Source: Klebsormidium nitens
Taxonomy: Eukaryota > Plantae > Klebsormidiophyceae
Assembly: GCA_000708835.1 (NCBI GenBank)
Contig: DF236954.1
Coordinates: 1-64,000, forward strand
DNA length: 64,000 nt
Direction of reading: 5' to 3'
The first letter of the stretch is position 1. Every line of letters starts with the position of its first letter. A model generated the notes under the pieces. It worked only from the letters and a program-made list of their open reading frames with translations, was not told where the DNA came from and did no database searches. Below, piece after piece: positions 1 through 64,000 of this stretch. Both the position numbers and the translations under genes were made by a program.

Positions 1-3000
1 TTTTGGGTTTTTGCTGGCGGCAGTCAACGACACTTTGAAGCACCGTGCCAATGCACGTGCTTCGAGGCTCTGTACAGAAGCCTGGCTCAACTGGCCTAGC
101 ATGATCTCCAGGTGCACTCGGCTTTCCTGCTCATCATGCTGAGCAATCAGCTCGAAGCAAACAGCTCAAGCACCGTTTGGATAAAAACCCATCAGATGCT
201 TAGGCAAACAGCCGCTGCCTTGGAGAGCGCATTGGCTCAGGCAGGAGCAAAACAGCTCGGTGTCTTGACTGCTGCCACTTGCTCCCGAAAAATGACACAA
301 ATGATGAGGGAGACTTACCGATTTCAGGGGGGCTGTGTTAGAGCCCAGAACACTGCAGTTTGATCGAACAACCTGCGAGAACTAAACAGACACAAAGGTC
401 GACAAAGTGACTCTTAATGCGAGCCACTTGAGGCTTTTAAGTCTGTCGCTCGTGTCCTGGACGGTATCGTGGTTCTTAAAGCAACCCAAGATCATGAGTA
501 GCAAAAAAGCTACGAAGCCCCCTGAGCTAGAAAGACGAAGGACAGGGTTCACATCCCCAGAGTCCGCCTACCCGCTATACATGATAACTCTCGTAAAAAG
601 ATTCTCAATGATGCATGACATATCATTGAATGCCAGCTCCCCGCCAGCTCCAGTAGTTGTCTTTGTTCAATCCTAACGTGTTTTCCATTCACTAGTCGAA
701 AGGTGCCCAATCTAGAGACTGACAAATTGAGCCCATGACTACCGCCCGTCCAAAAGTTACCTACTTCTGAACAAAGCGCCAGACCTGTGGTGTTTGGCAA
801 ATGTATGCAATCGATCGACAGAGACCTTGTGCTGACAGTTATAATTTTGTGTATTAGAAGCAAAGGGCAACCAACAGCAAAGACTTGCAAGACACTCTTC
901 CGATCCTATGAATATCTTACCTGCCGCTTTCAGATCCTTGAAGCGTTCTTACCTGCATTTTGTGAGCCTGGAACAGGCAATACTACCTGAGCTGGAGAGG
1001 TTGGAGAGGATTACCTGGCACGCCACGAGTTCGCCCCGCAGACTGCGTGAAGACCCCAAGCCCAGTCGCGGTGATGCTCCGTCCAATGAACCTTGTTGAC
1101 TAACGCCTGCCTGCACGGAAGACTTTTCAGCGTTTTGTTGATTTGTTGCACCGGCCCAGGCTCAGCTAGGACCTAGACAATAGAGTATCCCCAATAGAGT
1201 CTAGACTAGGAAATACAAGGCCATGCCACGTGTGCAAGGAGAACCAATGAAATGCAAGAACTGGGGATTGCGGCGAGGTGACGTGACCGTCACCAACCAC
1301 CATGTCGTGACGCGGCCGGCCGCGTGAAACCGCGCGAAGGTACCGCGCCCGCGGCCTCAGTTAGACAACTTATGACTACTATGGACTTGGGATTTGCGGG
1401 CGCGGCCGCGCGGCTGCGCGCACGGCCGGCACACCACAGTAGTGCATGCCTGCGCGCCCGCTTGAGCCCTCCTCCAAATCGACGGACGCCGGTTGTGAGG
1501 CAGCGTCATGCTAGCAACGCGCCCCATAAAAGCCACGCGGTCACTAATTGCTAACGGCCGGTCCTGCTTGAAGCTGAAGGCGCAAAGCGCTTGCAAACAC
1601 AAGCAACGAGCATGATTTTTTTCATCTTTTTCAAAGTTTCACGTTAGAACATTCCTGTACAGTCGTAACTCATGACTGAGCAAACTAATCCGTTGCAAAA
1701 CAAGTCTAGAGCAAGCCGAGGACGGCTTTCAGGATGGTCCTGTCAATCAAGTTAGTGAGGCGGCGGCAGGCCGCCTGGCGCCCCGTCTGGCTCGCGCCTT
1801 CGTTCTGGAACGCCGCCGATCCGGGGGCCAGATCGGAACATTCCGCTTTGTTGAATGACCAGTGGTTGGTGGACAAGGCGGACCGAGGTCCCAGTCTGAG
1901 GTCCTACAACTGATACGGGGAACTTGTACCAAAAAATGAGTTGACTTCCACGAGTTAACTCCGAGTTAAAGCATCAATGGCCCATCCGCCTATTTTCTCG
2001 ACTTCGTGGGGTAGCTCCGTTCTGTTCGTCACACGTAGACCTGCGCCTGGATCATGTTGTGCAATCAGATTGATCAAACCCGGCGCATCAGTTCTATTGT
2101 TGCGTCCAAAGGCAAAGCGCCTGCGTGCACATATTGGACGAGAGTGCCGCCCAGTCTCTTCCATCACCCTCCAGAATACATTAGTAAGACGGCAGGCCAG
2201 AGTCCTTCTCTGTTTCCTTCTCCTTCGCGACATGATTCTTCTTACGATCAACCTCACATCAGATTCTTTGCAGGAACGTACATTCTAAAAGAACGGGCGG
2301 CTTTCTCCATGCGTCGGAGCTTGACCGTTAACAGTAGAATTGACTGGTTAAAGCACCTCCCCGTGGTGAATTCCAAAAGCCCAAAGGCAAGTGCCGGGTG
2401 ATTCTCGAGTAGCGCTTCCGGGTCTGACAAGCCTCGCCCCCAACATGCGCCGCCAAAGTCGTCTACCGACCAGCGGTGAGCGGAGTCCGATTGCTATCCG
2501 ATGGATCCTCCAGGTTTGCTAGGTTCTGCTGACACTGCTCTGCCCGACCAGAATCAACTGGGCCCACGTGCAGTACTTGCAGCCTGTTCCGCACTCCCTT
2601 GAGTCCGGGGTTTCGCGAAAGAACTAGGGGGGCGAGCTGATCCGGCCCTTGAGAGACCGCCAATGATCATGACCAGCGACTTCGTCAGCACGAAATTGTT
2701 CTCAATCAACTTTGGCCGGCTGCCACGTCAGCCCAAAGATGACGAGCGCTGCAACAGTCAATGGGCATCAGAATACACGAAGAGGTTGTCATTGGCTTCC
2801 GTCCGACGGGCGCAGGCGTAACCAGTGAGCACGAATGTCGTTGGCAACATGCGTGGACCAGCTATTGTACAGGGGAACGAGGAGCCTTGGAAATACATGA
2901 TGCTCGAAGCTGGATCGAAACAACGTGTCAAAATTAATTTGCTTTTCGCAGTGATGATGTTTGTGGACAATTTTTTTGCAGCCGACCGCCGTGAATGCAG

Positions 3001-3382
3001 CCCCGGTAAAATCACCCGGGTTGAACAGTTTTCCTTCACCCCAACTCATCTTTCAGGCCAGGAGGGCACTCAGACAACATCGACGTATTTGAACGTGGCA
3101 TCCGTTGGCTACAAAGGGTGACGGACCTTGCGTCGAGTCTCGCGCTTTTCGAGTCAGACGGGAATTGCGGACCGGCACAGCTTGATGCCTCGCGCTGAGG
3201 TCTGATGTTTAGCAAGAGCTGAGAGGTCCAGGCAGCCGTAATGGTCTCCTAAGTTGGCCACGGTAGTCTCCTGACTCGGCCATTCCGGTCTCTTGAGTTG
3301 GCCACTCCGGTTGTCTGAGGCGGTCATTTGGTCTCCTGGGGCGAATTTCTCCGCCCTGCTGAGACGGAACTCCGGTCTGCAG

Positions 3383-4337
3383 GTTCAAAGCGGAGCTGCT
3401 GCTGCGGAACGACGCGAATCGCCTGTGCCGAGCCGGCCCACGGCGGGGCTGTTCACGGAGCTCGGCGACCATGCTGCTCTTTGGGGCGGACCCGGACGCT
3501 GCCGACTACGACGGACGGATCGGACGGTGAGCATTCCGGATAAGTTGCTCGCGTGTCCACCCAATGCCAAGAGTTTTGAGTGCTTGAGGCTCTGAAAGGA
3601 ACAGCTTGAACTTATGTGGATCTTGCAGCTGAGGTTTGCTACCGTCGGCAGGATTTTTTTGTTAAAGTTGAAGCACCCAGGAGTTATACTTCTTGCTTGA
3701 GTCTGACTTTCTGTCCTTATGCAGTCCCTACTTCGCATTTTTGCCCGAACCTCCCCCTGATGCTCCTCTCTCAGTATCCACTAGTGGCCTTGTCCTTGGA
3801 AACCTTAGAGCCGGCCCTTTTGAAGGACGGACACATGTGAGCTGCATCTTCGTTCCTGGTCATGCTACTCTTTGCTCTCATTCCGTGCAAATTCGTGATT
3901 GCCTCATATATTGCTGTTCACTTCTTTCCTACGACTACGAAGAATTGCTCTTCAGAAAGTAGGCGCGAAAGCAAAAAGAATGAGAACATAACCAAAGCAC
4001 TGAAAATTGAACAAGGGGACGAGGAAGAAGGAACGAGTATGAAGCAGAGATGTTGCTGCGATCATGGGCCCCGATGCAACAAGATCCGTTTCTCACGCAA
4101 CTTTCCCGGCCATTTTATACCGGCGCCCCCTCCCGCAGGCATTTCACATCGGAGGACCGCGTCAGCAGCGCGCGCGCGCTGCTCGCCGCCCATGCTGACG
4201 TCAATTGCCGGGACCAGGGGAATCAAACCCGTCTAAACGAGGCGCTACGGGCGCAGCACCACGCGTTGGCGGAATGGAGACGCCAGGGTACGAGAAAATG
4301 GGAAGAGCGGCTGGCGCAGGACCGCCCGGGAAAATAA
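3383..4337 (+). pseudogene. Degraded two-exon ankyrin-repeat fragment resembling the C-terminal ANK region of Shaker-type K+ channels (SKOR/GORK-like)
   Basis: Exon 3383-3526 (cag| ... |gtgag) reads FKAELLLRNDANRLCRA...MLLFGADPDAADYDGR. The exon from 4139 reads (A)FHI..SEDRVSSARALLAAHADVNCRDQGNQTRLNEALRAQHH. This matches the LC..V..GD...LL..G.NPN..DYD.RTPLH.AASEG...A..L...GA.V...DRWGN.PLDEA pattern. Frameshifts at or near the exon junction and after FHI; no channel exons found. Confidence 0.65.
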
Positions 4338-6692
4338 AAGGGAAGCGGACGTCCGGAGTGAAACTTTAAGGGGTGCCCAGAGTGGGTCGACCGGGGGGAG
4401 AGAGAGATCTAGGGAGGAGGAGCCCGCAGGCGGCGCAGGAGAGGGAGCTAGGGGACTAGAGTTGGGAGGGGGCGGCTCAGGAGTGCTCGGGAGAAGGAAC
4501 GGAGACTCTGGAATGGGGAGTCCGAGGCGAGGCAGGAGAAAGTTGAAAGGGCTCTGCGCAGGAGGGGAACGTTCGATGCAAGACTGCTCGAGGAGAGGGA
4601 ACGGGGGTCAGGGAAGAAGAGCGGGAATGCAGGGCAGGTGCAATGGCAGGTGCCCGGGAAAAATTCTCGAGAGATCGGTTCAGGGGGGCGGACGGCTGAA
4701 AATGCTCAGTCGCCACGTGGAGACAAAGATCCGGGGGTCGGGATTGGCGAAAATACACAAGCTAAGAAGGGAGGAACGAGAACGCGCCACGAGAACACGC
4801 TTTTTAAAGCGTAAGTTCACATGATACTCCAGTACGATCTCGAAGTAGAACCTAGCCTTGCTTGGTCGACGTCAACTTCGTTCAACGGCAAGCAAATCAA
4901 AATCTTCGTTATGATCGAGACAACAAGCAAAGCGGAGGAGCAAAAAGGAGCACCGAAAAGGGAAAGGATGAGTGCACGAGGAGAAAACGAGGTTCACCTA
5001 TAGACACTTCCTGCCAACTCAGCCTGATTGTGTCAGGACATTTCTCAGTGCTCACTAATGCAGCCAGGTAGGGAAGCAGATTTAGTGGTTATGGCAATAA
5101 GAATGACACCGGAGTCGCATTCTGTAGCTGGAGTTTCTAAACATCATCTCGATGACAGACAGCTTCATGTGGTGCTTTCGCAAGGCAGCAAGCTTCAAGA
5201 ACACCAGCATTAATCAAAAGGCTAAGTGCAGTCGGGTAAGAAGGTCTACTTCATCTTCTTGTGCCGATCAAAGAAACCTTCAAGGCAGGACGAGGATTCT
5301 GACACGGCCTTGCAACCTTGTCGGCCTCTCAGATTCCTGAGTCATGCCCGCATCGGACCTTTCCTTCCTGACGTGGTGGGACAGAACGACCGCTGCAGAT
5401 CATGAGAGATTCGATCGAGATTTAAACTGGTAATCTCAAGGACCCAAAGCCCAAGTGCCGTTGAGTCGCTTTGGCTATGTATGTTATTGTGACAGAGCTT
5501 GAAGGAACACTGGAAGTAAAGTTTCGTGGCCTCTTCGATGACTCCAACCAAAGTCACCCTGAGCTGCCGTATGAAGTTTTTCCACGCACCTGCTTTGGAC
5601 GGGGTTTTTGTGTCGACCGACATTTTCTCATTGGATAAGCGCAGGACAGAGCCTCGGGCGCGCTCTGTTCTGCCTTTCCTTGATGAGGACGACAAACATG
5701 TTATGGTCCCGGCTGCAATCGTGACTAACAACAGCTTTTGGATTCGAGGAAAGTTTGCCAGGGCCACGTTCCAACGTGGAACGAAGCAACAAATGGAACG
5801 GTTGGAAGGACGGTGACGTTATCTACACTCTACCCAAGCGTTCGATCTCAGATCTACCAGCTTGCAGGCATGTTTTCTCAATCTTACTTTACATCTGGTT
5901 CCTGTTGTGATGTCACTGTGCTTCGCGTTCTTGGCAATCGGATTCTGGCGCGAACTAGAATCGGATGGTGCATCTGGGCTAAGCTGTTGGCGCCAACCGT
6001 ACAGCCGGTGCGGCGAAGCTGGAGGAAGCGCTGAAGATCGTGGCGGGGACAAATGAAGGGAGCATCCACTGCTGCAGGTGCCCCGCGTCCTGGGGACCAA
6101 GCAGGCCTAGAGCGACTGTACCCCTAAAACCCTCTGAAAAGCAGGATTATGCTGAAACACACGGTTTGCAGTTCCATATAAGACGAAGATCTTTGTACGA
6201 AAAGACTTCGAACGAATTCAAAATCTCGTCCAGAATTTGATAGGCTGAAAGTCGCATTTGGCCTGGAGGTGGACCGGCTCCGAGTCGAGCTTGAAGTATG
6301 GCAGGGCTCGTGGATGATCCGCGGACCAACAGAAAAGGGTGAGCATCAGAACCAGCGTTTCTACGTTCCAAAATTGCACAAATCAGATCTCTTCGAACTG
6401 TGGTGCATCTAAATACAACTGATCCTTCAATTGCAAGCATTCTCCGCCCGTTATTGGATCCTGCTTGATCAGCTGTGGCATTGCCAATGATCTCGTGTAA
6501 CGCTTTCATTGATCAACCAGTGGTAGGTGCTGTATATCCATTTCCTCCGAGCATTCATTGGAAGCTCGAACTCTCAGACTCAAGCATATTTAGTACGTGG
6601 CAGCCGAATCAAGACCTTTTACCCTGGTTGTTTGCAGCAGGGACTACCGAAGCTGCTTCGACATCGCGGAAACATCTACATCGTTCTGACCA

Positions 6693-6860
6693 TTGCTGGA
6701 ATAATGAGGATTTCATCAGAAACCTTACCCCCCGACAAATTGTTGCCTTTCAGTGGCCAGAAAGGTGCCCACCAGATTGGCGCCAATCAACGCACTTGTT
6801 TGGCGTTAGAAGGGCACCAATGGTGCCTTCAGCGATTTGAAATTCTCATTATTCCAGCAA
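6693..6860. repeat. Fold-back element with 23-bp inverted repeat arms
   Basis: 6693-6715 TTGCTGGAATAATGAGGATTTCA pairs with 6838-6860 TGAAATTCTCATTATTCCAGCAA (22/23); 122-nt spacer containing small hairpins. Confidence 0.8.
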
Positions 6861-6888
6861 CTTGCGTACTCTGGTGCAGTCAAAAGCG

Positions 6889-7062
6889 TGGAGCTGGCGG
6901 GACTCGAACCCGCATCTCTCAGACGCGGCCCATCCGGGCGGTGCTCGGAGCCTCATTCTGGAGGCCCCGGCAGGGACTTGGCCACTCGCGCGGGGCGAGG
7001 ACCTTTTGCCCCTAGGCATATCAGCCCTTGTCTTGGCGCTCTACCAATTGAGCTACAGCCCC
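6889..7062 (-). ncRNA. tRNA-Ala-like structured RNA gene, copy 1 (174 nt; anticodon loop replaced by a multi-hairpin insert)
   Basis: Minus strand: GGGGCTG-TA-GCTC-AATTGGTA-GAGC-G-CCAAGAC ... GTCTGAG-AGAT-GCGGG-TTCGAGT-CCCGC-CAGCTCC-A. Acceptor stem with G3:U70, intact D and T arms, A and B boxes. CGC then TTTT follows the 3' end; TATA-like TTTATATA about 40-48 nt upstream. Confidence 0.85.
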
Positions 7063-8971
7063 TCTTCCATACGTGCGGTGTTTTGAGGATAAGGTGTCCC
7101 CATATATAAACAGCGCCAATTGTCACTCGATGATCTGTGGGCCGAGCTTGTGTGACTTGAGAACCGTTGATCGAGCTGGGCAAGGACATTGACGATCCGA
7201 TGGTGCAATCGATAGAAACCATCAGAAGCAGTCTCTAAGCCCGGACAGTCCGTGACGAGGACCAAAATGCTCAATGAGCTGGACTTCTCAAAGCTAGAGC
7301 GAAGCCTGCACAGAGGATCGATTCATTGCAGGATGTCGAAGGCTAGAGGAGCGCTCTGTGACAAAATTATGGCCCAGCAGCATAGATTGGTCTGCTTGCC
7401 GGATACCACTCATGAACTGCCTTTCCGTGAAATATGGAGCTTTTATTGCTTATCTCTGGTAGTGGACCTTACAAATCATGCGAACGGAGAAGAGATTGAA
7501 GAGATTCGATATTGCTGTGCTCTGATTGCTTAGACCGTTTGGAATTATATGTTCCAATGATCCATCGAGCATCGAGGAGCTCGTCAAATACTCCGCTTGT
7601 TCCATGAGTGTTGGTGTCGAAGTGACAGTCTGCACGGATGCTCCAATATTGCAAGCATCCATAAATTAGATGCTAAACTAGGGTTGATCTAGAAACGCGC
7701 ACTCCTGCAAGACCAGCGAAAGCAGAATTCGGCGCCATCCTCGCATAAGGCGTTCGCAATGATGTGGCCGTGTACGAACCGTATGTATGCACCCACATGA
7801 TCAACGCTTGAAATGAGCGAGAAAAAAAGAGCAACATCTTCCACATATCAGAACTGGACAGGCTGGCATGCCACATGCACCCCGCGGTGCATATGTTTTC
7901 TAGCTTAGTAGAGCATGCACATTGACCGACTAGAGCTGCATGACATAATTGGCGGGATGCATCAGGACATCTCATGAGCCGTTCGCATTAACCCTGGCAC
8001 TTTCAGAGCAGGCTAGCTCACCAGCCGGTCTGCTCGACAACTAGTCTACAGAACTGTTGACAATTACCGCAGTCACGGCCGGGCAGATTGCTCATGCATC
8101 GATCCAAAAGCAGGAAACCATGCGCGAGTCCACAAAGACTATTGCATTTCACTAACTTGCAACCTTGCCGTCTTTGACCAATCCGCATCTGTACAGTATC
8201 CGTAGGGCGCTGTTTTCATCCGACAAACTTTTTCTCGATAAACTTGGCCCATCCCGAGCTCCTAACTTACATATTCGATCTTCCAACAAAACTAGCCTGT
8301 CAGTCTTGCTGGTTGTATCACTCTACGACTTCCGAGCCCTTCGTATCTTGCATAAGCAGGTTTGTTGAACACGGCTCCTCGCACTGATCCTATCAAGCTC
8401 CTTCTTTCAAACCCTTAAATATGATTGCATTGTCGCTCATCGAGAAGACTACGTTTCGTGAACCATATCTGCTGAGCTATATCTGAGCAACGGTCAAAGG
8501 CACATGTTTGCACTAAGCTTCGGGAAACAAGAGTTGTCGAACATTGGGCTTAAGTGCCGCCACCGGTCCGTCCGCCTGTACGGCAACAAAGCAGGGCTCT
8601 GACATCGAAGGACCCGACAAAAGCTAATGCTGAGAGTGTGACAAATGCATGCGCTTCAATTGTGGCGAAAGCATTCTGGTGTCTGCCTGGTTGAAAAATC
8701 CATCTCTGTGTTGGACCTTTGCCGAAAAAATGGACGGAGGCGGGGTCGAATCCAAGCAGATTGCTTCATTGGTCCAGGTATGCACATTTACACCGTTGAA
8801 AAGTAAGCTCAGATGACAAGATTCATACTAAAGGACGAGGAAATTAACCCTTGGATGCCAAGAATCTGACCATTGACGACGATAAGATACAACAAAGTGA
8901 TGGAAACCAGAGGAAACGTGAACGCCGACGCTTAACAAAAAAGGCCAACTCGTTCCAGCTAAAAGAACTTT

Positions 8972-11900
8972 TCACAAAGCCTCAAGATTGGACACGAAGC
9001 TAGACCGGCTTAGCAAGAAGGTGACCTGCAAAGGGCTGAAAAAGGAGCCTACGTGTGCGGGTAACAAGAGTTTCCGTCTTCATCGCGTCGACAACGACAC
9101 GATATACTTCGTAGACCGCGCAAATTCCCAAACGAGCTCACCAGAAGTATAAAGTGCATCAGTTGGCGGACTGCATCCGTGACGTCGTTGGAGGTGCGCG
9201 CGTACGAGGCCGCCCGGAAGGTCGTGATGGCGGCCGCCAAAAGGTCGCCCTGCATCAGGCGGGCCACGTAGTGCGCGTCGTGCCTCAACAGGCACGCGCG
9301 CAGGAACTCGACGGCTATCATCGCGACGCGCGGCTCCGCGTGCCCGGCCAGCCGCGCCACCGCTTCGAGGGCGCCGTGACGGAAGACGAATGGCCTGGAA
9401 TAGAAGATTGGGAAACGCTGGATAGGGACTCTGTGTTGGTTGATTACACTGACGTTGTATTTGAAGCGGGTTCGTTCCGTCAAATTCAGTTCCCCTCGCG
9501 GAACGTCTGCGGACTGGGAAGGGGGGTACTTGGGAAGTGCAGTGAAACGATTTTGTTAGTTGGTCGGCAGGAACGAGCACGAGACACCTGTTCTTCTCGT
9601 TTCCGTGTCGCAAAGATTCAGGACGTGACTGCTTGGTTGAGCAACCTGACTTTGTTAACGTACAGCACCCAAACGGCGCACTGACCACAGGTGCAAACTA
9701 TGGGAAAGTATCGAAAGTGCGCCATCCAAGGGAACAGTGTTGAATATGACTTCACTGAACAATGGTGGGTTGGCAATTTGATAATCCAAGAAAAAGTCAA
9801 GAAAAACACATGGAAAGTGAGTTCCTTGAAAGCTTTACCAGAAGGAGCGGATGCGTCAATCCTAACTGCAGCTCGTGCTTAATCCGTGAGAACACAAAAA
9901 CAGATGGCAGCCTTTCGTGACATGAGCCAAATTCTTCAAGGCTTCTTTTGCCGCATACAAAGGATGTCGCTTAGAAAAGAAAAGCGCTTCTCCTGCAAAC
10001 CGACCAAGAGCCTATTGAATGCAGATACCCAGATCGAAATGCGAGTGGCACGTACCGAAGCCTGGTGCCGTGGTGACGCACGCAGTACATCAGCAGCGCG
10101 CAAGCGCGGACCACCCCATCGATGTCGTCAGGCGAAACGCGGGTTGAAGCGCTGACGTCAGCGTTCGCTTGCGCCACCGTCTGCTTGATGATGACGTCAA
10201 GGAGCGGGTCGAGGCAGAGCCAGTCAGACGTCTGCACGCAGTATAAAATCAAAGTGGCGAGCGATGAGCGCGTGTTTTCTGGTGAAGGGCGATGCGGCTT
10301 CAAACAAGGTGGGCATCTGTAAAGAGCCGGACGGAATCATAGGAGTAGCTGACTCCTCTGGAGGGGAGTGAGATCTGCTGGTTTCCAGAGGTAAGGAGAC
10401 ACCTATTATCTGCACCCGTCAAGTGCGTGCTGCGTCGACACGCCTGCTAAGTAGTTTCTTCAAGCAACGTTTCTAACTGCAAAGATATAGAACCAGTACA
10501 AGCAAGCCTGGGCGTACTTTCTTCGCAGGACACTGGATGAACACGTCGCACACTGCTCAGGCAGTCTAACAATTGCTCACAAATGCCTGTTGCTGCTATG
10601 CACTGCAGCATGTGGCTCTGCAATGCGCGGCTAAAGTACCGGGTCTGTTACTAAGACGGGTCATAGAGGAGGTTGAATCAGTCGACACGATTCTAAGCAG
10701 TCGCTCAAGCAACTCAGTGGGTGAGATTGCCGACCACACGTTTATCCCAACAATGATATCTGATCCAAAAAAGTTTGCACTTCATATCGCCCCAAGGTGT
10801 GTTGACCGCTGCTCTAGCCTCGACCGTCAGCGGCGTCGGTTAAAAACTCTGCTAGTTCAAAGCAGACGCTTTGCCGTCAGCTCACCGGTACGAGGTCGAT
10901 AAGAGCCCGGGTGAGCACGAGGAGCAGCGTCTGGAGGGGCGCGTCGTCGGTGCGGAGCATCTCGCCCACGACGCAGAACCGGTCGATGATGCCCCGGAGA
11001 TACTCGATGTGCTTCCGGAGCAACGCGACGTAGCGCGTCATGAGCATGAGGACACCCGCGGACGCGAGCCAGAGTGACTGGTCACGGTTGTCCTTGGGCG
11101 CGAAGCACGCGCGGAGCGCGCGGCGCAGGCAGCGGAAGGACAGGGCCCGGCGGTAGAACTGCTTAACCTGCGGAGGAAGTGGAGAAGGCTGGAAACAGAC
11201 AGCGAAATCAGTAAGGTGTGCTGCAAGCGGAGCAATGTGACGCCCATGTGGCAGATAATATACGCGGACTCACGAAGAGAGGGAAATTTGAGGAAGAGGT
11301 TTTCAAGCTCAACTTCAGCGCGGTTGGTTAAAGCTTAGGGCGAATGTCAGGGTGCGGTGCGCATTGTTGTTGCAGGTTAGACTCATCCTTTGCATCCCAT
11401 TCTTGGGCAGAACACGTGTTCAACGCCGTGCTTTCCTCATCGCCTAGGGTACACTTCCAAGCATTGGTTGACGAAACGAGCAGCGAAGCGGTTGTCAAGA
11501 CTCAACATGACTCCCGTGCCACAACTCGGCAGCCAACACAAAAGAATGGCGAAAAGGAGTACAGTGATTTGAACAAAGTGTGTACGATACAAGAAGCTTT
11601 CTGCTCGGTCTGCCGTCAAATGAATATCGCCAAACGGCCAGAATCGATGTTGCTCACTGCCAAATCAACTTGTTTGAGTTTGGCGCAGGAGCAGCTCACG
11701 TGACGAGGGGAGAGGTACTCGGTTGCCGTATTGAGAGCTTCGACCAGAGAGTTCATAACGTTCTGAAGGCGCGGCCCGCTCTTGAGCCCCGCTTTGCACC
11801 CCTCCTTCACGCGGTCAAGGTCCTTGTTCAATATACTCTGCACGTAAAGCAGGGTTACTGACTCGGACATCGGGCACCACGTTCGGCTTGCCGTCTTGTC

Positions 11901-13161
11901 ACCTTTGTGGGTAGCAGTCCTTGCAGCGAGTTGAAAGCAGTTGGCTGAAAGGGCGTCGTCAAGACTCTCGCCATTCCAAAGGTGTTGCGGAAGAGCTTTC
12001 AGAGTCAAACAATCTTGTGGAGTTTTGAACGAGAAAAGCTAGGCTGGCTGCTATAGCGGTCCTCCGAATGCGGTCCTCAGATGCTGTTTTGCGTCAAAAA
12101 GGAAACCCACTCGAGGGACTGCAGACACACCTTCCAAGAGTATTGATGTTTTCTGTTGCATTCAGCATCAGCCTCTGCGAAGCCCCTTGGAGTTGCAATG
12201 GTTCCACCCGGTACCGCTTCTAGGAGGTCCAGCCACTCTTCCAGAGCTTCCAGCTTCGAGCTCCTGTCGGCCTGCAAGGGACACAGACTGGTTTGAGATT
12301 GGCGGCGAGAGCCTCTGTATGGAAACGCACGCCCAGGAGAAACTCATCTGCTCAAGAGGTTGCACAAGCTTTAGTACCTGGATATTTGGTTGAATACAGT
12401 CCTTGGTTAGATTCATTCTCCCTTGAATCGAGCAGCAAGTGACCACAATTGCGTTGTGCTTTCTTGGATATTGATGCTCCAGATATCAAGAACGGACGCC
12501 AGATGAGTCCTTCCTCAAATCCCAGTAGAACCGCAATACCGACCTGATAAAGGAGCTGTGGCTCCTCTTCTTCTTGGTAAACCCACGCGGTACTCTCGTC
12601 TCCAGCGAGAACCTTTCCCTCGCCTGTTGCTGCGCCAAAGTCGTCGTCGTCCATCTCCGCGCCATCATCATCGTCGTCCATCTCTGCGCCAGCATCGGGG
12701 TCGTCCATTTCTGCGCCAGCATCGGGGTTGTCCATTTCTGCGTCGTAATTGGGGTCGTCCACCTCACCCCTCTCCGGCTCCTCTTTTCGCTCAATGACCG
12801 CTTCGCCGTCTTTTGTGGGCAACCTTGTGCACGCATTCTCCTCCCAGGGGGGTCCTCCAAAACCCAGAACAGGGCTGTTGGGCGCCAGCTCTCCTAGAAT
12901 GGTCCGCTGCAGAGTGGGAAAGGGTGTTCCGCGCAGCGCCAACTTGTGGATGGGGGCCATCTCCTCGTACTGGTGCGGCTGAGGGATGACGGGTGAAGAC
13001 AGAGCCTTCTGAACCGGCTCAGCTTTCCTGCACGTGTGGGAATGACAGGTATCACTAGACGTTTCAGACCTTTGGCAGATTGATGTATGCAGAGAGCAGG
13101 GATCTAGATTGTACTTGCAATCGCCAAGAGAATTTGTAAAGAACCTGGAAGGTTTGGCCAT
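8972..13161 (-). CDS. Divergent PP4R3/SMEK (PSY2)-like protein phosphatase 4 regulatory subunit, multi-exon; 5' end and last exon uncertain
   Basis: Exons with canonical splice sites at 9142-9394, 10056-10231, 10886-11167 and 11700-~12010 join in frame: ...VRACALLMYCVRHHGTRLRPFVFRHGALEAVARLAGHAEPRVAMIAVEFLRACLLRHDAHY... This follows the SMK-1 pattern ICELLCFCV.HH.YRIK...E.YLV.AAVRF.R..L...D..Y. Upstream exons at ~12130-12270 and 12545-13161 carry an acidic repeat. Confidence 0.7.
12646..12765 (-). repeat. Coding 27-bp tandem repeat (about 4.5 units) encoding DAGAEMDD(P/D)
   Basis: On the plus strand GTYGTCCA recurs at 12646, 12673, 12700, 12727 and 12754 (period 27). Confidence 0.9.
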
Positions 13162-13233
13162 GCAAGGCTAGCTGACCTTGTCTGCATGTAGAAAGTCCAT
13201 TGACTGACCAGCCAATCTACCAGATCGAACTGC

Positions 13234-13330
13234 TTAAATTACGCAGGGACGATAGAGGCTGCAACAAGAAGACTGATCGGAACTTGTGGCATCATCGTCT
13301 CTTCTGCTCTATCGTCCCCGCGTAATTTAA
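13234..13330. repeat. Fold-back hairpin with a 24-bp stem
   Basis: 13234-13257 TTAAATTACGCAGGGACGATAGAG vs 13307-13330 CTCTATCGTCCCCGCGTAATTTAA (23/24; the mismatch is G-U on the minus strand). Imperfect pairing continues inward. Confidence 0.85.
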
Positions 13331-16300
13331 AAAAACAATTGAGTTGCTCTATCTTTCTTTTCTCATTGTGACAGACCATGAGGAGATACAAGACAAGAAA
13401 GCAGGAGCTGGACCATTGCTCTTGTATTGCATTGCATGAATTGAACTAAAAACACTGTGACCAATATCAGAATGCTATGCAAGCATGCTCTGCTCAGCCA
13501 ACTCAAAGGTGCTTCACCATCCTCTGGCACACGTCTGGTAAATCGGCACTCCTAGCGGACTCACCGCCCTGACTGCGGCTCCTCCATGGCAGATGCTATG
13601 ATGATGTCCTCTTGGCCTAGACTTGCGCTCCCGGTCTCTTTACTTTCCGGCAGGTTGTGATGCGTCTTCTGTTCTACTGACCTGCGCAGAAAGAGTTGCA
13701 AGAAGATGCATCAAGCGGTCTGTGGGAATCCAAAATGTCAGAGGATAGCACACACAGGACGGACACACTTGCTAACCTGCATGTTGGCGAAGACAGAGTA
13801 GGAATTCCTCAGCTATGGAAGTACGGGGCCGCTTGAGTCACCACCTTAAGGGAAGCGACCAGCATGTCTAAGCAGCGTCTGGCCCTCGAAACATGAAGCT
13901 ATGGAAGGTGGCTGAGTGGGAACAAAAGCGCTCCCCCCAAAGTCAGCTTCTCTGTGGGAGGTCGGGGATGCGGTTACTACCTACTCACCGTACTGCTGAA
14001 GTCAGATGCTTGGCAGGCCTCGGGCGGCGGCTGCCATTCCTGCCCCTTTCATTGCCTGGCCCAAGGTTCTCCTTTTGTGCTGTGAACACAAAGTGGTCCG
14101 CTTGATGCACAGGAACCATCTCTTCTGCGTCATCCTACAGGCAGTTCAAAAGAGGCAGAGTGATGAAAGTGTACTGGTTGCTTTTGAATGAGCACTGAAT
14201 CATAGGTATCTGCAATGAAGATGGGACCCTAGGCCACTACCTCTCTTGCAGACATATAAGGCAGAAGATTTGCAAGGTGTAAGCAGAACATTTTCAGAAA
14301 CATAAATCTCAAGAGGATGGCGCCACGATTGTGAGCCGCAAGCAGAAAACTAATATGATTTACCGAAGCAGCTGGCACTTCAAGAGGCTAGTGGGCCAAG
14401 TCAACGCTGCTATTCAATCCATCGAGCGTCCACATCGAGCGTCCACTTGCAGGACTTTTGAAGGCAACTACACGCTTTCCAACCGGCTGATCGGCAGCAT
14501 TGAATGCTTCATGCTTCATGCCAGAGAACTTCCATGTGCGGCTTTGCTGGAGTTGCTCACCACTTGCATGTCCTCAGCTGCCTGCATCTTCAAGTGTCTG
14601 TCACCAATTCTTCTAGCTTAGCTTGAGAATGCAATCTGTCAGCATTCCAGTTTTTGAAGCTTGTCTTTGACTCAGTCCGAGCATGCCAGCATTGCAGTTA
14701 TAAGACTCCTGCTCAGTGCCAATTCACAGCTGGAGACAGCATGTGCAGGATAGTACGTTAACAGCTTTTTGTTAGAGCGCCGCTCTAGCTCAATCTGACC
14801 TTACATCTGCTGAAATGCTGCCAAACATACAGTGCGCTGGCTCAGCATTGTTCCGTCAACAGATCCTTGCAGGTGCAGGTCTGGCCGCCTGGTGCTTCAA
14901 TGCGTTTGCAGTGCTCGTGCAAGAGTCGACGCCGCCAGAACGCCATTTGAGCGCTGCATGCAGAAGAGCCTGTGCAAGAGCAACACTCGCACTGTGCAGA
15001 GATGTGGCCGTTCGATATGATCCAGCGTTGAAACGGAAGGTCTCGATCACAAGTTTGATTGCGCGCGAGCTGATGACTGCCATTTACGGTTTCAAAATGT
15101 TTGGCTGACTCACTTGTGACTCACTTATGCAAAGGTTATGGTTTTCCGGGCTTCCGACGCCATGTTTGAAGTCCCCGGTCGAATTGAGTCCTCGATGCAA
15201 TCAAAAACAAACACAGCGATTTTTGGCATTAAAAGGCATACGTAAGTGTAATCCGGAAGGGAAAACTCCCAGCTGATTGATTATTCTGTATCTTGGTAAC
15301 CACTGCAATTAATCAGACCCAATGAAGGCCAGGAAAGCTAGGGCTTGGGTCAAATCGACGGGCTCCTTAGACAGTCATCCCTGATATATGCAACTTCGCA
15401 ATTATTTTTGTTAATCTGAGCTTGCTTAATCAAATTGAACAACATCTACATATGCGTACGTTCTTTTGTTGGCCTCCGAGGACTTGGTAATAGAATCTTG
15501 CATTTGAGTCAGACGCCAAGTCTTAGAAACACTCCCGAAACACTAGCGTCTAGCGTTTAGCCCATCGCTTCTCATGACGTTGTCCGTTACTTCCCCAGCA
15601 TGGTCCATGATTACAACCAGCGCGCTAGCGAGATCAGCCTTAACGAGCCCTAGTACTAGTACAGTAGTGCAGCCCAAGCTGATGAAACACAACTGCGGCT
15701 GAACATCAACTTCGACTTCACCGGGAACAACAACGGTCTCTTGAGTTGCGAAAAGCTCGAGAGGTGGCTACCAACTAGTGGCGTGCGTACGTTTGAACAT
15801 GATTGCAAGGCGTGCACCAAATTCTTAAACTTTGTCTCAGGAAGACTTGGGGGATATTCAGCATGGCAAAAACTTCGTCTGCTTACGGGTTCATAGTCCC
15901 CCCTTTAATTTGGCGGCTCGACCGGGTTCGCATTACTGCTTTCGACATGGTGCGCCTAATGGAGATGGCATGCAGGAACCCATCGTGTTTGAACGAACGT
16001 TGGACTTGAATAGAAGCTCTAGAGTTTGGTACACCATTCGAACCAACAATACCTTCCATCAGCTGAGTCTCTTTGGTATCAATAATTTCTCTCTGGCCGT
16101 TTGTACAGTCTCCTTAACTTAATTGTCCCGCCTGCTTGTAGGTCCCCAGGAGCTTCGCGTCATCCCCTAGGAATTGAAAGCCCGCCTGCATCATTGACTG
16201 CTCCTCTCCTTGTTCTCCACCTTCTCGCCAGTGCCTACCTGATCCACTCGGAGGCCGCCGCAACTCTGCGATTATCGCCGATATACTCGAGCAGAATCAG

Positions 16301-17601
16301 ACCGTCCTGGTCTTCCACGTACTCCTGCTGTCCGCAATTCGGACAAGCGGGCCAGAATCCGCTTGCCACGAAAGCGAAGCAGAGTGACGCCACACGAAGA
16401 GATAGAAGAGTATATTTTATCGAACTCCGCAGGAAATAAACATGCCTGCAAGCGGATCGATGATCATGAATTCGAATGAATGGGCATCAGGCCCATCATG
16501 AAAATGTCAACGACTTTAGCATGCGCAATATCTTCCAATTGCTTTTGGTACTTTAACACTGGACATTGCAATTTGAGACATAGCTCAGCCACTTATATGT
16601 CCGAGTGCCGTGAAATCTCCTCATTCAGGGTTGCACTATGCTTGTCGTCTTCATATCAATGAAAAGCTGCAAACCCTTAATGCATCGCTCATTCGATCCA
16701 AAAGATGATTAAGCCTGAAATCATACGGCCACGTTGCGGTCAATTGGCTCCAGGGTTTGTGTTCATGCATCCGGCCAGTCATCTTATGCAGCTCTCGGAC
16801 GAGGATGTTAATTCGCAGTGATAAGCCGCACGGATGCCAGTCTTGCACGAGATTGAGCCATCCGCTTTTGACTCCAAAATAATATGTTGAAGATTCGTTC
16901 ACCTGGGTCCACTGCAGCCATGATTGGGCCGCGTGCATGCGAGAACATCCATACCCTTCCCATCAAAGAGGCAAAACTGCCCTTACGATGTCTCAGCATC
17001 TAATTCGCCGTCCCCTTCTTGGTTTTGTAGATAGCCACTTTCACAAATATAAAAGCGGACCGTCACGGTCACTTCCATACTTTCGCACAGAAACAAGCCA
17101 GTCAAATATATAATATTTAAAAATCTCGATACGCGGTGTGATGATTGAACGGGAAACACATTTCAAGCGTCCTATCATCGCATGTCTTTAATCTTCAATC
17201 TTATTCTGGGTCGCATTCTCCCGTTTATTGAGTACGAAGGCCTCTTACTTCATAACAAGGTTCTGATCATAGTTTGGCAAATATGCTAGTGGCAATGACT
17301 CATTCACACAACGCTCGTGCTAGAACAAGAAACCTTTTTTGGTAAGCAATGCTTCTAACCCCCGTGGAATGGGCTTTGCCCAGCTCCAAGACAATCCAAA
17401 GTGCAAGTTGACGTTCTGATCGTCTCACGAACCTCTGGGCTTCAAAATTTTCCTCAGATCGGACTATCGAAGCTTCGGTGACCGTCCCCAGCTCGATCAA
17501 CGATTGTCGAATCGCGAAAGCATTTTGGCCCACACTCAATTCGAGGTTCCACTAGTGCTGCTTATATTTGGAGATATTGTGTACAATCGCACCTTTATAG
17601 C

Positions 17602-17838
17602 GGGGCTGTAGCTCAATCGGTAGAGCGCCAAGGCCCGAAAGAGGGTGATATCCCTCATGATCAGAGCTGGAAGCTCAGGGGTTACAATCCCAGGGGTGAT
17701 ATCCCTCAGGTTTACAAGATTAGGGGTGACATCCCCAAGGGGCGAAAGCTCCTCGTTGCCGGGGCCTCGATTGGGGCTCCGAGCTTCGCCCAGATGGGCC
17801 GGGTCTGAGAGATGCGGGTTCGAGTCCCGCCAGCTCCA
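17602..17838 (+). ncRNA. tRNA-Ala-like structured RNA gene, copy 2 (237 nt; expanded hairpin insert)
   Basis: GGGGCTG-TA-GCTC-AATCGGTA-GAGC-G-CCAAGGCCC ... GGGTCTGAG-AGAT-GCGGG-TTCGAGT-CCCGC-CAGCTCC-A. The 5' 32 nt differ from copy 1 at one base and the 3' ~36 nt are identical. TATA-like TTATATT about 35-40 nt upstream; first T4 about 29 nt downstream. Confidence 0.85.
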
Positions 17839-18838
17839 CGCTGTTTGGTCCATCAACAAGCAGGAACTTTTAGAATCGAACGAGAGTCTGCTGAGAGTGA
17901 CAGCTGTTCACGCGGTGTTCTGAGCAGCTTCAACTTTTCCACGAAGTCCCCGCGATCGCTGGGAGCTGCAAGGAAATAAGAAGAGCTTCGTGCTGAACGT
18001 GCCTCGTTTGAGAGGTCGAGCGTACTCCAACGAAGGGCTGGAGGGGATGAATGTACAGAAAATTGGTTGAAACCGAACAGGGTTACCCTCTTCGTCGCTG
18101 AGCTCATGACATATAGCTCAATTGCTCACACGTTTACGATCCAGAACAAACTGACATGCCCAATAATGGAGCTGCCTTTGCTTCTAGCGAGCCAGGAGCG
18201 TCTGCTCCGGGCAGAGCCTTGTGGGCAGACCGACCTGTTCATCCACATGACGGTCAAGGACTTTTGCTGGTCCGTTTTCCGAACAGACGGATAAACTACG
18301 CGTCATGTTGTTGCATCCTTGAACAGGACCCGAGGAACTGCTTTGACATCACCGAAGCGATTTGGAGACGGCTCACTCTCCGAGGGGAAACTCTCGTTAG
18401 GAATCCGCTCGGGGCACCGCTCAAACTTGCAATTCCGGGCAGCCGCAATCACCTAGAAATAAGACGAAAAGAGCACGCCGCCCTGAAAAGCATACTTCAA
18501 GGGAATAGTTGAAGGTGAAATTAACAGCGTATTGGTGATACAGGCTTTTCGACCCGGCAGCTTGTTTTAACAGGTTTGAAGTAAAAGTAAGAGTAACACC
18601 AGGCAGTGTTAAAGTGCGAGATGTGAAATCTGGTTTTTGACTGGCGCTCTTGGCACGAAGACTTCTTCCCCGCTTTGCAGAGCCTGGTACCTTTACTGGC
18701 TTGTGCAGGATGACAAGCTGCGACGGCCGAAGATCCGCGTGATGCACGCAGATCACCATTTAATTCTGCGTGCCTTACGGGGTCCGCAGACCTTGAGGGA
18801 GGCGCTAGCGATCGAGGCGGGGACGAATGAAAGAGAAA

Positions 18839-19039
18839 CCGGTAACTCTCGTGTGACCTAACGGGCGTGTGACCTAAGATACGAATTACCCGGGCACAAC
18901 AAACTAAAAACCTAACACAAATAATCACCCGCTCCGCACCCTAACCCACCCTAACCACCATACCAACCCCACCCGTGGACCCGTCCCCCGGGTGCCTATC
19001 TTAGGTCACACGGCTCTTAGGTCACACGAGCGTTATCGG
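18839..19039. mobile_element. MITE-like element: about 50-bp inverted arms with doubled GTGTGACCTAA subrepeats around a C/A-rich, telomere-like core
   Basis: Left CCGGTAACTCTCGTGTGACCTAACGGGCGTGTGACCTAAGATACGAATTACCCGGG; the right arm's reverse complement is CCGATAACGCTCGTGTGACCTAAGAGCCGTGTGACCTAAGATAGGCACCCGGG. The core contains CCCTAACCCACCCTAACC. No clear target-site duplication. Confidence 0.7.
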
Positions 19040-19889
19040 AGTATGAAAGAGGGGTTAGCAACCGTCACTTCGGGTGGGCCACGTCTGTCCTGGGGAGTGC
19101 GTGGGAATGCACGACAGCTTCTGAAACCAAGCACTGGCGGAGGTGGGCATGAGGAAGTACACGTCGAAGGCGCATCACCAAGAAACAGGACAGCACTTTA
19201 CACGAGACGAAGATGATAAAAGAAGTCATCGGAAGGACATATCTTTCAGTCTATCGGCCATCATTGGGTCTAACGTTTGAATACCAAAGTGACTATCTGT
19301 TCAAAGCTGGTGCGTCGGGGTGATGACATCCCCACCGGCATCTATAACGCATGCATTCAGACTCATCTCAACATACCTCATTTTCTGTACGCATGAAACA
19401 TTGCAATCGGGGGAGCTCAGGGAAAGAGAAGTGCATAGGCAGACTTCAACAATGAATCATGTCGAACTTGCATAAGTATGAACGACTATGAGAAAATGTT
19501 CAGGCTATGTCGACTTATAGATATTTGTGATCTTGCACACAGTAAATGACTGTCTCTTACTTGTTGGAGCCTACGCAACCCGCAACATTCTCAACGCTCT
19601 TGATACAGCCATGAAAAGCCAAAAAATAGTCCAGCAATTTAGTAAGTCTGTTACTTTCCGATGAGAATTCTCAAAAGTAGCAAACTATCACTGACTTCTG
19701 TGTACTAGAAAGCTTACAAGGTCCGCCTTCATACAGAGACTGCAGGTTTGCTGCAAGGTCTAGTTGCTCTCCCTTACAAAAACTCTCAGAAGGCAGTTAT
19801 CTTAAGTTTCCGATTGTTCTCGAAGAACTTGCGAACGCCAGCAATGGTAGTTGATTTGTAAGTCTCGGACTGTTTCGAAGCAGAGAACA

Positions 19890-21149
19890 TTAGGTTGAGG
19901 CTTTCCAGGTTCTGCGTTGCTTGGAAGAGTGACTGAAGTGTGCTGGATGTGTCAGACCCCTCTCTTCAAACGCCAGATCAACACATAGATCTTTCAGTTT
20001 GGAGAGCACCTTAAAAGGACTTGACGATTGAAGGCTTGAAAAGAAAAGAAGACCTAGATCCAGTTTCTCGATGCCCGGTGGCAACTGGGACACAAAGCTT
20101 CTGACAGGAAGAGGCGTCATTAGTCCGTCAAGCGTCACAGTCAGATTCTGCAAGGTAGGGCACTGACGGAGAATAGGGGCCACAATCTCCGTCCAGCTAT
20201 CCCAAGCGGAATCCCAGGCCGCGAAGGTCTTCAGGTGACTGCAAGGCTGGACAAATGTCACCGGGTCCTCCAGACAACTGACTGTAAGCTCTAGCTCTTG
20301 CAGTGCAGGGGCTTCCAATCGAAGAGAGTCGCAATTAACGGCCAGCCTGTGCAGGCTGGGTGCTTGAACATCAAGAGAAATGAAGTACGCTCCTAAAGTT
20401 TGAAGATCGAGAGATCTTAGCGTCTCTGACTTGACGAAGCACGTATTAACCTCCGGATCTGGATTACCAGTTCCAGAGTCATCAGACTTCAATTCGACGT
20501 GTACATTTGTCCAAAGAGTCTCAAGGAAACGGCACCTCTGCAGCAGATTGTGGACCGCTGCGACAGACAGGTTTCCATTGACGAATCGCACGTGCCTTAC
20601 TTCACTGATGGGAGCCGCTGTTAGCACTTCGATAGTGCCACGAGAGGTACTGAAATGGTTGAGACCTGAAACCGAGAGGAGGATGTCGATGATGTTTCTA
20701 CTTGGTTGAGGGTCATCTACCACAAAGTCGGCGCATGAAGGACCACCCCAAATTGATCCCGGTTCGTCCTGCATGCAGTATACTGAGACCACTTTTGGCA
20801 GGCGCTTGAGCAGCGAGTCACTTGAGATGAGACTGTGCGGAATATCCTCCTGCTTTGCGGCGATCAACAGTTCCAGTTTCTTACAAGAGAAACTCTGATG
20901 GTTCACAAAAACCAGGAACCCTTGCGCCTCTGCTGCGCTTCTCAGGGGCCAAACCAGGCTTTCTACCTGGTGCGCCAACCCCTCAAACCGCCGGCAAACG
21001 AGGAGCGCTTGAATAAAATCCTTTGCATGTTCGACGCTCGGTAACCAGCTCCAAAGTTGCAAGCGGCTTGGGCCTGCAACTTTTCCCAGTACGCGAATGA
21101 TCAGATCATCCGGAAGCAGATCAAAAGGGTCGGCTTCGATCAGAGCCAT
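19890..21149 (-). CDS. F-box protein with LRR-like C-terminal region (apparently single exon, about 419 aa)
   Basis: Uninterrupted ORF. N-terminal PFDLLPDDLIIRVLGKV...ALLVCRRF F-box motif; LxxLxL repeats (LRSLDL, LHRLAV, LQELEL, LQNLTV). Confidence 0.75.
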   Translation of the reverse strand: MALIEADPFDLLPDDLIIRVLGKVAGPSRLQLWSWLPSVEHAKDFIQALLVCRRFEGLAHQVESLVWPLRSAAEAQGFLVFVNHQSFSCKKLELLIAAKQEDIPHSLISSDSLLKRLPKVVSVYCMQDEPGSIWGGPSCADFVVDDPQPSRNIIDILLSVSGLNHFSTSRGTIEVLTAAPISEVRHVRFVNGNLSVAAVHNLLQRCRFLETLWTNVHVELKSDDSGTGNPDPEVNTCFVKSETLRSLDLQTLGAYFISLDVQAPSLHRLAVNCDSLRLEAPALQELELTVSCLEDPVTFVQPCSHLKTFAAWDSAWDSWTEIVAPILRQCPTLQNLTVTLDGLMTPLPVRSFVSQLPPGIEKLDLGLLFFSSLQSSSPFKVLSKLKDLCVDLAFEERGLTHPAHFSHSSKQRRTWKAST

Positions 21150-21759
21150 CAAAGGAGCCTGCTAAGTTTCCAATCGCCAAGAACCAAGCTGAACTTAAGG
21201 CTTATTTTCGAACCTGCTTGTCGGGAGTGACATTGGCGCTCTCTATGAAGTACCCCCAATTCAAATGAAGGCTTCGTAATATCTCTAGCTACCAGTGCGC
21301 TTCTGGCCCTGATCAACAGCGAGAAACCTTGAGAAAATGGAATCACCTGAAGCTCACAGGTGCTCAAAACGCGTGTCTTTCTTGGCTTGCTGGATACACC
21401 CCTGGAAGTTATTAAAACTGGCCGCCTGCATCTGAATTCTCATCCAGATCATCGTTTGCACGTTTCTGGCTGGCCCGTACGGTCGCTGGCTCTCATAAGT
21501 TAGTCGCGCGCCCGTCGCACACGCGGCCGCATGGCAGCATAGCGCCTGAGACTCAGGCCATGTTCGCAGGGTTTAACTGGGTTTTACCTTTGCGGTTGCG
21601 CGCGTATTATCACAGCCTAGTGACTGCGACAGTGAGGCGGCCGCGTAGGCGAGCCGCTCTGCGCAAGTCTTCAGAGGCCGACTTGCTTCAGAATAGTTCA
21701 TAAGCTGGCATCCCGCGGGGCCGCTGAGGCGCTAGCCTAACTACAGTCACCTTTAAAAA

Positions 21760-21798
21760 GTTCTCCTCAAGCGTTCCCCTCAAGCGTTCTCCTCAAGC
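21760..21798. repeat. 13-bp tandem repeat x3 (GTTCYCCTCAAGC)
   Basis: Units at 21760, 21773 and 21786. Confidence 0.8.
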
Positions 21799-23629
21799 CT
21801 GGATGTTGAAGGGATCAGAGCGTCGTTGCACCTGCTGAAGGTGTTTGCAGGCAAGTTAAACGGATCAGGGAGAGACTTCGGGACTTTCGACATTCGTTAG
21901 CGGCTGAGTCACTTCTGAATACCTTCTTCGTAGCAAATTTCATCGGACCTGAATTGATTGACTAAGGATACTAAGATTGTCTTTTCCCTTTACTAAGACT
22001 ATCTTTCCCCTGGAAATCTGAGTGAAGAAGGCAGAAGCCGGAGACCTGCAATGATCCATCCGAATTTCAAAACATCGCCATTTGCATTTTGACGTTTTTG
22101 CCCCGCCCCTCAAATGCAACGGCCAACAAGCCCCCATAATTTCCTTCTTGTAGAAACAGCGCGAGGTGTGCTTTGTGGTCCTTCTCACGAGCGGTCAAGC
22201 AGATGATCCTTTCCCTCAAAACTTGTCAAAAAAATTCACCCAAGGTGAGCAAAGGAATCAGAGTAACAAAGGACACGTAGTGCAAGTTCAGGCTGCTGCC
22301 AAGTGACAGCTTGAGTGGACTGTATTCCGAATGAGAGTCTGTTGACCACTGCCTTATTCGGGATACGAATGTTTCTCCACCCGCATCATTATCTGTCTTG
22401 AACGCTGTCAAGATCGTCCATTACGTCTGGTTCACTCACTGGTTGCAGGATCTCACAATAGTACGTCGACCAGAAAGGCGAGAATATCCCGTCATGCGTC
22501 AAGCTTCAGGACACAGAGAATAGTTGCATACGTGGTAGCTGTTGTCGCCTTTCTCGCAGGTGGCAATCGCATTTCGTTGAACAATCTGCTGTGATCTGAC
22601 AAGATTTCCAACGGAGGAAGTCTTCTTGTCCAAGTCTCATGTGTGTTGCTTGTCTCGTGTGCCCCAGCTGGCAAGCTAGCTCCGACTTCTTTCTGAACGC
22701 TGTCGTGCTAGGCTTGAACCTTATGCGAAAATGGTCAGCCAGGCTCTCCTGCATGCTTGAAATCGACGACTTACTTGTTTAGATAGACAGTGTTACGGTG
22801 ACAGATCTAGAAGTCGAGCGTTGAAGCATTAGATGCCCATGATGCATTAAGATACCAGCCGACGTGCAAGTAGAAGCTTGAACGACCGATCGACCTAATA
22901 CAACAGCATAATAAAACGGCTCTTAATTCAATGTACGCAACCATCCAATACTCACATGACGGTTTGCATGAAGCACTCAGGCCATTAACGTGGCTTCCGG
23001 CCTTAGGCTGGATCTACGTGCGAAGCACTCTTATGTACCTTGCAAAAATCACACATGCAGCCTTCAAATACAAAGTCCTGCGCCACCGCCTGCAAGACGG
23101 TACTCGAGAAGGTCACGCTCATGAGGGAAGCCAGTATGTGCTTGGGTCACATGCAATATCTGGCCCACCTTGTTGCATGATCCGTCATGCATATGGTCCA
23201 TCCAATGATTAGATGGACTGCTAATGCTCAGGCCTGACTTCATCAACTTCGATCACCGTCCGCCGGATCATCTTGCAACGTATTGCTGCCAGGCTGGTCT
23301 GAATGATGATCATTGATTGCAGGGCCCGGCATCAAGTGTCGCCATGCATGTCCGACCATGGCACAAACGTTACTGCAGACTCGCGGCCGATCTTGCACGG
23401 AGCACAACGCCTTGCGGACATGAGTTCGCTTCACAAGTAAAGCTCGCGGCTAGCAGAACAATCGCTTGATCCCGTTCCAGCTCCTCGATGAGAAGGATCC
23501 GGACTCAAACGACAAACTCTATACTCAGGCTCGATTGGCAAAGGCCTAGAGACCGTGTCCAATCATGACAACAAGGCACTTCTTAAAGTCACTGAGATCC
23601 GAAAAGCCCTCTTTGTAAAGCGATAATCT

Positions 23630-26600
23630 TTACGTCCGTTCGACGTATTGCTTCCAGGTTCGTATCCCGAGTCGCAGCTCCGTCAACACGTTTTGCTCCC
23701 ACTCATCTTTCTGCGGCAGCTCTCCCGTCAGTGCCATGACTGAGCACCCTGCATCCTTACCAAGCGTCCTGACGTTAATCTCTCCAGGAAAGGCCTCCCT
23801 CATCGCCTCGAGCACTCGCCCTACGACTATCTCCCCATACTTCCGACTATCCCCCGGCGTTTCTCCCACCTGTTGTCGTTTTCGACGCTGTTTAAGCTGG
23901 TTTTTCCGATTGACGCTCCCCTTGACCCGCGGGTCGACTTCTGGTTCTACTGCGGCGCTTCCGCAGTTGACCATGATTCGCCCGCCGGGGCGCATCCGGC
24001 GGGCGAGATCGCGCCACGTGGCAGCATCCTGGAGCTCCGGCAGAACGGCGCCCCGGCTGAAGAGGTCAACGATCAACCCCGCAAAACCGCCCTCGGTTAT
24101 GGAATCCGCGGTTAAGGCGTCCCCGGTGTAAATCGTGAGGAAGCCGCTCGCCTCTAACGGGGCTATGTCGAACCAACGCCGGGCAGCCGCAACCACCTGG
24201 AAAAGCAGTGCCAGCATGCTGCTGAGAAAAGGATGCTTCGACAAATAACTTGAGGACAAAATCCTGTTTTCCTTGATGCAACGAGAGTACGACGTGACGA
24301 GTTTCTGATATGAATAATCCAATCTTGAGAAAGTTCTGAAGCTTTCAAGACCCCGTCGTTTTTTAAGGTCGCTCGGTGTGTTATCGCTTCGGCTGGGCCT
24401 GCATAGCGCATTGTCAATGTGCAAAGTAGTAAGGCATCTTTTCTAATCATACACTGCAGGACTCGATTCGGAAAAAATACCGAGGTGCGGTTCAAAAATT
24501 GTTGCGAGAAAAGCACCGTTTCCTTGATCGACGACCTTCGACATCAAAGATCCCCGCTTTGCAGACCATAGATTTGCACAGATACAAGGTCTAGGGGTCG
24601 ACTGGATTAAGACTGAAGTCAAACAAAACGGTTTGCCAATCAAGAATGAAGTGTTAGGAGAAATCTTCAGGGAGCTGACTTTAAAGCTTTCGCCTTCTAT
24701 TTCTTTCGTGACGGCTAGAGAACCAGCTACTTTGCAGGTGAAATCAATTTGCAATCAAACGCTTTGTCTCTTCATCAACCTGGATTTGCTTCGCGGCCGT
24801 GGCCTCAGCCGCCTCGATTTGGAGATGTGCTGGAATCTGACAGCAACAACACAACGTACAAAAACGGAGACACACAAAGCTTAAGATCTTGACGCCCGCC
24901 AAATGGAGCAACTCAAGCCGACCCTTGAAAGCGCTCGAGAGATTCAGACACACCGAAAGGCATATGTTCGGCCACAGTCGAGCGCTTCTTCCATCAGTTA
25001 ATTTGGAAGACTAGTCTTCCGGACAAGGAGATTGAAGAAGCAGAGCGAAGTTCCGCATCTGGCCTGGCCACTTTCTTTCCACTCACCCACTTGGGGCCCC
25101 ACTGCCTGTCAATCCATATGGATTTGGGCAGATCGTTATGAAGAATCTACTTTCCGACCCCAAATCCAATACGACCGGCTGCCCCGTTCGCCCATGATTC
25201 CACCTGCCAACGCTTTACGTGAAAAGGCGTCCTTGAAGAACCTACCTTTGCATCCAGCTCCCAGGCATGCAACCTCCTCTCAGGCGCCACGTGATGCAGC
25301 AAGTGCGCTGCCGTGCCGGCCCCAAGTCCGTAAAGTCCGATCGGTCCAGCGGGAAGGAGGCAGGGGAGGGTGGCAAAGTCGTCATAATAGCTGGAGGTCC
25401 AGACGCAGTGCCTGGTAAAAACCGAGGGGATCAGAAAGTCTGAATGTGTTTCAAAACACTCGTCTCTTTGTTTCTTGAGAAACGAGAACAACAATGGGTG
25501 TCAAGAGATGCAAGCTTCGAGGGGCGGTGTCCGGACTGTGAAGCTGGGGGGACAATTGTAAAGAAGAATTGATGGCCATTTGCCTATGCAGTACCTATTG
25601 GGCCTAAATCTAGTCGATTGCATTGAGACCAAGTCCGTCAATTTTAAGAGCAGGAGAATCTACGAAAGTTAAGACATTATTTGACACAGCGAGCTTGACA
25701 TAAAGTAAAGGAAGCGCACACCTTTCTCTAAATTTGAGCCTAACGTACAGAGCGCCGGATCACCAGTGACTGAAAGTGCAAGCGTTCTTCGCGGTGCCCA
25801 ACGAATGCCAGCAATCACACTTTCTTGGACTTTGCACCTAACACTTTGCGCTTTGCGAACTCTCTCTGAGAACATGGACAGATGACATTTTGAGACTGGA
25901 TGGTTCATGATTCGACCTCAAATGTCTGGCGTGCCTGGAAAGCTGCCTGCTATTATGAGTCTCGAGAGAATCAATCACGCCCTGCGCATCTGAACCCCTG
26001 ATAAGTCTGACAGTCTGTTGATATGTCCACCTTGCAAATTAGTTTGGACAACTTGGGAGACTAGCTGCCATTGAGCAGAGCCTCATAGAAGTAACCTCAG
26101 AAAGGAAAAGTCCAGGCCTGAGCCTCTCACTCAGTACCTGGTAAGAAGGGCGAAAAAAGATGGATGAGAAGAGTCCAAAGATCTGCTCACTTAAAATACA
26201 CGCTGTGGATGTTGTTGGCCGTGTCCAGCAGCAGCAGCGTAGCTCCCGCCAGTGGGTGGTCTGCCGTGCGCGCCAGCTCGACCACCTCAATCTTGCTGTT
26301 GTAATCGCTGCTGCCCCGAGCGAGCACCCGAATGTCGGGGTCATCACTACTGTAGTTCCACTCAGAAACAATGACCTCGTCATCATCTAGCCCAAAGTTG
26401 TTCACTGAGGCGTCGTCGGAAAGCTCAGGAACGTCCTCCAAGCACGCGGGAAGCTCGGTTCGTCCTTTTCCCCTTTTCTTGGAGAGCTGGGACGATCCGG
26501 CTGGAATGGAGCGCGCACTTTGAGGGGCATCTACTTCTTTGGATACTGTTGGTGTCTCTGTGGCACATCTAAGAGCAGACTGACGGTTGGGGCGCCTGTC

Positions 26601-26918
26601 GGTTGAAAATCCCCGGCTGTGCAGCGATGCTGGAGGTGCCCAATCCGGCGAGCTTTCCTGAGGCCACCCGAAACACAGCGCTGAAGACAGAAAGCTTCCC
26701 ATGCACCAGATCTCAGCTGAGGGTGGTGCCAATGTGGAAGTGTTTAAAGGAACTGACGGCGCTGCTGGCCCAAGCTTCTGAGAAAAGAATGCTGATGAGA
26801 TTGCGGGAAACAACGGTGGTGAGAGCTGAAGGGAGGCGGAGCAGATCGGCGCTGGAAGTAGGCGCCAAGCAACCACCTTCCGCACTGTGACCGCCATTCT
26901 GCGGAACAATGCTGACAT
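23630..26918 (-). CDS. SAM-dependent methyltransferase (spermidine-synthase-like fold), probably organelle-targeted, 3 exons
   Basis: Exons ~26918-26191, ~25413-25287 and ~24198-23630 splice to ...LLLDTANNIHSVYFKHCVWTSSYYDDFATLP...IGLYGLGAGTAAHLL...HAWELDAKVVAAARRWF...GDAL...GLIVDLF...RPGGRIMVNCG. Contains the GxGxG and acidic SAM-binding motifs. Confidence 0.85.
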
Positions 26919-27726
26919 TACAGGGGCAGCAATGTCATTGACAAGCACAAGAGTCACAGACCTTCCTCCCTTGTCGGTGCGTCCGACTCTGCAGTTGCTC
27001 AGAATGTCTAGCTGCGATAGAGAGCAAATGAGCTTTGTGTCTCCTTCTGGAAGCTCTCTGCCGCCGTGTTCGACGAAGTGGATAAAGCATTTTGACAAGT
27101 TTTGGACGACAGAAACAGCTGTGGTCTTCAGCGCAGCTCGAATGGAATATTACTGCTTCGAAATCGAACTCGAGATCTAGACAACAAGCAGGAAGGCCTC
27201 CAGGTGGCAGGTGGGTGTTGGAGCTCACTGCCTCACTGAACTTGAAGCTGCAATGCGGCTCATGCGCAGCTACAGTTGTGAGTTCTATGTTTATGTAGGT
27301 TGAATCTACAGGTCTGCACAATTCATGGCGTCCTAGTAAAGTTGCAGCTTCCAGGCCTTCACTCCCAGTCTTCACGGCCACATTGTCCTGCATTTGGCGC
27401 CATTGCAAAGCAACGCCTCAATTTTGCTGCTCGGCTCTGCATTGCTTCTACAAACTGCCGTCTAAGGTGGAGGCTGACAGGCAAGGACGGAAGCTCACAG
27501 AAGGCAATCGAATTTCAAGCTCTTTCAGTACGTGCCCATTACGAGGATATTCCGAGGGCTTGAAGCTGAGAATTTCACCCTCGTAGGATTTCCTAGCAAA
27601 GCGCTGCCAAGACACAGATTGCCCTTCTGTCCTGTAAGTAGAGGTGCCAACTTCTTCCCAGGACCTCTGTTCTCAACCGCACAGAAAGCCCTCCTCAGGT
27701 CAATCATAGGAGAGCAGAATAGAACG

Positions 27727-30700
27727 ATGGCTACGACCAGTGCCGCTCTCACCACACAATTCTCCTTACTTCATGGGCCATCATTCACAGCACGACAGCG
27801 GGCCAGTGTAGAGCCAAGCGCTGCCAGGTGCTTAGCTTGCAGGCTATTGAGGCCAGCTCTTGGGGCAGTATCAAGGAGCAGAAAAAGAATGGGGGTTAAA
27901 GCCAGAAGGTAAGGGGCTTAATTCTCCCCTTCTCCTCCCTTCTCTATCCAAGTGCACCACTGACTGCGTGCGCTACGTTCCTGGGCAAGCATGTAACTCC
28001 CTCTTCCTGGTCAACTCCTATGTCGTAACAGTTCCGTTGCAACACATGCCAGAAATGAGGTCTATCACAGACCCTCAATCTGGTATCTACTTCAACAGTC
28101 AGCCTGCCGCAATCTTATCTCCCCTGCTTTGTAGGGCACTCAGGAATTCACCAAACTGAAAATCAGCAGGAATCTGTGTGTTGTTTGTGGAAGCGCCAGC
28201 TCATCTTGAACGGTTCGTTTGTTTTCCCTTCCCAGCTCACATGAAGAAGAAGGATGTTCTGCGGACCCTGCACTACTCGAATCGCGAGACGAGACCAAAG
28301 TGGGGTTGTCCAGAAGGGCCACTCTAGTGGGTGGAGCGCTTCTGGGTGCAGCGGTTGTAGGGTCAAGTGCGGACATTCGAGAAGCACAGGCTGCGGACGA
28401 GCCAGCAATCACACGGAAGGTGCACCGAGCTTTCAATCGAGCGTCTGTTGTTCCTGAGGTCGCGGTGCTTAGTTGGCGGTCTCATTGTGGCGCGGAAGAG
28501 ACTGAACTTAAAAAGCTCTTCCATTGGTCTGGGTGGAATGGCTGCTTCTTGGCTGGCACGAAACCAATGATTCGAGTCTCTCTTCTGTGCATAGAGGGTG
28601 GACTAGACGCTTCTGGAGTGAAGCTCTCTCTCTGACAAGCCTCACGTCCATCAAAGATCTCTGGGGTTGGCAACAAAGACCTCTTAAGCCTCCGCTTTCC
28701 AGAGGTCTTTACTTTGTGTCCATGCGGTAGGCGGACCATGTTATAGCCCGCTGGGTCCCCTTGTCTCTGTCCTGATTTAGATTAGACGATAGAAAGCATT
28801 AGTACAGAAGCCATGAGTCGAGACTGATACTCAAAAGTCACTGTCGCATACACAACTCTCTACATTACTCGGAGGGTGCCGACCTGTATGTACAAGTCGT
28901 CCCTTCCTTTTTCGAAGCTGCAAACATAATTCTGCCACCTAGGACAGAGTGACTGCCTGCTATGCTTGCGCTTTCACCACGTTTGCAGCCGCCGTCAGGC
29001 CGACCTCTCCAGACTCAGGAGTCCCCAAGCTCCGTTCTTTCTCTCAGGCAGAGAGAAGGGAGCTGCCTTCAGAGTAAATCTTGCTTGACGAGGAAATATG
29101 AGTTTTTGACATGGCAACTCGCCCCTTTTGAAACACCTGGCAAATGTCCCTCTCGAAACGGCTCGTACGATTGCTCTAAGCCACCGTATGATAGGTTCTT
29201 GTTACATTGGCTGCAGGTCTTCTTTGACATCACAGTTGATGGTGAGCCGATCGGGCGGTTCGTCGTGGGGCTGTATGGCGACGACGTGCCAATTGGCACG
29301 GCTCGATTTGCAGACCTAGGTGAGTCATGGCGAATCTTAAGTCTCATTTTGGATCAGCTTTGATTGAAGGCATAGCAAACCTGGAAACGAAGGTCTGGTT
29401 GGCTTGCCTGCACCCTCGGAAGCCATCGTAACTCAAACCAAAACACTAGTGAGGACCCTGGAACCTTACAGATGCGTATCGTCTCTGCAGCGGCAGGCAA
29501 GCAATCGGTTGGGTACCGGAGACGGCCTATCGAGCTCATAACACCGGTAATGTTGTCCCTCTTTTCTTCACATTCAGAGGTTCCAGCAGACGGTGTGGTC
29601 CCCCATCCTTTCAATCGCATTGCTTCGAATGGTCGTCGCATCGCTTCGATCGAACGCTCATCATTCGTTCTTTTTCTGGTAGCCTTGGGTCGAGCCTGAG
29701 CCCTTTTGCTTTACGCAGAATGTCTTCGAGACTTTTCGAGCACCGTCTGCTTTCTTAGACTTTCTTCGAATTGCCGACGGTCTCATTCAGATAAGATGCT
29801 TTGTTGAGAGAAAGAATCTGTCTTCATCGAGCGCCATTCCTGAATTTTGCTTCATCCGCATGTTTCTCGGACGTTGCTTCTCCGCACTCAGCAAGACCCT
29901 GGCTCAACATTGAACATGCGTCATCCTTCTGATTGCTCGCTAACGTGACAGTCGTCTCTGCAGAACTCCATCCAGGGGGCCGCTTTAATATCCTTGTACC
30001 CCGGGGGTAATCGCTCCGCTGGGGTGAGATACCTTGTCCGCCGCTAACCTTTTTGCCCTTCTCGCTCCTTCGCCTTTCTTGTCCCCTCTATCATTCCTCC
30101 ATTACCCCTTTTCTCTTTGTTTTAGGTCATGCGCCCGAAGATTTGCTTTGAAGCCTTCCTCTGCCCTCGCCACCTCCGCAGCGCTCTCTACCTCTCAATC
30201 CCTCTCACCCACGCCACTTCCTCGCGTTGACACTCATCCAACCCGCGTTCTTGCTGCTTCCATGAAATTCTGCGGTGACCAGTTCCTCATCCCACCTCTC
30301 AATCCTCGATGCCCCTGTTCGAGTAAACCCAGCAGCTCGCACTTCACAGAAGGTCGTCCTTTTGCGCTTTCAAGACGGGAAGACTTATGCACTAGTCAGG
30401 GTCTTGGACTTACGCCTTTACGGTGTTAAAGCCTTCGGGTAAACAACCTTGAGGTCACTCCGCTCCAGATTTGCTGCCAATCTAAAACCGACCTGGGGCG
30501 CATCAATGGGTGGCTTGATGTCCTCGTGCGGTTACCCAGTCTTGAAAGGAAAAGCCGACTCTATCTGCGGCTGCTGAAATGAGAAGAGTAAAAGCGCCGC
30601 GTCTCAAACCAGTCAAGCTGCCCGCTGTATCCGTGTATACACCTGCCTGCTCCGTTTTTTATGACACTACTTCGTCGAGCAGTTGCCTAAGCACTCTTTT

Positions 30701-32811
30701 TCGGGTTCAAATTAGCGTGACGATACATCTGGAATCTGGCTTCTCACATTCAGTCATTAAAACGAATTTGGTACTCCACGTTGGCGACATCTTGGTCTCG
30801 TGCTCTTTCCCTCCTTCCAATCGCGAGGTGCCACGTCCCGGCACAGTATACAGACCCCATCACGGACGTAAAAAAACAGCCGCTAATGTTTTTCTCTGCT
30901 TCGTGAAGTGCCACGTGTCAGCATCTTACGCTTCGATCGCTCTGTCGACACAGACCCCGATCACGGGCGGTGAGACGACGGGCCCGCTGCTGAACGAGAT
31001 GGAGGCGCAGCGGGGGCGGATGAGCAACAGCCAGTATGCCGTGTCGCTTCTGATAGTGGACAGCAAGAAAGAGGCGGCCAAGCAGAAACTGGTGGCGGCC
31101 GATGGCAAGTTTTACGTTGTTGAGGTGCGTTCCTGATTGGTCCCTCAAACACGTCATTCAAAGGTTCTTAGACGGGATGTCTAAGACGGCGTTCTGTGTT
31201 CTGGAACTCAGTTGCCCTGTTGGCCGACTTTTACATTGTGGAGGTGCGTCCCGGATTGGTTCGTCGTGCGGAAAGCGGACACTTTTCAAAGATCCAGGCG
31301 TGTGTGACATCTGAGGGGATGTTTTTGGTCGTCATTCCGAGGTTTCTCGAACGGAAACCTGAGACGGCTTCTGTGTTCTGGGATTTCGTGGTACCGTAGG
31401 CAGACTTTTACATCGTCGAGGTGCCTTTCTAATTGGATCGTCGTAGGAATGCAACGGACACTTTTCAAAGATCGATGCGGTGCGAGAGCAGACGATTGTT
31501 TTTGTGAGGGTCGTACATGTTTGTTTGTGGAGGTACGTCGTTCAGAACTTCCTCGTACAGGAGATCTGAACGCCGTTTGTGTTCTGGAACCGAGTGGTAT
31601 TATCCGAAGCTGATCGTAACAGCATTTTCTCCGAGTAAATCGCCTGCAAACATTCGGACGTCGTTGAGATGCATCGTGTAAGTGTTTCTTTGCGGGACAT
31701 CGGCGATCGTGTTTCTCCTGGCTGACAACTGGGATTCGTTTGAGTGACGAAGCAGGGATAACAAGTGCTGATTGACCACAGCTCGCCAATAGACGTCGCA
31801 CGGACTTAGAGCCGCGAAACATCGTGCGTCAACCATTGTGCCTGAAGATCATAATTCGAAGGTCCAACAATAAGTTGAGAGGCCCCGTTCTCGTTGTAAA
31901 GGCAAAGTTCCGCCGGATTTCCTAGACCAATAAGCGACAAGCCTTTTCTTGACTGTCTCAGGAGAGCAGCCGACCGGAACTGAACGGCACTGCGTTTTCG
32001 ATTGCGACGGTGGACGCCCCGGAGCTGGACAAAACGAACCTCGTCATCGGACGGTGAGACCCGTGGTTGCATCTTGCATTGATCTTTCTAACATCCACGG
32101 GATGAAGCTGGTTTACTTTTGCAACAGTGTCTGCGTTCTTGTACAGGTGAGGATGTTATTGACACCTCTTCGTGTCATGGTTTGTTGAACGTAAGGCAAT
32201 GTTTAGTGTTTATGTACTCAGGAATGCCTTCTAATGGAGGTGACAAATTGATTCAAATTGAGGCGTCCCGTTCCGATCTGAATAAAAAGTTATGTACCAT
32301 CGTTTATGTTTGAATCTTCGAGGAGGGTAGAACGTTGTTTGGTCATGCGTCTGATTCTACAGACTCGTTCTTCCAACTTCAAACCATGCATCGGTATCTC
32401 AACTTCTTTGCTAAGAGAAGAGTCACATGGAGTTAACCGCTCTGGAAAAGGTACCTGAGATGTCCGGTGTGTGATTGCCAAATGGCACTGGTTTCTTACA
32501 ACTCGAAAAGTCTACCATACACACAAGCTCCAAAGGCACCTTTAGTTCTTGTAGAAGGGCCCGGCTTCTGAAGGCCCGTTGACTTGTGACCACCAAAAGC
32601 GACGGCTTTCTTTTGCAGAGTGATCGACGGCATGGAGGTCGTGAGAAAGATTGCAAACTTGCCAGTCAATAGAGACAATTCAGACAGCGGCTTTTTCAAA
32701 GTAGGGAAACTCATAGGAGACCGGCGTGCCATAGTGGCTGAAAGGGGCTTCAATCGTCCATTCGCAAAAGTAATGGTGGCATCGTGTGGGGAGCTTGCTA
32801 GTCAAGAATAA
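27727..32811 (+). CDS. CYP28: Chloroplast thylakoid-lumen cyclophilin, CYP28-like
   Basis: Transit peptide with an RR plus hydrophobic (Tat) signal (LSRRATLVGGALL...AQA). Exons VFFDITVDGEPIGRFVVGLYGDDVP, GYRRRPIELITP, NSIQGAAL, ...KLVAADGKFYVVE, ESSRPELNGTAFSIATVDAPELDKTNLVIGR and VIDGMEVV...KLIGDRRAIVAERGFNRPFAKVMVASCGEL. Confidence 0.9.
31105..31600 (+). repeat. Intronic tandem duplications (about 110-180 bp units) that copy the exon end and 5' splice site
   Basis: TTTTACRTYGTBGAG|GTGC at the true donor 31125 and again at 31244 and 31421, with a partial TTTGTGGAG|GTAC at 31533. TGTGTTCTGG recurs three times. Confidence 0.8.
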
Positions 32812-34409
32812 TATATTATGTGGCTCACGGAAGGCCGGCATAGATCCTGACCATGCTTTCATCAGGTCAATGTGCCCTCCTCCCACAAAGGGCGCGTTTT
32901 CCAATGATTTTGCATGATTGCTCAAAGGACTGCACTGGTGGCCTGGACAAGGTGTTGAACTTGGGAAGACTCACGGCAAAAAACGATCGAAAGGATGCAC
33001 TTCGTGCATAGCGCTCAAAGTTCTCGTAGTTGAGCTTCAACTTGTGCTCTCTGTTTCTCAGAATCTATTTTCTTCTGGCCCGAGATTATCAATGCATCGG
33101 TGTGGACTATGCATGCTCTCCGTGCTCAATGAAGTAGCTGGGCTGATGCGGTTCACGTCTCTTGAGTACGTATCAGGACCTCGCTCAGCTGCCAGTGCCG
33201 CCTTTTCATTCGCAGGGCACCCGGGGCTTCATCTTTTCTCAGTCTTGATACCGAGATTTTGGACTAGGTACGCCCGTTGCCGCGTGATTGTAGCAGTCTA
33301 CCTACCATACCGCCGCCGGTAAACGTGTACCAAAATCCCCACGACAATTTTGCCTGATATTACAGTACCGTAGGTATCTACCGTAGTACCGTACCGTAGA
33401 CTGTACCTAGTACCTACCACGTACCGGTATCCGGGCAGGTACTTTCTGACGGCCCTGACGGTACATTGATTACGCCTGAACACGCGTCTTCGTTGGCAGA
33501 AAGCGAGAAGGGGATTGAACGGCTCGATCTCATTCTCCGATAGCTGTTTATGAATCGGACGGTTCCGTGTGCAGACCGGCGATGCAGTGATGATTGCAAA
33601 ATTATGAGGCTGTGTAACAACCTCCCCCAGGCGGTTACAATCTGCTCAGATAGGTAGAACTAAACAAAATGACCTCACCGAAAGCAAAAATCTGTGGTCT
33701 TTTCGTCGAACCGCGTGGGTAATCCAGCCCGCCATGATTCCGCTCTAGTATTACTCCTATTTTGCTATGGACAATGGCCAAACAAGACTAGCCAACGCTT
33801 CGACGTTGAAACATAATCTGGAGCTTCGGAGATAACTGAAAAGCGCCTCACCCAAAACGACAAAACGCACTCGTGAGAGTCCACGTCACGATACGGTATG
33901 GGCCCCGATTCTTTCGCGGTCGCTTTTGGTGTGCACCATTCGTTGTAACACCCGACGAAAACCTTAGAAGTTAATCCATACAGCAGCAACGCCGCTACCG
34001 GGAGTTTATTGGCTCAAAACTAGCTTAAGCGTGGCGACCACCTAACGGGTTTGACTCGAACAAACCCCCTTTCAAAGGAGGTTATCGAACTTACGTAATC
34101 CTAACTTTGTTTTTCAAAGCGGCGACCCTGACAGGCTGGCGTCACACGCGCGTCATTTGCTCACGTGGTCAGGAATCGGAGTCGGCAATACGGTTCGGCA
34201 GATACGCCGGGCGAGTTTTGCCGTACGACGCGTGTAGCCAGGGTGTCCTCTGTCTCAGGCGGGCCCAGAAATTTGGACGGAGGGCCATGTGAGCGGTGAT
34301 GTCAACAAAGAAAGGGGCAGATTTTGCATTTTAGGCACCTTCGAGGTGGCGCACGTACAAGGGGGCCCGCGTGGGGGTTGCGATCTCTTCAGGAGGGGTG
34401 CATGTGACT

Positions 34410-37400
34410 CCTCAGCTCAACCGTCCTCCCTTGGGAGCCAACTTGCCTCCCATCATTCCGAGTCCGAGTCGGCATAGCCATGGCAGCTTCCTGCTGAACC
34501 GCCAGGGCTGGCTTCAAGGGGGGCAACAGATCTGCAGTGCAGGTTTGCTGATAACGGTTTGCTCTCACATCTGGGAGTATGTCTGGCACTCTGAATTCTG
34601 ACCAGGGTGACAGCACTGCAGGGAGCGTCCAGGAGGAGGAGGATGCTCTCAAGGAGGCTGTGCAGCCGGCTCCGACGGTGAGGATGTCCAACAAGGCTTT
34701 GTGAACGTCCCGGAATGTCGGCAAGGGTTGCAGCCGGTCTCTTCTGGTTTTCAGCACAGATTCCTAGAGTTCTTTGTTTCAACCTATTCTGCAGATTATT
34801 CATTTACTCTTGTTTCACCAGTCTGCTATTCTGCCTTGCTGTTGTGTTCCGAGTCAGAGTAGGTTTTCATGCAGCCCTATGTTGTCCAAAAACCAGCAAC
34901 AGGGTCTATAGGAAAGTTCCTTTACATCTTCCCTTTCTATTTACCTGTTGTTGCGTCTTTTCAGAGCTGCCTCACCTTTCTTGCTGGTCATCTTTGCAAG
35001 GGGACTTGAAAAGCGCATGGGTTTCTTTATGTACCTTGTATCGCGCTGGCAAATAAGAGAGGCCTTGTTTTTCTGGATGTCACAACGCATCGAGTAAGCA
35101 TGAAGCTTTGTGTCTGCAGAAAGATTTCTTTACTTCGGAGACCCTGCCTTCCATTACATTCTTGTGCACCAGAGCAGCATATTTTCCTTGTTCAAGAAAC
35201 CGTCAACACCAAGTTTGGAGAGTGGTGCATCTGCTATGAATGAAACTCTGTTCTATATGCAGTTGTTGTCTGCTTACCCTGTCTGCTCTGAAGGTGGAAG
35301 CGCTTGAAAGTGATTTCACTTCCCTGCTTCGCTCAGGCTGGGTTGCTCGATGCCGTCATCCTATCCTCTTGCGTTCACTCCTAAGAGCTGTTCATTGTGG
35401 ATTCGAGTCTGTACCGATACAAAGCTGTAGATTGTTGGAGTCAATGAGAAAAGTTGTATTTCCCTGAGTCTTTGTCATACTTACCCTGTGCAGTCATTTG
35501 ACCTTATCTGTATCACTCTCTTGTTTGATTCCCAGCAAGCAACCAATGCAACAGTTCGGCTTTCATTTTGGTCGCTCTACGCATCCATCTCTAGTAGTGG
35601 TGGTGGAAGCGTGTGCAGCATTTGAGCACCTGACAGAAGAATTTGAGGCTTCCGGTTGATAGCTGGCGAAGTTTTAGCATGGATTTTGTCAAACTTCCAT
35701 TCGTGATGCATCCTTTGAGCCCTATGGTTTTGTCCACAGAGAAGAAACCCTTCATTTGACAATCTGATGAAGTTACGGCGGACTCTGAATAGCGATTCTG
35801 GGATTTGTGTAGCGCAGATACGTTACTTACTCGTCAAGCGGTATGATGACAAACTGCAATTGCTTGCAGAATCACCAAAGGAGCTCTCCTGCTTCTGAGG
35901 AGTCCAGTCAGGTCACTGAAGAACCAGAGCAGCACACGTCGTCGGCAGTCTATCAGCCGGGAGCGGCTTCAACAAGCAGCCAGTTGACAAGTGGCATGGA
36001 TGGAAGGTAGGCAAAACGTCTTCAACTTGGTGCGCCCATTCTTATTGTTCTTGGCCCTCGTTTCGGACTGGTTTTTTCATGTCTCACCAAGAACTATGCT
36101 TGCAGTGACATGGCATGCTTGGGGAGCTACAGATTGCATCAATCCAATGTGCAACTCACCTACCTGTTCCATAAAGCTCGAGGGCCCATGTTTGAGAACT
36201 CTTCTCACCTTGAAAGCTGTGAACTTATGGCAACATAGTTTTCAGTGATGCAGTGCACCATGTCTTTAGTCTGCATGGCGCAAACGTTTCAAAATGAATC
36301 GAGAGATCTGCCGAGCTGCAGTCTTTGAAACTTTATGGTGACATCTTTCAGGTTTTGAACAAAACGCCTGCCATTGCTCTGTTCTACCAGGCCTCTGTTC
36401 AGTATCCAGACTTTCACATGCATGCCAGTCCATTGGCGGTCTTTTTTTTTTCCCCATGCTGTTCTCGTCAAAATTTAGAGGATTCAAGTGCTGAAAGGGG
36501 CTTTTAGGGTTTTTTAACAGGGGGCCATGGGGTTTTAAAGGAAGGGTTCTGCTTGCACTGGGGTAATACTATCATCGCTCTTGTTGCGTGTTGGACATCT
36601 CTGACGCAGGCATGCCTTACACAGCACTTTCTTCCTCGCAGGCTAGAGTCGTCTGCCAACAAAAGCGCGCCCCTCTCCCGCACTCCTTCGCCTGGCGTCG
36701 GCCCTCCGGACAAATCTCGCTCCCCCCCCTTCGAGCTGAAGTCGAGCCTGCCCAAGCGCGGAAGCAGCCGCCCCCCGGGCTCGAGCGGGCCTCCCTCTGA
36801 AGGACACACTACCCCCCCACTGCAGCAGCTGCGCAACTCCGGCTACCAGCAGGATCAACCCCCCAGAGGCGCTTACCACCCCCCAGAACAGTTCGGGGTT
36901 ATGCCGCAGGGCCCACGAGGGCCTGCCGGGGGGGTGGGAGTAGGCCACGGGTGGCTGGCGAAGGAGCATCAGCTACCCCCCCACCAAGAGATGGCGCGTG
37001 GTTGGCCTCAAGCGGGGGCCCATGGGGCGCATGGTTACTATGAGCAGCCGCGGTACAGCCCCCCTGGCACGGAAAACGACATGCACTACGCTGTTCATGG
37101 AGGGGATCACGGGGGGTACCAGGGGCTGAGGCCACCAATTGGAATGTATGACGACCATGGTATGCATGGTGAGGAACGTGATTTGATCATTTGTTCCCAA
37201 GTTGCATTTGCATTGTTGATTTGCTAGGGGGTCCTGGTTTCTTGTTCACAAGGAAGTTGGGAGTTGGTTCTGGAAGGGGTTTGTTCAAGTTGCAGGTAGT
37301 TCAAATCAACCCGCTTGGTAGCCTCTCTTTGATGCTGAGCAGTAGCTTTTACGATGTGAATTTTAGAGGACTGCAGTAGGTCAGTTTTCAAATTTTGATT

Positions 37401-40400
37401 GCAAAGATTTGTTTGTGGAGGTTGATGTTCCAAGGTTGTTGGAAGCCTGCTCAATTCTCTTAACAAGCACTGTTTTCGGTTGAGAAGATGGTTGTTTATC
37501 AGACTTACCATTCTTTGACATGCAGATGAGATAGTGTCTGAACACAAAAAGAAAGGCCAAGAGACTGCATATCCTCGAGTACACCTCTTTTTTTGAGACT
37601 GCCGAAGGCTGTCTCTGTCAGTCATTGTTAGCAGGGATTGTTCCAACCGGCAGGAGTTAATACTGGGTGTGTTCACACAGAAGTCGCAGCCTTATTAAGG
37701 TGCCAGTTTTGGTTTGAAAACAGGGACGGATGTGGGATTGCTAGTATTTTTTCATAAGTGAAATTCTTGACGAGAAGAAAATAAAACTAACAAAACGGCA
37801 GTGGCGTTTCTTGCAGGCAACTACCAGTACCCCCCCGACAGCCAGGGCCTCCCCTACAACAAGCAGCACATGCAGCCCATTGCTCCCAACCGCATGCACA
37901 TGCACGGCGGCATGTACAACCAGCCAAAGGGACACCGCGGGCGCTCCTACAATCCGGGCAGGGTTCACCCTGATTACCCTGTGGAGCAAGTCGACCCCCA
38001 TATGGCACGCGCACATCAGGAAATGCTCGCTCAGCAGCAGCAGCAGCAGGTGAGCTGCGGGCCACTTCGTCCTCCTCCGTTTTGGTTTGCTCTTTTCCGT
38101 GTGTGCTTGAAGTCTCATCTGACTTTCAGAAGTTTTGATTCTTGCCCTTGAGTTGGTTGGCTGCCGTCATTGATCTTTGTTGTGGAAGTGTACATGCGTT
38201 GGTTTGTTGTGCTTCAGATATCTTTTCCGCGATTTGAAGTTTCCAAACAGATGCTTCGCGGCGTAAGTAAGAGTACCTGGGGGAAAGTCACATATTCGAT
38301 ATTGGATCTGGTCTTGAACTGATTTGTTCTCTTACCATCTGAAAGTGATGGTAATCATCACTTTCATCTTTAAAACCTTAGTTGTGAACCCCGAAAATGA
38401 TTGCTGAAGGGCGATTGCCAATCCGTTTGCAGATACGGGGCCAGGCCCCCCAGAACATGCAGCGCGGCGCATACCGTGGCCAGCGCGACGGCGGCCATGG
38501 CATTGATAAGCAATTTGACGGCATGCGCCTCGACCAAGGGGGCCCCAAGAGCAGCTCGGGACTTGACGTGCACGCTCCGGAGTACGGGGGCGGCAAGAAG
38601 TACTCCCCTCCTAACCAGGTTAGTAATCAAGGGTCATCTTATTCCCTCACATTGTCCTTTCTTTTGTCATCGCATCTCTTAGTTGCCACCCCGTTTCTGA
38701 GAATGGAAGCTTTCATCTTCGTTTTTGAGCACTGCCGGGTGTAACCCCGATCTTCTCTTGTCTGCTGAATCCCGATCCAAGCATAAAGGTACATAGATGC
38801 AAATGCTGATTTCTGCTCCCCTTTTTTCATCCAGGAGTTCCTCAACTTCTCCCCCGGGAACGAGGAGTATCTGAGCCCGTCGGGTGCGGGCTCCCGCGTT
38901 CCCCCCTCCGAGAACGCCAAGCGTGACGGCTCGAGGAGCGTTCTTGGTTGCATCGGAGACGGGCGCAGGGGCAGTTCCGGCACGGAGTCGGAGGGAGGGG
39001 GAGACTTGCAGGCCCCCAGCGCCTCGCGTCCGGGCACCTCTCAAAAGGGGGGGTCTGGAATGAACAGGACCGGGGGGGAGGAAAAAGGTGGGGAAGGGTA
39101 CGAGAAGGCGGCCAAGATGAGCTGGGCGAGCGTGATGGCGAACGGCATGGCCAAGGACGATGAGAAGAAGAGCGACTCGGAGGACGGGGAGCCGAACCTG
39201 GAGGACAAGAACTGGGTGGAGAAGACGATCTCCAAGCAACAGAGGGAGGTGAGAGTTGAGATTAAGTGGAGGCGCTTTGGGGCTAAGGTTTTTTCTAAAG
39301 ATCTGGTGGAGTCGGTCCCAGGGAATTAGTCTGACAGGCGTTCAGTGACTGCAAATCCTGGCAGGTGAAGCTTTCAAGTGCCGAAGGTTTCTGACGGGTT
39401 GGCTGAAAGTGCATGGTACTCTATGCGGGTTTCCTGGCCTGGATACGAGATCCCCCGACTTGGTGTACTGAAGTTGGAAAGTGCAGAGATGTGTTAACGA
39501 AACGCAGCCTTATGTGTTGGCGACAATCGAAGGCTCACACACATGGCGTCCAACGAAAGCGCTATCTCTTCTGGTCCTCGCTCTACTTAGCTCCCGTCTT
39601 CAAGTTCTTTCACTAAGCGTTACTTCTGTGCTGCAGAATGAGCAGCTCCAGGCAGCGGCTATCAAGCTGGCGCAGACAGTGGTCAACTACGAGATGCGCC
39701 AAGGAAAGGTGAGATGCTTGGCCGGGCAGGAGGGTTCCCCATCACCCGACAAGGGCACAGCTCGTTGTGGCCTTCTGTGAAGTTGCCTGATGCTGGCTTT
39801 ACCATGTTGCGACCAGATTTTACAGTCTGTACGAACATGCTTGGCTTTACGAACATGTTTCGATTTTCAAAAGAATCAGGGCGGAAGGGACTCCGATATT
39901 TTGTGTCTAGCTCTGAAAGTCAGCCTTTCTCAACGGGATGCTTCGGAAGAGGCTATTGGTTCGGGAAAGGGGTTTGATGAGGTTGAGATTATAGTTACTC
40001 ACAGCCCTTTCGTGATCGGTGGAACTGTTGGATTCGGAGCCAGCAGTCGACCCGGCAGTAATCACATTGGCTGAATCCAAATAAGACCGAGGCCCTGAGT
40101 GTTATCAAAGCCCTCATTCTAGGCGGTTGACAAGGTCAACTTGGTGGAGAGGTTGGAGCTGCAAGCCCTGCGCTTGCACCTACTCTTGAACATACATCCC
40201 GATCCCACTGCTTCGGACCGATCTCTGAACCCCCCGTTTCTTGATACAGGCGGCCGGCGCGGACAAGCCGAGTGTGGAGATGGAGCTGCAGGGGCTGAAC
40301 GGGACCCACTTCGCCAAGGGCGCGCCAATCTGCGTCCACTTTCTGCAGCACGGGCAGTGCACGTGGAAGAGCCGCAGCTGCCCCAACAGTGACACGCACC

Positions 40401-40477
40401 ACTGCGGGCGGTGCGGGGGGCCTCACGGGACCAAGGCTCACTCGTACCTGCTCAAAGTCCTGGACCAAATGCGCTAG
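34410..40477 (+). CDS. Multi-exon low-complexity G/P/H/Q/Y-rich protein with a C-terminal Cys/His zinc-finger module; start codon unresolved
   Basis: GC-rich exons with GT-AG boundaries at ~34622-34678, ~35870-36007, ~36643-37168, ~37817-38049, ~38432-38617, ~38835-39247, ~39638-39709 and 40250-40477. Contains poly-Q and PPGY-rich segments and ends GAPICVHFLQHGQCTWKSRSCPNSDTHHCGRCGGPHGTKAH...MR*. Confidence 0.7.
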
Positions 40478-42764
40478 GGGCAGGGGGATACGGGGTTGGG
40501 GGACAGGTTTGATGGGCGCTTTTCGAAGTGCGGGCAGAGGAGGGTTTTGGGAGGGTTGCGATGTCTGTGGGTAGAGAGTGGACCGACGTGAGGGAGGCGT
40601 GCGGTTACAGCGGTATGGAGCGGGTTTACAGAGCGACTAAAATCGAGAACGAGGAGTGTGCGGAACTGGAAGTGTGTTTGAGAGAGAGTCTCGGGGGGCC
40701 CGCGACGGAGCGGATGAGAGGCGGCGCAAGTTGCGGGGCGGTCACGAGAAGAAGCTGAACGAAAGAAGCGATTGTGAAGCGACACGGGAGCCACTGGCGG
40801 GAGTTGGGTGCTGTGTTTGTAGAAAGCCTGCGGGCGGGCAGGCGGGTAGGCTGTGGGTGGCGACGGTTCTTTTATCGGGGGGCTTTTTGTTAGGGACAGG
40901 AGATTGCGTCTGTCGTGAGACCAGGGGGGCCTAGTCGGAGTGAGGCTACGGGGTACCGAATCGGCGAACGCGACGCTCGGAGGGTCTGTTCAGCGGCCAG
41001 GAGGATCACAGATGCGGGAGGAGTTGCGCGCGCGCCCGCAGGCATTCTCGTCCGAAGGGGTGCCCGTTTTACGACAGCGCATGGTTGGAGGGGGGTGTTT
41101 CAGCAGGCGATGTGAAACAGGGGGTGCTTTGAGGACAGCCAACAGAAATTGAACGAAGGAATGGGCAGTCGGCGTTCGATTGTCTTCGGGTGAGCGAATC
41201 AGCGGGCGGGGGGGGAGCCTGCTGTAGCTCCGGCGGACTGTCGGGATTCGGCAGCCGGTGTCCGGGGCTCAGGTTTCAGTTGGGCGGACACGCAGCACAA
41301 TTTTGGTAAGGAAGAGAGAAGATTCAGGGGCGGCAGAACAGGCAGGGAGGCAGGGGTGAATGCCGGTACAAGCACGTTGTACATACTGTACTCTGCGAGC
41401 ATGCTGCGGCAGAAACTGGCGTGCCCCTGCCCGGGTTTGATTTGGACCGTCAAAAGAGAGACGCCGGCTCAGTAGCAATACACGCGTTTGGTTTAGCTAG
41501 AACATTAGCCAGCTTACAGCCCCAGGCCAGTTGGGCTTCCGTCGTAGTGTCGGAGCCAGGCCTCGAATTTCCCCAAGCAGCCTGTGAGATGAGCCCTTGC
41601 ATGGTTGGCGGCACCCAACCTGGGGTTCGGTACTCGTCTTCCTAGGACCGGTTCAGAACCTGACGATGTGCAAGAGTGCTTCGGGCCCCAAATCAGCCAA
41701 CAGCGGAACGCTGGTTGCAAGGTCGAGTAGGACGTTAGGCTCGTCAAGCTATCTATGCTAAGAAGTTGATCAGCAAAGGCGATGAAGATAGGTAAAACTC
41801 CTGCATTTAGGACGATAACGGTTGCTATGGGGCATCTTCTGCTCTTGAATTCCATATGCAAGCACGGTTGAGATATAGTAGTCTGGATTTGCGGCGATCC
41901 TTTTGCTTTGAGTCAACTTGAAGTTTGACTATGGTACTAAAATTTATGCTCTTATTGTACCGTCTGAAGGCACTTCAGCTTAGTTTGAGGCACGGCAGCT
42001 TGCGCCGCGTGACCAGCATGGCATGAGAATGTTGATTGCGACGTGATTGCATCGCAGAATGCTGGTTGCACATGCCCAGCGGCGGCGCGCCACACAAAAG
42101 AATGTGACTCTGTTCTGTCTGGCCCTAGCTGCCACATGTATATCTGATTGCTGGCATGACTTGGATCGACGGTGTGCTCAAGCTCGGGCCGCCACTGCAT
42201 ATGTGTGTTGTCTTGCAATGGTGATTTGTAATGTGCTACAACGGTATACGAGCGCAAATGCGCTGCATGCACCACTCAACCAATTGCATTCAATGATCAT
42301 GCATCCATACCTGGCCGGCATGCATATTGTTTGGCCGATTAATGTCTAAAGCAGAGCATGTCTGCGCAAGAATGCGCGCGCACACATACATGTGATGTAG
42401 TCCAAGAGACATTAAAAGACAATGTTCGATGCATGTGCGTCAGTTTATGTAGTCGATTTGCATCATACAATGCGCGCTCACCAGGCTACATTGTACTACC
42501 TAGTATCGCATTATGATAGCGACGTCCTGCCCTCTCCGAACCTTGAAGTCGAAAGCTCGCTCAAAACAGCTTTCCCACTTTTGAACAACCAGCATAAACA
42601 CACTAGGTGTAACATGCAAATGACGTCTGAAGGCCTCAGCTGATGTGTAGCAGCAGTCAGGCGCGTGTCTGTACAATCAAAGTATTTGGTTATATTAGAT
42701 CAATACATGAGAGCCTATCACCCCGCAACGTTCTCATTGACGCACCAACGCAGTAAAGCTTGGG

Positions 42765-45700
42765 CTATGGGCAAACGTGGCATGGTTCATTGCGGCGCCT
42801 ATCCTTCGCAAAAAGCTTCTCAAGAAGTATCTGGCGGTCTTCCTCGGTAGGTTCTTCTTTAATCAGCCGCTCCCTTAGAAGCCATGCTTCTGACCGAGTG
42901 CTGTCGCCAACAACCTGTAAAGTAGGGCACACGCTTCACCAGAGGACCGTGCAGCCAAAAGCTCCTTACTATGTTCTAAGTGACACGATTATGGAAAAAA
43001 AAACGAATACTTTTGGACAAGATTACGTAACGGTCAAAAAGGACGAGATGCCCGATGCACAGAAGCGATCCGTGTAGCAGCATGAGGCCCCGTGCCGGAT
43101 TCGAGGCCAGCTTTGACAATGGACACACAATCCGATTAAAGTGTTTTACTTCTGCGCAGAGTGTGACCGCCAACAACGACGGTTGCCATTTGAAGATACG
43201 AGCGTTTGCAGAAATGCTTCCACAGGTCAGATACCACCCGCTTCTGAATCCCAGCCACCATAATGTGAACTCGTGCTTCGTCGTGCGTCCAATTACTCCG
43301 TAGCATGATTTTCGGGGGGTTCGGCGTGCTGACATTAGCCAGATTAAGCACCTGGCGCGCTCACCTGGACGAAATTGTTGACATTGCCCATGTTGTCCGG
43401 CCGTGTCAGGGGGCTGTCCGGGTTGTACGTCCAGTGGCCGTCCACAATGAACTTGTATTGGTACCGCCCCGCCTGAAAAGCGACGAGCCTGAGTGAGAAG
43501 ACTTCGCCTCGAACCGCCCGAGGAAGGCGGGGCCAACTGTCGCAGAACCGTCAAAGAACCCCCTCCTTTTGAGATCGCCTGACACCCACCGTCTCACACG
43601 CATGGACAGACAAGATGATTGAGACCTTTTCCCAGAGCGCTGACCCGTAAATTTGAAGACGTGCAGCTGGCCGGTGCACCAGCTTTCGAGAAGCATTTGC
43701 TGAACCGAAAGTCCGCTCAGATGAGATTGAAAACCAGAGTGCAGCGCCATGGTCGACCCTTGCGTTCCGCTCCATTCCTTAGAGACAGCACGCAACGGTC
43801 GGCCGTCGCAGATGAGGTACGCCCTGATGGAAACTTCAATACGGCGAAGGCCTACGAAAGTGGTTCTTCGAGGAAGGAAGGAACCGCGGTGGGCATCATA
43901 TTGTCAGAAAAGAATCTTGACACGGATCGCAGAGGACAGAAGTACGGAGACGAGACCAGGTTCTTACGGGCAGCAACCGCTCCAGGATCCATCGCCCGTC
44001 CTTCCTTTCCAGCTGCAGCCGCCCCCCCCAGCCGACGTCGAGTCCCGCCACCTCGACCGTTTTCGGCACGCCCCCCGACCGCCAGACTATCGTCACGGGC
44101 TCCTTCGACCCCCCCGAAATGACGTCGCACGTCGCGGCCCGGATGGACTCGAGCTTCGGGTGGCATGGTCGCACTTCTTGCAGCCGCGCGTTGGCCTCAG
44201 CGAGAGTGAAGCCGCGGAGCCAATGCATGTAAGCGAGCTGTGAAGAAACGATAGACATTCATTCTTCAGGAGCGGAAGAGGGTTAGTCCTGTTTGTCAGC
44301 AAGGGATCGTGATGTAGCATGGACGTCTGACCTTCTTTATCGGTTTTGGTTGATCGAGAATGAGGCTTAGCTTTCGTTGCATTTCCGGGGCGACTCGTCC
44401 AACAGGGTTCGGAGGAAAGCTTGCGCAAAGCACAGACTCCTATTAGTCAAGAGGCGAACTGAGAAGCTCGCTTTTAGGAACTTTTCGTGTCTTCTCTTGC
44501 GTGTGAGCGCTGAAATCTGAGCTGAGCTTAGAAGGGGACACTGAGTCAGTGTATTCATCCGACGGAAGCGACTTACACTCGGAAGGGAAGAGACCGAGTC
44601 CAAAACGTCCCGTCGAGGAGAGCGGCTGACAGTCGTTCTTTGCATCCAAATTTCCGACCATAGGGAAGAATACCATCAAAATGATGGACCCCAAAGTGAT
44701 GCTAATGTTCTCCCGAAGCTAATGAAGAAAAGTAATTTGGCTCTACGGCTCGACAGAAGATAGACGGGGTTTGGAAAGAGCAAAACACTGACGGATGGAA
44801 GACTCACAGCCACTCCGGGTGCCCGGCCGAGCCCCGCAGTACAGTGGATGTACACGGTCTTTCCTTTGCACCGTTCAAACGCCTCGTGAACGGTCTGCAC
44901 CGCGTCTGGCAAGCACATCCGCAAGTCGAACGGGTCGAAGTCCCTGTCAAAGAAGGTGCAAGCGAATCAGACTCGTTTTTGGCTTATTTTTAACCCGATC
45001 CTCCTGCGTCAACTTTCTTTTGCTTCTGCGACGTTGAGGATACTCGATACACGAGGATAGAATCCTGTATGCTTCTGGACGGAAACATTGGCGTCCACTA
45101 AGCACGCCGAAAAAGGAAGACCCATACCGTACACGAGATGTGCCTACATGCAACAAGCAGATTTTCTCACGTGGCTGTACATGATCGAGAAACTGGACTC
45201 GAGCGTCCACGAAATCTGGACGATCCACACCATCCTCCTCACCTCTTTTCTTGGGGCTATTCTCAATCCGCAAGCTGCAGGAACGTGTTCAGAACGATTC
45301 AGACACTTGATCTGCAAGGAGAAATAGGATCGAACGCCTCTCTCATAGTCCGAACAAGGAACACGGACCTGATAGGCGATCGGATGTGCTCGACGTCCTT
45401 TCGTTCTGCGCAGCGCCGCTGAATGGCCCCCAAATCCAGGCTGAAATAGGCCAGGTCGGGGTCCTGCTGTAAGCAGATGATCGCTCCGACGTTTTCTTCC
45501 TCCACCAGCCGGTCAACATCCGCCGGTTTCTGGAAGAGAGAAGAGTGCGAAAACAGTTTGTTTCAGGCATCATAGAAGGTATCGCAGAAAGATGGGGATA
45601 CTTCCAATACGAAAACTGGAACAAATGATGTCCTTTGCCTGGACTTTGCAGTGAAATGAACGACACTTGCTGAATGAAATCTTTTTATCGGTCACTTGAA

Positions 45701-46886
45701 CGTCTTCAGTCTTTGAGGATATGATTGTACTGAAAGAGCAACTCTGCTTGAGTAAATCATCTAGAGGCAATTCTCAGGAAAGCATGTCAAAAGTCGGAAG
45801 TCAAGCTCCGTGCTTTGCTATTGAAACATGAGTTGGCCCATTCGAGGGCCAGAAATGATTTGAAAACATGAAGTGAACGATCTCACCTGAAGGCAAGATC
45901 CGACGATGAGGTCGGGCAACACGTGTGCAAAATTCATCCCCAACTCGTGCCGGTAAGTAAGTGCTGCAAACAGGGCAGAAAATATCAGTACAAGCTCAGA
46001 TCCTGAAGCTCAACCAATGACAGAGACCGATTCTTAGTGTGCTTAACACGCAGTCAACTACCAAGGTACAGTCAGGAACGCTGGCTGAAGTGTTATCAAC
46101 TTCACTGCTCGCTGGTTCCAAGTATTTACCCTTTGCCTTGCTCCTAGATAGTAAACAATCCTTACCAGTCCCCATGGTCTGCTGCATCGTTTTCGAGTAC
46201 TCGTCCGTCTTTGCTGCATCATCCTTCTTGCTCCCAGCCGCAGCAGCGGCTGCCGTTGCATCAGCCTGAGCAATGGGAAGAGCGTCACTGACTTCCAACC
46301 TAAACATACAAAACTCAGTCTGCTACTTTGAACGTTGGACCAAGCTAAAGAAGACGTACCTCCAGCAGTATCTGTCGAAGAAGCTTCTATGAAGGCCATG
46401 AAAGGATTCCAAATCCCCATTAAAATTGACATTCGAATGCACCAGCACAGATTCAAGCAACCTACTGGACACCACTTGTCCGATATACTTTGATACAACA
46501 ACATTTTGGAGGGGCATGTGTAAAAGCACAGTGGGAGTTCTCACCTGCAAGGCTTGCTGTGTGTCTTTTGGCGCCTCACGCTCGGCAGCAGGGGCTGGCA
46601 TTGCTGCCATGGGAGGGGCTTGCTTGTACATCAGTTTCTGCAAATGTGCTGGAGTACGCCACCCAGGATTCGTCCACGTTCGTGAATTTCCGGCTACAAG
46701 GGCCCTTGAGAGAGGGGGCTCAGGCGTACCAGATGGCAAGCTGCCCCGAGCTACTAATTGCTTGCAACAGCGCCTTGGTAGTCTGCTCTTAGCTGCGTCA
46801 AGATGGCCTGCTTGTGGCAACCCAAAGGTTGGACGTAGATCAGCAGTAGTGCTATTCGCCCACCCACTCAGTTGCAAATTGCTCAA
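42765..46886 (-). CDS. SEX4: Phosphoglucan phosphatase SEX4/DSP4 (dual-specificity phosphatase plus CBM48); 5' exons may extend to ~47650
   Basis: Exons encode [23 protein letters not shown]...[31 protein letters not shown]...[12 protein letters not shown] (catalytic HCxxGxxR), LAYMHW...[12 protein letters not shown]...GLDVGWG and [13 protein letters not shown]...GNVNN. Confidence 0.92.
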
Positions 46887-48193
46887 TCTGCAGTAAAGTG
46901 AAGTTCACGTTAGAGCCAGGGAACTTTAAAATACAATGTGATGTGATTCTTCGCACTTGCATATGTCAAAGTTTCTGAGAGGAGGTTACTTGCAGAATCT
47001 GCATGTGTTCACATGCTGGAGTTCACGTACGCAGCTGCAAAGGAACCCAGGGCTAAGTAACCATCCCCATTGCAAGTACAATTCAAAATAAACTATCCAC
47101 TTGTCGGATCCAAGTACTTGAGTCACCTGTTCTTGATCTCCATTCTTAAAAGAGGCCAGTGCATGGAACAATTTGCACTCTACTGCCAGCGTTTTCAAAT
47201 CTTCAGGAAGACCGGACCAAAATGTAAATCCAATGCAAGAGGCAATTTTCACCTTGGTCGCATCGCCGTCTGTTGACTCCATGCCATCTTTGTCCCACCC
47301 TAACCGGTCAAGAAGCTGAAGCGGCGGGTGGCCCACGTTGTTCTGCAAGTGCGATCCAGAAAGATCCACACACAACGTTGGCTTGCAATTGTGGTCCAAG
47401 TAGATCACAGATCAAGGCACCACGCGTCCTTCTCTATTTCCTTGGGATCCCCACAAATCAGTTCATCAACCTTCAAACAAAGGCCGGAGAACGGAGAGTC
47501 GAACCTGAGGACCTTCCCCTGCGAAAAGATGGCATTGGTAGATCTTTGACTTCTGCCTCTTTGACTCGACGACTCTTTCGAGCCAGTCTTCACCGTCTTG
47601 CAGAGGTGCTTGCAGGAGGGGAGTGGGAAGGCCGGAGGCGGACTCGAAGTCATGATGGACTCGGAGTCAGAAAGTGTGTTTCGCTTAACCTCCCCGCCGT
47701 TATCAAACTTTGGCTGCTCCAGTGTGCGGTTTTGAAGGTAACCTTGATGTGGCGTTTCGATGTCGAAACATGGGGTTTAGGGTTTCAGGCTCATGACCTC
47801 TCCACTTTCGCGACCCAGCTTGAACTTGAAGTCGAACTTGGAAATCGCACATGCATGGGCGCTCTGCTTGCTGCTCGCAAAGTTGGACTTCTGCAAGTTC
47901 TGGACAGTAAAAGTTTGTGCGCACGCCAGGATACAGGCTACAGCGTCATTGCTTGCTGGGAGGCCTTCCAGAGGTCCCTCGACGCACCTCTTTGGCGCTT
48001 TTAAAGTTTGAACGTCCGGCACTGGGTTTGGGCGCACCAGACTAGGAGCTACACCTTGCTGAACCTGGTAAAGGCACACGGCTTGTGTACCCGTTTCGCA
48101 GCCCTGATGCTTGTTGCTTATGCAATAAGGAGCTCTCATTGAGACCAGGATCACAGGGGGCCTGCATGCCCTTAGTGGGGGAAACCCCGGGGT

Positions 48194-49946
48194 ATGTCGA
48201 GGTCTGGGCCGCAGAGCCTCCCAGGCACCTCAAGTCTTGCAGAGGACTTAGACAGTAAGTCTAGTTTTGATTGCATTATAAGGTGGCCTGCCTATGCAAG
48301 GGGGTTTTCTGTAGCATGAAGCGCCGCTGCTTTGTTTGATCGGGGGTGGTCCAGATGATGCTTGGTGTAGGACCTTGTATCTTTCAGGGTTCTGTGTAGC
48401 TTGCGCACACACATCTTAGGTTGCGCTCTGAAGTAAGATATGTGTCCTGGAAGGCCTGGGACACAACTTATCCAACTTCAGTGAGGAGCAGAGAAAAGCG
48501 TCACCACTCGTACGAGTGAAAGATTGGTCGCCTTGCATCGCAGCTTCTGGCGCTTGTTCTGAGAGTTATGTGGCTGCTAGGAAAAGGTTTCTGATGGTTC
48601 TCGATCCATATGCCCTATCGTGACTACAACATTGGATCAGCATCTTTGCATCATTAGGCAGTAGCTTCAGAGCGCAGTTCCTTTCTGGTCGGACGAAAAG
48701 CCGTTGATGGTGTCCATCTCATTGATCTGCTCCATGAGAATCTTCGGCTGACCTTGTGTTCGTATCTGCAGAGAAGCTTCTGGTGGTGCTCCGTGACGGG
48801 CGGAAAATTGTCGGCATTCTTCGCTCATTTGACCAGTTTGGTATGAGCCTCTCACAACATTTTCTAATCAGCTTGATGCCAGCAATGAAAGCTTGGTGTC
48901 TCCAACGGTAATGTCATCCTTGTGATGGACTGCTTGCCCCTTTCCTGTTTGGATCAGTCTGGTTCGTGTCATCAAATGACCCTGTCATAGATCTCCTTGC
49001 TCCGTTCGACTTTCGAAGATTGGGCATTAGGAAAAGTGGCTAACACTGGAACGCTTTTATCGTTGTCCAGCGAACGTGGTCCTGGAAGCTGCGATTGAGC
49101 GGATAATTGTTGGAGAGGTCTACTGCGACATCCCACTTGGTCTGTATATCATCCGCGGAGAGAATGTTGTACTAATTGGCGAGATCGTAAGTGCACCTCA
49201 CCAAGCTATTGCGCAGAAGGCTGGCACCTGCTTTGTTTGACAAACTCTATCAAGTGCTGGGTGCGAGGTCGAACCTGTTGTTTGCCGATTGTGTTAAAGC
49301 CTCTTGTTGGGCTTCTTTTGGTACCTGTCTGAAAAAGGCATAACCAATCTTGGGCTGTCAGAATTGGACATTTGTTTCTTTTGTGCTTGTGGTTGGATTC
49401 CCTCTCCGGCTGGATACCAGAGGCGCGCCCCTTCCAGAACGACACTGAATTATCCATCTTTCACATGAACCCAAGGCTATAGATGTAAAGCTACATACTT
49501 GGGGCGAGAGTTGCACCCTAAGGTCTGGTGTTGCACCATCTCTAGGATGGGTCGACTGTTTCCGGACTCTGGTACAGGTTTCTAGGGCAGGTGCGCATTG
49601 TAGTAGCGAGCCTCTGGGCCACAAAAACTCTCTAGCCGTCCGTTTGAGTGAGTTCTGAGCCAAGTGACGAGGTAGATCTTGGGGTTGGTGCATACTCTTG
49701 GGGCCAGGTGAGCATACTTGATAAACCATACATCTTTTGAAAGAGGCACACTTCTCCCTAATCGTTGGACTTTTGGACTGATATCTGCTGGATGAGTTGC
49801 AGGATCTTCAGAAGGAGGAGCTGCCGGCAAACTTTAAAAGGGTGGGCGTTGCAGAGATTAGAGAAGCTCAGAAAGCAGAGCAGGATGCAAGTGAGCTGAA
49901 GTCATCCATGATGAAGAGGATGAACGAGTTTTTAGATTTTGACTAG
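48194..49946 (+). CDS. LSM1: Sm-like protein LSM1 (4 exons)
   Basis: MSRSGPQSLPGTSSLAEDLD/KLLVVLRDGRKIVGILRSFDQF/ANVVLEAAIERIIVGEVYCDIPLGLYIIRGENVVLIGEI/DLQKEELP...EFLDFD*, with GT-AG introns. Confidence 0.95.
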
Positions 49947-50890
49947 CACGTCGTAGGAGGCTGTTGATCAAACTCAAGGCGGTAGGATGGCCCGCTTCCT
50001 TCAGCCGGCAACGAGCACGCGCAAGGGCTTGACATGTCTGCCCTTGCCCGCAACTTCTTACGCGGAGGGCTCGAGCTGCTCCCTTTATTGGGATTTGAAA
50101 TGATGTAGTGGTTCTTTGAATTTTTGAGCACATTCGATTCGCCATGTTTTGGTCATTCTGCTGCCATCAAAACAGTGTGTTGAGATGACACCGGCCTTGC
50201 TCCGCCAATGTTTTCTCCTCATGACTTCAACGTATGCGACCATCAATGATATGTTCGTAAGCCACTAGCATGTGTGTCCACCAGTGACAGCGGCCCAAAA
50301 GTTTGCACACGTCCTACTTTTCGCACGAGTTGAATGAATGGTACTTGAGAAACTGGTATTTGAAAAGCCGACCCGATCTGGTTGCTCCACGAAGTGCAGT
50401 CAAAGTTGGGCAGGAAGCTTTGATGCATATGGATAGTAACCGTGTATAGATGAATTGTCCATCATGATTTTCTTCGATTTGATACGCATATTGCTCATGC
50501 ATGTCGGAAACAATTACTGAGCGCCATGCGTTGTGTGCTGTTTGTACCATAGCGCATACAAATTAACAGCGCACATACCACCTGCATATATCATATGCGC
50601 GGGCGCCAGCCGTACATATATGCCTACCCCATCAAGCCGAATCCTCTGGCGGCCAAAACGCGAAAGCCGCATGCAAATTTTTTCCGCTGCAAGCCGGCAC
50701 ATGCCAGGACAGCATGCCGGTACTAAGCTACCTTCTGTTGACTTTTCTACTTCACTATTCATGCGAAGTCCACATCACCACATGTGCCTGTGGATATAGT
50801 CGAACTGCAGTCTTCTAGCCTTTGAATTTAAACAAGCTTCTTGTGACCTACCGATGGGTGAAACAACTGCAGAAAGTAGCAGTTGACCCG

Positions 50891-50997
50891 TCGAACAGTA
50901 TGAGACTCATCGGATGAATGCTCAGATCCAGAGAAGGCAGCATATGGATTTGCAAGGGCGGTGGCCTTGGGCCCATGATGAGTCTCATACTGTTCGA
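50891..50997. repeat. Fold-back hairpin with a perfect 21-bp stem
   Basis: 50891-50911 TCGAACAGTATGAGACTCATC is the exact reverse complement of 50977-50997; 65-nt loop. A degenerate extra copy of the right arm (TGAGTCTCGAACTGTTTGA) follows directly. Confidence 0.9.
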
Positions 50998-51361
50998 TGA
51001 GTCTCGAACTGTTTGAAAGGGAGGCTGTGCTGAAAGCACTTGCCTTCGAGAGAATGAACAGCTTGAAGCTCAGATCATCGGAGGGACCAAAATCCAGAGC
51101 GAAATCTAAGCAATACATACAAAAGAAAGTCCTCTAGATTTTACATCATCTCGACACTGAGCGTCTGGCTGATTCTACAATCTGTACATAAGCTGATTGG
51201 TCGTCCCTACTGGTGCCAGGGAACTTGGATGGAGATGCAAAAATCGCAGCCTCGCTTGTCTACACGTCTATCCTACATTTCACATGTACTTGTAGTGGTG
51301 CTTGCGTGCAGTGCCATGCCGTGCCGTTTTGCTATCTCGTCTTGAGGGCAAGAGCAGAGTC

Positions 51362-53056
51362 CTAATACTTCGAGGCCGTGGTCCTGCTCATGAGGACAAA
51401 GGTGGCAATCCAGAAGAAGCTGGTGAAGTAGCACATGGCGATAGCCGCCTCAGTCTTGTGGCAGAAGCTGCACGGCAACAGTAATGCAATCCTGTCAGCT
51501 CCAGGGTTTAGTTGCATCAGCTTGCATATCGAGGCAGACAGATAGGCAGGCAGGTTGTCTTAAAAACGCATCACTGCGTCCTATGCTCCGAGACGGACGA
51601 GAGTGTTTCAAACAAGTATCAATGGTCTTACGTGGTTCCATTCTTCGACTCCCGAATGAACTCGCAAACGCTCAAGTTGTTGCCATGTGACGTAGCATTC
51701 TGAGTTGCAACTCCGGCAGCTGCAGAGGAAAGGACCAAGGTTGTAGATTAGGAGCTTCCCTCCGTCATTAGAAGAGATCCTGAGATTCCGGAGAAGTCAA
51801 GAGTTGCTCGTCATCTTCAGAGGAAATGTGCAGCTTAAAGCATATCAAAGTGCGTTTGTAATTCAGCTCATACTCTTCCTATTGAGCTTCGCTTCGAGAA
51901 GGGACTGCCTTGCACATACGTAAGTATCAATCAATTACATGGCTGCGAATGAACGAAAATGTGGTCCCTCCTTCTTTGCCAGAAGCAGGTCGGACTTGCC
52001 TGCGCATGCGGCTCCCCAGACCATCAGAGTGAAGAACTGCAAGAAACAGTGTTGAAAATATTAGAGCTAACAAGTTCAGGCACTCACAAGGAGACGAAGT
52101 TTTAGAAGCTGGAATGGAAGCAGTGCACTCCCTGTTTGCCCTTCCTTCGTGCTCTTCGGGCACTCAGGCACATGGTTACGAAGAGGAGGAACGGAAATTT
52201 TCATCAAGAACCGATTATGTAACTCGGTTCTTACTCCAATGGAATGGTCTCAGATCACATACCCAACCAATAAGGTCTGATCGTCCTTTCAATCCGTTCT
52301 GAAGTACTTTGCATCAGTTTACAGAAGTACAGAAGATACTCACTGCATCAAGGAAGTACTGGGCCAGGTAGAACTTGCTCGTAAATTCCTTGTTCCCAAA
52401 GACGATCTTCACCAGCGTTGTGACCGTCAGAACGAAGGACCAAAGTCCAGACAGGAAGGTGACGGCAACAAGGAAGGAGAAAGCGTGGAAGTCGTTGAAG
52501 TTGGCGCCCTGCATTCGATAAAACTTTGTGTCAGAAAAATACAAAACCTGGCAACAAGGTTCGGACAAACGAGGACATTTCTTGAGTTACATCCTTTCCC
52601 GAAGCTGAGATGAGTTTGGCTACACAGTCGATTCAAACTGAAAAGCGAGGGATCTTTATTCGTCTGTTATACAAGATCCTACGGCAGTTTTCTTGTGCTA
52701 TCATAAACAAGAGAATCATTTCCAAGCGCGGGCCTGATGACATGTTGCAGGCCAAAACCCTTCTGCTTCAATTCTTTCATGTACCTCTTCACCTCTCTGC
52801 ACTTGTTTGTTTTCTTTCGAAACCCCCTCCCATAAGCTCGTCGAGAAATCATCACATACTTTCGCGGCTAATCATTTGTCAAGTTGAAAGAGAAAGGCTC
52901 GAAACGCACCTCATGTCGACTGCTTGCCATGACTGAGAACGCGATCAAGGAGAAGACGAACTGAGCAAACCGGAGCCCAAACTGGACGCCCATGCTGGGA
53001 GCCAGGACAGGGCTCCGGCTGACAGAGGGCCCTTGCTGCTCAAAGGAGGCTGCCAT
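51362..53056 (-). CDS. CASP-like (DUF588/MARVEL-type) four-transmembrane protein, 5 exons
   Basis: MAASFE...LRFAQFVFSLIAFSVMAS/GANFNDFHAFSFLVAV...YFLDA/FFTLMVWGAACA/AAGVA...C/FCHKTEAAIAMCYFTSFFW... follows the CASPL pattern. Confidence 0.85.
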
Positions 53057-54243
53057 TTTCTGTGTGTCGGCCGTTTTTCTCTAGTCCTGAGCAGGGTCTG
53101 TAACTTCGAAACAAGGTCAGCTACAGAGCAGGTATAACGGGACCCCAAGTTACTCGCTGTTGAAGCTGTTTGGCGAAAGAACTGTAAGAGCAAACAAAGC
53201 GGAGCGCCCTTTTCCCTTCCTGATTGATGATCAATATGATCCGGTATGACAGATTGCTGCGGCACTGTTCAGAAAGTGACAAGCCGACAAAATGTTGATC
53301 AGCTAATCTTGGAGGGTCTGATGATCGATCAGCAGTATGCGCAGAAAAGAGTGGGAGGACAAGATCTTTGCGTCCCTCCTTGGCCTTGCTGATTGAAGAG
53401 ATTGAGCTCTAATCAGAGCCACCTGGCCAGTGGTTGACCTTGCTGATCGCGGTCAAAGCCTGGAAACGTTCTAGAGTCTAGAAACTCTTGGTCACGTCAA
53501 ATCATCTTCCAGCTTGTCAACAGTCAAACCTCGAACCTGGGGTTGTCGAACGACCCGGAGAAAGGCACGACTCTGAAGACCCTTCATCCTTCTGTAGGAT
53601 CAATGCAGTCTGCATTGCAGACGCAAGGGAACAAGTTTCGACGCTTTCAACGGTGTCGGGGTTGACGACGTTGAAAGCTCCGACCGATATTCTGAGGGCT
53701 TCGCAGCCATTGGATTGGAAAAATCTAGGCTTTTCTGAACATCGACGGCTCACAAAAGTTCAGAGGGCGACGTCATTCAGAGAATGTGGGTCGTCCGATC
53801 ACTCGAAACCTTCAACGTCTTTGGCGGCGCGCGGCCGCCCTGTTTAGCAGCCGCCCGCTGGCGCGGCCGCGGCCACTCTTATGCTGCTTCAGTGTCCGAC
53901 GCGGCCAGCCGCGCGCACGGCCGCGCAGTCCGACGAGTGCATACCTACCTAAGGCTATACTACGTTTTGACCATGCAGAAGTGGGCCAGACAGCCGCCTA
54001 TCCTAGGCTCCGAGCTTCACAACGCCGACGACCACTCAGTCCACTCGAAGGCAAGGCCCAGCTTTGACACAGATTCTGAAAAGGCGCTCCAGGTGATCTC
54101 TGCTTTCAAAGAAGTCTGTACCGGTATTGGCTTGGCTTTTGCTTCAATTCTCTGAGCTCTTGTGGCCAGCTGAAAGCCAGGATTTGCAGAGACTCCTTTG
54201 GTCCAGCGGCAGCTTTTCGTGGAACAGGCAACTTATTAGGGAG

Positions 54244-55632
54244 ATGGGCAAGCGAAGCTCTGCTAAGCCCCCGCCCAAGGCAGTGCAGCCCAAGGTGCCG
54301 ACAACTTTCAGGTGTCCGTTCTGCAATCATGACCAGAGCGTCGATTGCCGGCTGTAAGTTTTTGGCGCACACAATTCACATCAGCGAAACCCTCCTTTTG
54401 GAGTGTGAATGTTTGTGATGACTTGTCAAAGAGCTTGTATCTCCTTTTTGGTTGAGGAGGGTAGCAGCTGCTAGGCTTTCTTGCGAGAAAAACAACCACT
54501 GTTTCGCCACCATTTGGGACAACCAATAAACTTTCTCTGGGTCAACACGGTTCAAATTCAGCAGATCAAACAAGCTTCTTGTACAACCCGCCGGTTGGAG
54601 CAGCTTTCTAGCAAACAATGCGCCTTATGCCCTTGGAGTGCACTGCCGAAAAAATCAAACCAGCATCAAGCAACTGCAAACAATCAGAAGCACTTTTTGC
54701 CCAGAGTGTATCGTTATTTCCTGCGCTGGGCAATTCCTTCCTGATAGGTGATCTTTGCCACTCCTAAATGCGTCAATCAGGGCGTCCAGATGTTATCCAA
54801 ATGTTGTTTGCAGCTAGCCCCGTTGTCGCCGCAGGGCAAGACAGTACTCTCTGTTCACGGGATTGCAAGCCCAACAGGTAGTGTAAGCCGCATCTTCAGA
54901 TCCTCCATGGGTCACAGTCCTGGTTTGCTCCTAAGGCCATAGTGGCAGAAGACCTTATCAATCCAAGTCTGTCTTCTTTCTCACACACTCACTCAATCAG
55001 CAAATTTATTATGTGGACCCAGTGGGCATGTGCAAACAAGAACTGATGACAATTATTGATACCGTCCCCTTGCAGTGACAAAAAGAGTGGTACGGGGGAA
55101 CTCAGATGTAGGATCTGCGATGAGCACTACCGGGTGCGGATAAACAACCTCACGGAGCCGATTGATATGTAAGTCAGCAGATTCCACCTGCGAGCTTGTT
55201 TCCTCTTCGATGTTCTTGGCACCTATGCTAAGTTTATCTGTGGGTTAGACGTGTGCTTTCGATTGGTATGAACAGACGTTATCTCGCCGCGCTGTCAAAA
55301 CTTTTGGTAGCCTTGAACGGCTTTTGGTTGAGTTAAGGTAGGGGCAGGCAGTACTCTTTGGATTGTCATAATCTGATGTCATCGTGTTGTGGAGGCTGTT
55401 ACGATCGCTGAAGAGTTTTCATTTGTCCATCTTTGCGTTTGTGTAGCCAAACCTTCTGCTTCTACTCTGTGCTTAAGAAAAGGAAGCACTTTCAAAAGCA
55501 CCCGTTGACTTTCGGCTTCATGTTGGGGTCTGCAGTTATGCAGAATGGATTGACGAACTCGAGAAGGTAAACGACCCGAACTATGCGGGAGAGGTCCAAC
55601 AGGAGGAGGAAGCCTACGACAGTGACCGGTGA
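54244..55632 (+). CDS. ELF1: Transcription elongation factor 1 homolog (ELF1/ELOF1), 3 exons
   Basis: [12 protein letters not shown]...[35 protein letters not shown]...[20 protein letters not shown]... with the Zn-ribbon CxxC...CxxC. Confidence 0.95.
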
Positions 55633-57383
55633 AAAGGCTATGGTTTATGATGGAAGCGAAAGGCCAGGCGGGTCGTTCACTCCCCTTGAAACGTGCCATC
55701 CGCCCCTGACATCAATTGTTCTCTCCAACGTGGGCAACTGCAATTGCTTCTGGGAGACAGAGCCGGATCTTGCAGCACGAGGACGGAAAGCAAGGGTTCA
55801 AGATTGGGTTGATTCTTTGAAGAAATTCAACAGCATTACGTGCTTGTTCGTCCAGACGAGCTTTTGTACAGGTTGGCAACTCGTTCGGCATGTTGGCTGT
55901 AGTGTTCCACGTTCAGGAGATGAGCCAGGCACCGAGAAGTGGCTGGGATTGACGACCGATGCTTTGCGCACACATAAATCCAGATACTAGATTATCCTTT
56001 CACCGTCCTTAGTCCGTATCCGCAACCGGTGAACAACCTCTATGTCTAACTTGCCATCGTGATATTAGACTGTGGTTGACAGTTGTATACTATTGACGCA
56101 ACGTGGCCAGGACATCTTAGAATTGAACTCGTCAGGCGTTGCAGGTGCATGTGCCTATATTCGATCTGATTATGGGCTGTAAACAGCTGTGCTACCATGA
56201 TCACTGAGTCATAGCGTTCATGAAGAACCCCGCGGACCCGCCCCTATCTCCTTGCTCCAGATTGAAACTTGAGAAAGATACGGCCGCAGGCTTATCCACC
56301 TAGGACCGTTGATACCGTCATCGACGGTGTGCGCAGCCCTCAGCCAAAGGCGGTGGTGTCAATCGCAAGTTTGATGTACTGAAAACTGTACAGTCCTATG
56401 TACAACCGCACCGCCGCACGCCTAGCTAGTAACTATATTGCCACATGTCGCGCGCTGAAGTTTACCAACTGGACTAGATTTGTCTGAACTCAACCCGTAC
56501 CGTACGGTCGACCAAATTTTGCGGTCGGACCTCTACGGTACTTGCGAATCATGTAGCAGTTGCCCGTAATAATTTCGGTTTTCCGCAAGATTTTGTAGAG
56601 GACGCCGTCGATACAAACCTGGCGTGCACCTGCGCAGTGCGCACTTCGCAATGCACACCAGGGTGTGCACTGTGATCTCTGTCGGCCGGTCAGTACTGCG
56701 TGGGGTAATATTGCACCGGGGAGTCTACTCAAACCGAAGCCTATAGGTACTACACTTGTGGCCGGTTGTACAACCGGTACAGTGGTTTACTTCCCGGTAT
56801 GCCAAAGTTCAGCGCTCATCGCCTTTCAACACCGTGTTTGGACCTAGGGCAGGTGGCGGTCTTTGATTGGATCTTATCCTGCGATCGTATCTTGGTCTCA
56901 AAGTCCCGACCACTTCTCCATCAAGCAACCGGGCACTTTTAGGGGCGGGTCTGCAAGGTTCTTCATGAACGCCATGAGTTCACTTTAGTACTGAAGGGGG
57001 TATCATGTGACCACCTATCGATCATCCAATTTAAGCTCGATCAAGTAGAACTGCAAGTGCATGGATCACGAGCATGCACCTATCTAGTTAATGAATCAAG
57101 CTCATTCTCCGCCATCAGCTATATGCAGGCCCGGGCCCGTACCCTCCTTGGTAATTCGACCCGGGCCCGCCATGTGCCATGCAGTAACCGCATGCATATA
57201 GGAAATGAAGTTCACCATGCGTAAACTCGATCCAGAAGTACCATGAAATGAACACACAGTATCTCGTGAGCTCGGAGCCTACAACAAGTTCAAAATGGAC
57301 AAGCTAAACTTTGAATTGATCTCGACGAAGAAATTCTGTAGCCCAAGACTGTAAAGAATACGTGCAATGGTTGCATCTATTTG

Positions 57384-59738
57384 TTAGGCCACATCTCTTG
57401 GCATCAGCCCTATGCAGTTCGACGAGCCACAATAGCATGGCGGCGCAGTCTGCAACGTGCTCTCATCAGCCTTGACCTCCCCGTAGCTCATCGTGATCTC
57501 CTCCCCTGCCAGGATCTCACGATTCGCAAACAGAGCCACGTGGGGCAGAGGCCAGCCCGTCTGCCGCACAAGCACTCGGGTGGCGTTCCCTCCGTCACAC
57601 GAGTGGTTAACAAAACGAGCGACGTTTCCGAAGTGAGTGGCGTCGATGTTCAGTCGGAGGGAGGCCGTTTTAGAAGGTAAATGTTCTCGGACGACCAAGA
57701 GAGCAGGTGGAGGGCGGCCTGAGGAATGGTACTCCGGACAGTCGTAGATGAGGTGGCGACGATTGGCTTCTGCGTTTGTAAGCAGCTCGCCTGCAAGAGA
57801 GGCATCAGAAGAGTAAGGCCGTGCACCTAACATCCGAAACTGCCACCTCTGATTTTCAGTGTGGTCCTAGGGGCAACTAACAGCGGGTTGTGCAAAGAAA
57901 GAGAAGAACAAGAATTCTGTAGCTGGGGCCGAAAAGATTCTTTGGATCCGAAATTGTTTTGATGGCGTGACCAAGGTCGACGGTCTTGAATTGGACGCTC
58001 ACAGCTTGCTGAAGGGTATGTTTCAAAGATGGTCTGAAGAGCTACAACAAAATCAGTTACTTCACAAGTTGACCGACTTCGAGTTGTCCCAACAGACCGC
58101 TGTGTCCAAAAGCCTTCCTTCTGGCAAGTTTCGAGAATCGAATGTGTTTTATTAGTCAAAGCGGGCTTCGACCTGGGAACATCATTGTACATTCCGTAGA
58201 ATACGCAAGCCAATTGGTAGAGAAGAAGCTCGCCGTTCTCAACAGAACCGAGCATCGGTTCAATGAAGGACTGAAATCCAGGAGCTTCAAATAGCATGGC
58301 CCGTCGAGCGGGACGCTTGCTGAAGCGTGACAACGGCACAGGTTGACCAAGTCAGAGTCGTTCGCTCGTCTTGCCGCACATTTTGATCGGGAATGCAAAG
58401 CGCGCTTGCCATGTCTGCTGTAAGCTGAAAGTTAGAGTAATCAGGAGCAACTTTTGAAATCACCCACTGTCTGTGACCTTTCAGCTGTTTCTTCAAGAGC
58501 AGCAGCTCATGAAGCGCAACTGAGTGGTGGCAGTCACACACATGCTGACAGAGAGTGCACAGGGATTCCATCTGAGAAGGCCAGCTCGAGTTGCTGTAGA
58601 AAGGAACCGCAGAGCTGTTGCTTGTCAGACCCAACTTGTAAACAACCAGGAATGGAGCCTTGAGTGTCAGAGACTCACCAGCATACTGGCAGACGAATGC
58701 CCCCCGCCTGATGTCCTCAGCAGCGTGAAGGCACCATCCCTTCTGCCGATGCCTGACGACTTTCACTCTCGCAGCAATTCCCCTCTGCGTTACCCGGTTG
58801 CTGCATTCCGCGCCACAACGACAGGCCGGGCCGCATTCAAACACAACAAGTGACTGACCCTCACTGGCCATAGTCTTCACAGCATGCTCACTTTCTTTAG
58901 TCTTTTTGGGGGATCTGCTACTGTTTGTTTCTACCGTGGGCTGGCCTCTTACTAACAATACCTTCATTAGATTCTTCTTAGGTACACTTGCCCTGTCCTT
59001 GATAATTTTCCGCTTTTTTTCAGGAGGTTCCATGCTGAGAGAGCACAAAGCGCTCGGTTCCAAAACCGGCTCATCTACTTCATTGTTCTTTCTAGTTTGC
59101 AACCCCGAGCCAAATTCTGGTGACGTCAGATGTAAGCTTGACGGTGGCACTAAATTACCGTGTCGCAAGATGTTAGGGGAAACAAGATTCAGCTGGGGCG
59201 CCAGCAGAGAGAGCAAGCGCCCATCATCGTCATAAGCAGCCTCATTCCGGAGGTCAATTCCACAGGAACAAAGCCCTGGACGGCACACCTGCAAGCTTAC
59301 TTGGTTATTGTTCAGCAAGTCCTCTTCCCCCAAGTGATATCTACTTACTTCCACTGACTCTGACTGCACCACTCCAGAATCTTCATGAGATTCAATGCAG
59401 TCGCACTGTTCTGCTGTGATTGGAGTGTATGCTTCTCTAATCCTGACACCACTCGACAACACATTCTCACTTACATACTCGATGTCAGCATAAGGCTCGT
59501 TGTCCACACAGTTCTCATATGGAACAGTGGATCCTTCTCTTCCTTCCGCTGCATCAGACTGCCGCCGACACACAAAGGCATGTGTAGCACTGGCAAGAGT
59601 GGTACAGGCTTTACAACAGGAGATGATATCTGAAATTGGAAGGCGTTGGAAGATCAGCTGCCAAGCCGCTGCTTCCATCCTGGACACTCCTTCTGATGCT
59701 TGTTTGGGAGGCCGGCCAGCTGCTATGGAAATTCTCAT
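57384..59738 (-). CDS. SUVR3: SUVR3-like SET-domain histone-lysine methyltransferase (pre-SET, SET, post-SET), 2 exons
   Basis: N-terminus WQLIFQRLPISDIISCCKAC...SDAAEGRE...PYENCVD. Pre-SET ECGPACRCGAECSNRVTQRG; SET KGWCLHAAEDIRRGAFVCQYAG/ELLT...IDATHFGNVARFVNHSCDGGN...EEITMSYG; post-SET CYCGSSNCIGLMP. Confidence 0.88.
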
Positions 59739-60434
59739 TACGCGCTCCGCGCGCGTGAATGTTGAGGGGATCACCGGAAGTTGCGGAGTAACTTCCTGAG
59801 GATGCACCGGGCAACCTCAGGTGCCCGGTACAAAATGTGCATGCTGGACACGTCCGGCCAGTATTTCGGAAGCGCACGCTGCACACCAGTAGGGCACTGC
59901 CCAGTGGTCAGGTCATGGCATGACCCGTCACCTGACCTGTGCATTAGTTCTATACTGGTATCATTGCGACTGAGCAGGTGCCACGTTGGTCTGGCATTCA
60001 CTGCGGCGAAATGGCGAAGGCGTCCGCTCACGGTCTGCCCTATGACTCTGGCCATTTAGTGGTAGCATTTTTGCCTGGGCCAAGTGACCTTGCTAGAGAA
60101 GTTTCGAATTGATCGGACTCCTAGAGCATATTCACATGTCAGATTGCCTTTCAAACAATGGCCAGCATCGGGTGCCGCGCGCCCATGTTCGCTTAGCTGG
60201 TAGCTCTCTGTATCCAAGAACGTCCAACATTAAGCATTTTAAGCAACGTAGGGCAGGACAACTCATGTGTAGACAGTACAAGTACTTGTAGTCTACACAA
60301 CCAAGCCGGCATCCGATGATCAGTTTGGAACACGACGATGTGACACGTCAAAGGGTCCGGGGTCGAGTATCATAGATCCATAAGCTGCGGAACAGTGCGG
60401 CTAATGGTTGGCAACGAGCTGCCCAAAACGGATT

Positions 60435-63400
60435 TCATGCAGAAGCGGACTGGCCCCAGCCAACACTGGACCGAGTCTGAGACCTGTCAATGCTGCCGGT
60501 TGTAGTTCGTAGCAAGTGCGCATTCTTTTTCACTGCTGCCGCCGTTGTGCATAGCACGCACCTAAGCCCCTCATCCCCATCCTTTCCTAAGCCCTCTTCA
60601 GAGGCGGCTTTGCCCCGCTTTTCCGACTCCGACAAGCAACTCAAGTGGTAGGCATGCCAGCAGAAGAAGACGACTACGTCTCCGTCCTTTACGCTGATCG
60701 GCTCTAGGCAGATCGAGCACCGCCCGGGCTTATTGCCACCCACTTTCTTCTTACTAGCGTCCTTTGTCTGCACAGGGGCAGGCTTTGCGGTGCCCATGAA
60801 AGCGTCGAACGAGAACGCTCCAAAGACTTCGGAACCCTCGTCTGACGGGAGCAGTGGTAGCCGGTCGAGCTCGTCGGAGGAGACGGTGGGCGGGGGGAAG
60901 AAACCGGGCAGGTTCAGAAGGGAGGAAGCGCCAGTGGTTGCAGGCGGTTCAGGAGCAACTGGGGTAGCGGGGTCGGGGTCGCCGACACGGACGGCATGGC
61001 GGGCCTCGTTGTAGAACTTGATCAGCAAGGCAACGCAGTCAGACTGCGGGGAAGAACGCAGTCCTTCTGAGAACGAGGCCCAACCAGACTCATCGACTTT
61101 GCTGCATCTGGAAACGGATTCTGACTCCCAACTGAGTCCAAATTAAACGACTCCCAACTGAGTCCAAAATAACCTAGCCCGCAGCAGTTGCTTACTGTTG
61201 AGAAGCTTTCAGCTACTACAATCTTCCAGGTACAAAGGCTGACGAGAGTCGGGCTGCACAAGTATCTACATCGATTATTGTGACCGGACAACCCAAGCCA
61301 AGCAGCTCAGAACTGTCAGGTGGTGGTGGATCCGTCAGCCCGAAACGGACTGGGGACAGCTCCAGTTGCCCTCTTAAGAGACACGACAACCGGCTCCAAC
61401 TCAAACGACTCGCTACTGTGGTCACAAGCATTCCACAGCTCAGCAACGAATTACAGCCCTACCTGGAGAATGTTATTGCAGCCCTCTCGCAGGCTCGTCT
61501 CGGTGCGGTAATCCGAGATGATGCGCGCCAACCGGTCCCTCAACCGGGGGATCGCCATGCCACGTGGCACCCGGTTGATGAGCCCCAGCGGATCGATGTT
61601 GCCCACCGTGTGCTCTAACAGCGCCCCGACCATGCCCGGGTCGTGCAGACTGTGCGAGATGAGCTCCTCCCAAAGCTCGTCGTCGTGCTGAGACGACACG
61701 AACTCGATCGCCTGGGGAAATCCACCGGATGGAAATCAGTAGGGAAAGAAGCGTGTCTAGATGCACCAGGATGAATACTAATGGTGGGAAAAGACGAACC
61801 CAACCACCTCACTACACCCGAGGGTCTGTCGAGAGACCTGGTGACTGGCCGGTCTGCCGCGAGGAGTATTCAGAGGAGCAGTGAGTCAGTCCAAAAGAGT
61901 TCCCGTTGAGAGGAAGGATCATTCAGTGTCGGAAGTCCGTCACAGAAACGCTGCTGTGAGGCGCTTCGACAGGGTTTCAGCTTGTTAATGGAAGGGCTTC
62001 GGAAGAACGATTGCGGATATCCTCCAAACTTCCATTACGCTCGTCCTTCCTCAGCAAGATCTGCAGCTCCATTGTAGCGGTAGTAAGCGGGATCCAAAAG
62101 TTTCTGAAAAACAGTCGAGCAATCATTAGCCCGACACCTGGTGCCCTCGATATCGGCCCCAATCCTCACCGGTCAAGATGTGGCAACGATCCACCTTGAT
62201 ACGAGGGACACTTTGGGTCACGATCGAGTCAGAGGATAACCTGGCGAGCATGAGACATTCGGCAAGCCTTAAGAAATCAATGATTTGAAAAAGACAAAAG
62301 TACGCCAAGATTTTCCTAACGAACCCAAAAAAAACCTGACCCAGAAACTTACCTGCTCCGCACCCCTACCCACCCTACCCGCCAAACTAAACCGACCCGT
62401 TTCAGTGTTGTTACCTTATTATGATCTCGGCTTATTCTCATCTCTCTTGAGTTCGATCAAAAATCACCTGCTCCATGTCGTGCAGCTCTTCGATGATGAG
62501 CCCCAGAGCCTCTCGCGCGTTGCCCATCCGCCCCAGGATGAACACCACCTCGCGCGTCAGGCCGCGCGCCTTGCACGTCTCGTACGCCTTTTCCAGCGGG
62601 TAGAAGCTGCTGCTTCGCAGAAACGGCAGCAGGAAGCGAGGCTCGTAGTCCGCGTACAGCTCGACCTGGGCAGTAATAACGTGCAGGCTTTCATGCGACA
62701 GTACATTTTCAGATTCTATGATCTAGAGCCGTGAAAGTTTTGAATCGAAGGTGGAGTAACAATGGCTAGCAGAAGCGGTCCCTAATCCTTCCCGGTTCGT
62801 GGCGTGGCCGGATGCTTTCCCAGGACACCGAAAAGTAACTTTGGGACTCGTTCTTTTTGTTGTGACCCAAAAACTTCAACGCAAAGTCGGGAGCAAACGT
62901 TCTGAATCTTGTTCAACCTTGGACCTTGGGCAAACGCTGAACCACGGTTGATTAGCAGTTTACCGGTCATACGTCAGCAGGTTTAACACCATTGGGTCGC
63001 GAATAATCGAACTCGCTTCGAGCCCTCTTGAGTGAGAGTTCGGGAGAGGCATCGTGACTCTTGACACTGAAGAGAAGAGCGGCGAAAAGTGTTCGGATCT
63101 CAGAATCCGTATCCTTGAACACACAATTCGAATGCTTGTTCCAGTTCGGAGTGTCGAGAATCAAGCATACTGCCAGCTACAAATATGGAGAGCACCGCCG
63201 AGAAAACACAAGTTGGGCGTCACATGGATGCGCCATCAAGACCTCGGGCCCTACCTGCATCCCGTGGTACTCTTTCCCCGCCGTCATGTCCACTTCAAAC
63301 AACCCGTGCAGATACAAATGCAGCAGCTTTCGCAGGTCCCGCCTGGACCTTCCGCCCTTGGGACCCGCTTGGCTTCCCCCGGGGCTGCTTTCGCCAGAGG

Positions 63401-63539
63401 GGGCGGCTAGACCCGCCCGCTTTTGGCGGCGCATTTCGTGCTGGATCTGGGAGACGACGTCCGAGGGGGGGATGTCCGCGCGATGTTGAACTAGCATGGT
63501 GACCGCGCGGGGGGCGTCGAGCTTCAGCAGCGGGAGGGC
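60435..63539 (-). CDS. VPS41: Vacuolar protein sorting 41 (HOPS subunit), 3' portion; 5' exons lie beyond the window
   Basis: Exons: LLKLDAPRAVTMLVQHRADIPPSDVV...LHLYLHGLFE...YHGMQ/VELYADYEPRFLLPFLRSSSFYPLEKAY...EVVFILGRMGNAREAL/AIEFVSSQHDDELWEELI...IPRLRDRL..IISDYR/...RING-H2 CSIC...FFCWHAYHLSC...CVLC. Confidence 0.93.
61123..61168. repeat. 20-bp direct repeat x2 in a VPS41 intron; each unit is a GACTC-N6-GAGTC mini-hairpin
   Basis: GACTCCCAACTGAGTCCAAA at 61123 and 61149. Confidence 0.8.
62318..62400. repeat. Second copy of the C/A-rich core of the 18.8-19.0 kb element, inside a VPS41 intron
   Basis: AAAAACCTGACCCAGAAACTTACCTGCTCCGCACCCCTACCCACCCTACCCGCCAAACTAAACCGACCCGT aligns with ~18905-18976 AAAAACCTAACACAAATAATCACCCGCTCCGCACCCTAACCCACCCTAACCACCATACCAACCCCACCCGT. 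Confidence 0.7.
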
Positions 63540-64000
63540 CTGTAGAGGGAAAGTGAAAAGATAAGAACGACGCCGTTTGCGGTAGGTCACGTGGGGAAAG
63601 GTTGGTAAAAATCTGCTCGTAGAATCCCGTTCGCGCCAAAAGAATGAGTAGGAAACGAAGGGAAACCCGGTGGATGGACACTACAAGCGGTCGGCTGATT
63701 TTTTGGTCAGACGTATGGCCAGCATGAAGTGTTGGAGAACCACAGATTACACGAAGGGGTTGCAGGACCTCTTCATACTGCAGTGCTGCCCCTGCCTTTC
63801 TTCCGGCAGGCTGCTTAACACATGTGTACGTCTTAGATACACAATTCGTGACCCTGAGGCGGTAATGCTCGAGTGTAGAGTGAAGAAGAAAGAGCGTTGT
63901 GGCAAGGCCGCGACGGCAAGCGTACTTTGGATTTGAAGACTGACTCAGAAACTTTTCTGGAGCGGAGTAGTCAAGCAGAGCAAGGAGAAACAAGTCCAGC

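Follow-up and report, generated by a model that had tools for sequence, protein, structure and literature searches.

A family of tRNA-Ala-shaped genes with a hairpin-rich insert in place of the anticodon arm in Klebsormidium nitens

Described tRNA-derived RNAs and the two loci

In engineered tRNA scaffolds, a foreign RNA is substituted for the anticodon stem-loop, and the rodent small RNA BC1 is derived from tRNA-Ala. Further tRNA-like small RNAs are known from gammaherpesviruses (the TMERs; PMC4337559) and from Arabidopsis (GUT15; PMC6152437). These natural RNAs, together with mascRNA, depend on Pol III or on RNases P and Z, reuse the tRNA shape in their expression or processing, and play no role in decoding. 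In tmRNA (RF00023), an alanine-type acceptor (G3:U70) and a T arm are combined with a long helix leaving the tRNA-like domain, and there is no anticodon and no D arm (PMC3985003). For genomes of the kind studied here, PlantRNA 2.0 records "tRNA-like" sequences of unknown function, and, for some streptophyte algae, counts tRNA-like sequences or pseudogenes in the thousands (10.1101/2021.12.21.473619).

The genes reported here were found in a 64,000-nt stretch of K. nitens DNA (the window) and resemble each of the described RNAs in part. With the engineered scaffolds they share a full tRNA body and a structured RNA grafted on the anticodon stem, the body providing processing and stability, but those are artificial constructs, whereas this would be a gene family that evolves in nature. 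The non-tRNA part comes after the tRNA-like part in BC1 and the TMERs (PMC4337559), while the present genes carry it within the anticodon arm and retain both tRNA ends; mascRNA and GUT15 (PMC6152437) differ in being excised from Pol II transcripts. Unlike tmRNA, the genes have a complete D arm and lack a tag reading frame, and no series of pseudoknots was detected; they occur in several copies with variable inserts in an intron-rich, probably nuclear genome and score below threshold in both tmRNA detectors. A canonical tRNA-Ala (RF00005) has the same acceptor with G3:U70 and A73, the same D arm, T arm, tertiary-contact bases, and A and B boxes, and the 5' 28 nt are letter-identical to those of many bacterial tRNA-Ala genes. 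The differences from it are the lack of a 7-nt loop and of an anticodon, which are replaced by 107 to 170 nt of hairpins, two fixed mismatches in the 27-31/39-43 helix, a 4-nt variable loop, and a conserved promoter-like region upstream. No description of such genes was found in the literature searched, and they appear to be tRNA-derived small RNAs of a family not yet described.

Two copies were located by reading of the sequence and by pattern search, at the places given in the original prediction: copy A at 6889-7062 on the minus strand (174 nt) and copy B at 17602-17838 on the plus strand (237 nt). The Rfam tRNA model (RF00005, gathering threshold 29) gave 44.3 bits for copy A, with 117 nt skipped as an insertion at the anticodon arm, and 20.4 bits, below the threshold, for copy B. 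No tRNA or tmRNA was reported anywhere in the window by ARAGORN at default settings.

The tRNA-like parts of the two copies are identical at 66 of 67 positions. The 5' part of copy A (7032-7062, minus strand), comprising the 5' strand of the acceptor, the D arm with the A box, and CCAAG at positions 27-31, differs from that of copy B in one D-loop base. The 3' part (6889-6924, minus strand), comprising GUCUGAG, the 4-nt variable loop, the T arm with the B box, the acceptor's 3' strand, and A73, matches copy B at 36/36 bases. Read directly, both copies have a 7-bp acceptor stem (GGGGCUG/CAGCUCC) with G3:U70 and the discriminator A73, a D arm GCUC-AAUYGGUA-GAGC (4-bp stem and 8-nt loop, with U8 and A9 before it and G26 after it), and a T arm GCGGG-UUCGAGU-CCCGC that contains a perfect B box, GGTTCGAGTCC. 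The elbow-contact bases G18G19, U54U55C56, U8, and A14 are found in both. A15 and U48 are likewise present, and their pair holds if the variable loop is the 4-nt AGAU. The predicted intact arms, with G3:U70 and A73, and the predicted Pol III-type internal signals, an A box in the D arm and a B box in the T arm, are thus readable in each copy. CCA is absent from the DNA at the 3' terminus of both genes. The 25-nt 3' and 28-nt 5' end patterns each occur twice in the window against 0.00 expected, and a chance origin of the paired end patterns is excluded.

The missing anticodon arm and the structure of the insert

In both copies, the 27-31/39-43 helix is CCAAG/CUGAG with the same internal mismatches, C.A and A.G, and it extends into the insert by AC/GU in copy A and by GCCCG/CGGGU in copy B. 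An arm with a 5-bp stem, a 7-nt loop, U33, an anticodon, and R37 is present in neither copy. The claim that a canonical anticodon arm is missing therefore stands: the mismatched helix continues into the insert and no loop can be recovered. The insert measures 107 nt in copy A (6925-7031, minus strand) and 170 nt in copy B (17633-17802, plus strand), in line with the predicted range of about 105 to 170 nt.

Excisions that might restore a decoding arm were enumerated exhaustively by composing anticodon arms of 17 nt out of three parts of the insert (prefix, internal piece, and suffix), a scheme that corresponds to one or two introns at any position, with at least 4/5 stem pairs, U33, and a purine at position 37 as cut-offs. 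No one- or two-intron excision gave an NGC anticodon arm in copy B, only contrived 4/5-pair arms reusing the loop of one insert hairpin (Hd, below) were obtained for copy A, and no solution was common to both copies. When introns were allowed in ARAGORN, it returned only forced tRNA-Arg(CCG) models with long variable arms and with cut sites that differed between A and B. In folds read directly, neither copy has a bulge-helix-bulge at the junction, because the helix simply runs on.

The fold of each RNA preserves the acceptor and D arms and places a chain of hairpins between them; the z-scores are -2.5 for copy A and -4.0 for copy B (-3.96, in a fold that also keeps the T arm). The inserts of the two copies have four modules in common. 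The first, Ha, is a 4-bp stem with a UGAYAU loop, present once in copy A and three times in copy B; the copy A hairpin, GGGC-UGAUAU-GCCU (7014-7027, minus strand; motif search and fold), shows one fully compensated pair relative to the third Ha-type hairpin of copy B. Hb pairs AGGGGC with GYYCCU. In copy A (6972-7013, minus strand; minimum free energy fold), AGGGGC/GUCCCU enclose an extra 30-nt hairpin, whereas in copy B the module is a plain hairpin, AGGGGC-GAAA-GCUCCU. Hc, an 11-bp helix with a bulged A (6943-6971, minus strand; consensus fold), and Hd, GCCC-RGAU-GGGC (GCCC-GGAU-GGGC at 6928-6939, minus strand, in copy A), are common to both copies; the sole helix change in Hc is U-A to U-G, and variation in Hd is confined to loop bases. 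In copy B, Hb, Hc, and Hd make up a shared 3' insert domain at 17738-17799 (plus strand; fold, alignment, and consensus fold). All the shared hairpins of the original prediction were recovered, except that the better partner of AGGGGC in copy A is GUCCCU, 30 nt downstream, and not the adjacent GGUCCU that had been proposed.

The 5' part of the copy B insert is enlarged by tandem duplication, with 2.3 tandem copies of a 30-nt two-hairpin unit at 17674-17742 on the plus strand (Tandem Repeats Finder, direct repeats), from which we take tandem duplication to underlie the variation in insert length. This variable, tandemly duplicating 5' half resembles weakly constrained sequence. Exact matches to the UGAYAU hairpin are confined, within the window, to the two genes, and the reading of this module as a dispersed repeat was rejected. 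No Rfam family covers the insert of either copy, as expected from the statement that it could not be placed in a known family. Neither viral contigs nor bacterial and archaeal genomes contained the insert-specific Hc pattern, and the 36-nt 3' pattern was absent from the viral contigs. A hammerhead or C/D-box reading of the UGAUAU loops was also discarded, as the core bases misfit by eye and there were no Rfam hits. Telomerase RNA, considered because of the USE/TATA context of the loci, was discarded too, since no telomere-template-like stretch was seen by eye in either RNA.

Upstream elements, conservation, and relatives

About 125 bp upstream of each copy is conserved in blocks in the alignment of A and B, in the order of a 16-mer, CCCAGCTCGATCAACG; a USE-like box, GGCCCACA; TCGAG; and a TATA box, TTTATATA in copy A or CTTATATT in copy B. 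Neither these blocks nor the tandem duplication in the copy B insert figured in the original prediction. The 16-mer is identical at the two loci (7165-7180, minus strand, for A and 17487-17502, plus strand, for B). The USE-like and TATA boxes occupy 7100-7143 (minus strand) in copy A, 22 nt apart, and 17528-17567 (plus strand) in copy B, 23 nt apart, the gap being counted with the USE taken as an 11-nt box. The pattern GCCCACA, 20 to 30 nt, and TTATAT was found at these two loci only in the window, against 0.00 expected. Compared with the plant USE consensus, the USE-like box matches at the CCCACA core only. In Arabidopsis Pol III-type snRNA promoters, the USE-TATA spacing is reported as 23 to 24 bp (PMC8287931), to which the gap of 22 to 23 nt is close. 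Downstream of copy A, a TTTT run at 6882-6885 (minus strand), 3 nt past A73, is a candidate Pol III terminator; for copy B, the first TTTT run lies at 17868-17871 (plus strand), 30 nt past A73, with a TTT at 17844-17846 (+6). Directly downstream of copy A there is also a 23-nt inverted repeat pair.

The loci resemble plant type-3 Pol III genes (U6, 7SL, MRP, and telomerase RNA; PMC8287931) in having a CCCACA-core box, a putative TATA box at a Pol III-like distance of 22 to 23 nt, and a candidate T-run terminator, and they differ from them in having internal tRNA-type boxes, which those genes lack, and in matching the USE consensus only at its core. Segmental duplication was rejected as the source of the upstream similarity, since the 3-kb flanks of A and B are unrelated outside the upstream blocks.

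In the shared 3' insert domain, copies A and B have about 85% identity. Changes in this domain fall on 1/30 paired against 7/20 unpaired positions (Fisher p = 0.005). Taken together, helices Ha, Hb, Hc, and Hd have six changes in 50 paired bases, namely, one double change, from C-G to G-C, and five changes of the G-C/G-U or U-A/U-G kind, and pairing is retained in all of them, in agreement with the original prediction. In an orthologue of copy A, found in a second organism's assembly, the Hd loop has the change U131C, Hb has U87C and C89U, with pairing to G54 and G52 retained, and the G run of Hc has lost one G; a third sample contains a near-identical copy A (assembly comparison). Divergence of the orthologue is about 3% within the gene and is not clearly below the value of about 5% upstream, and so appears uninformative as to constraint. 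With two full sequences, sparse orthologue differences, one double change, and several G-C/G-U transitions as its base, the covariation is consistent with selection on structure and gives it modest support. Exchange of sequence among the tRNA-like copies by gene conversion could make the tRNA parts look as if they were under purifying selection. It would be no source of the CCAAG...GUCUGAG junction, however, because a canonical tRNA-Ala cannot supply that non-canonical junction.

The two genes belong to a larger set. In the DNA assembly of a relative, the 3' 34 nt occur on many contigs, of which at least 9 differ before this segment and at least 12 differ after it, and the 5' 30 nt are shared by about seven to eight contigs. 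Contig counts and depth point to roughly 8 loci with the 5' end and at least 12 with the 3' end in one relative, with high-copy organellar contigs possibly raising the summed depths. Several contigs join both tRNA-like ends around other cores, with 80, 97, and 134 letters among the lengths. Contigs with the shared ends occur in assemblies of both the source organism and the relative, and tRNA-Ala-shaped genes without an anticodon arm form a real family. In a metagenome scan, the 5' 28-nt pattern was found on at least 120 contigs, all of them with plain bacterial tRNA-Ala genes of 73 nt that lack any insert.

Among assembled contigs of RNA runs, including runs labelled with the same species, copies A and B were not present, and the flanks of copy B had zero depth in RNA run X10. 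That run contained a 214-nt contig (depth, 2.7) of an unspliced paralogue, in which a leader of about 12 nt and a 9-nt trailer flank the 5' and 3' tRNA-like ends and 134 other letters separate these ends. This composition fits a short, discrete, unspliced primary transcript. The expressed paralogue apparently carries G, not U, at position 70, and alanine identity is perhaps not family-wide for this reason.

Proposed RNA and rival explanations

We give about even chances to the reading that these genes are a family of tRNA-Ala-derived structured RNAs, probably made by Pol III, whose tRNA body serves as a processing and stability scaffold for the hairpin domain. Starting from the observed anatomy, conservation pattern, family, and unspliced paralogue transcript, we infer a polymerase, end processing, charging, and a partner as follows. 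Pol III would transcribe each gene from the A and B boxes inside it, aided by the external USE-like and TATA boxes. The transcript would start about 10 to 18 nt upstream of G1, a placing modelled on Arabidopsis U6, and would end at the T run. Since intact acceptor, D, and T arms should give a normal tRNA elbow, trimming by RNase P and RNase Z, CCA addition, and tRNA-like stabilization and export would be possible. The hairpin domain would stay in the RNA, unspliced, in place of the anticodon loop, its 3' half (Hb, Hc, and Hd) being held by selection for pairing and its 5' half lengthening or shortening through duplication of the short UGAYAU-loop hairpins. The tRNA body would then be a natural scaffold on which these hairpins are displayed, with a protein as the most likely partner.

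The retention of G3:U70 and A73 makes charging by AlaRS plausible. A further step, in which the matured, CCA-bearing, and AlaRS-charged RNAs act as anticodon-less alanine donors or ribosome-associated adaptors, with the hairpins recruiting a partner, seems to us very unlikely. If it were true, it would amount to a eukaryotic parallel to alanine tailing of the tmRNA-like or template-free kind, or else to an alanine carrier dedicated to a non-ribosomal transfer.

Two other readings would give the RNAs a role in translation. According to one of them, each locus is a standard tRNA-Ala gene whose intron or introns are unusually long, sit at non-canonical positions, and are removed to give a decoding tRNA. 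The Rfam model does place the extra sequence within the anticodon arm, as an insertion, and multiple as well as non-canonical tRNA introns are found in red and some green algae (PMC13578239; 10.1101/2021.12.21.473619). Most streptophyte algae, however, have tRNA introns at the canonical 37/38 position only, and introns of about 64 nt in Ostreococcus are called unusually long (PMC13578239). Moreover, one or two excisions yield no 5-bp stem with U33, R37, and NGC in copy B and nothing but contrived arms in copy A, the junction helix continues with no visible bulge-helix-bulge, and the paralogue RNA contig retains its 134-letter insert. We regard this reading as highly improbable, an intron-containing tRNA-Ala being rejected on the inconsistent Arg(CCG) models of ARAGORN and the lack of a shared excision solution. 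Even less can be said for a nuclear-encoded, tmRNA-like RNA, charged with alanine and active in ribosome rescue or tailing, which we consider extremely improbable. It would account for G3:U70 with A73, for the long helix instead of an anticodon arm, and for a 3' end that can be aligned to the Rfam tmRNA consensus. That likeness of the 3' end, part of the original prediction, was indeed seen, but it is not diagnostic, because ordinary bacterial tRNA-Ala matches equally well: several of the at least 120 bacterial tRNA-Ala genes have a T arm and acceptor end near-identical to those found here. The tmRNA-like architecture that had been proposed was not supported in specific terms. The D arm is complete, the ARAGORN tmRNA search was negative, and the Rfam tmRNA model (RF00023) reached 26.9 bits against a threshold of 47, over the T arm and acceptor only. 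Three-frame translations of the A and B inserts have no reading frame or peptide in common, and the copies differ by 63 nt in length where a tag would sit. On the D arm, the lack of a common tag frame, and the lack of detection, the tmRNA reading was rejected.

The remaining rivals deny the loci a cellular function. They may be transcribed but functionless relics of a tRNA-Ala gene in which an insertion or a decayed intron destroyed the anticodon loop and which was duplicated a few times, with an insert that drifts and expands as a minisatellite and with tRNA parts kept alike by gene conversion with real tRNA-Ala. The missing anticodon, the 63-nt difference in insert length produced by a 30-nt tandem duplication, the low or absent RNA evidence for copies A and B, and an orthologue divergence in the gene not clearly under the upstream value all agree with decay, for which some streptophyte algae, where tRNA-like sequences or pseudogenes number in the thousands (PlantRNA 2.0, 10.1101/2021.12.21.473619), offer a setting. 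Against it, the same non-canonical CCAAG...GUCUGAG junction, not copyable from a canonical tRNA-Ala, is found in both copies, the upstream promoter-like blocks are kept while adjacent sequence is not, substitutions avoid paired bases and those in helices still pair, and the locus is nearly unchanged in two further organisms or samples. We hold the relic explanation to be unlikely, though a serious contender. A tRNA-derived mobile element (a SINE, a MITE, or part of a TRIM-like element), as opposed to a cellular RNA gene, is quite unlikely. The existence of several copies with variable cores and the inverted repeat pair just past copy A would suit such an element, but the conserved unit takes in about 125 bp upstream, which a retroposed Pol III transcript does not carry. 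The target-site duplications expected of a SINE were not found by a repeat search around both units, and neither were terminal inverted repeats. The acceptor and a T run close the RNA, which has no A-rich or LINE-like tail, its tRNA 3' end is complete, unlike that of SINE heads, and the copies, judged by the contig counts and depths, appear to number in the tens, not thousands.

If the RNAs are functional as scaffolded hairpin domains, they would be a natural case of a whole tRNA body used as a chassis for an RNA nested in the anticodon arm, a design known from RNA engineering and, in the literature searched, not described for a plant or algal gene family. They would also combine internal tRNA-type with external snRNA-type promoter elements in the green lineage. 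The genes raise the question of whether anticodon-less RNAs with G3:U70 are charged with alanine in a eukaryote, and tRNA annotation pipelines are likely to file such loci as pseudogenes or "tRNA-like."

A 269-aa open reading frame (ORF) between copies A and B had no homologues in our searches. Two kilobases from copy B there is a 420-aa ORF, for which homologues of 73% and 51% identity were found in one Logan assembly. No tRNA-like gene was found on the contigs of these homologues, of which the closest stops 1.3 kb past the ORF homologue, short of the expected tRNA-like position. The homologues are weakly F-box/LRR-like, and the window has few long ORFs and a weak Pre-SET hit below the Pfam cutoff; judged by these features, it is probably nuclear and eukaryotic.

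Upstream and downstream flanks of the two gene copies

The two tRNA-Ala-like RNA genes without an anticodon loop, copy A (6889-7062, minus strand) and copy B (17602-17838, plus strand), share a far-upstream 16-mer located at 7165-7180 and 17487-17502, respectively. Together with the bases preceding it, the 16-mer bears a loose likeness to the T arm and acceptor 3' end of a tRNA in a decayed state (...CCAGCTC.A), and this resemblance hints that the duplicated unit once started where another tRNA-like gene, lying before it, had its 3' end. On the other side of copy A, beginning 29 nt downstream of it, lies a pair of 23-nt inverted repeats (6693-6715 and 6838-6860) whose arms are 96% complementary and 122 nt apart. 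This pair may represent a MITE-like element or a hairpin; no equivalent of it adjoins copy B.

RNA contigs carrying the tRNA-like 3' half

When the assembled RNA-seq runs X7, X10, and X12 were compared with the 3' tRNA part of the two copies (6889-6922 and 17805-17838), abundant contigs of about 590 to 870 nt, with a depth of up to 309, were found. They open with 11 to 17 nt, after which the tRNA-like 3' half appears as a 34-nt segment with two mismatches, and continue downstream for hundreds of nucleotides. The letters preceding the 34-nt segment in these contigs make no canonical anticodon arm. The contigs could derive from an mRNA starting within a tRNA-like element or else from an organellar transcript.

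Neighboring open reading frames and base composition

Between the two copies lies a 269-aa open reading frame (ORF) (12352-13161), which contains a tandem repeat (12630-12765; 27-nt unit, approximately 4.2 copies, 86% matches) and for which a protein database search returned no homologue. A 420-aa ORF on the minus strand (19890-21152), 2 kb from copy B, has homologues in Logan assemblies at 73%, 51%, and 40% identity, the two with retrieved contigs coming from the same single Logan run. Given the weak Pfam matches of the homologues to F-box/LRR, this ORF probably encodes an F-box LRR protein. Both the GC content (0.579) and the strength of the GC skew (+0.21) reach their window maximum at 40001-42000.

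Follow-up and report, generated by a model that had tools for sequence, protein, structure and literature searches.

Copy 2 of a putative small RNA gene family in Klebsormidium nitens with an alanine-tRNA body, no anticodon arm and a duplicated promoter

Features of tRNAs are reused for Pol III transcription, for processing by RNase P and RNase Z or for stability in BC1/ID (from tRNA-Ala), mascRNA, the tRNA-miRNA transcripts of gammaherpesviruses and engineered 'tRNA scaffold' RNAs. The engineered scaffolds carry a payload in place of the anticodon arm, and this use of a whole tRNA as a frame was devised by RNA engineers. The gene described here (copy 2) is located in a window of 64,000 nucleotides, positions 1 to 64,000 of contig DF236954.1 of the alga Klebsormidium nitens, and resembles the engineered molecules in that a payload replaces the anticodon arm. 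The natural tRNA-derived RNAs contain a partial tRNA or carry their cargo outside of it, whereas here a complete core encloses the cargo and a multi-gene nuclear family is present. No description of a natural nuclear gene family of such design was found in the literature. On the evidence presented below, copy 2 is probably a paralogue that has been maintained within a lineage-specific family of small nuclear genes, the RNA of which has an intact alanine-tRNA core and a structured insert replacing the anticodon arm.

Copy 2 and its paralogue (copy 1) are arranged head to head with their first bases 10,540 nt apart, and copy 2 is longer by 63 nt (Table 1); the opposite orientation, the spacing of about 10.5 kb and the longer insert given in the preliminary description are thus confirmed. 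In an exact-pattern search, the 5' and the 3' tRNA half each occurred twice in the window, namely in the two copies, with no occurrence expected by chance. Long open reading frames (ORFs) are scarce in the window, which fits a nuclear eukaryotic genome. A protein search with an antisense ORF across copy 2, aimed at spurious ORF calls over members of the family, gave no match.

Table 1 Features of copy 2 and of its paralogue, with positions in the window
Feature	Position	Strand	Remarks
Copy 2, tRNA-Ala-bodied gene without anticodon arm	17602-17838	+	237 nt; read directly; halves identical or nearly identical to those of copy 1
Copy 1, paralogue	6889-7062	-	174 nt; Rfam tRNA, 44.3 bits
Upstream block of copy 2	17487-17502	+	around -115; the same 16 nt in copy 1 at 7165-7180
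USE-like element of copy 2	17527-17537	+	GGCCCACA core; copy 1: 7133-7143
TATA-like box of copy 2	17562-17569	+	distance to base 1: 39 nt (46 nt in copy 1)
Promoter region of copy 1	7104-7180	-	homologous to that of copy 2
5' tRNA part of copy 2	17602-17634	+	acceptor strand (17602-17608) and D arm; 31 of 33 nt as in copy 1
A-box-like stretch of copy 2	17609-17620	+	
5' strand of the insert-closing stem	17631-17637	+	pairs with 17800-17806; fold constrained to keep the tRNA body
Variable payload	17641-17739	+	three short GC-clamped hairpins, UGAUAU/UGACAU loops; motif search
Hairpin motif cores in copy 2	17643-17654, 17694-17705, 17724-17735	+	
30-nt tandem unit	17674-17742	+	2.3 copies; Tandem Repeats Finder, score 75, 71% matches
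Conserved 3' insert module	17757-17808	+	two hairpins, then the 3' strand of the insert-closing stem; aligned with copy 1, 46/54 columns agree
3' tRNA part of copy 2	17809-17838	+	variable loop, T arm, acceptor strand, A73; 30/30 identical to copy 1
Perfect B box in the T arm of copy 2	17817-17827	+	
3' trailer of copy 2	17839-17871	+	CGCT, T3 17844-17846, first T4 17868-17871

Read directly, both copies have the acceptor stem, the D arm and the T arm of an alanine tRNA, including A73 and, as third acceptor pair, the G-U pair that confers alanine identity (G3:U70); the anticodon arm is absent. The core tertiary partners are complete (U8, A14, G18-G19, A15 with U48, T loop UUCGAGU). The tRNA-like ends are almost invariant, as first described: the only two differences between the copies are located in the 5' part, one at D-loop position 17 and the other a G-U/A-U swap in the closing stem. 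Similar to canonical nuclear tRNA-Ala genes, both copies possess an acceptor stem, a D arm, a T arm, A and B boxes and a T-run terminator, and CCA is not encoded in the gene. In contrast to canonical tRNA-Ala genes, with or without an intron at 37/38, they yield no anticodon stem-loop under any single-intron model, and they contain a partly conserved insert of 117 nt (copy 1, according to Rfam) to 180 nt (63 nt more). The Rfam tRNA match to copy 1 skips these 117 nt at the place of the anticodon arm; the insert of copy 2 is longer and this gene consequently falls below the Rfam tRNA threshold, with only 20.4 bits and a wrong 3' partner.

The 26-nt 5' half was also used as a query against metagenome contigs. 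It had 69 matches, nearly all of them insert-free ordinary tRNA genes and most of them 73-nt tRNA-Ala genes; many encode CCA. Since the same 5' half occurs in ordinary tRNA-Ala genes, the core represents the canonical alanine-tRNA sequence. None of the 69 matches has this insert or belongs to the family, and a query with the junction of insert and T arm had no match in the metagenome contigs. In one metagenome contig (L005, about 1031-1140, plus strand), this tRNA 5' half, its first base A rather than G, runs into non-tRNA sequence; truncation of the gene or a large intron in a tRNA gene may be the cause.

About 34% of the tRNA genes of K. nitens have introns (PMC13578239). This frequency favours a genuine tRNA gene whose intron, of unusual length or in the wrong place, is spliced out to give a decoding tRNA, and so do the tRNAs called in both copies by ARAGORN in intron mode and one solution for copy 1 that gives CGC, an alanine anticodon. 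However, in this solution, the best one, CGC of copy 1 corresponds to CGG in copy 2, and the ARAGORN intron models assign 'Arg CCG' to both copies from non-homologous triplets, with mismatched stems and mature lengths of 82 and 94 nt. When all ways of keeping a 17-nt anticodon arm were listed, neither copy had a single-intron solution with five stem pairs or with U33, and ARAGORN without introns found no tRNA. We consider an intron-bearing decoding tRNA very unlikely.

A non-tRNA domain of large size between two tRNA-like halves is also the architecture of tmRNA (SsrA), with which the gene shares G3:U70 and a very similar acceptor stem and T arm. The alanine identity and the resemblance of acceptor and T arm to the tRNA-like domain of tmRNA could point to a eukaryotic analogue with a role in freeing stalled ribosomes, cytosolic or organellar, and the Rfam tmRNA model scores 26.9 bits on the ends alone. 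This score is below the gathering score of 47, however, and the whole body is skipped; a tmRNA search with ARAGORN found nothing. The sole short reading frame common to both copies has a terminal tail that does not resemble the known tags, and no reading frame is conserved in the variable insert. Unlike tmRNAs, the gene has a full D arm, and its setting is nuclear and of Pol III type. A tmRNA-like function is hardly credible.

The similarity of the two copies extends beyond their tRNA parts. The preliminary description had taken the flanks to be unrelated apart from a few elements and copy 2 to have a Pol III context of its own, neither of which was borne out. The upstream regions (-150 to -1) share 64% identity, more than any shuffled control (mean 50%, maximum 55%), and blastn detected homology from -148 to +48 (E=3e-14) as well as a colinear island at about -870 (E=0.002). 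Downstream, identity amounts to 62% over positions +1 to +50, equal to the shuffle maximum, and to a random 50% further on. The upstream similarity is concentrated in three blocks: the 16-nt block, the GGCCCACA element and the TATA-like box. A coding exon behind the upstream conservation was ruled out, as the two upstream regions have no similarity at the protein level. Because the upstream and promoter region is homologous between the copies, copy 2 is a DNA-level inverted duplicate with an inherited promoter; as shown by these alignments, both genes descend from one ancestor by a local inverted duplication of DNA that included the promoter. A 47-nt repeat (85% identical) is located about 1.1 kb downstream of copy 1 (5906-5952) and about 1.2 kb upstream of copy 2 (16348-16394), in the same orientation relative to the genes and with a 24-nt neighbour (5852-5875 and 16438-16461). 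An ancestral tandem unit of about 2.36 kb would account for this arrangement, as would a dispersed repeat.

This homology of untranscribed upstream DNA also bears on a retroposed origin. A tRNA-derived SINE or another retroposed copy would be in line with a multi-copy family, a tRNA-derived sequence and internal Pol III boxes. However, the 3' half of the tRNA is located at the 3' end of the unit, the orthologue described below is syntenic, and there is neither a target-site duplication nor a tail. The longest word shared by the flanks has 5 nt, a length reached by 474-482 of 500 shuffles, in agreement with the earlier report of no target-site duplication, and no A-rich tail was found. The earlier rejection of neutral SINE decay thus stands; the lack of duplication and tail and the upstream DNA common to both copies for practical purposes exclude retroposition, to which we assign a negligible probability.

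In plants, the distance between the upstream sequence element (USE) of snRNA-type genes, with the consensus TCCCACATCG, and the TATA box sets the choice of polymerase (PMC11961915); Arabidopsis genes have a spacing of 23-24 bp when transcribed by Pol III and of 32-34 bp when transcribed by Pol II (PMC8287931). A TATA-like box, as reported earlier, is present upstream of both genes, and the gap between it and the USE-like element is 25 bp in copy 2 and 24 bp in copy 1, about the Pol III-type spacing of Arabidopsis. The 10-mer GCCCACACTC (17528-17537) agrees with TCCCACATCG at 6/10 positions and its counterpart in copy 1 at 7/10, a consensus that may not be the one of this alga. Across the window, the USE-like pattern followed after 24-30 nt by a TATA box is confined to the two genes, with no occurrence expected. 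In the loci examined for the USE comparison, Rfam gave no match at gathering level, hence no snRNA gene. The plant type-3 Pol III genes (U6, U3, 7SL and telomerase RNA) likewise have a CCCACA-containing upstream element, a TATA box at about Pol III-type spacing and a T-run. They differ from the present genes in having neither a tRNA body nor internal tRNA boxes, and the match to the USE is here partial and putative. Taken at the sequence level, the conserved body and promoter fit a functional, undescribed tRNA-derived RNA.

At the 3' end, CGCT follows A73 in both copies, as had been noted. The downstream T-run held for copy 1, which has a T4 at +4; copy 2 has only a T3 directly after the gene (+6) and its first T4 at +30. 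Three inverted repeats were observed in the surroundings. One of 23 nt (6693-6715/6838-6860; 96% complementary, arms 122 nt apart) begins 29 nt past the 3' end of copy 1; a small MITE or a hairpin is conceivable. The second has arms of 43 nt (18839-18881/18997-19039, 88%). The third has arms of 24 nt (13234-13257/13307-13330, 96%) and underlies chance-level matches to plant miRNAs in Rfam.

Vault RNAs combine A and B boxes inside the gene with upstream elements, ends that pair and a middle part that varies. The same combination is found here, in accordance with a vault-RNA-like or other RNP scaffold RNA in which the tRNA-like ends would mainly serve as Pol III boxes and terminal stem. The ends are, however, more than boxes, namely a complete tRNA core with alanine identity, and the Rfam Vault model had no match at E up to 10. 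A literature search for papers naming both the major vault protein and Klebsormidium found none. We regard a vault-like RNA as highly improbable.

The insert of copy 2 comprises a variable part and the conserved 3' module. In folds that keep the tRNA core, all hairpins are placed within a multiloop, and the closing stem, 4 pairs of which are kept in copy 1, continues the position of the anticodon stem. The variable part is 39% identical between the copies, i.e. at shuffle level, and not alignable. Copy 1 has a single hairpin of the UGAYAU-loop type (7015-7026). The stems of these hairpins are of the GGG/CCC type, and a motif search of the window found elsewhere only one chance-level near match. 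Much of the additional 63 nt is explained by the 30-nt tandem repeat; as shown by the repeat analysis, the insert of copy 2 grew after the gene duplication, in part through tandem duplication of a 30-nt hairpin unit. A reading of UGAUAU and CUGA as C/D boxes was ruled out; the motif is placed in G-C-closed hexaloops and lacks the G6 of box C. Both hairpins of the 3' module, the second at 17788-17799, are predicted in the folds of both copies. No compensatory, two-sided base-pair change was found in the insert between the two full copies compared. The sole change in the stems of the 3' module is one-sided, from U-A to U-G, and these stems therefore receive no covariation support. The pentamer CCAAG is present at the start of the insert (17628-17632) and again at the end of the variable part (17735-17739), with counterparts in copy 1 at 7032-7036 and about 6977-6981; the repetition may be due to chance or be a trace of an old insertion.

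Downstream of copy 2, an intron-less ORF of 420 aa (19890-21152, minus strand) was classified as F-box/LRR-like from an N-terminal F-box-like motif recognized on visual inspection and from the labels that Pfam assigns to its relatives; the ORF itself had no Pfam match. A relative of this ORF with 73% protein and 78.5% nucleotide identity is encoded on the Logan contig L070 of run SRR23617307. The contig ends inside the 3' half of a tRNA-like gene on the expected strand and side. The 29 visible nucleotides match at 28 positions, and the single change affects T-loop position 59. This 3' half is followed by C and a T5 run, and the first 22 nt of the copy 2 trailer lie within the blastn match to the trailer of the orthologue. 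The intergenic DNA between the F-box-like gene and the RNA-gene island of L070 is not alignable. Judged by sequence and position, the related alga has an orthologue at the syntenic site, and a break of the contig at precisely this place points to repetition of the 30-mer in the genome of the relative as well. The same alga has several F-box paralogues of 40-51% identity, some in tandem; their contigs contain no member of the tRNA-like family. Between the two copies of K. nitens, an exon of PP4R3 (phosphatase 4 regulatory subunit 3) was recognized at 9049-9483 on the minus strand (Pfam, E=1.4e-6), with further exon-like ORFs up to about 13161 and an acidic 27-nt tandem repeat at 12603-12764. 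A search with the protein of the PP4R3 exon for a contig of the relative near copy 1 had no match.

Comparison by domain revealed that substitutions are not uniform, as anticipated in the preliminary description: 61/63 positions of the tRNA parts are identical, the 3' insert module is conserved at 85%, and the variable insert is at shuffle level. All three substitutions in the tRNA parts, counting paralogue and orthologue, affect tRNA-variable positions (17 and 59) or keep the pair. By the alignments, conservation since the duplication is limited to the promoter blocks, the tRNA core and one insert module, a divergence pattern that supports selection acting on the tRNA-like body while the payload varies. 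The preliminary description had set such selection against segmental duplication; the divergence by domain fits the former, the copies arose by duplication at the DNA level as well, and both hold true.

The DNA-level duplication is also in accordance with a dead gene, in which an insertion in the anticodon region destroyed a tRNA-Ala that was later segmentally duplicated, the conserved ends being due to gene conversion or chance. The non-alignable part of the insert and the lack of compensatory changes between the copies point in the same direction. Conversion of one copy by the other could have contributed to the near-identity of their ends; identical stretches of only about 30 nt at a distance of 10.5 kb are, however, a poor conversion substrate. 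Furthermore, the tRNA parts have remained nearly identical while the flanks decayed to 64% or to random, the promoter blocks and the 3' insert module are likewise conserved, and the orthologue of another species keeps 28 of its 29 visible bases. We consider a dead gene unlikely.

For the favoured reading, a maintained paralogue with a tRNA core, the following course is conceivable. Copy 2 would be transcribed by Pol III from the USE-like element and the TATA-like box, aided by the internal A and B boxes, and transcription would stop at the downstream T-run. The ends would be trimmed by RNase P and RNase Z, and CCA would be added as for tRNAs. Alanyl-tRNA synthetase would likely charge the RNA via G3:U70 and A73. 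Having no anticodon, the RNA cannot decode. The tRNA core most likely acts as a scaffold for processing, stability and export, which would present as payload the conserved module of two hairpins together with short UGAYAU-loop hairpins in varying number, perhaps to a binding partner.

If expressed, the family would mean that a streptophyte alga keeps RNAs with a whole tRNA as the frame for another RNA structure. To this, copy 2 adds the promoter architecture, the growth of the payload by tandem hairpin duplication and the syntenic orthologue. With the alanine identity retained, it becomes testable whether non-decoding RNAs are charged in a eukaryote. Charging with alanine in vivo would establish a new class of aminoacylated non-decoding eukaryotic RNAs, with the alanine identity as a working part and not a mere processing handle, an outcome we hold to be quite doubtful. 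If charged, the RNA might for example use the synthetase-dependent step as a ticket for mitochondrial import with the hairpins as cargo, or act as an alanine donor or decoy outside decoding.
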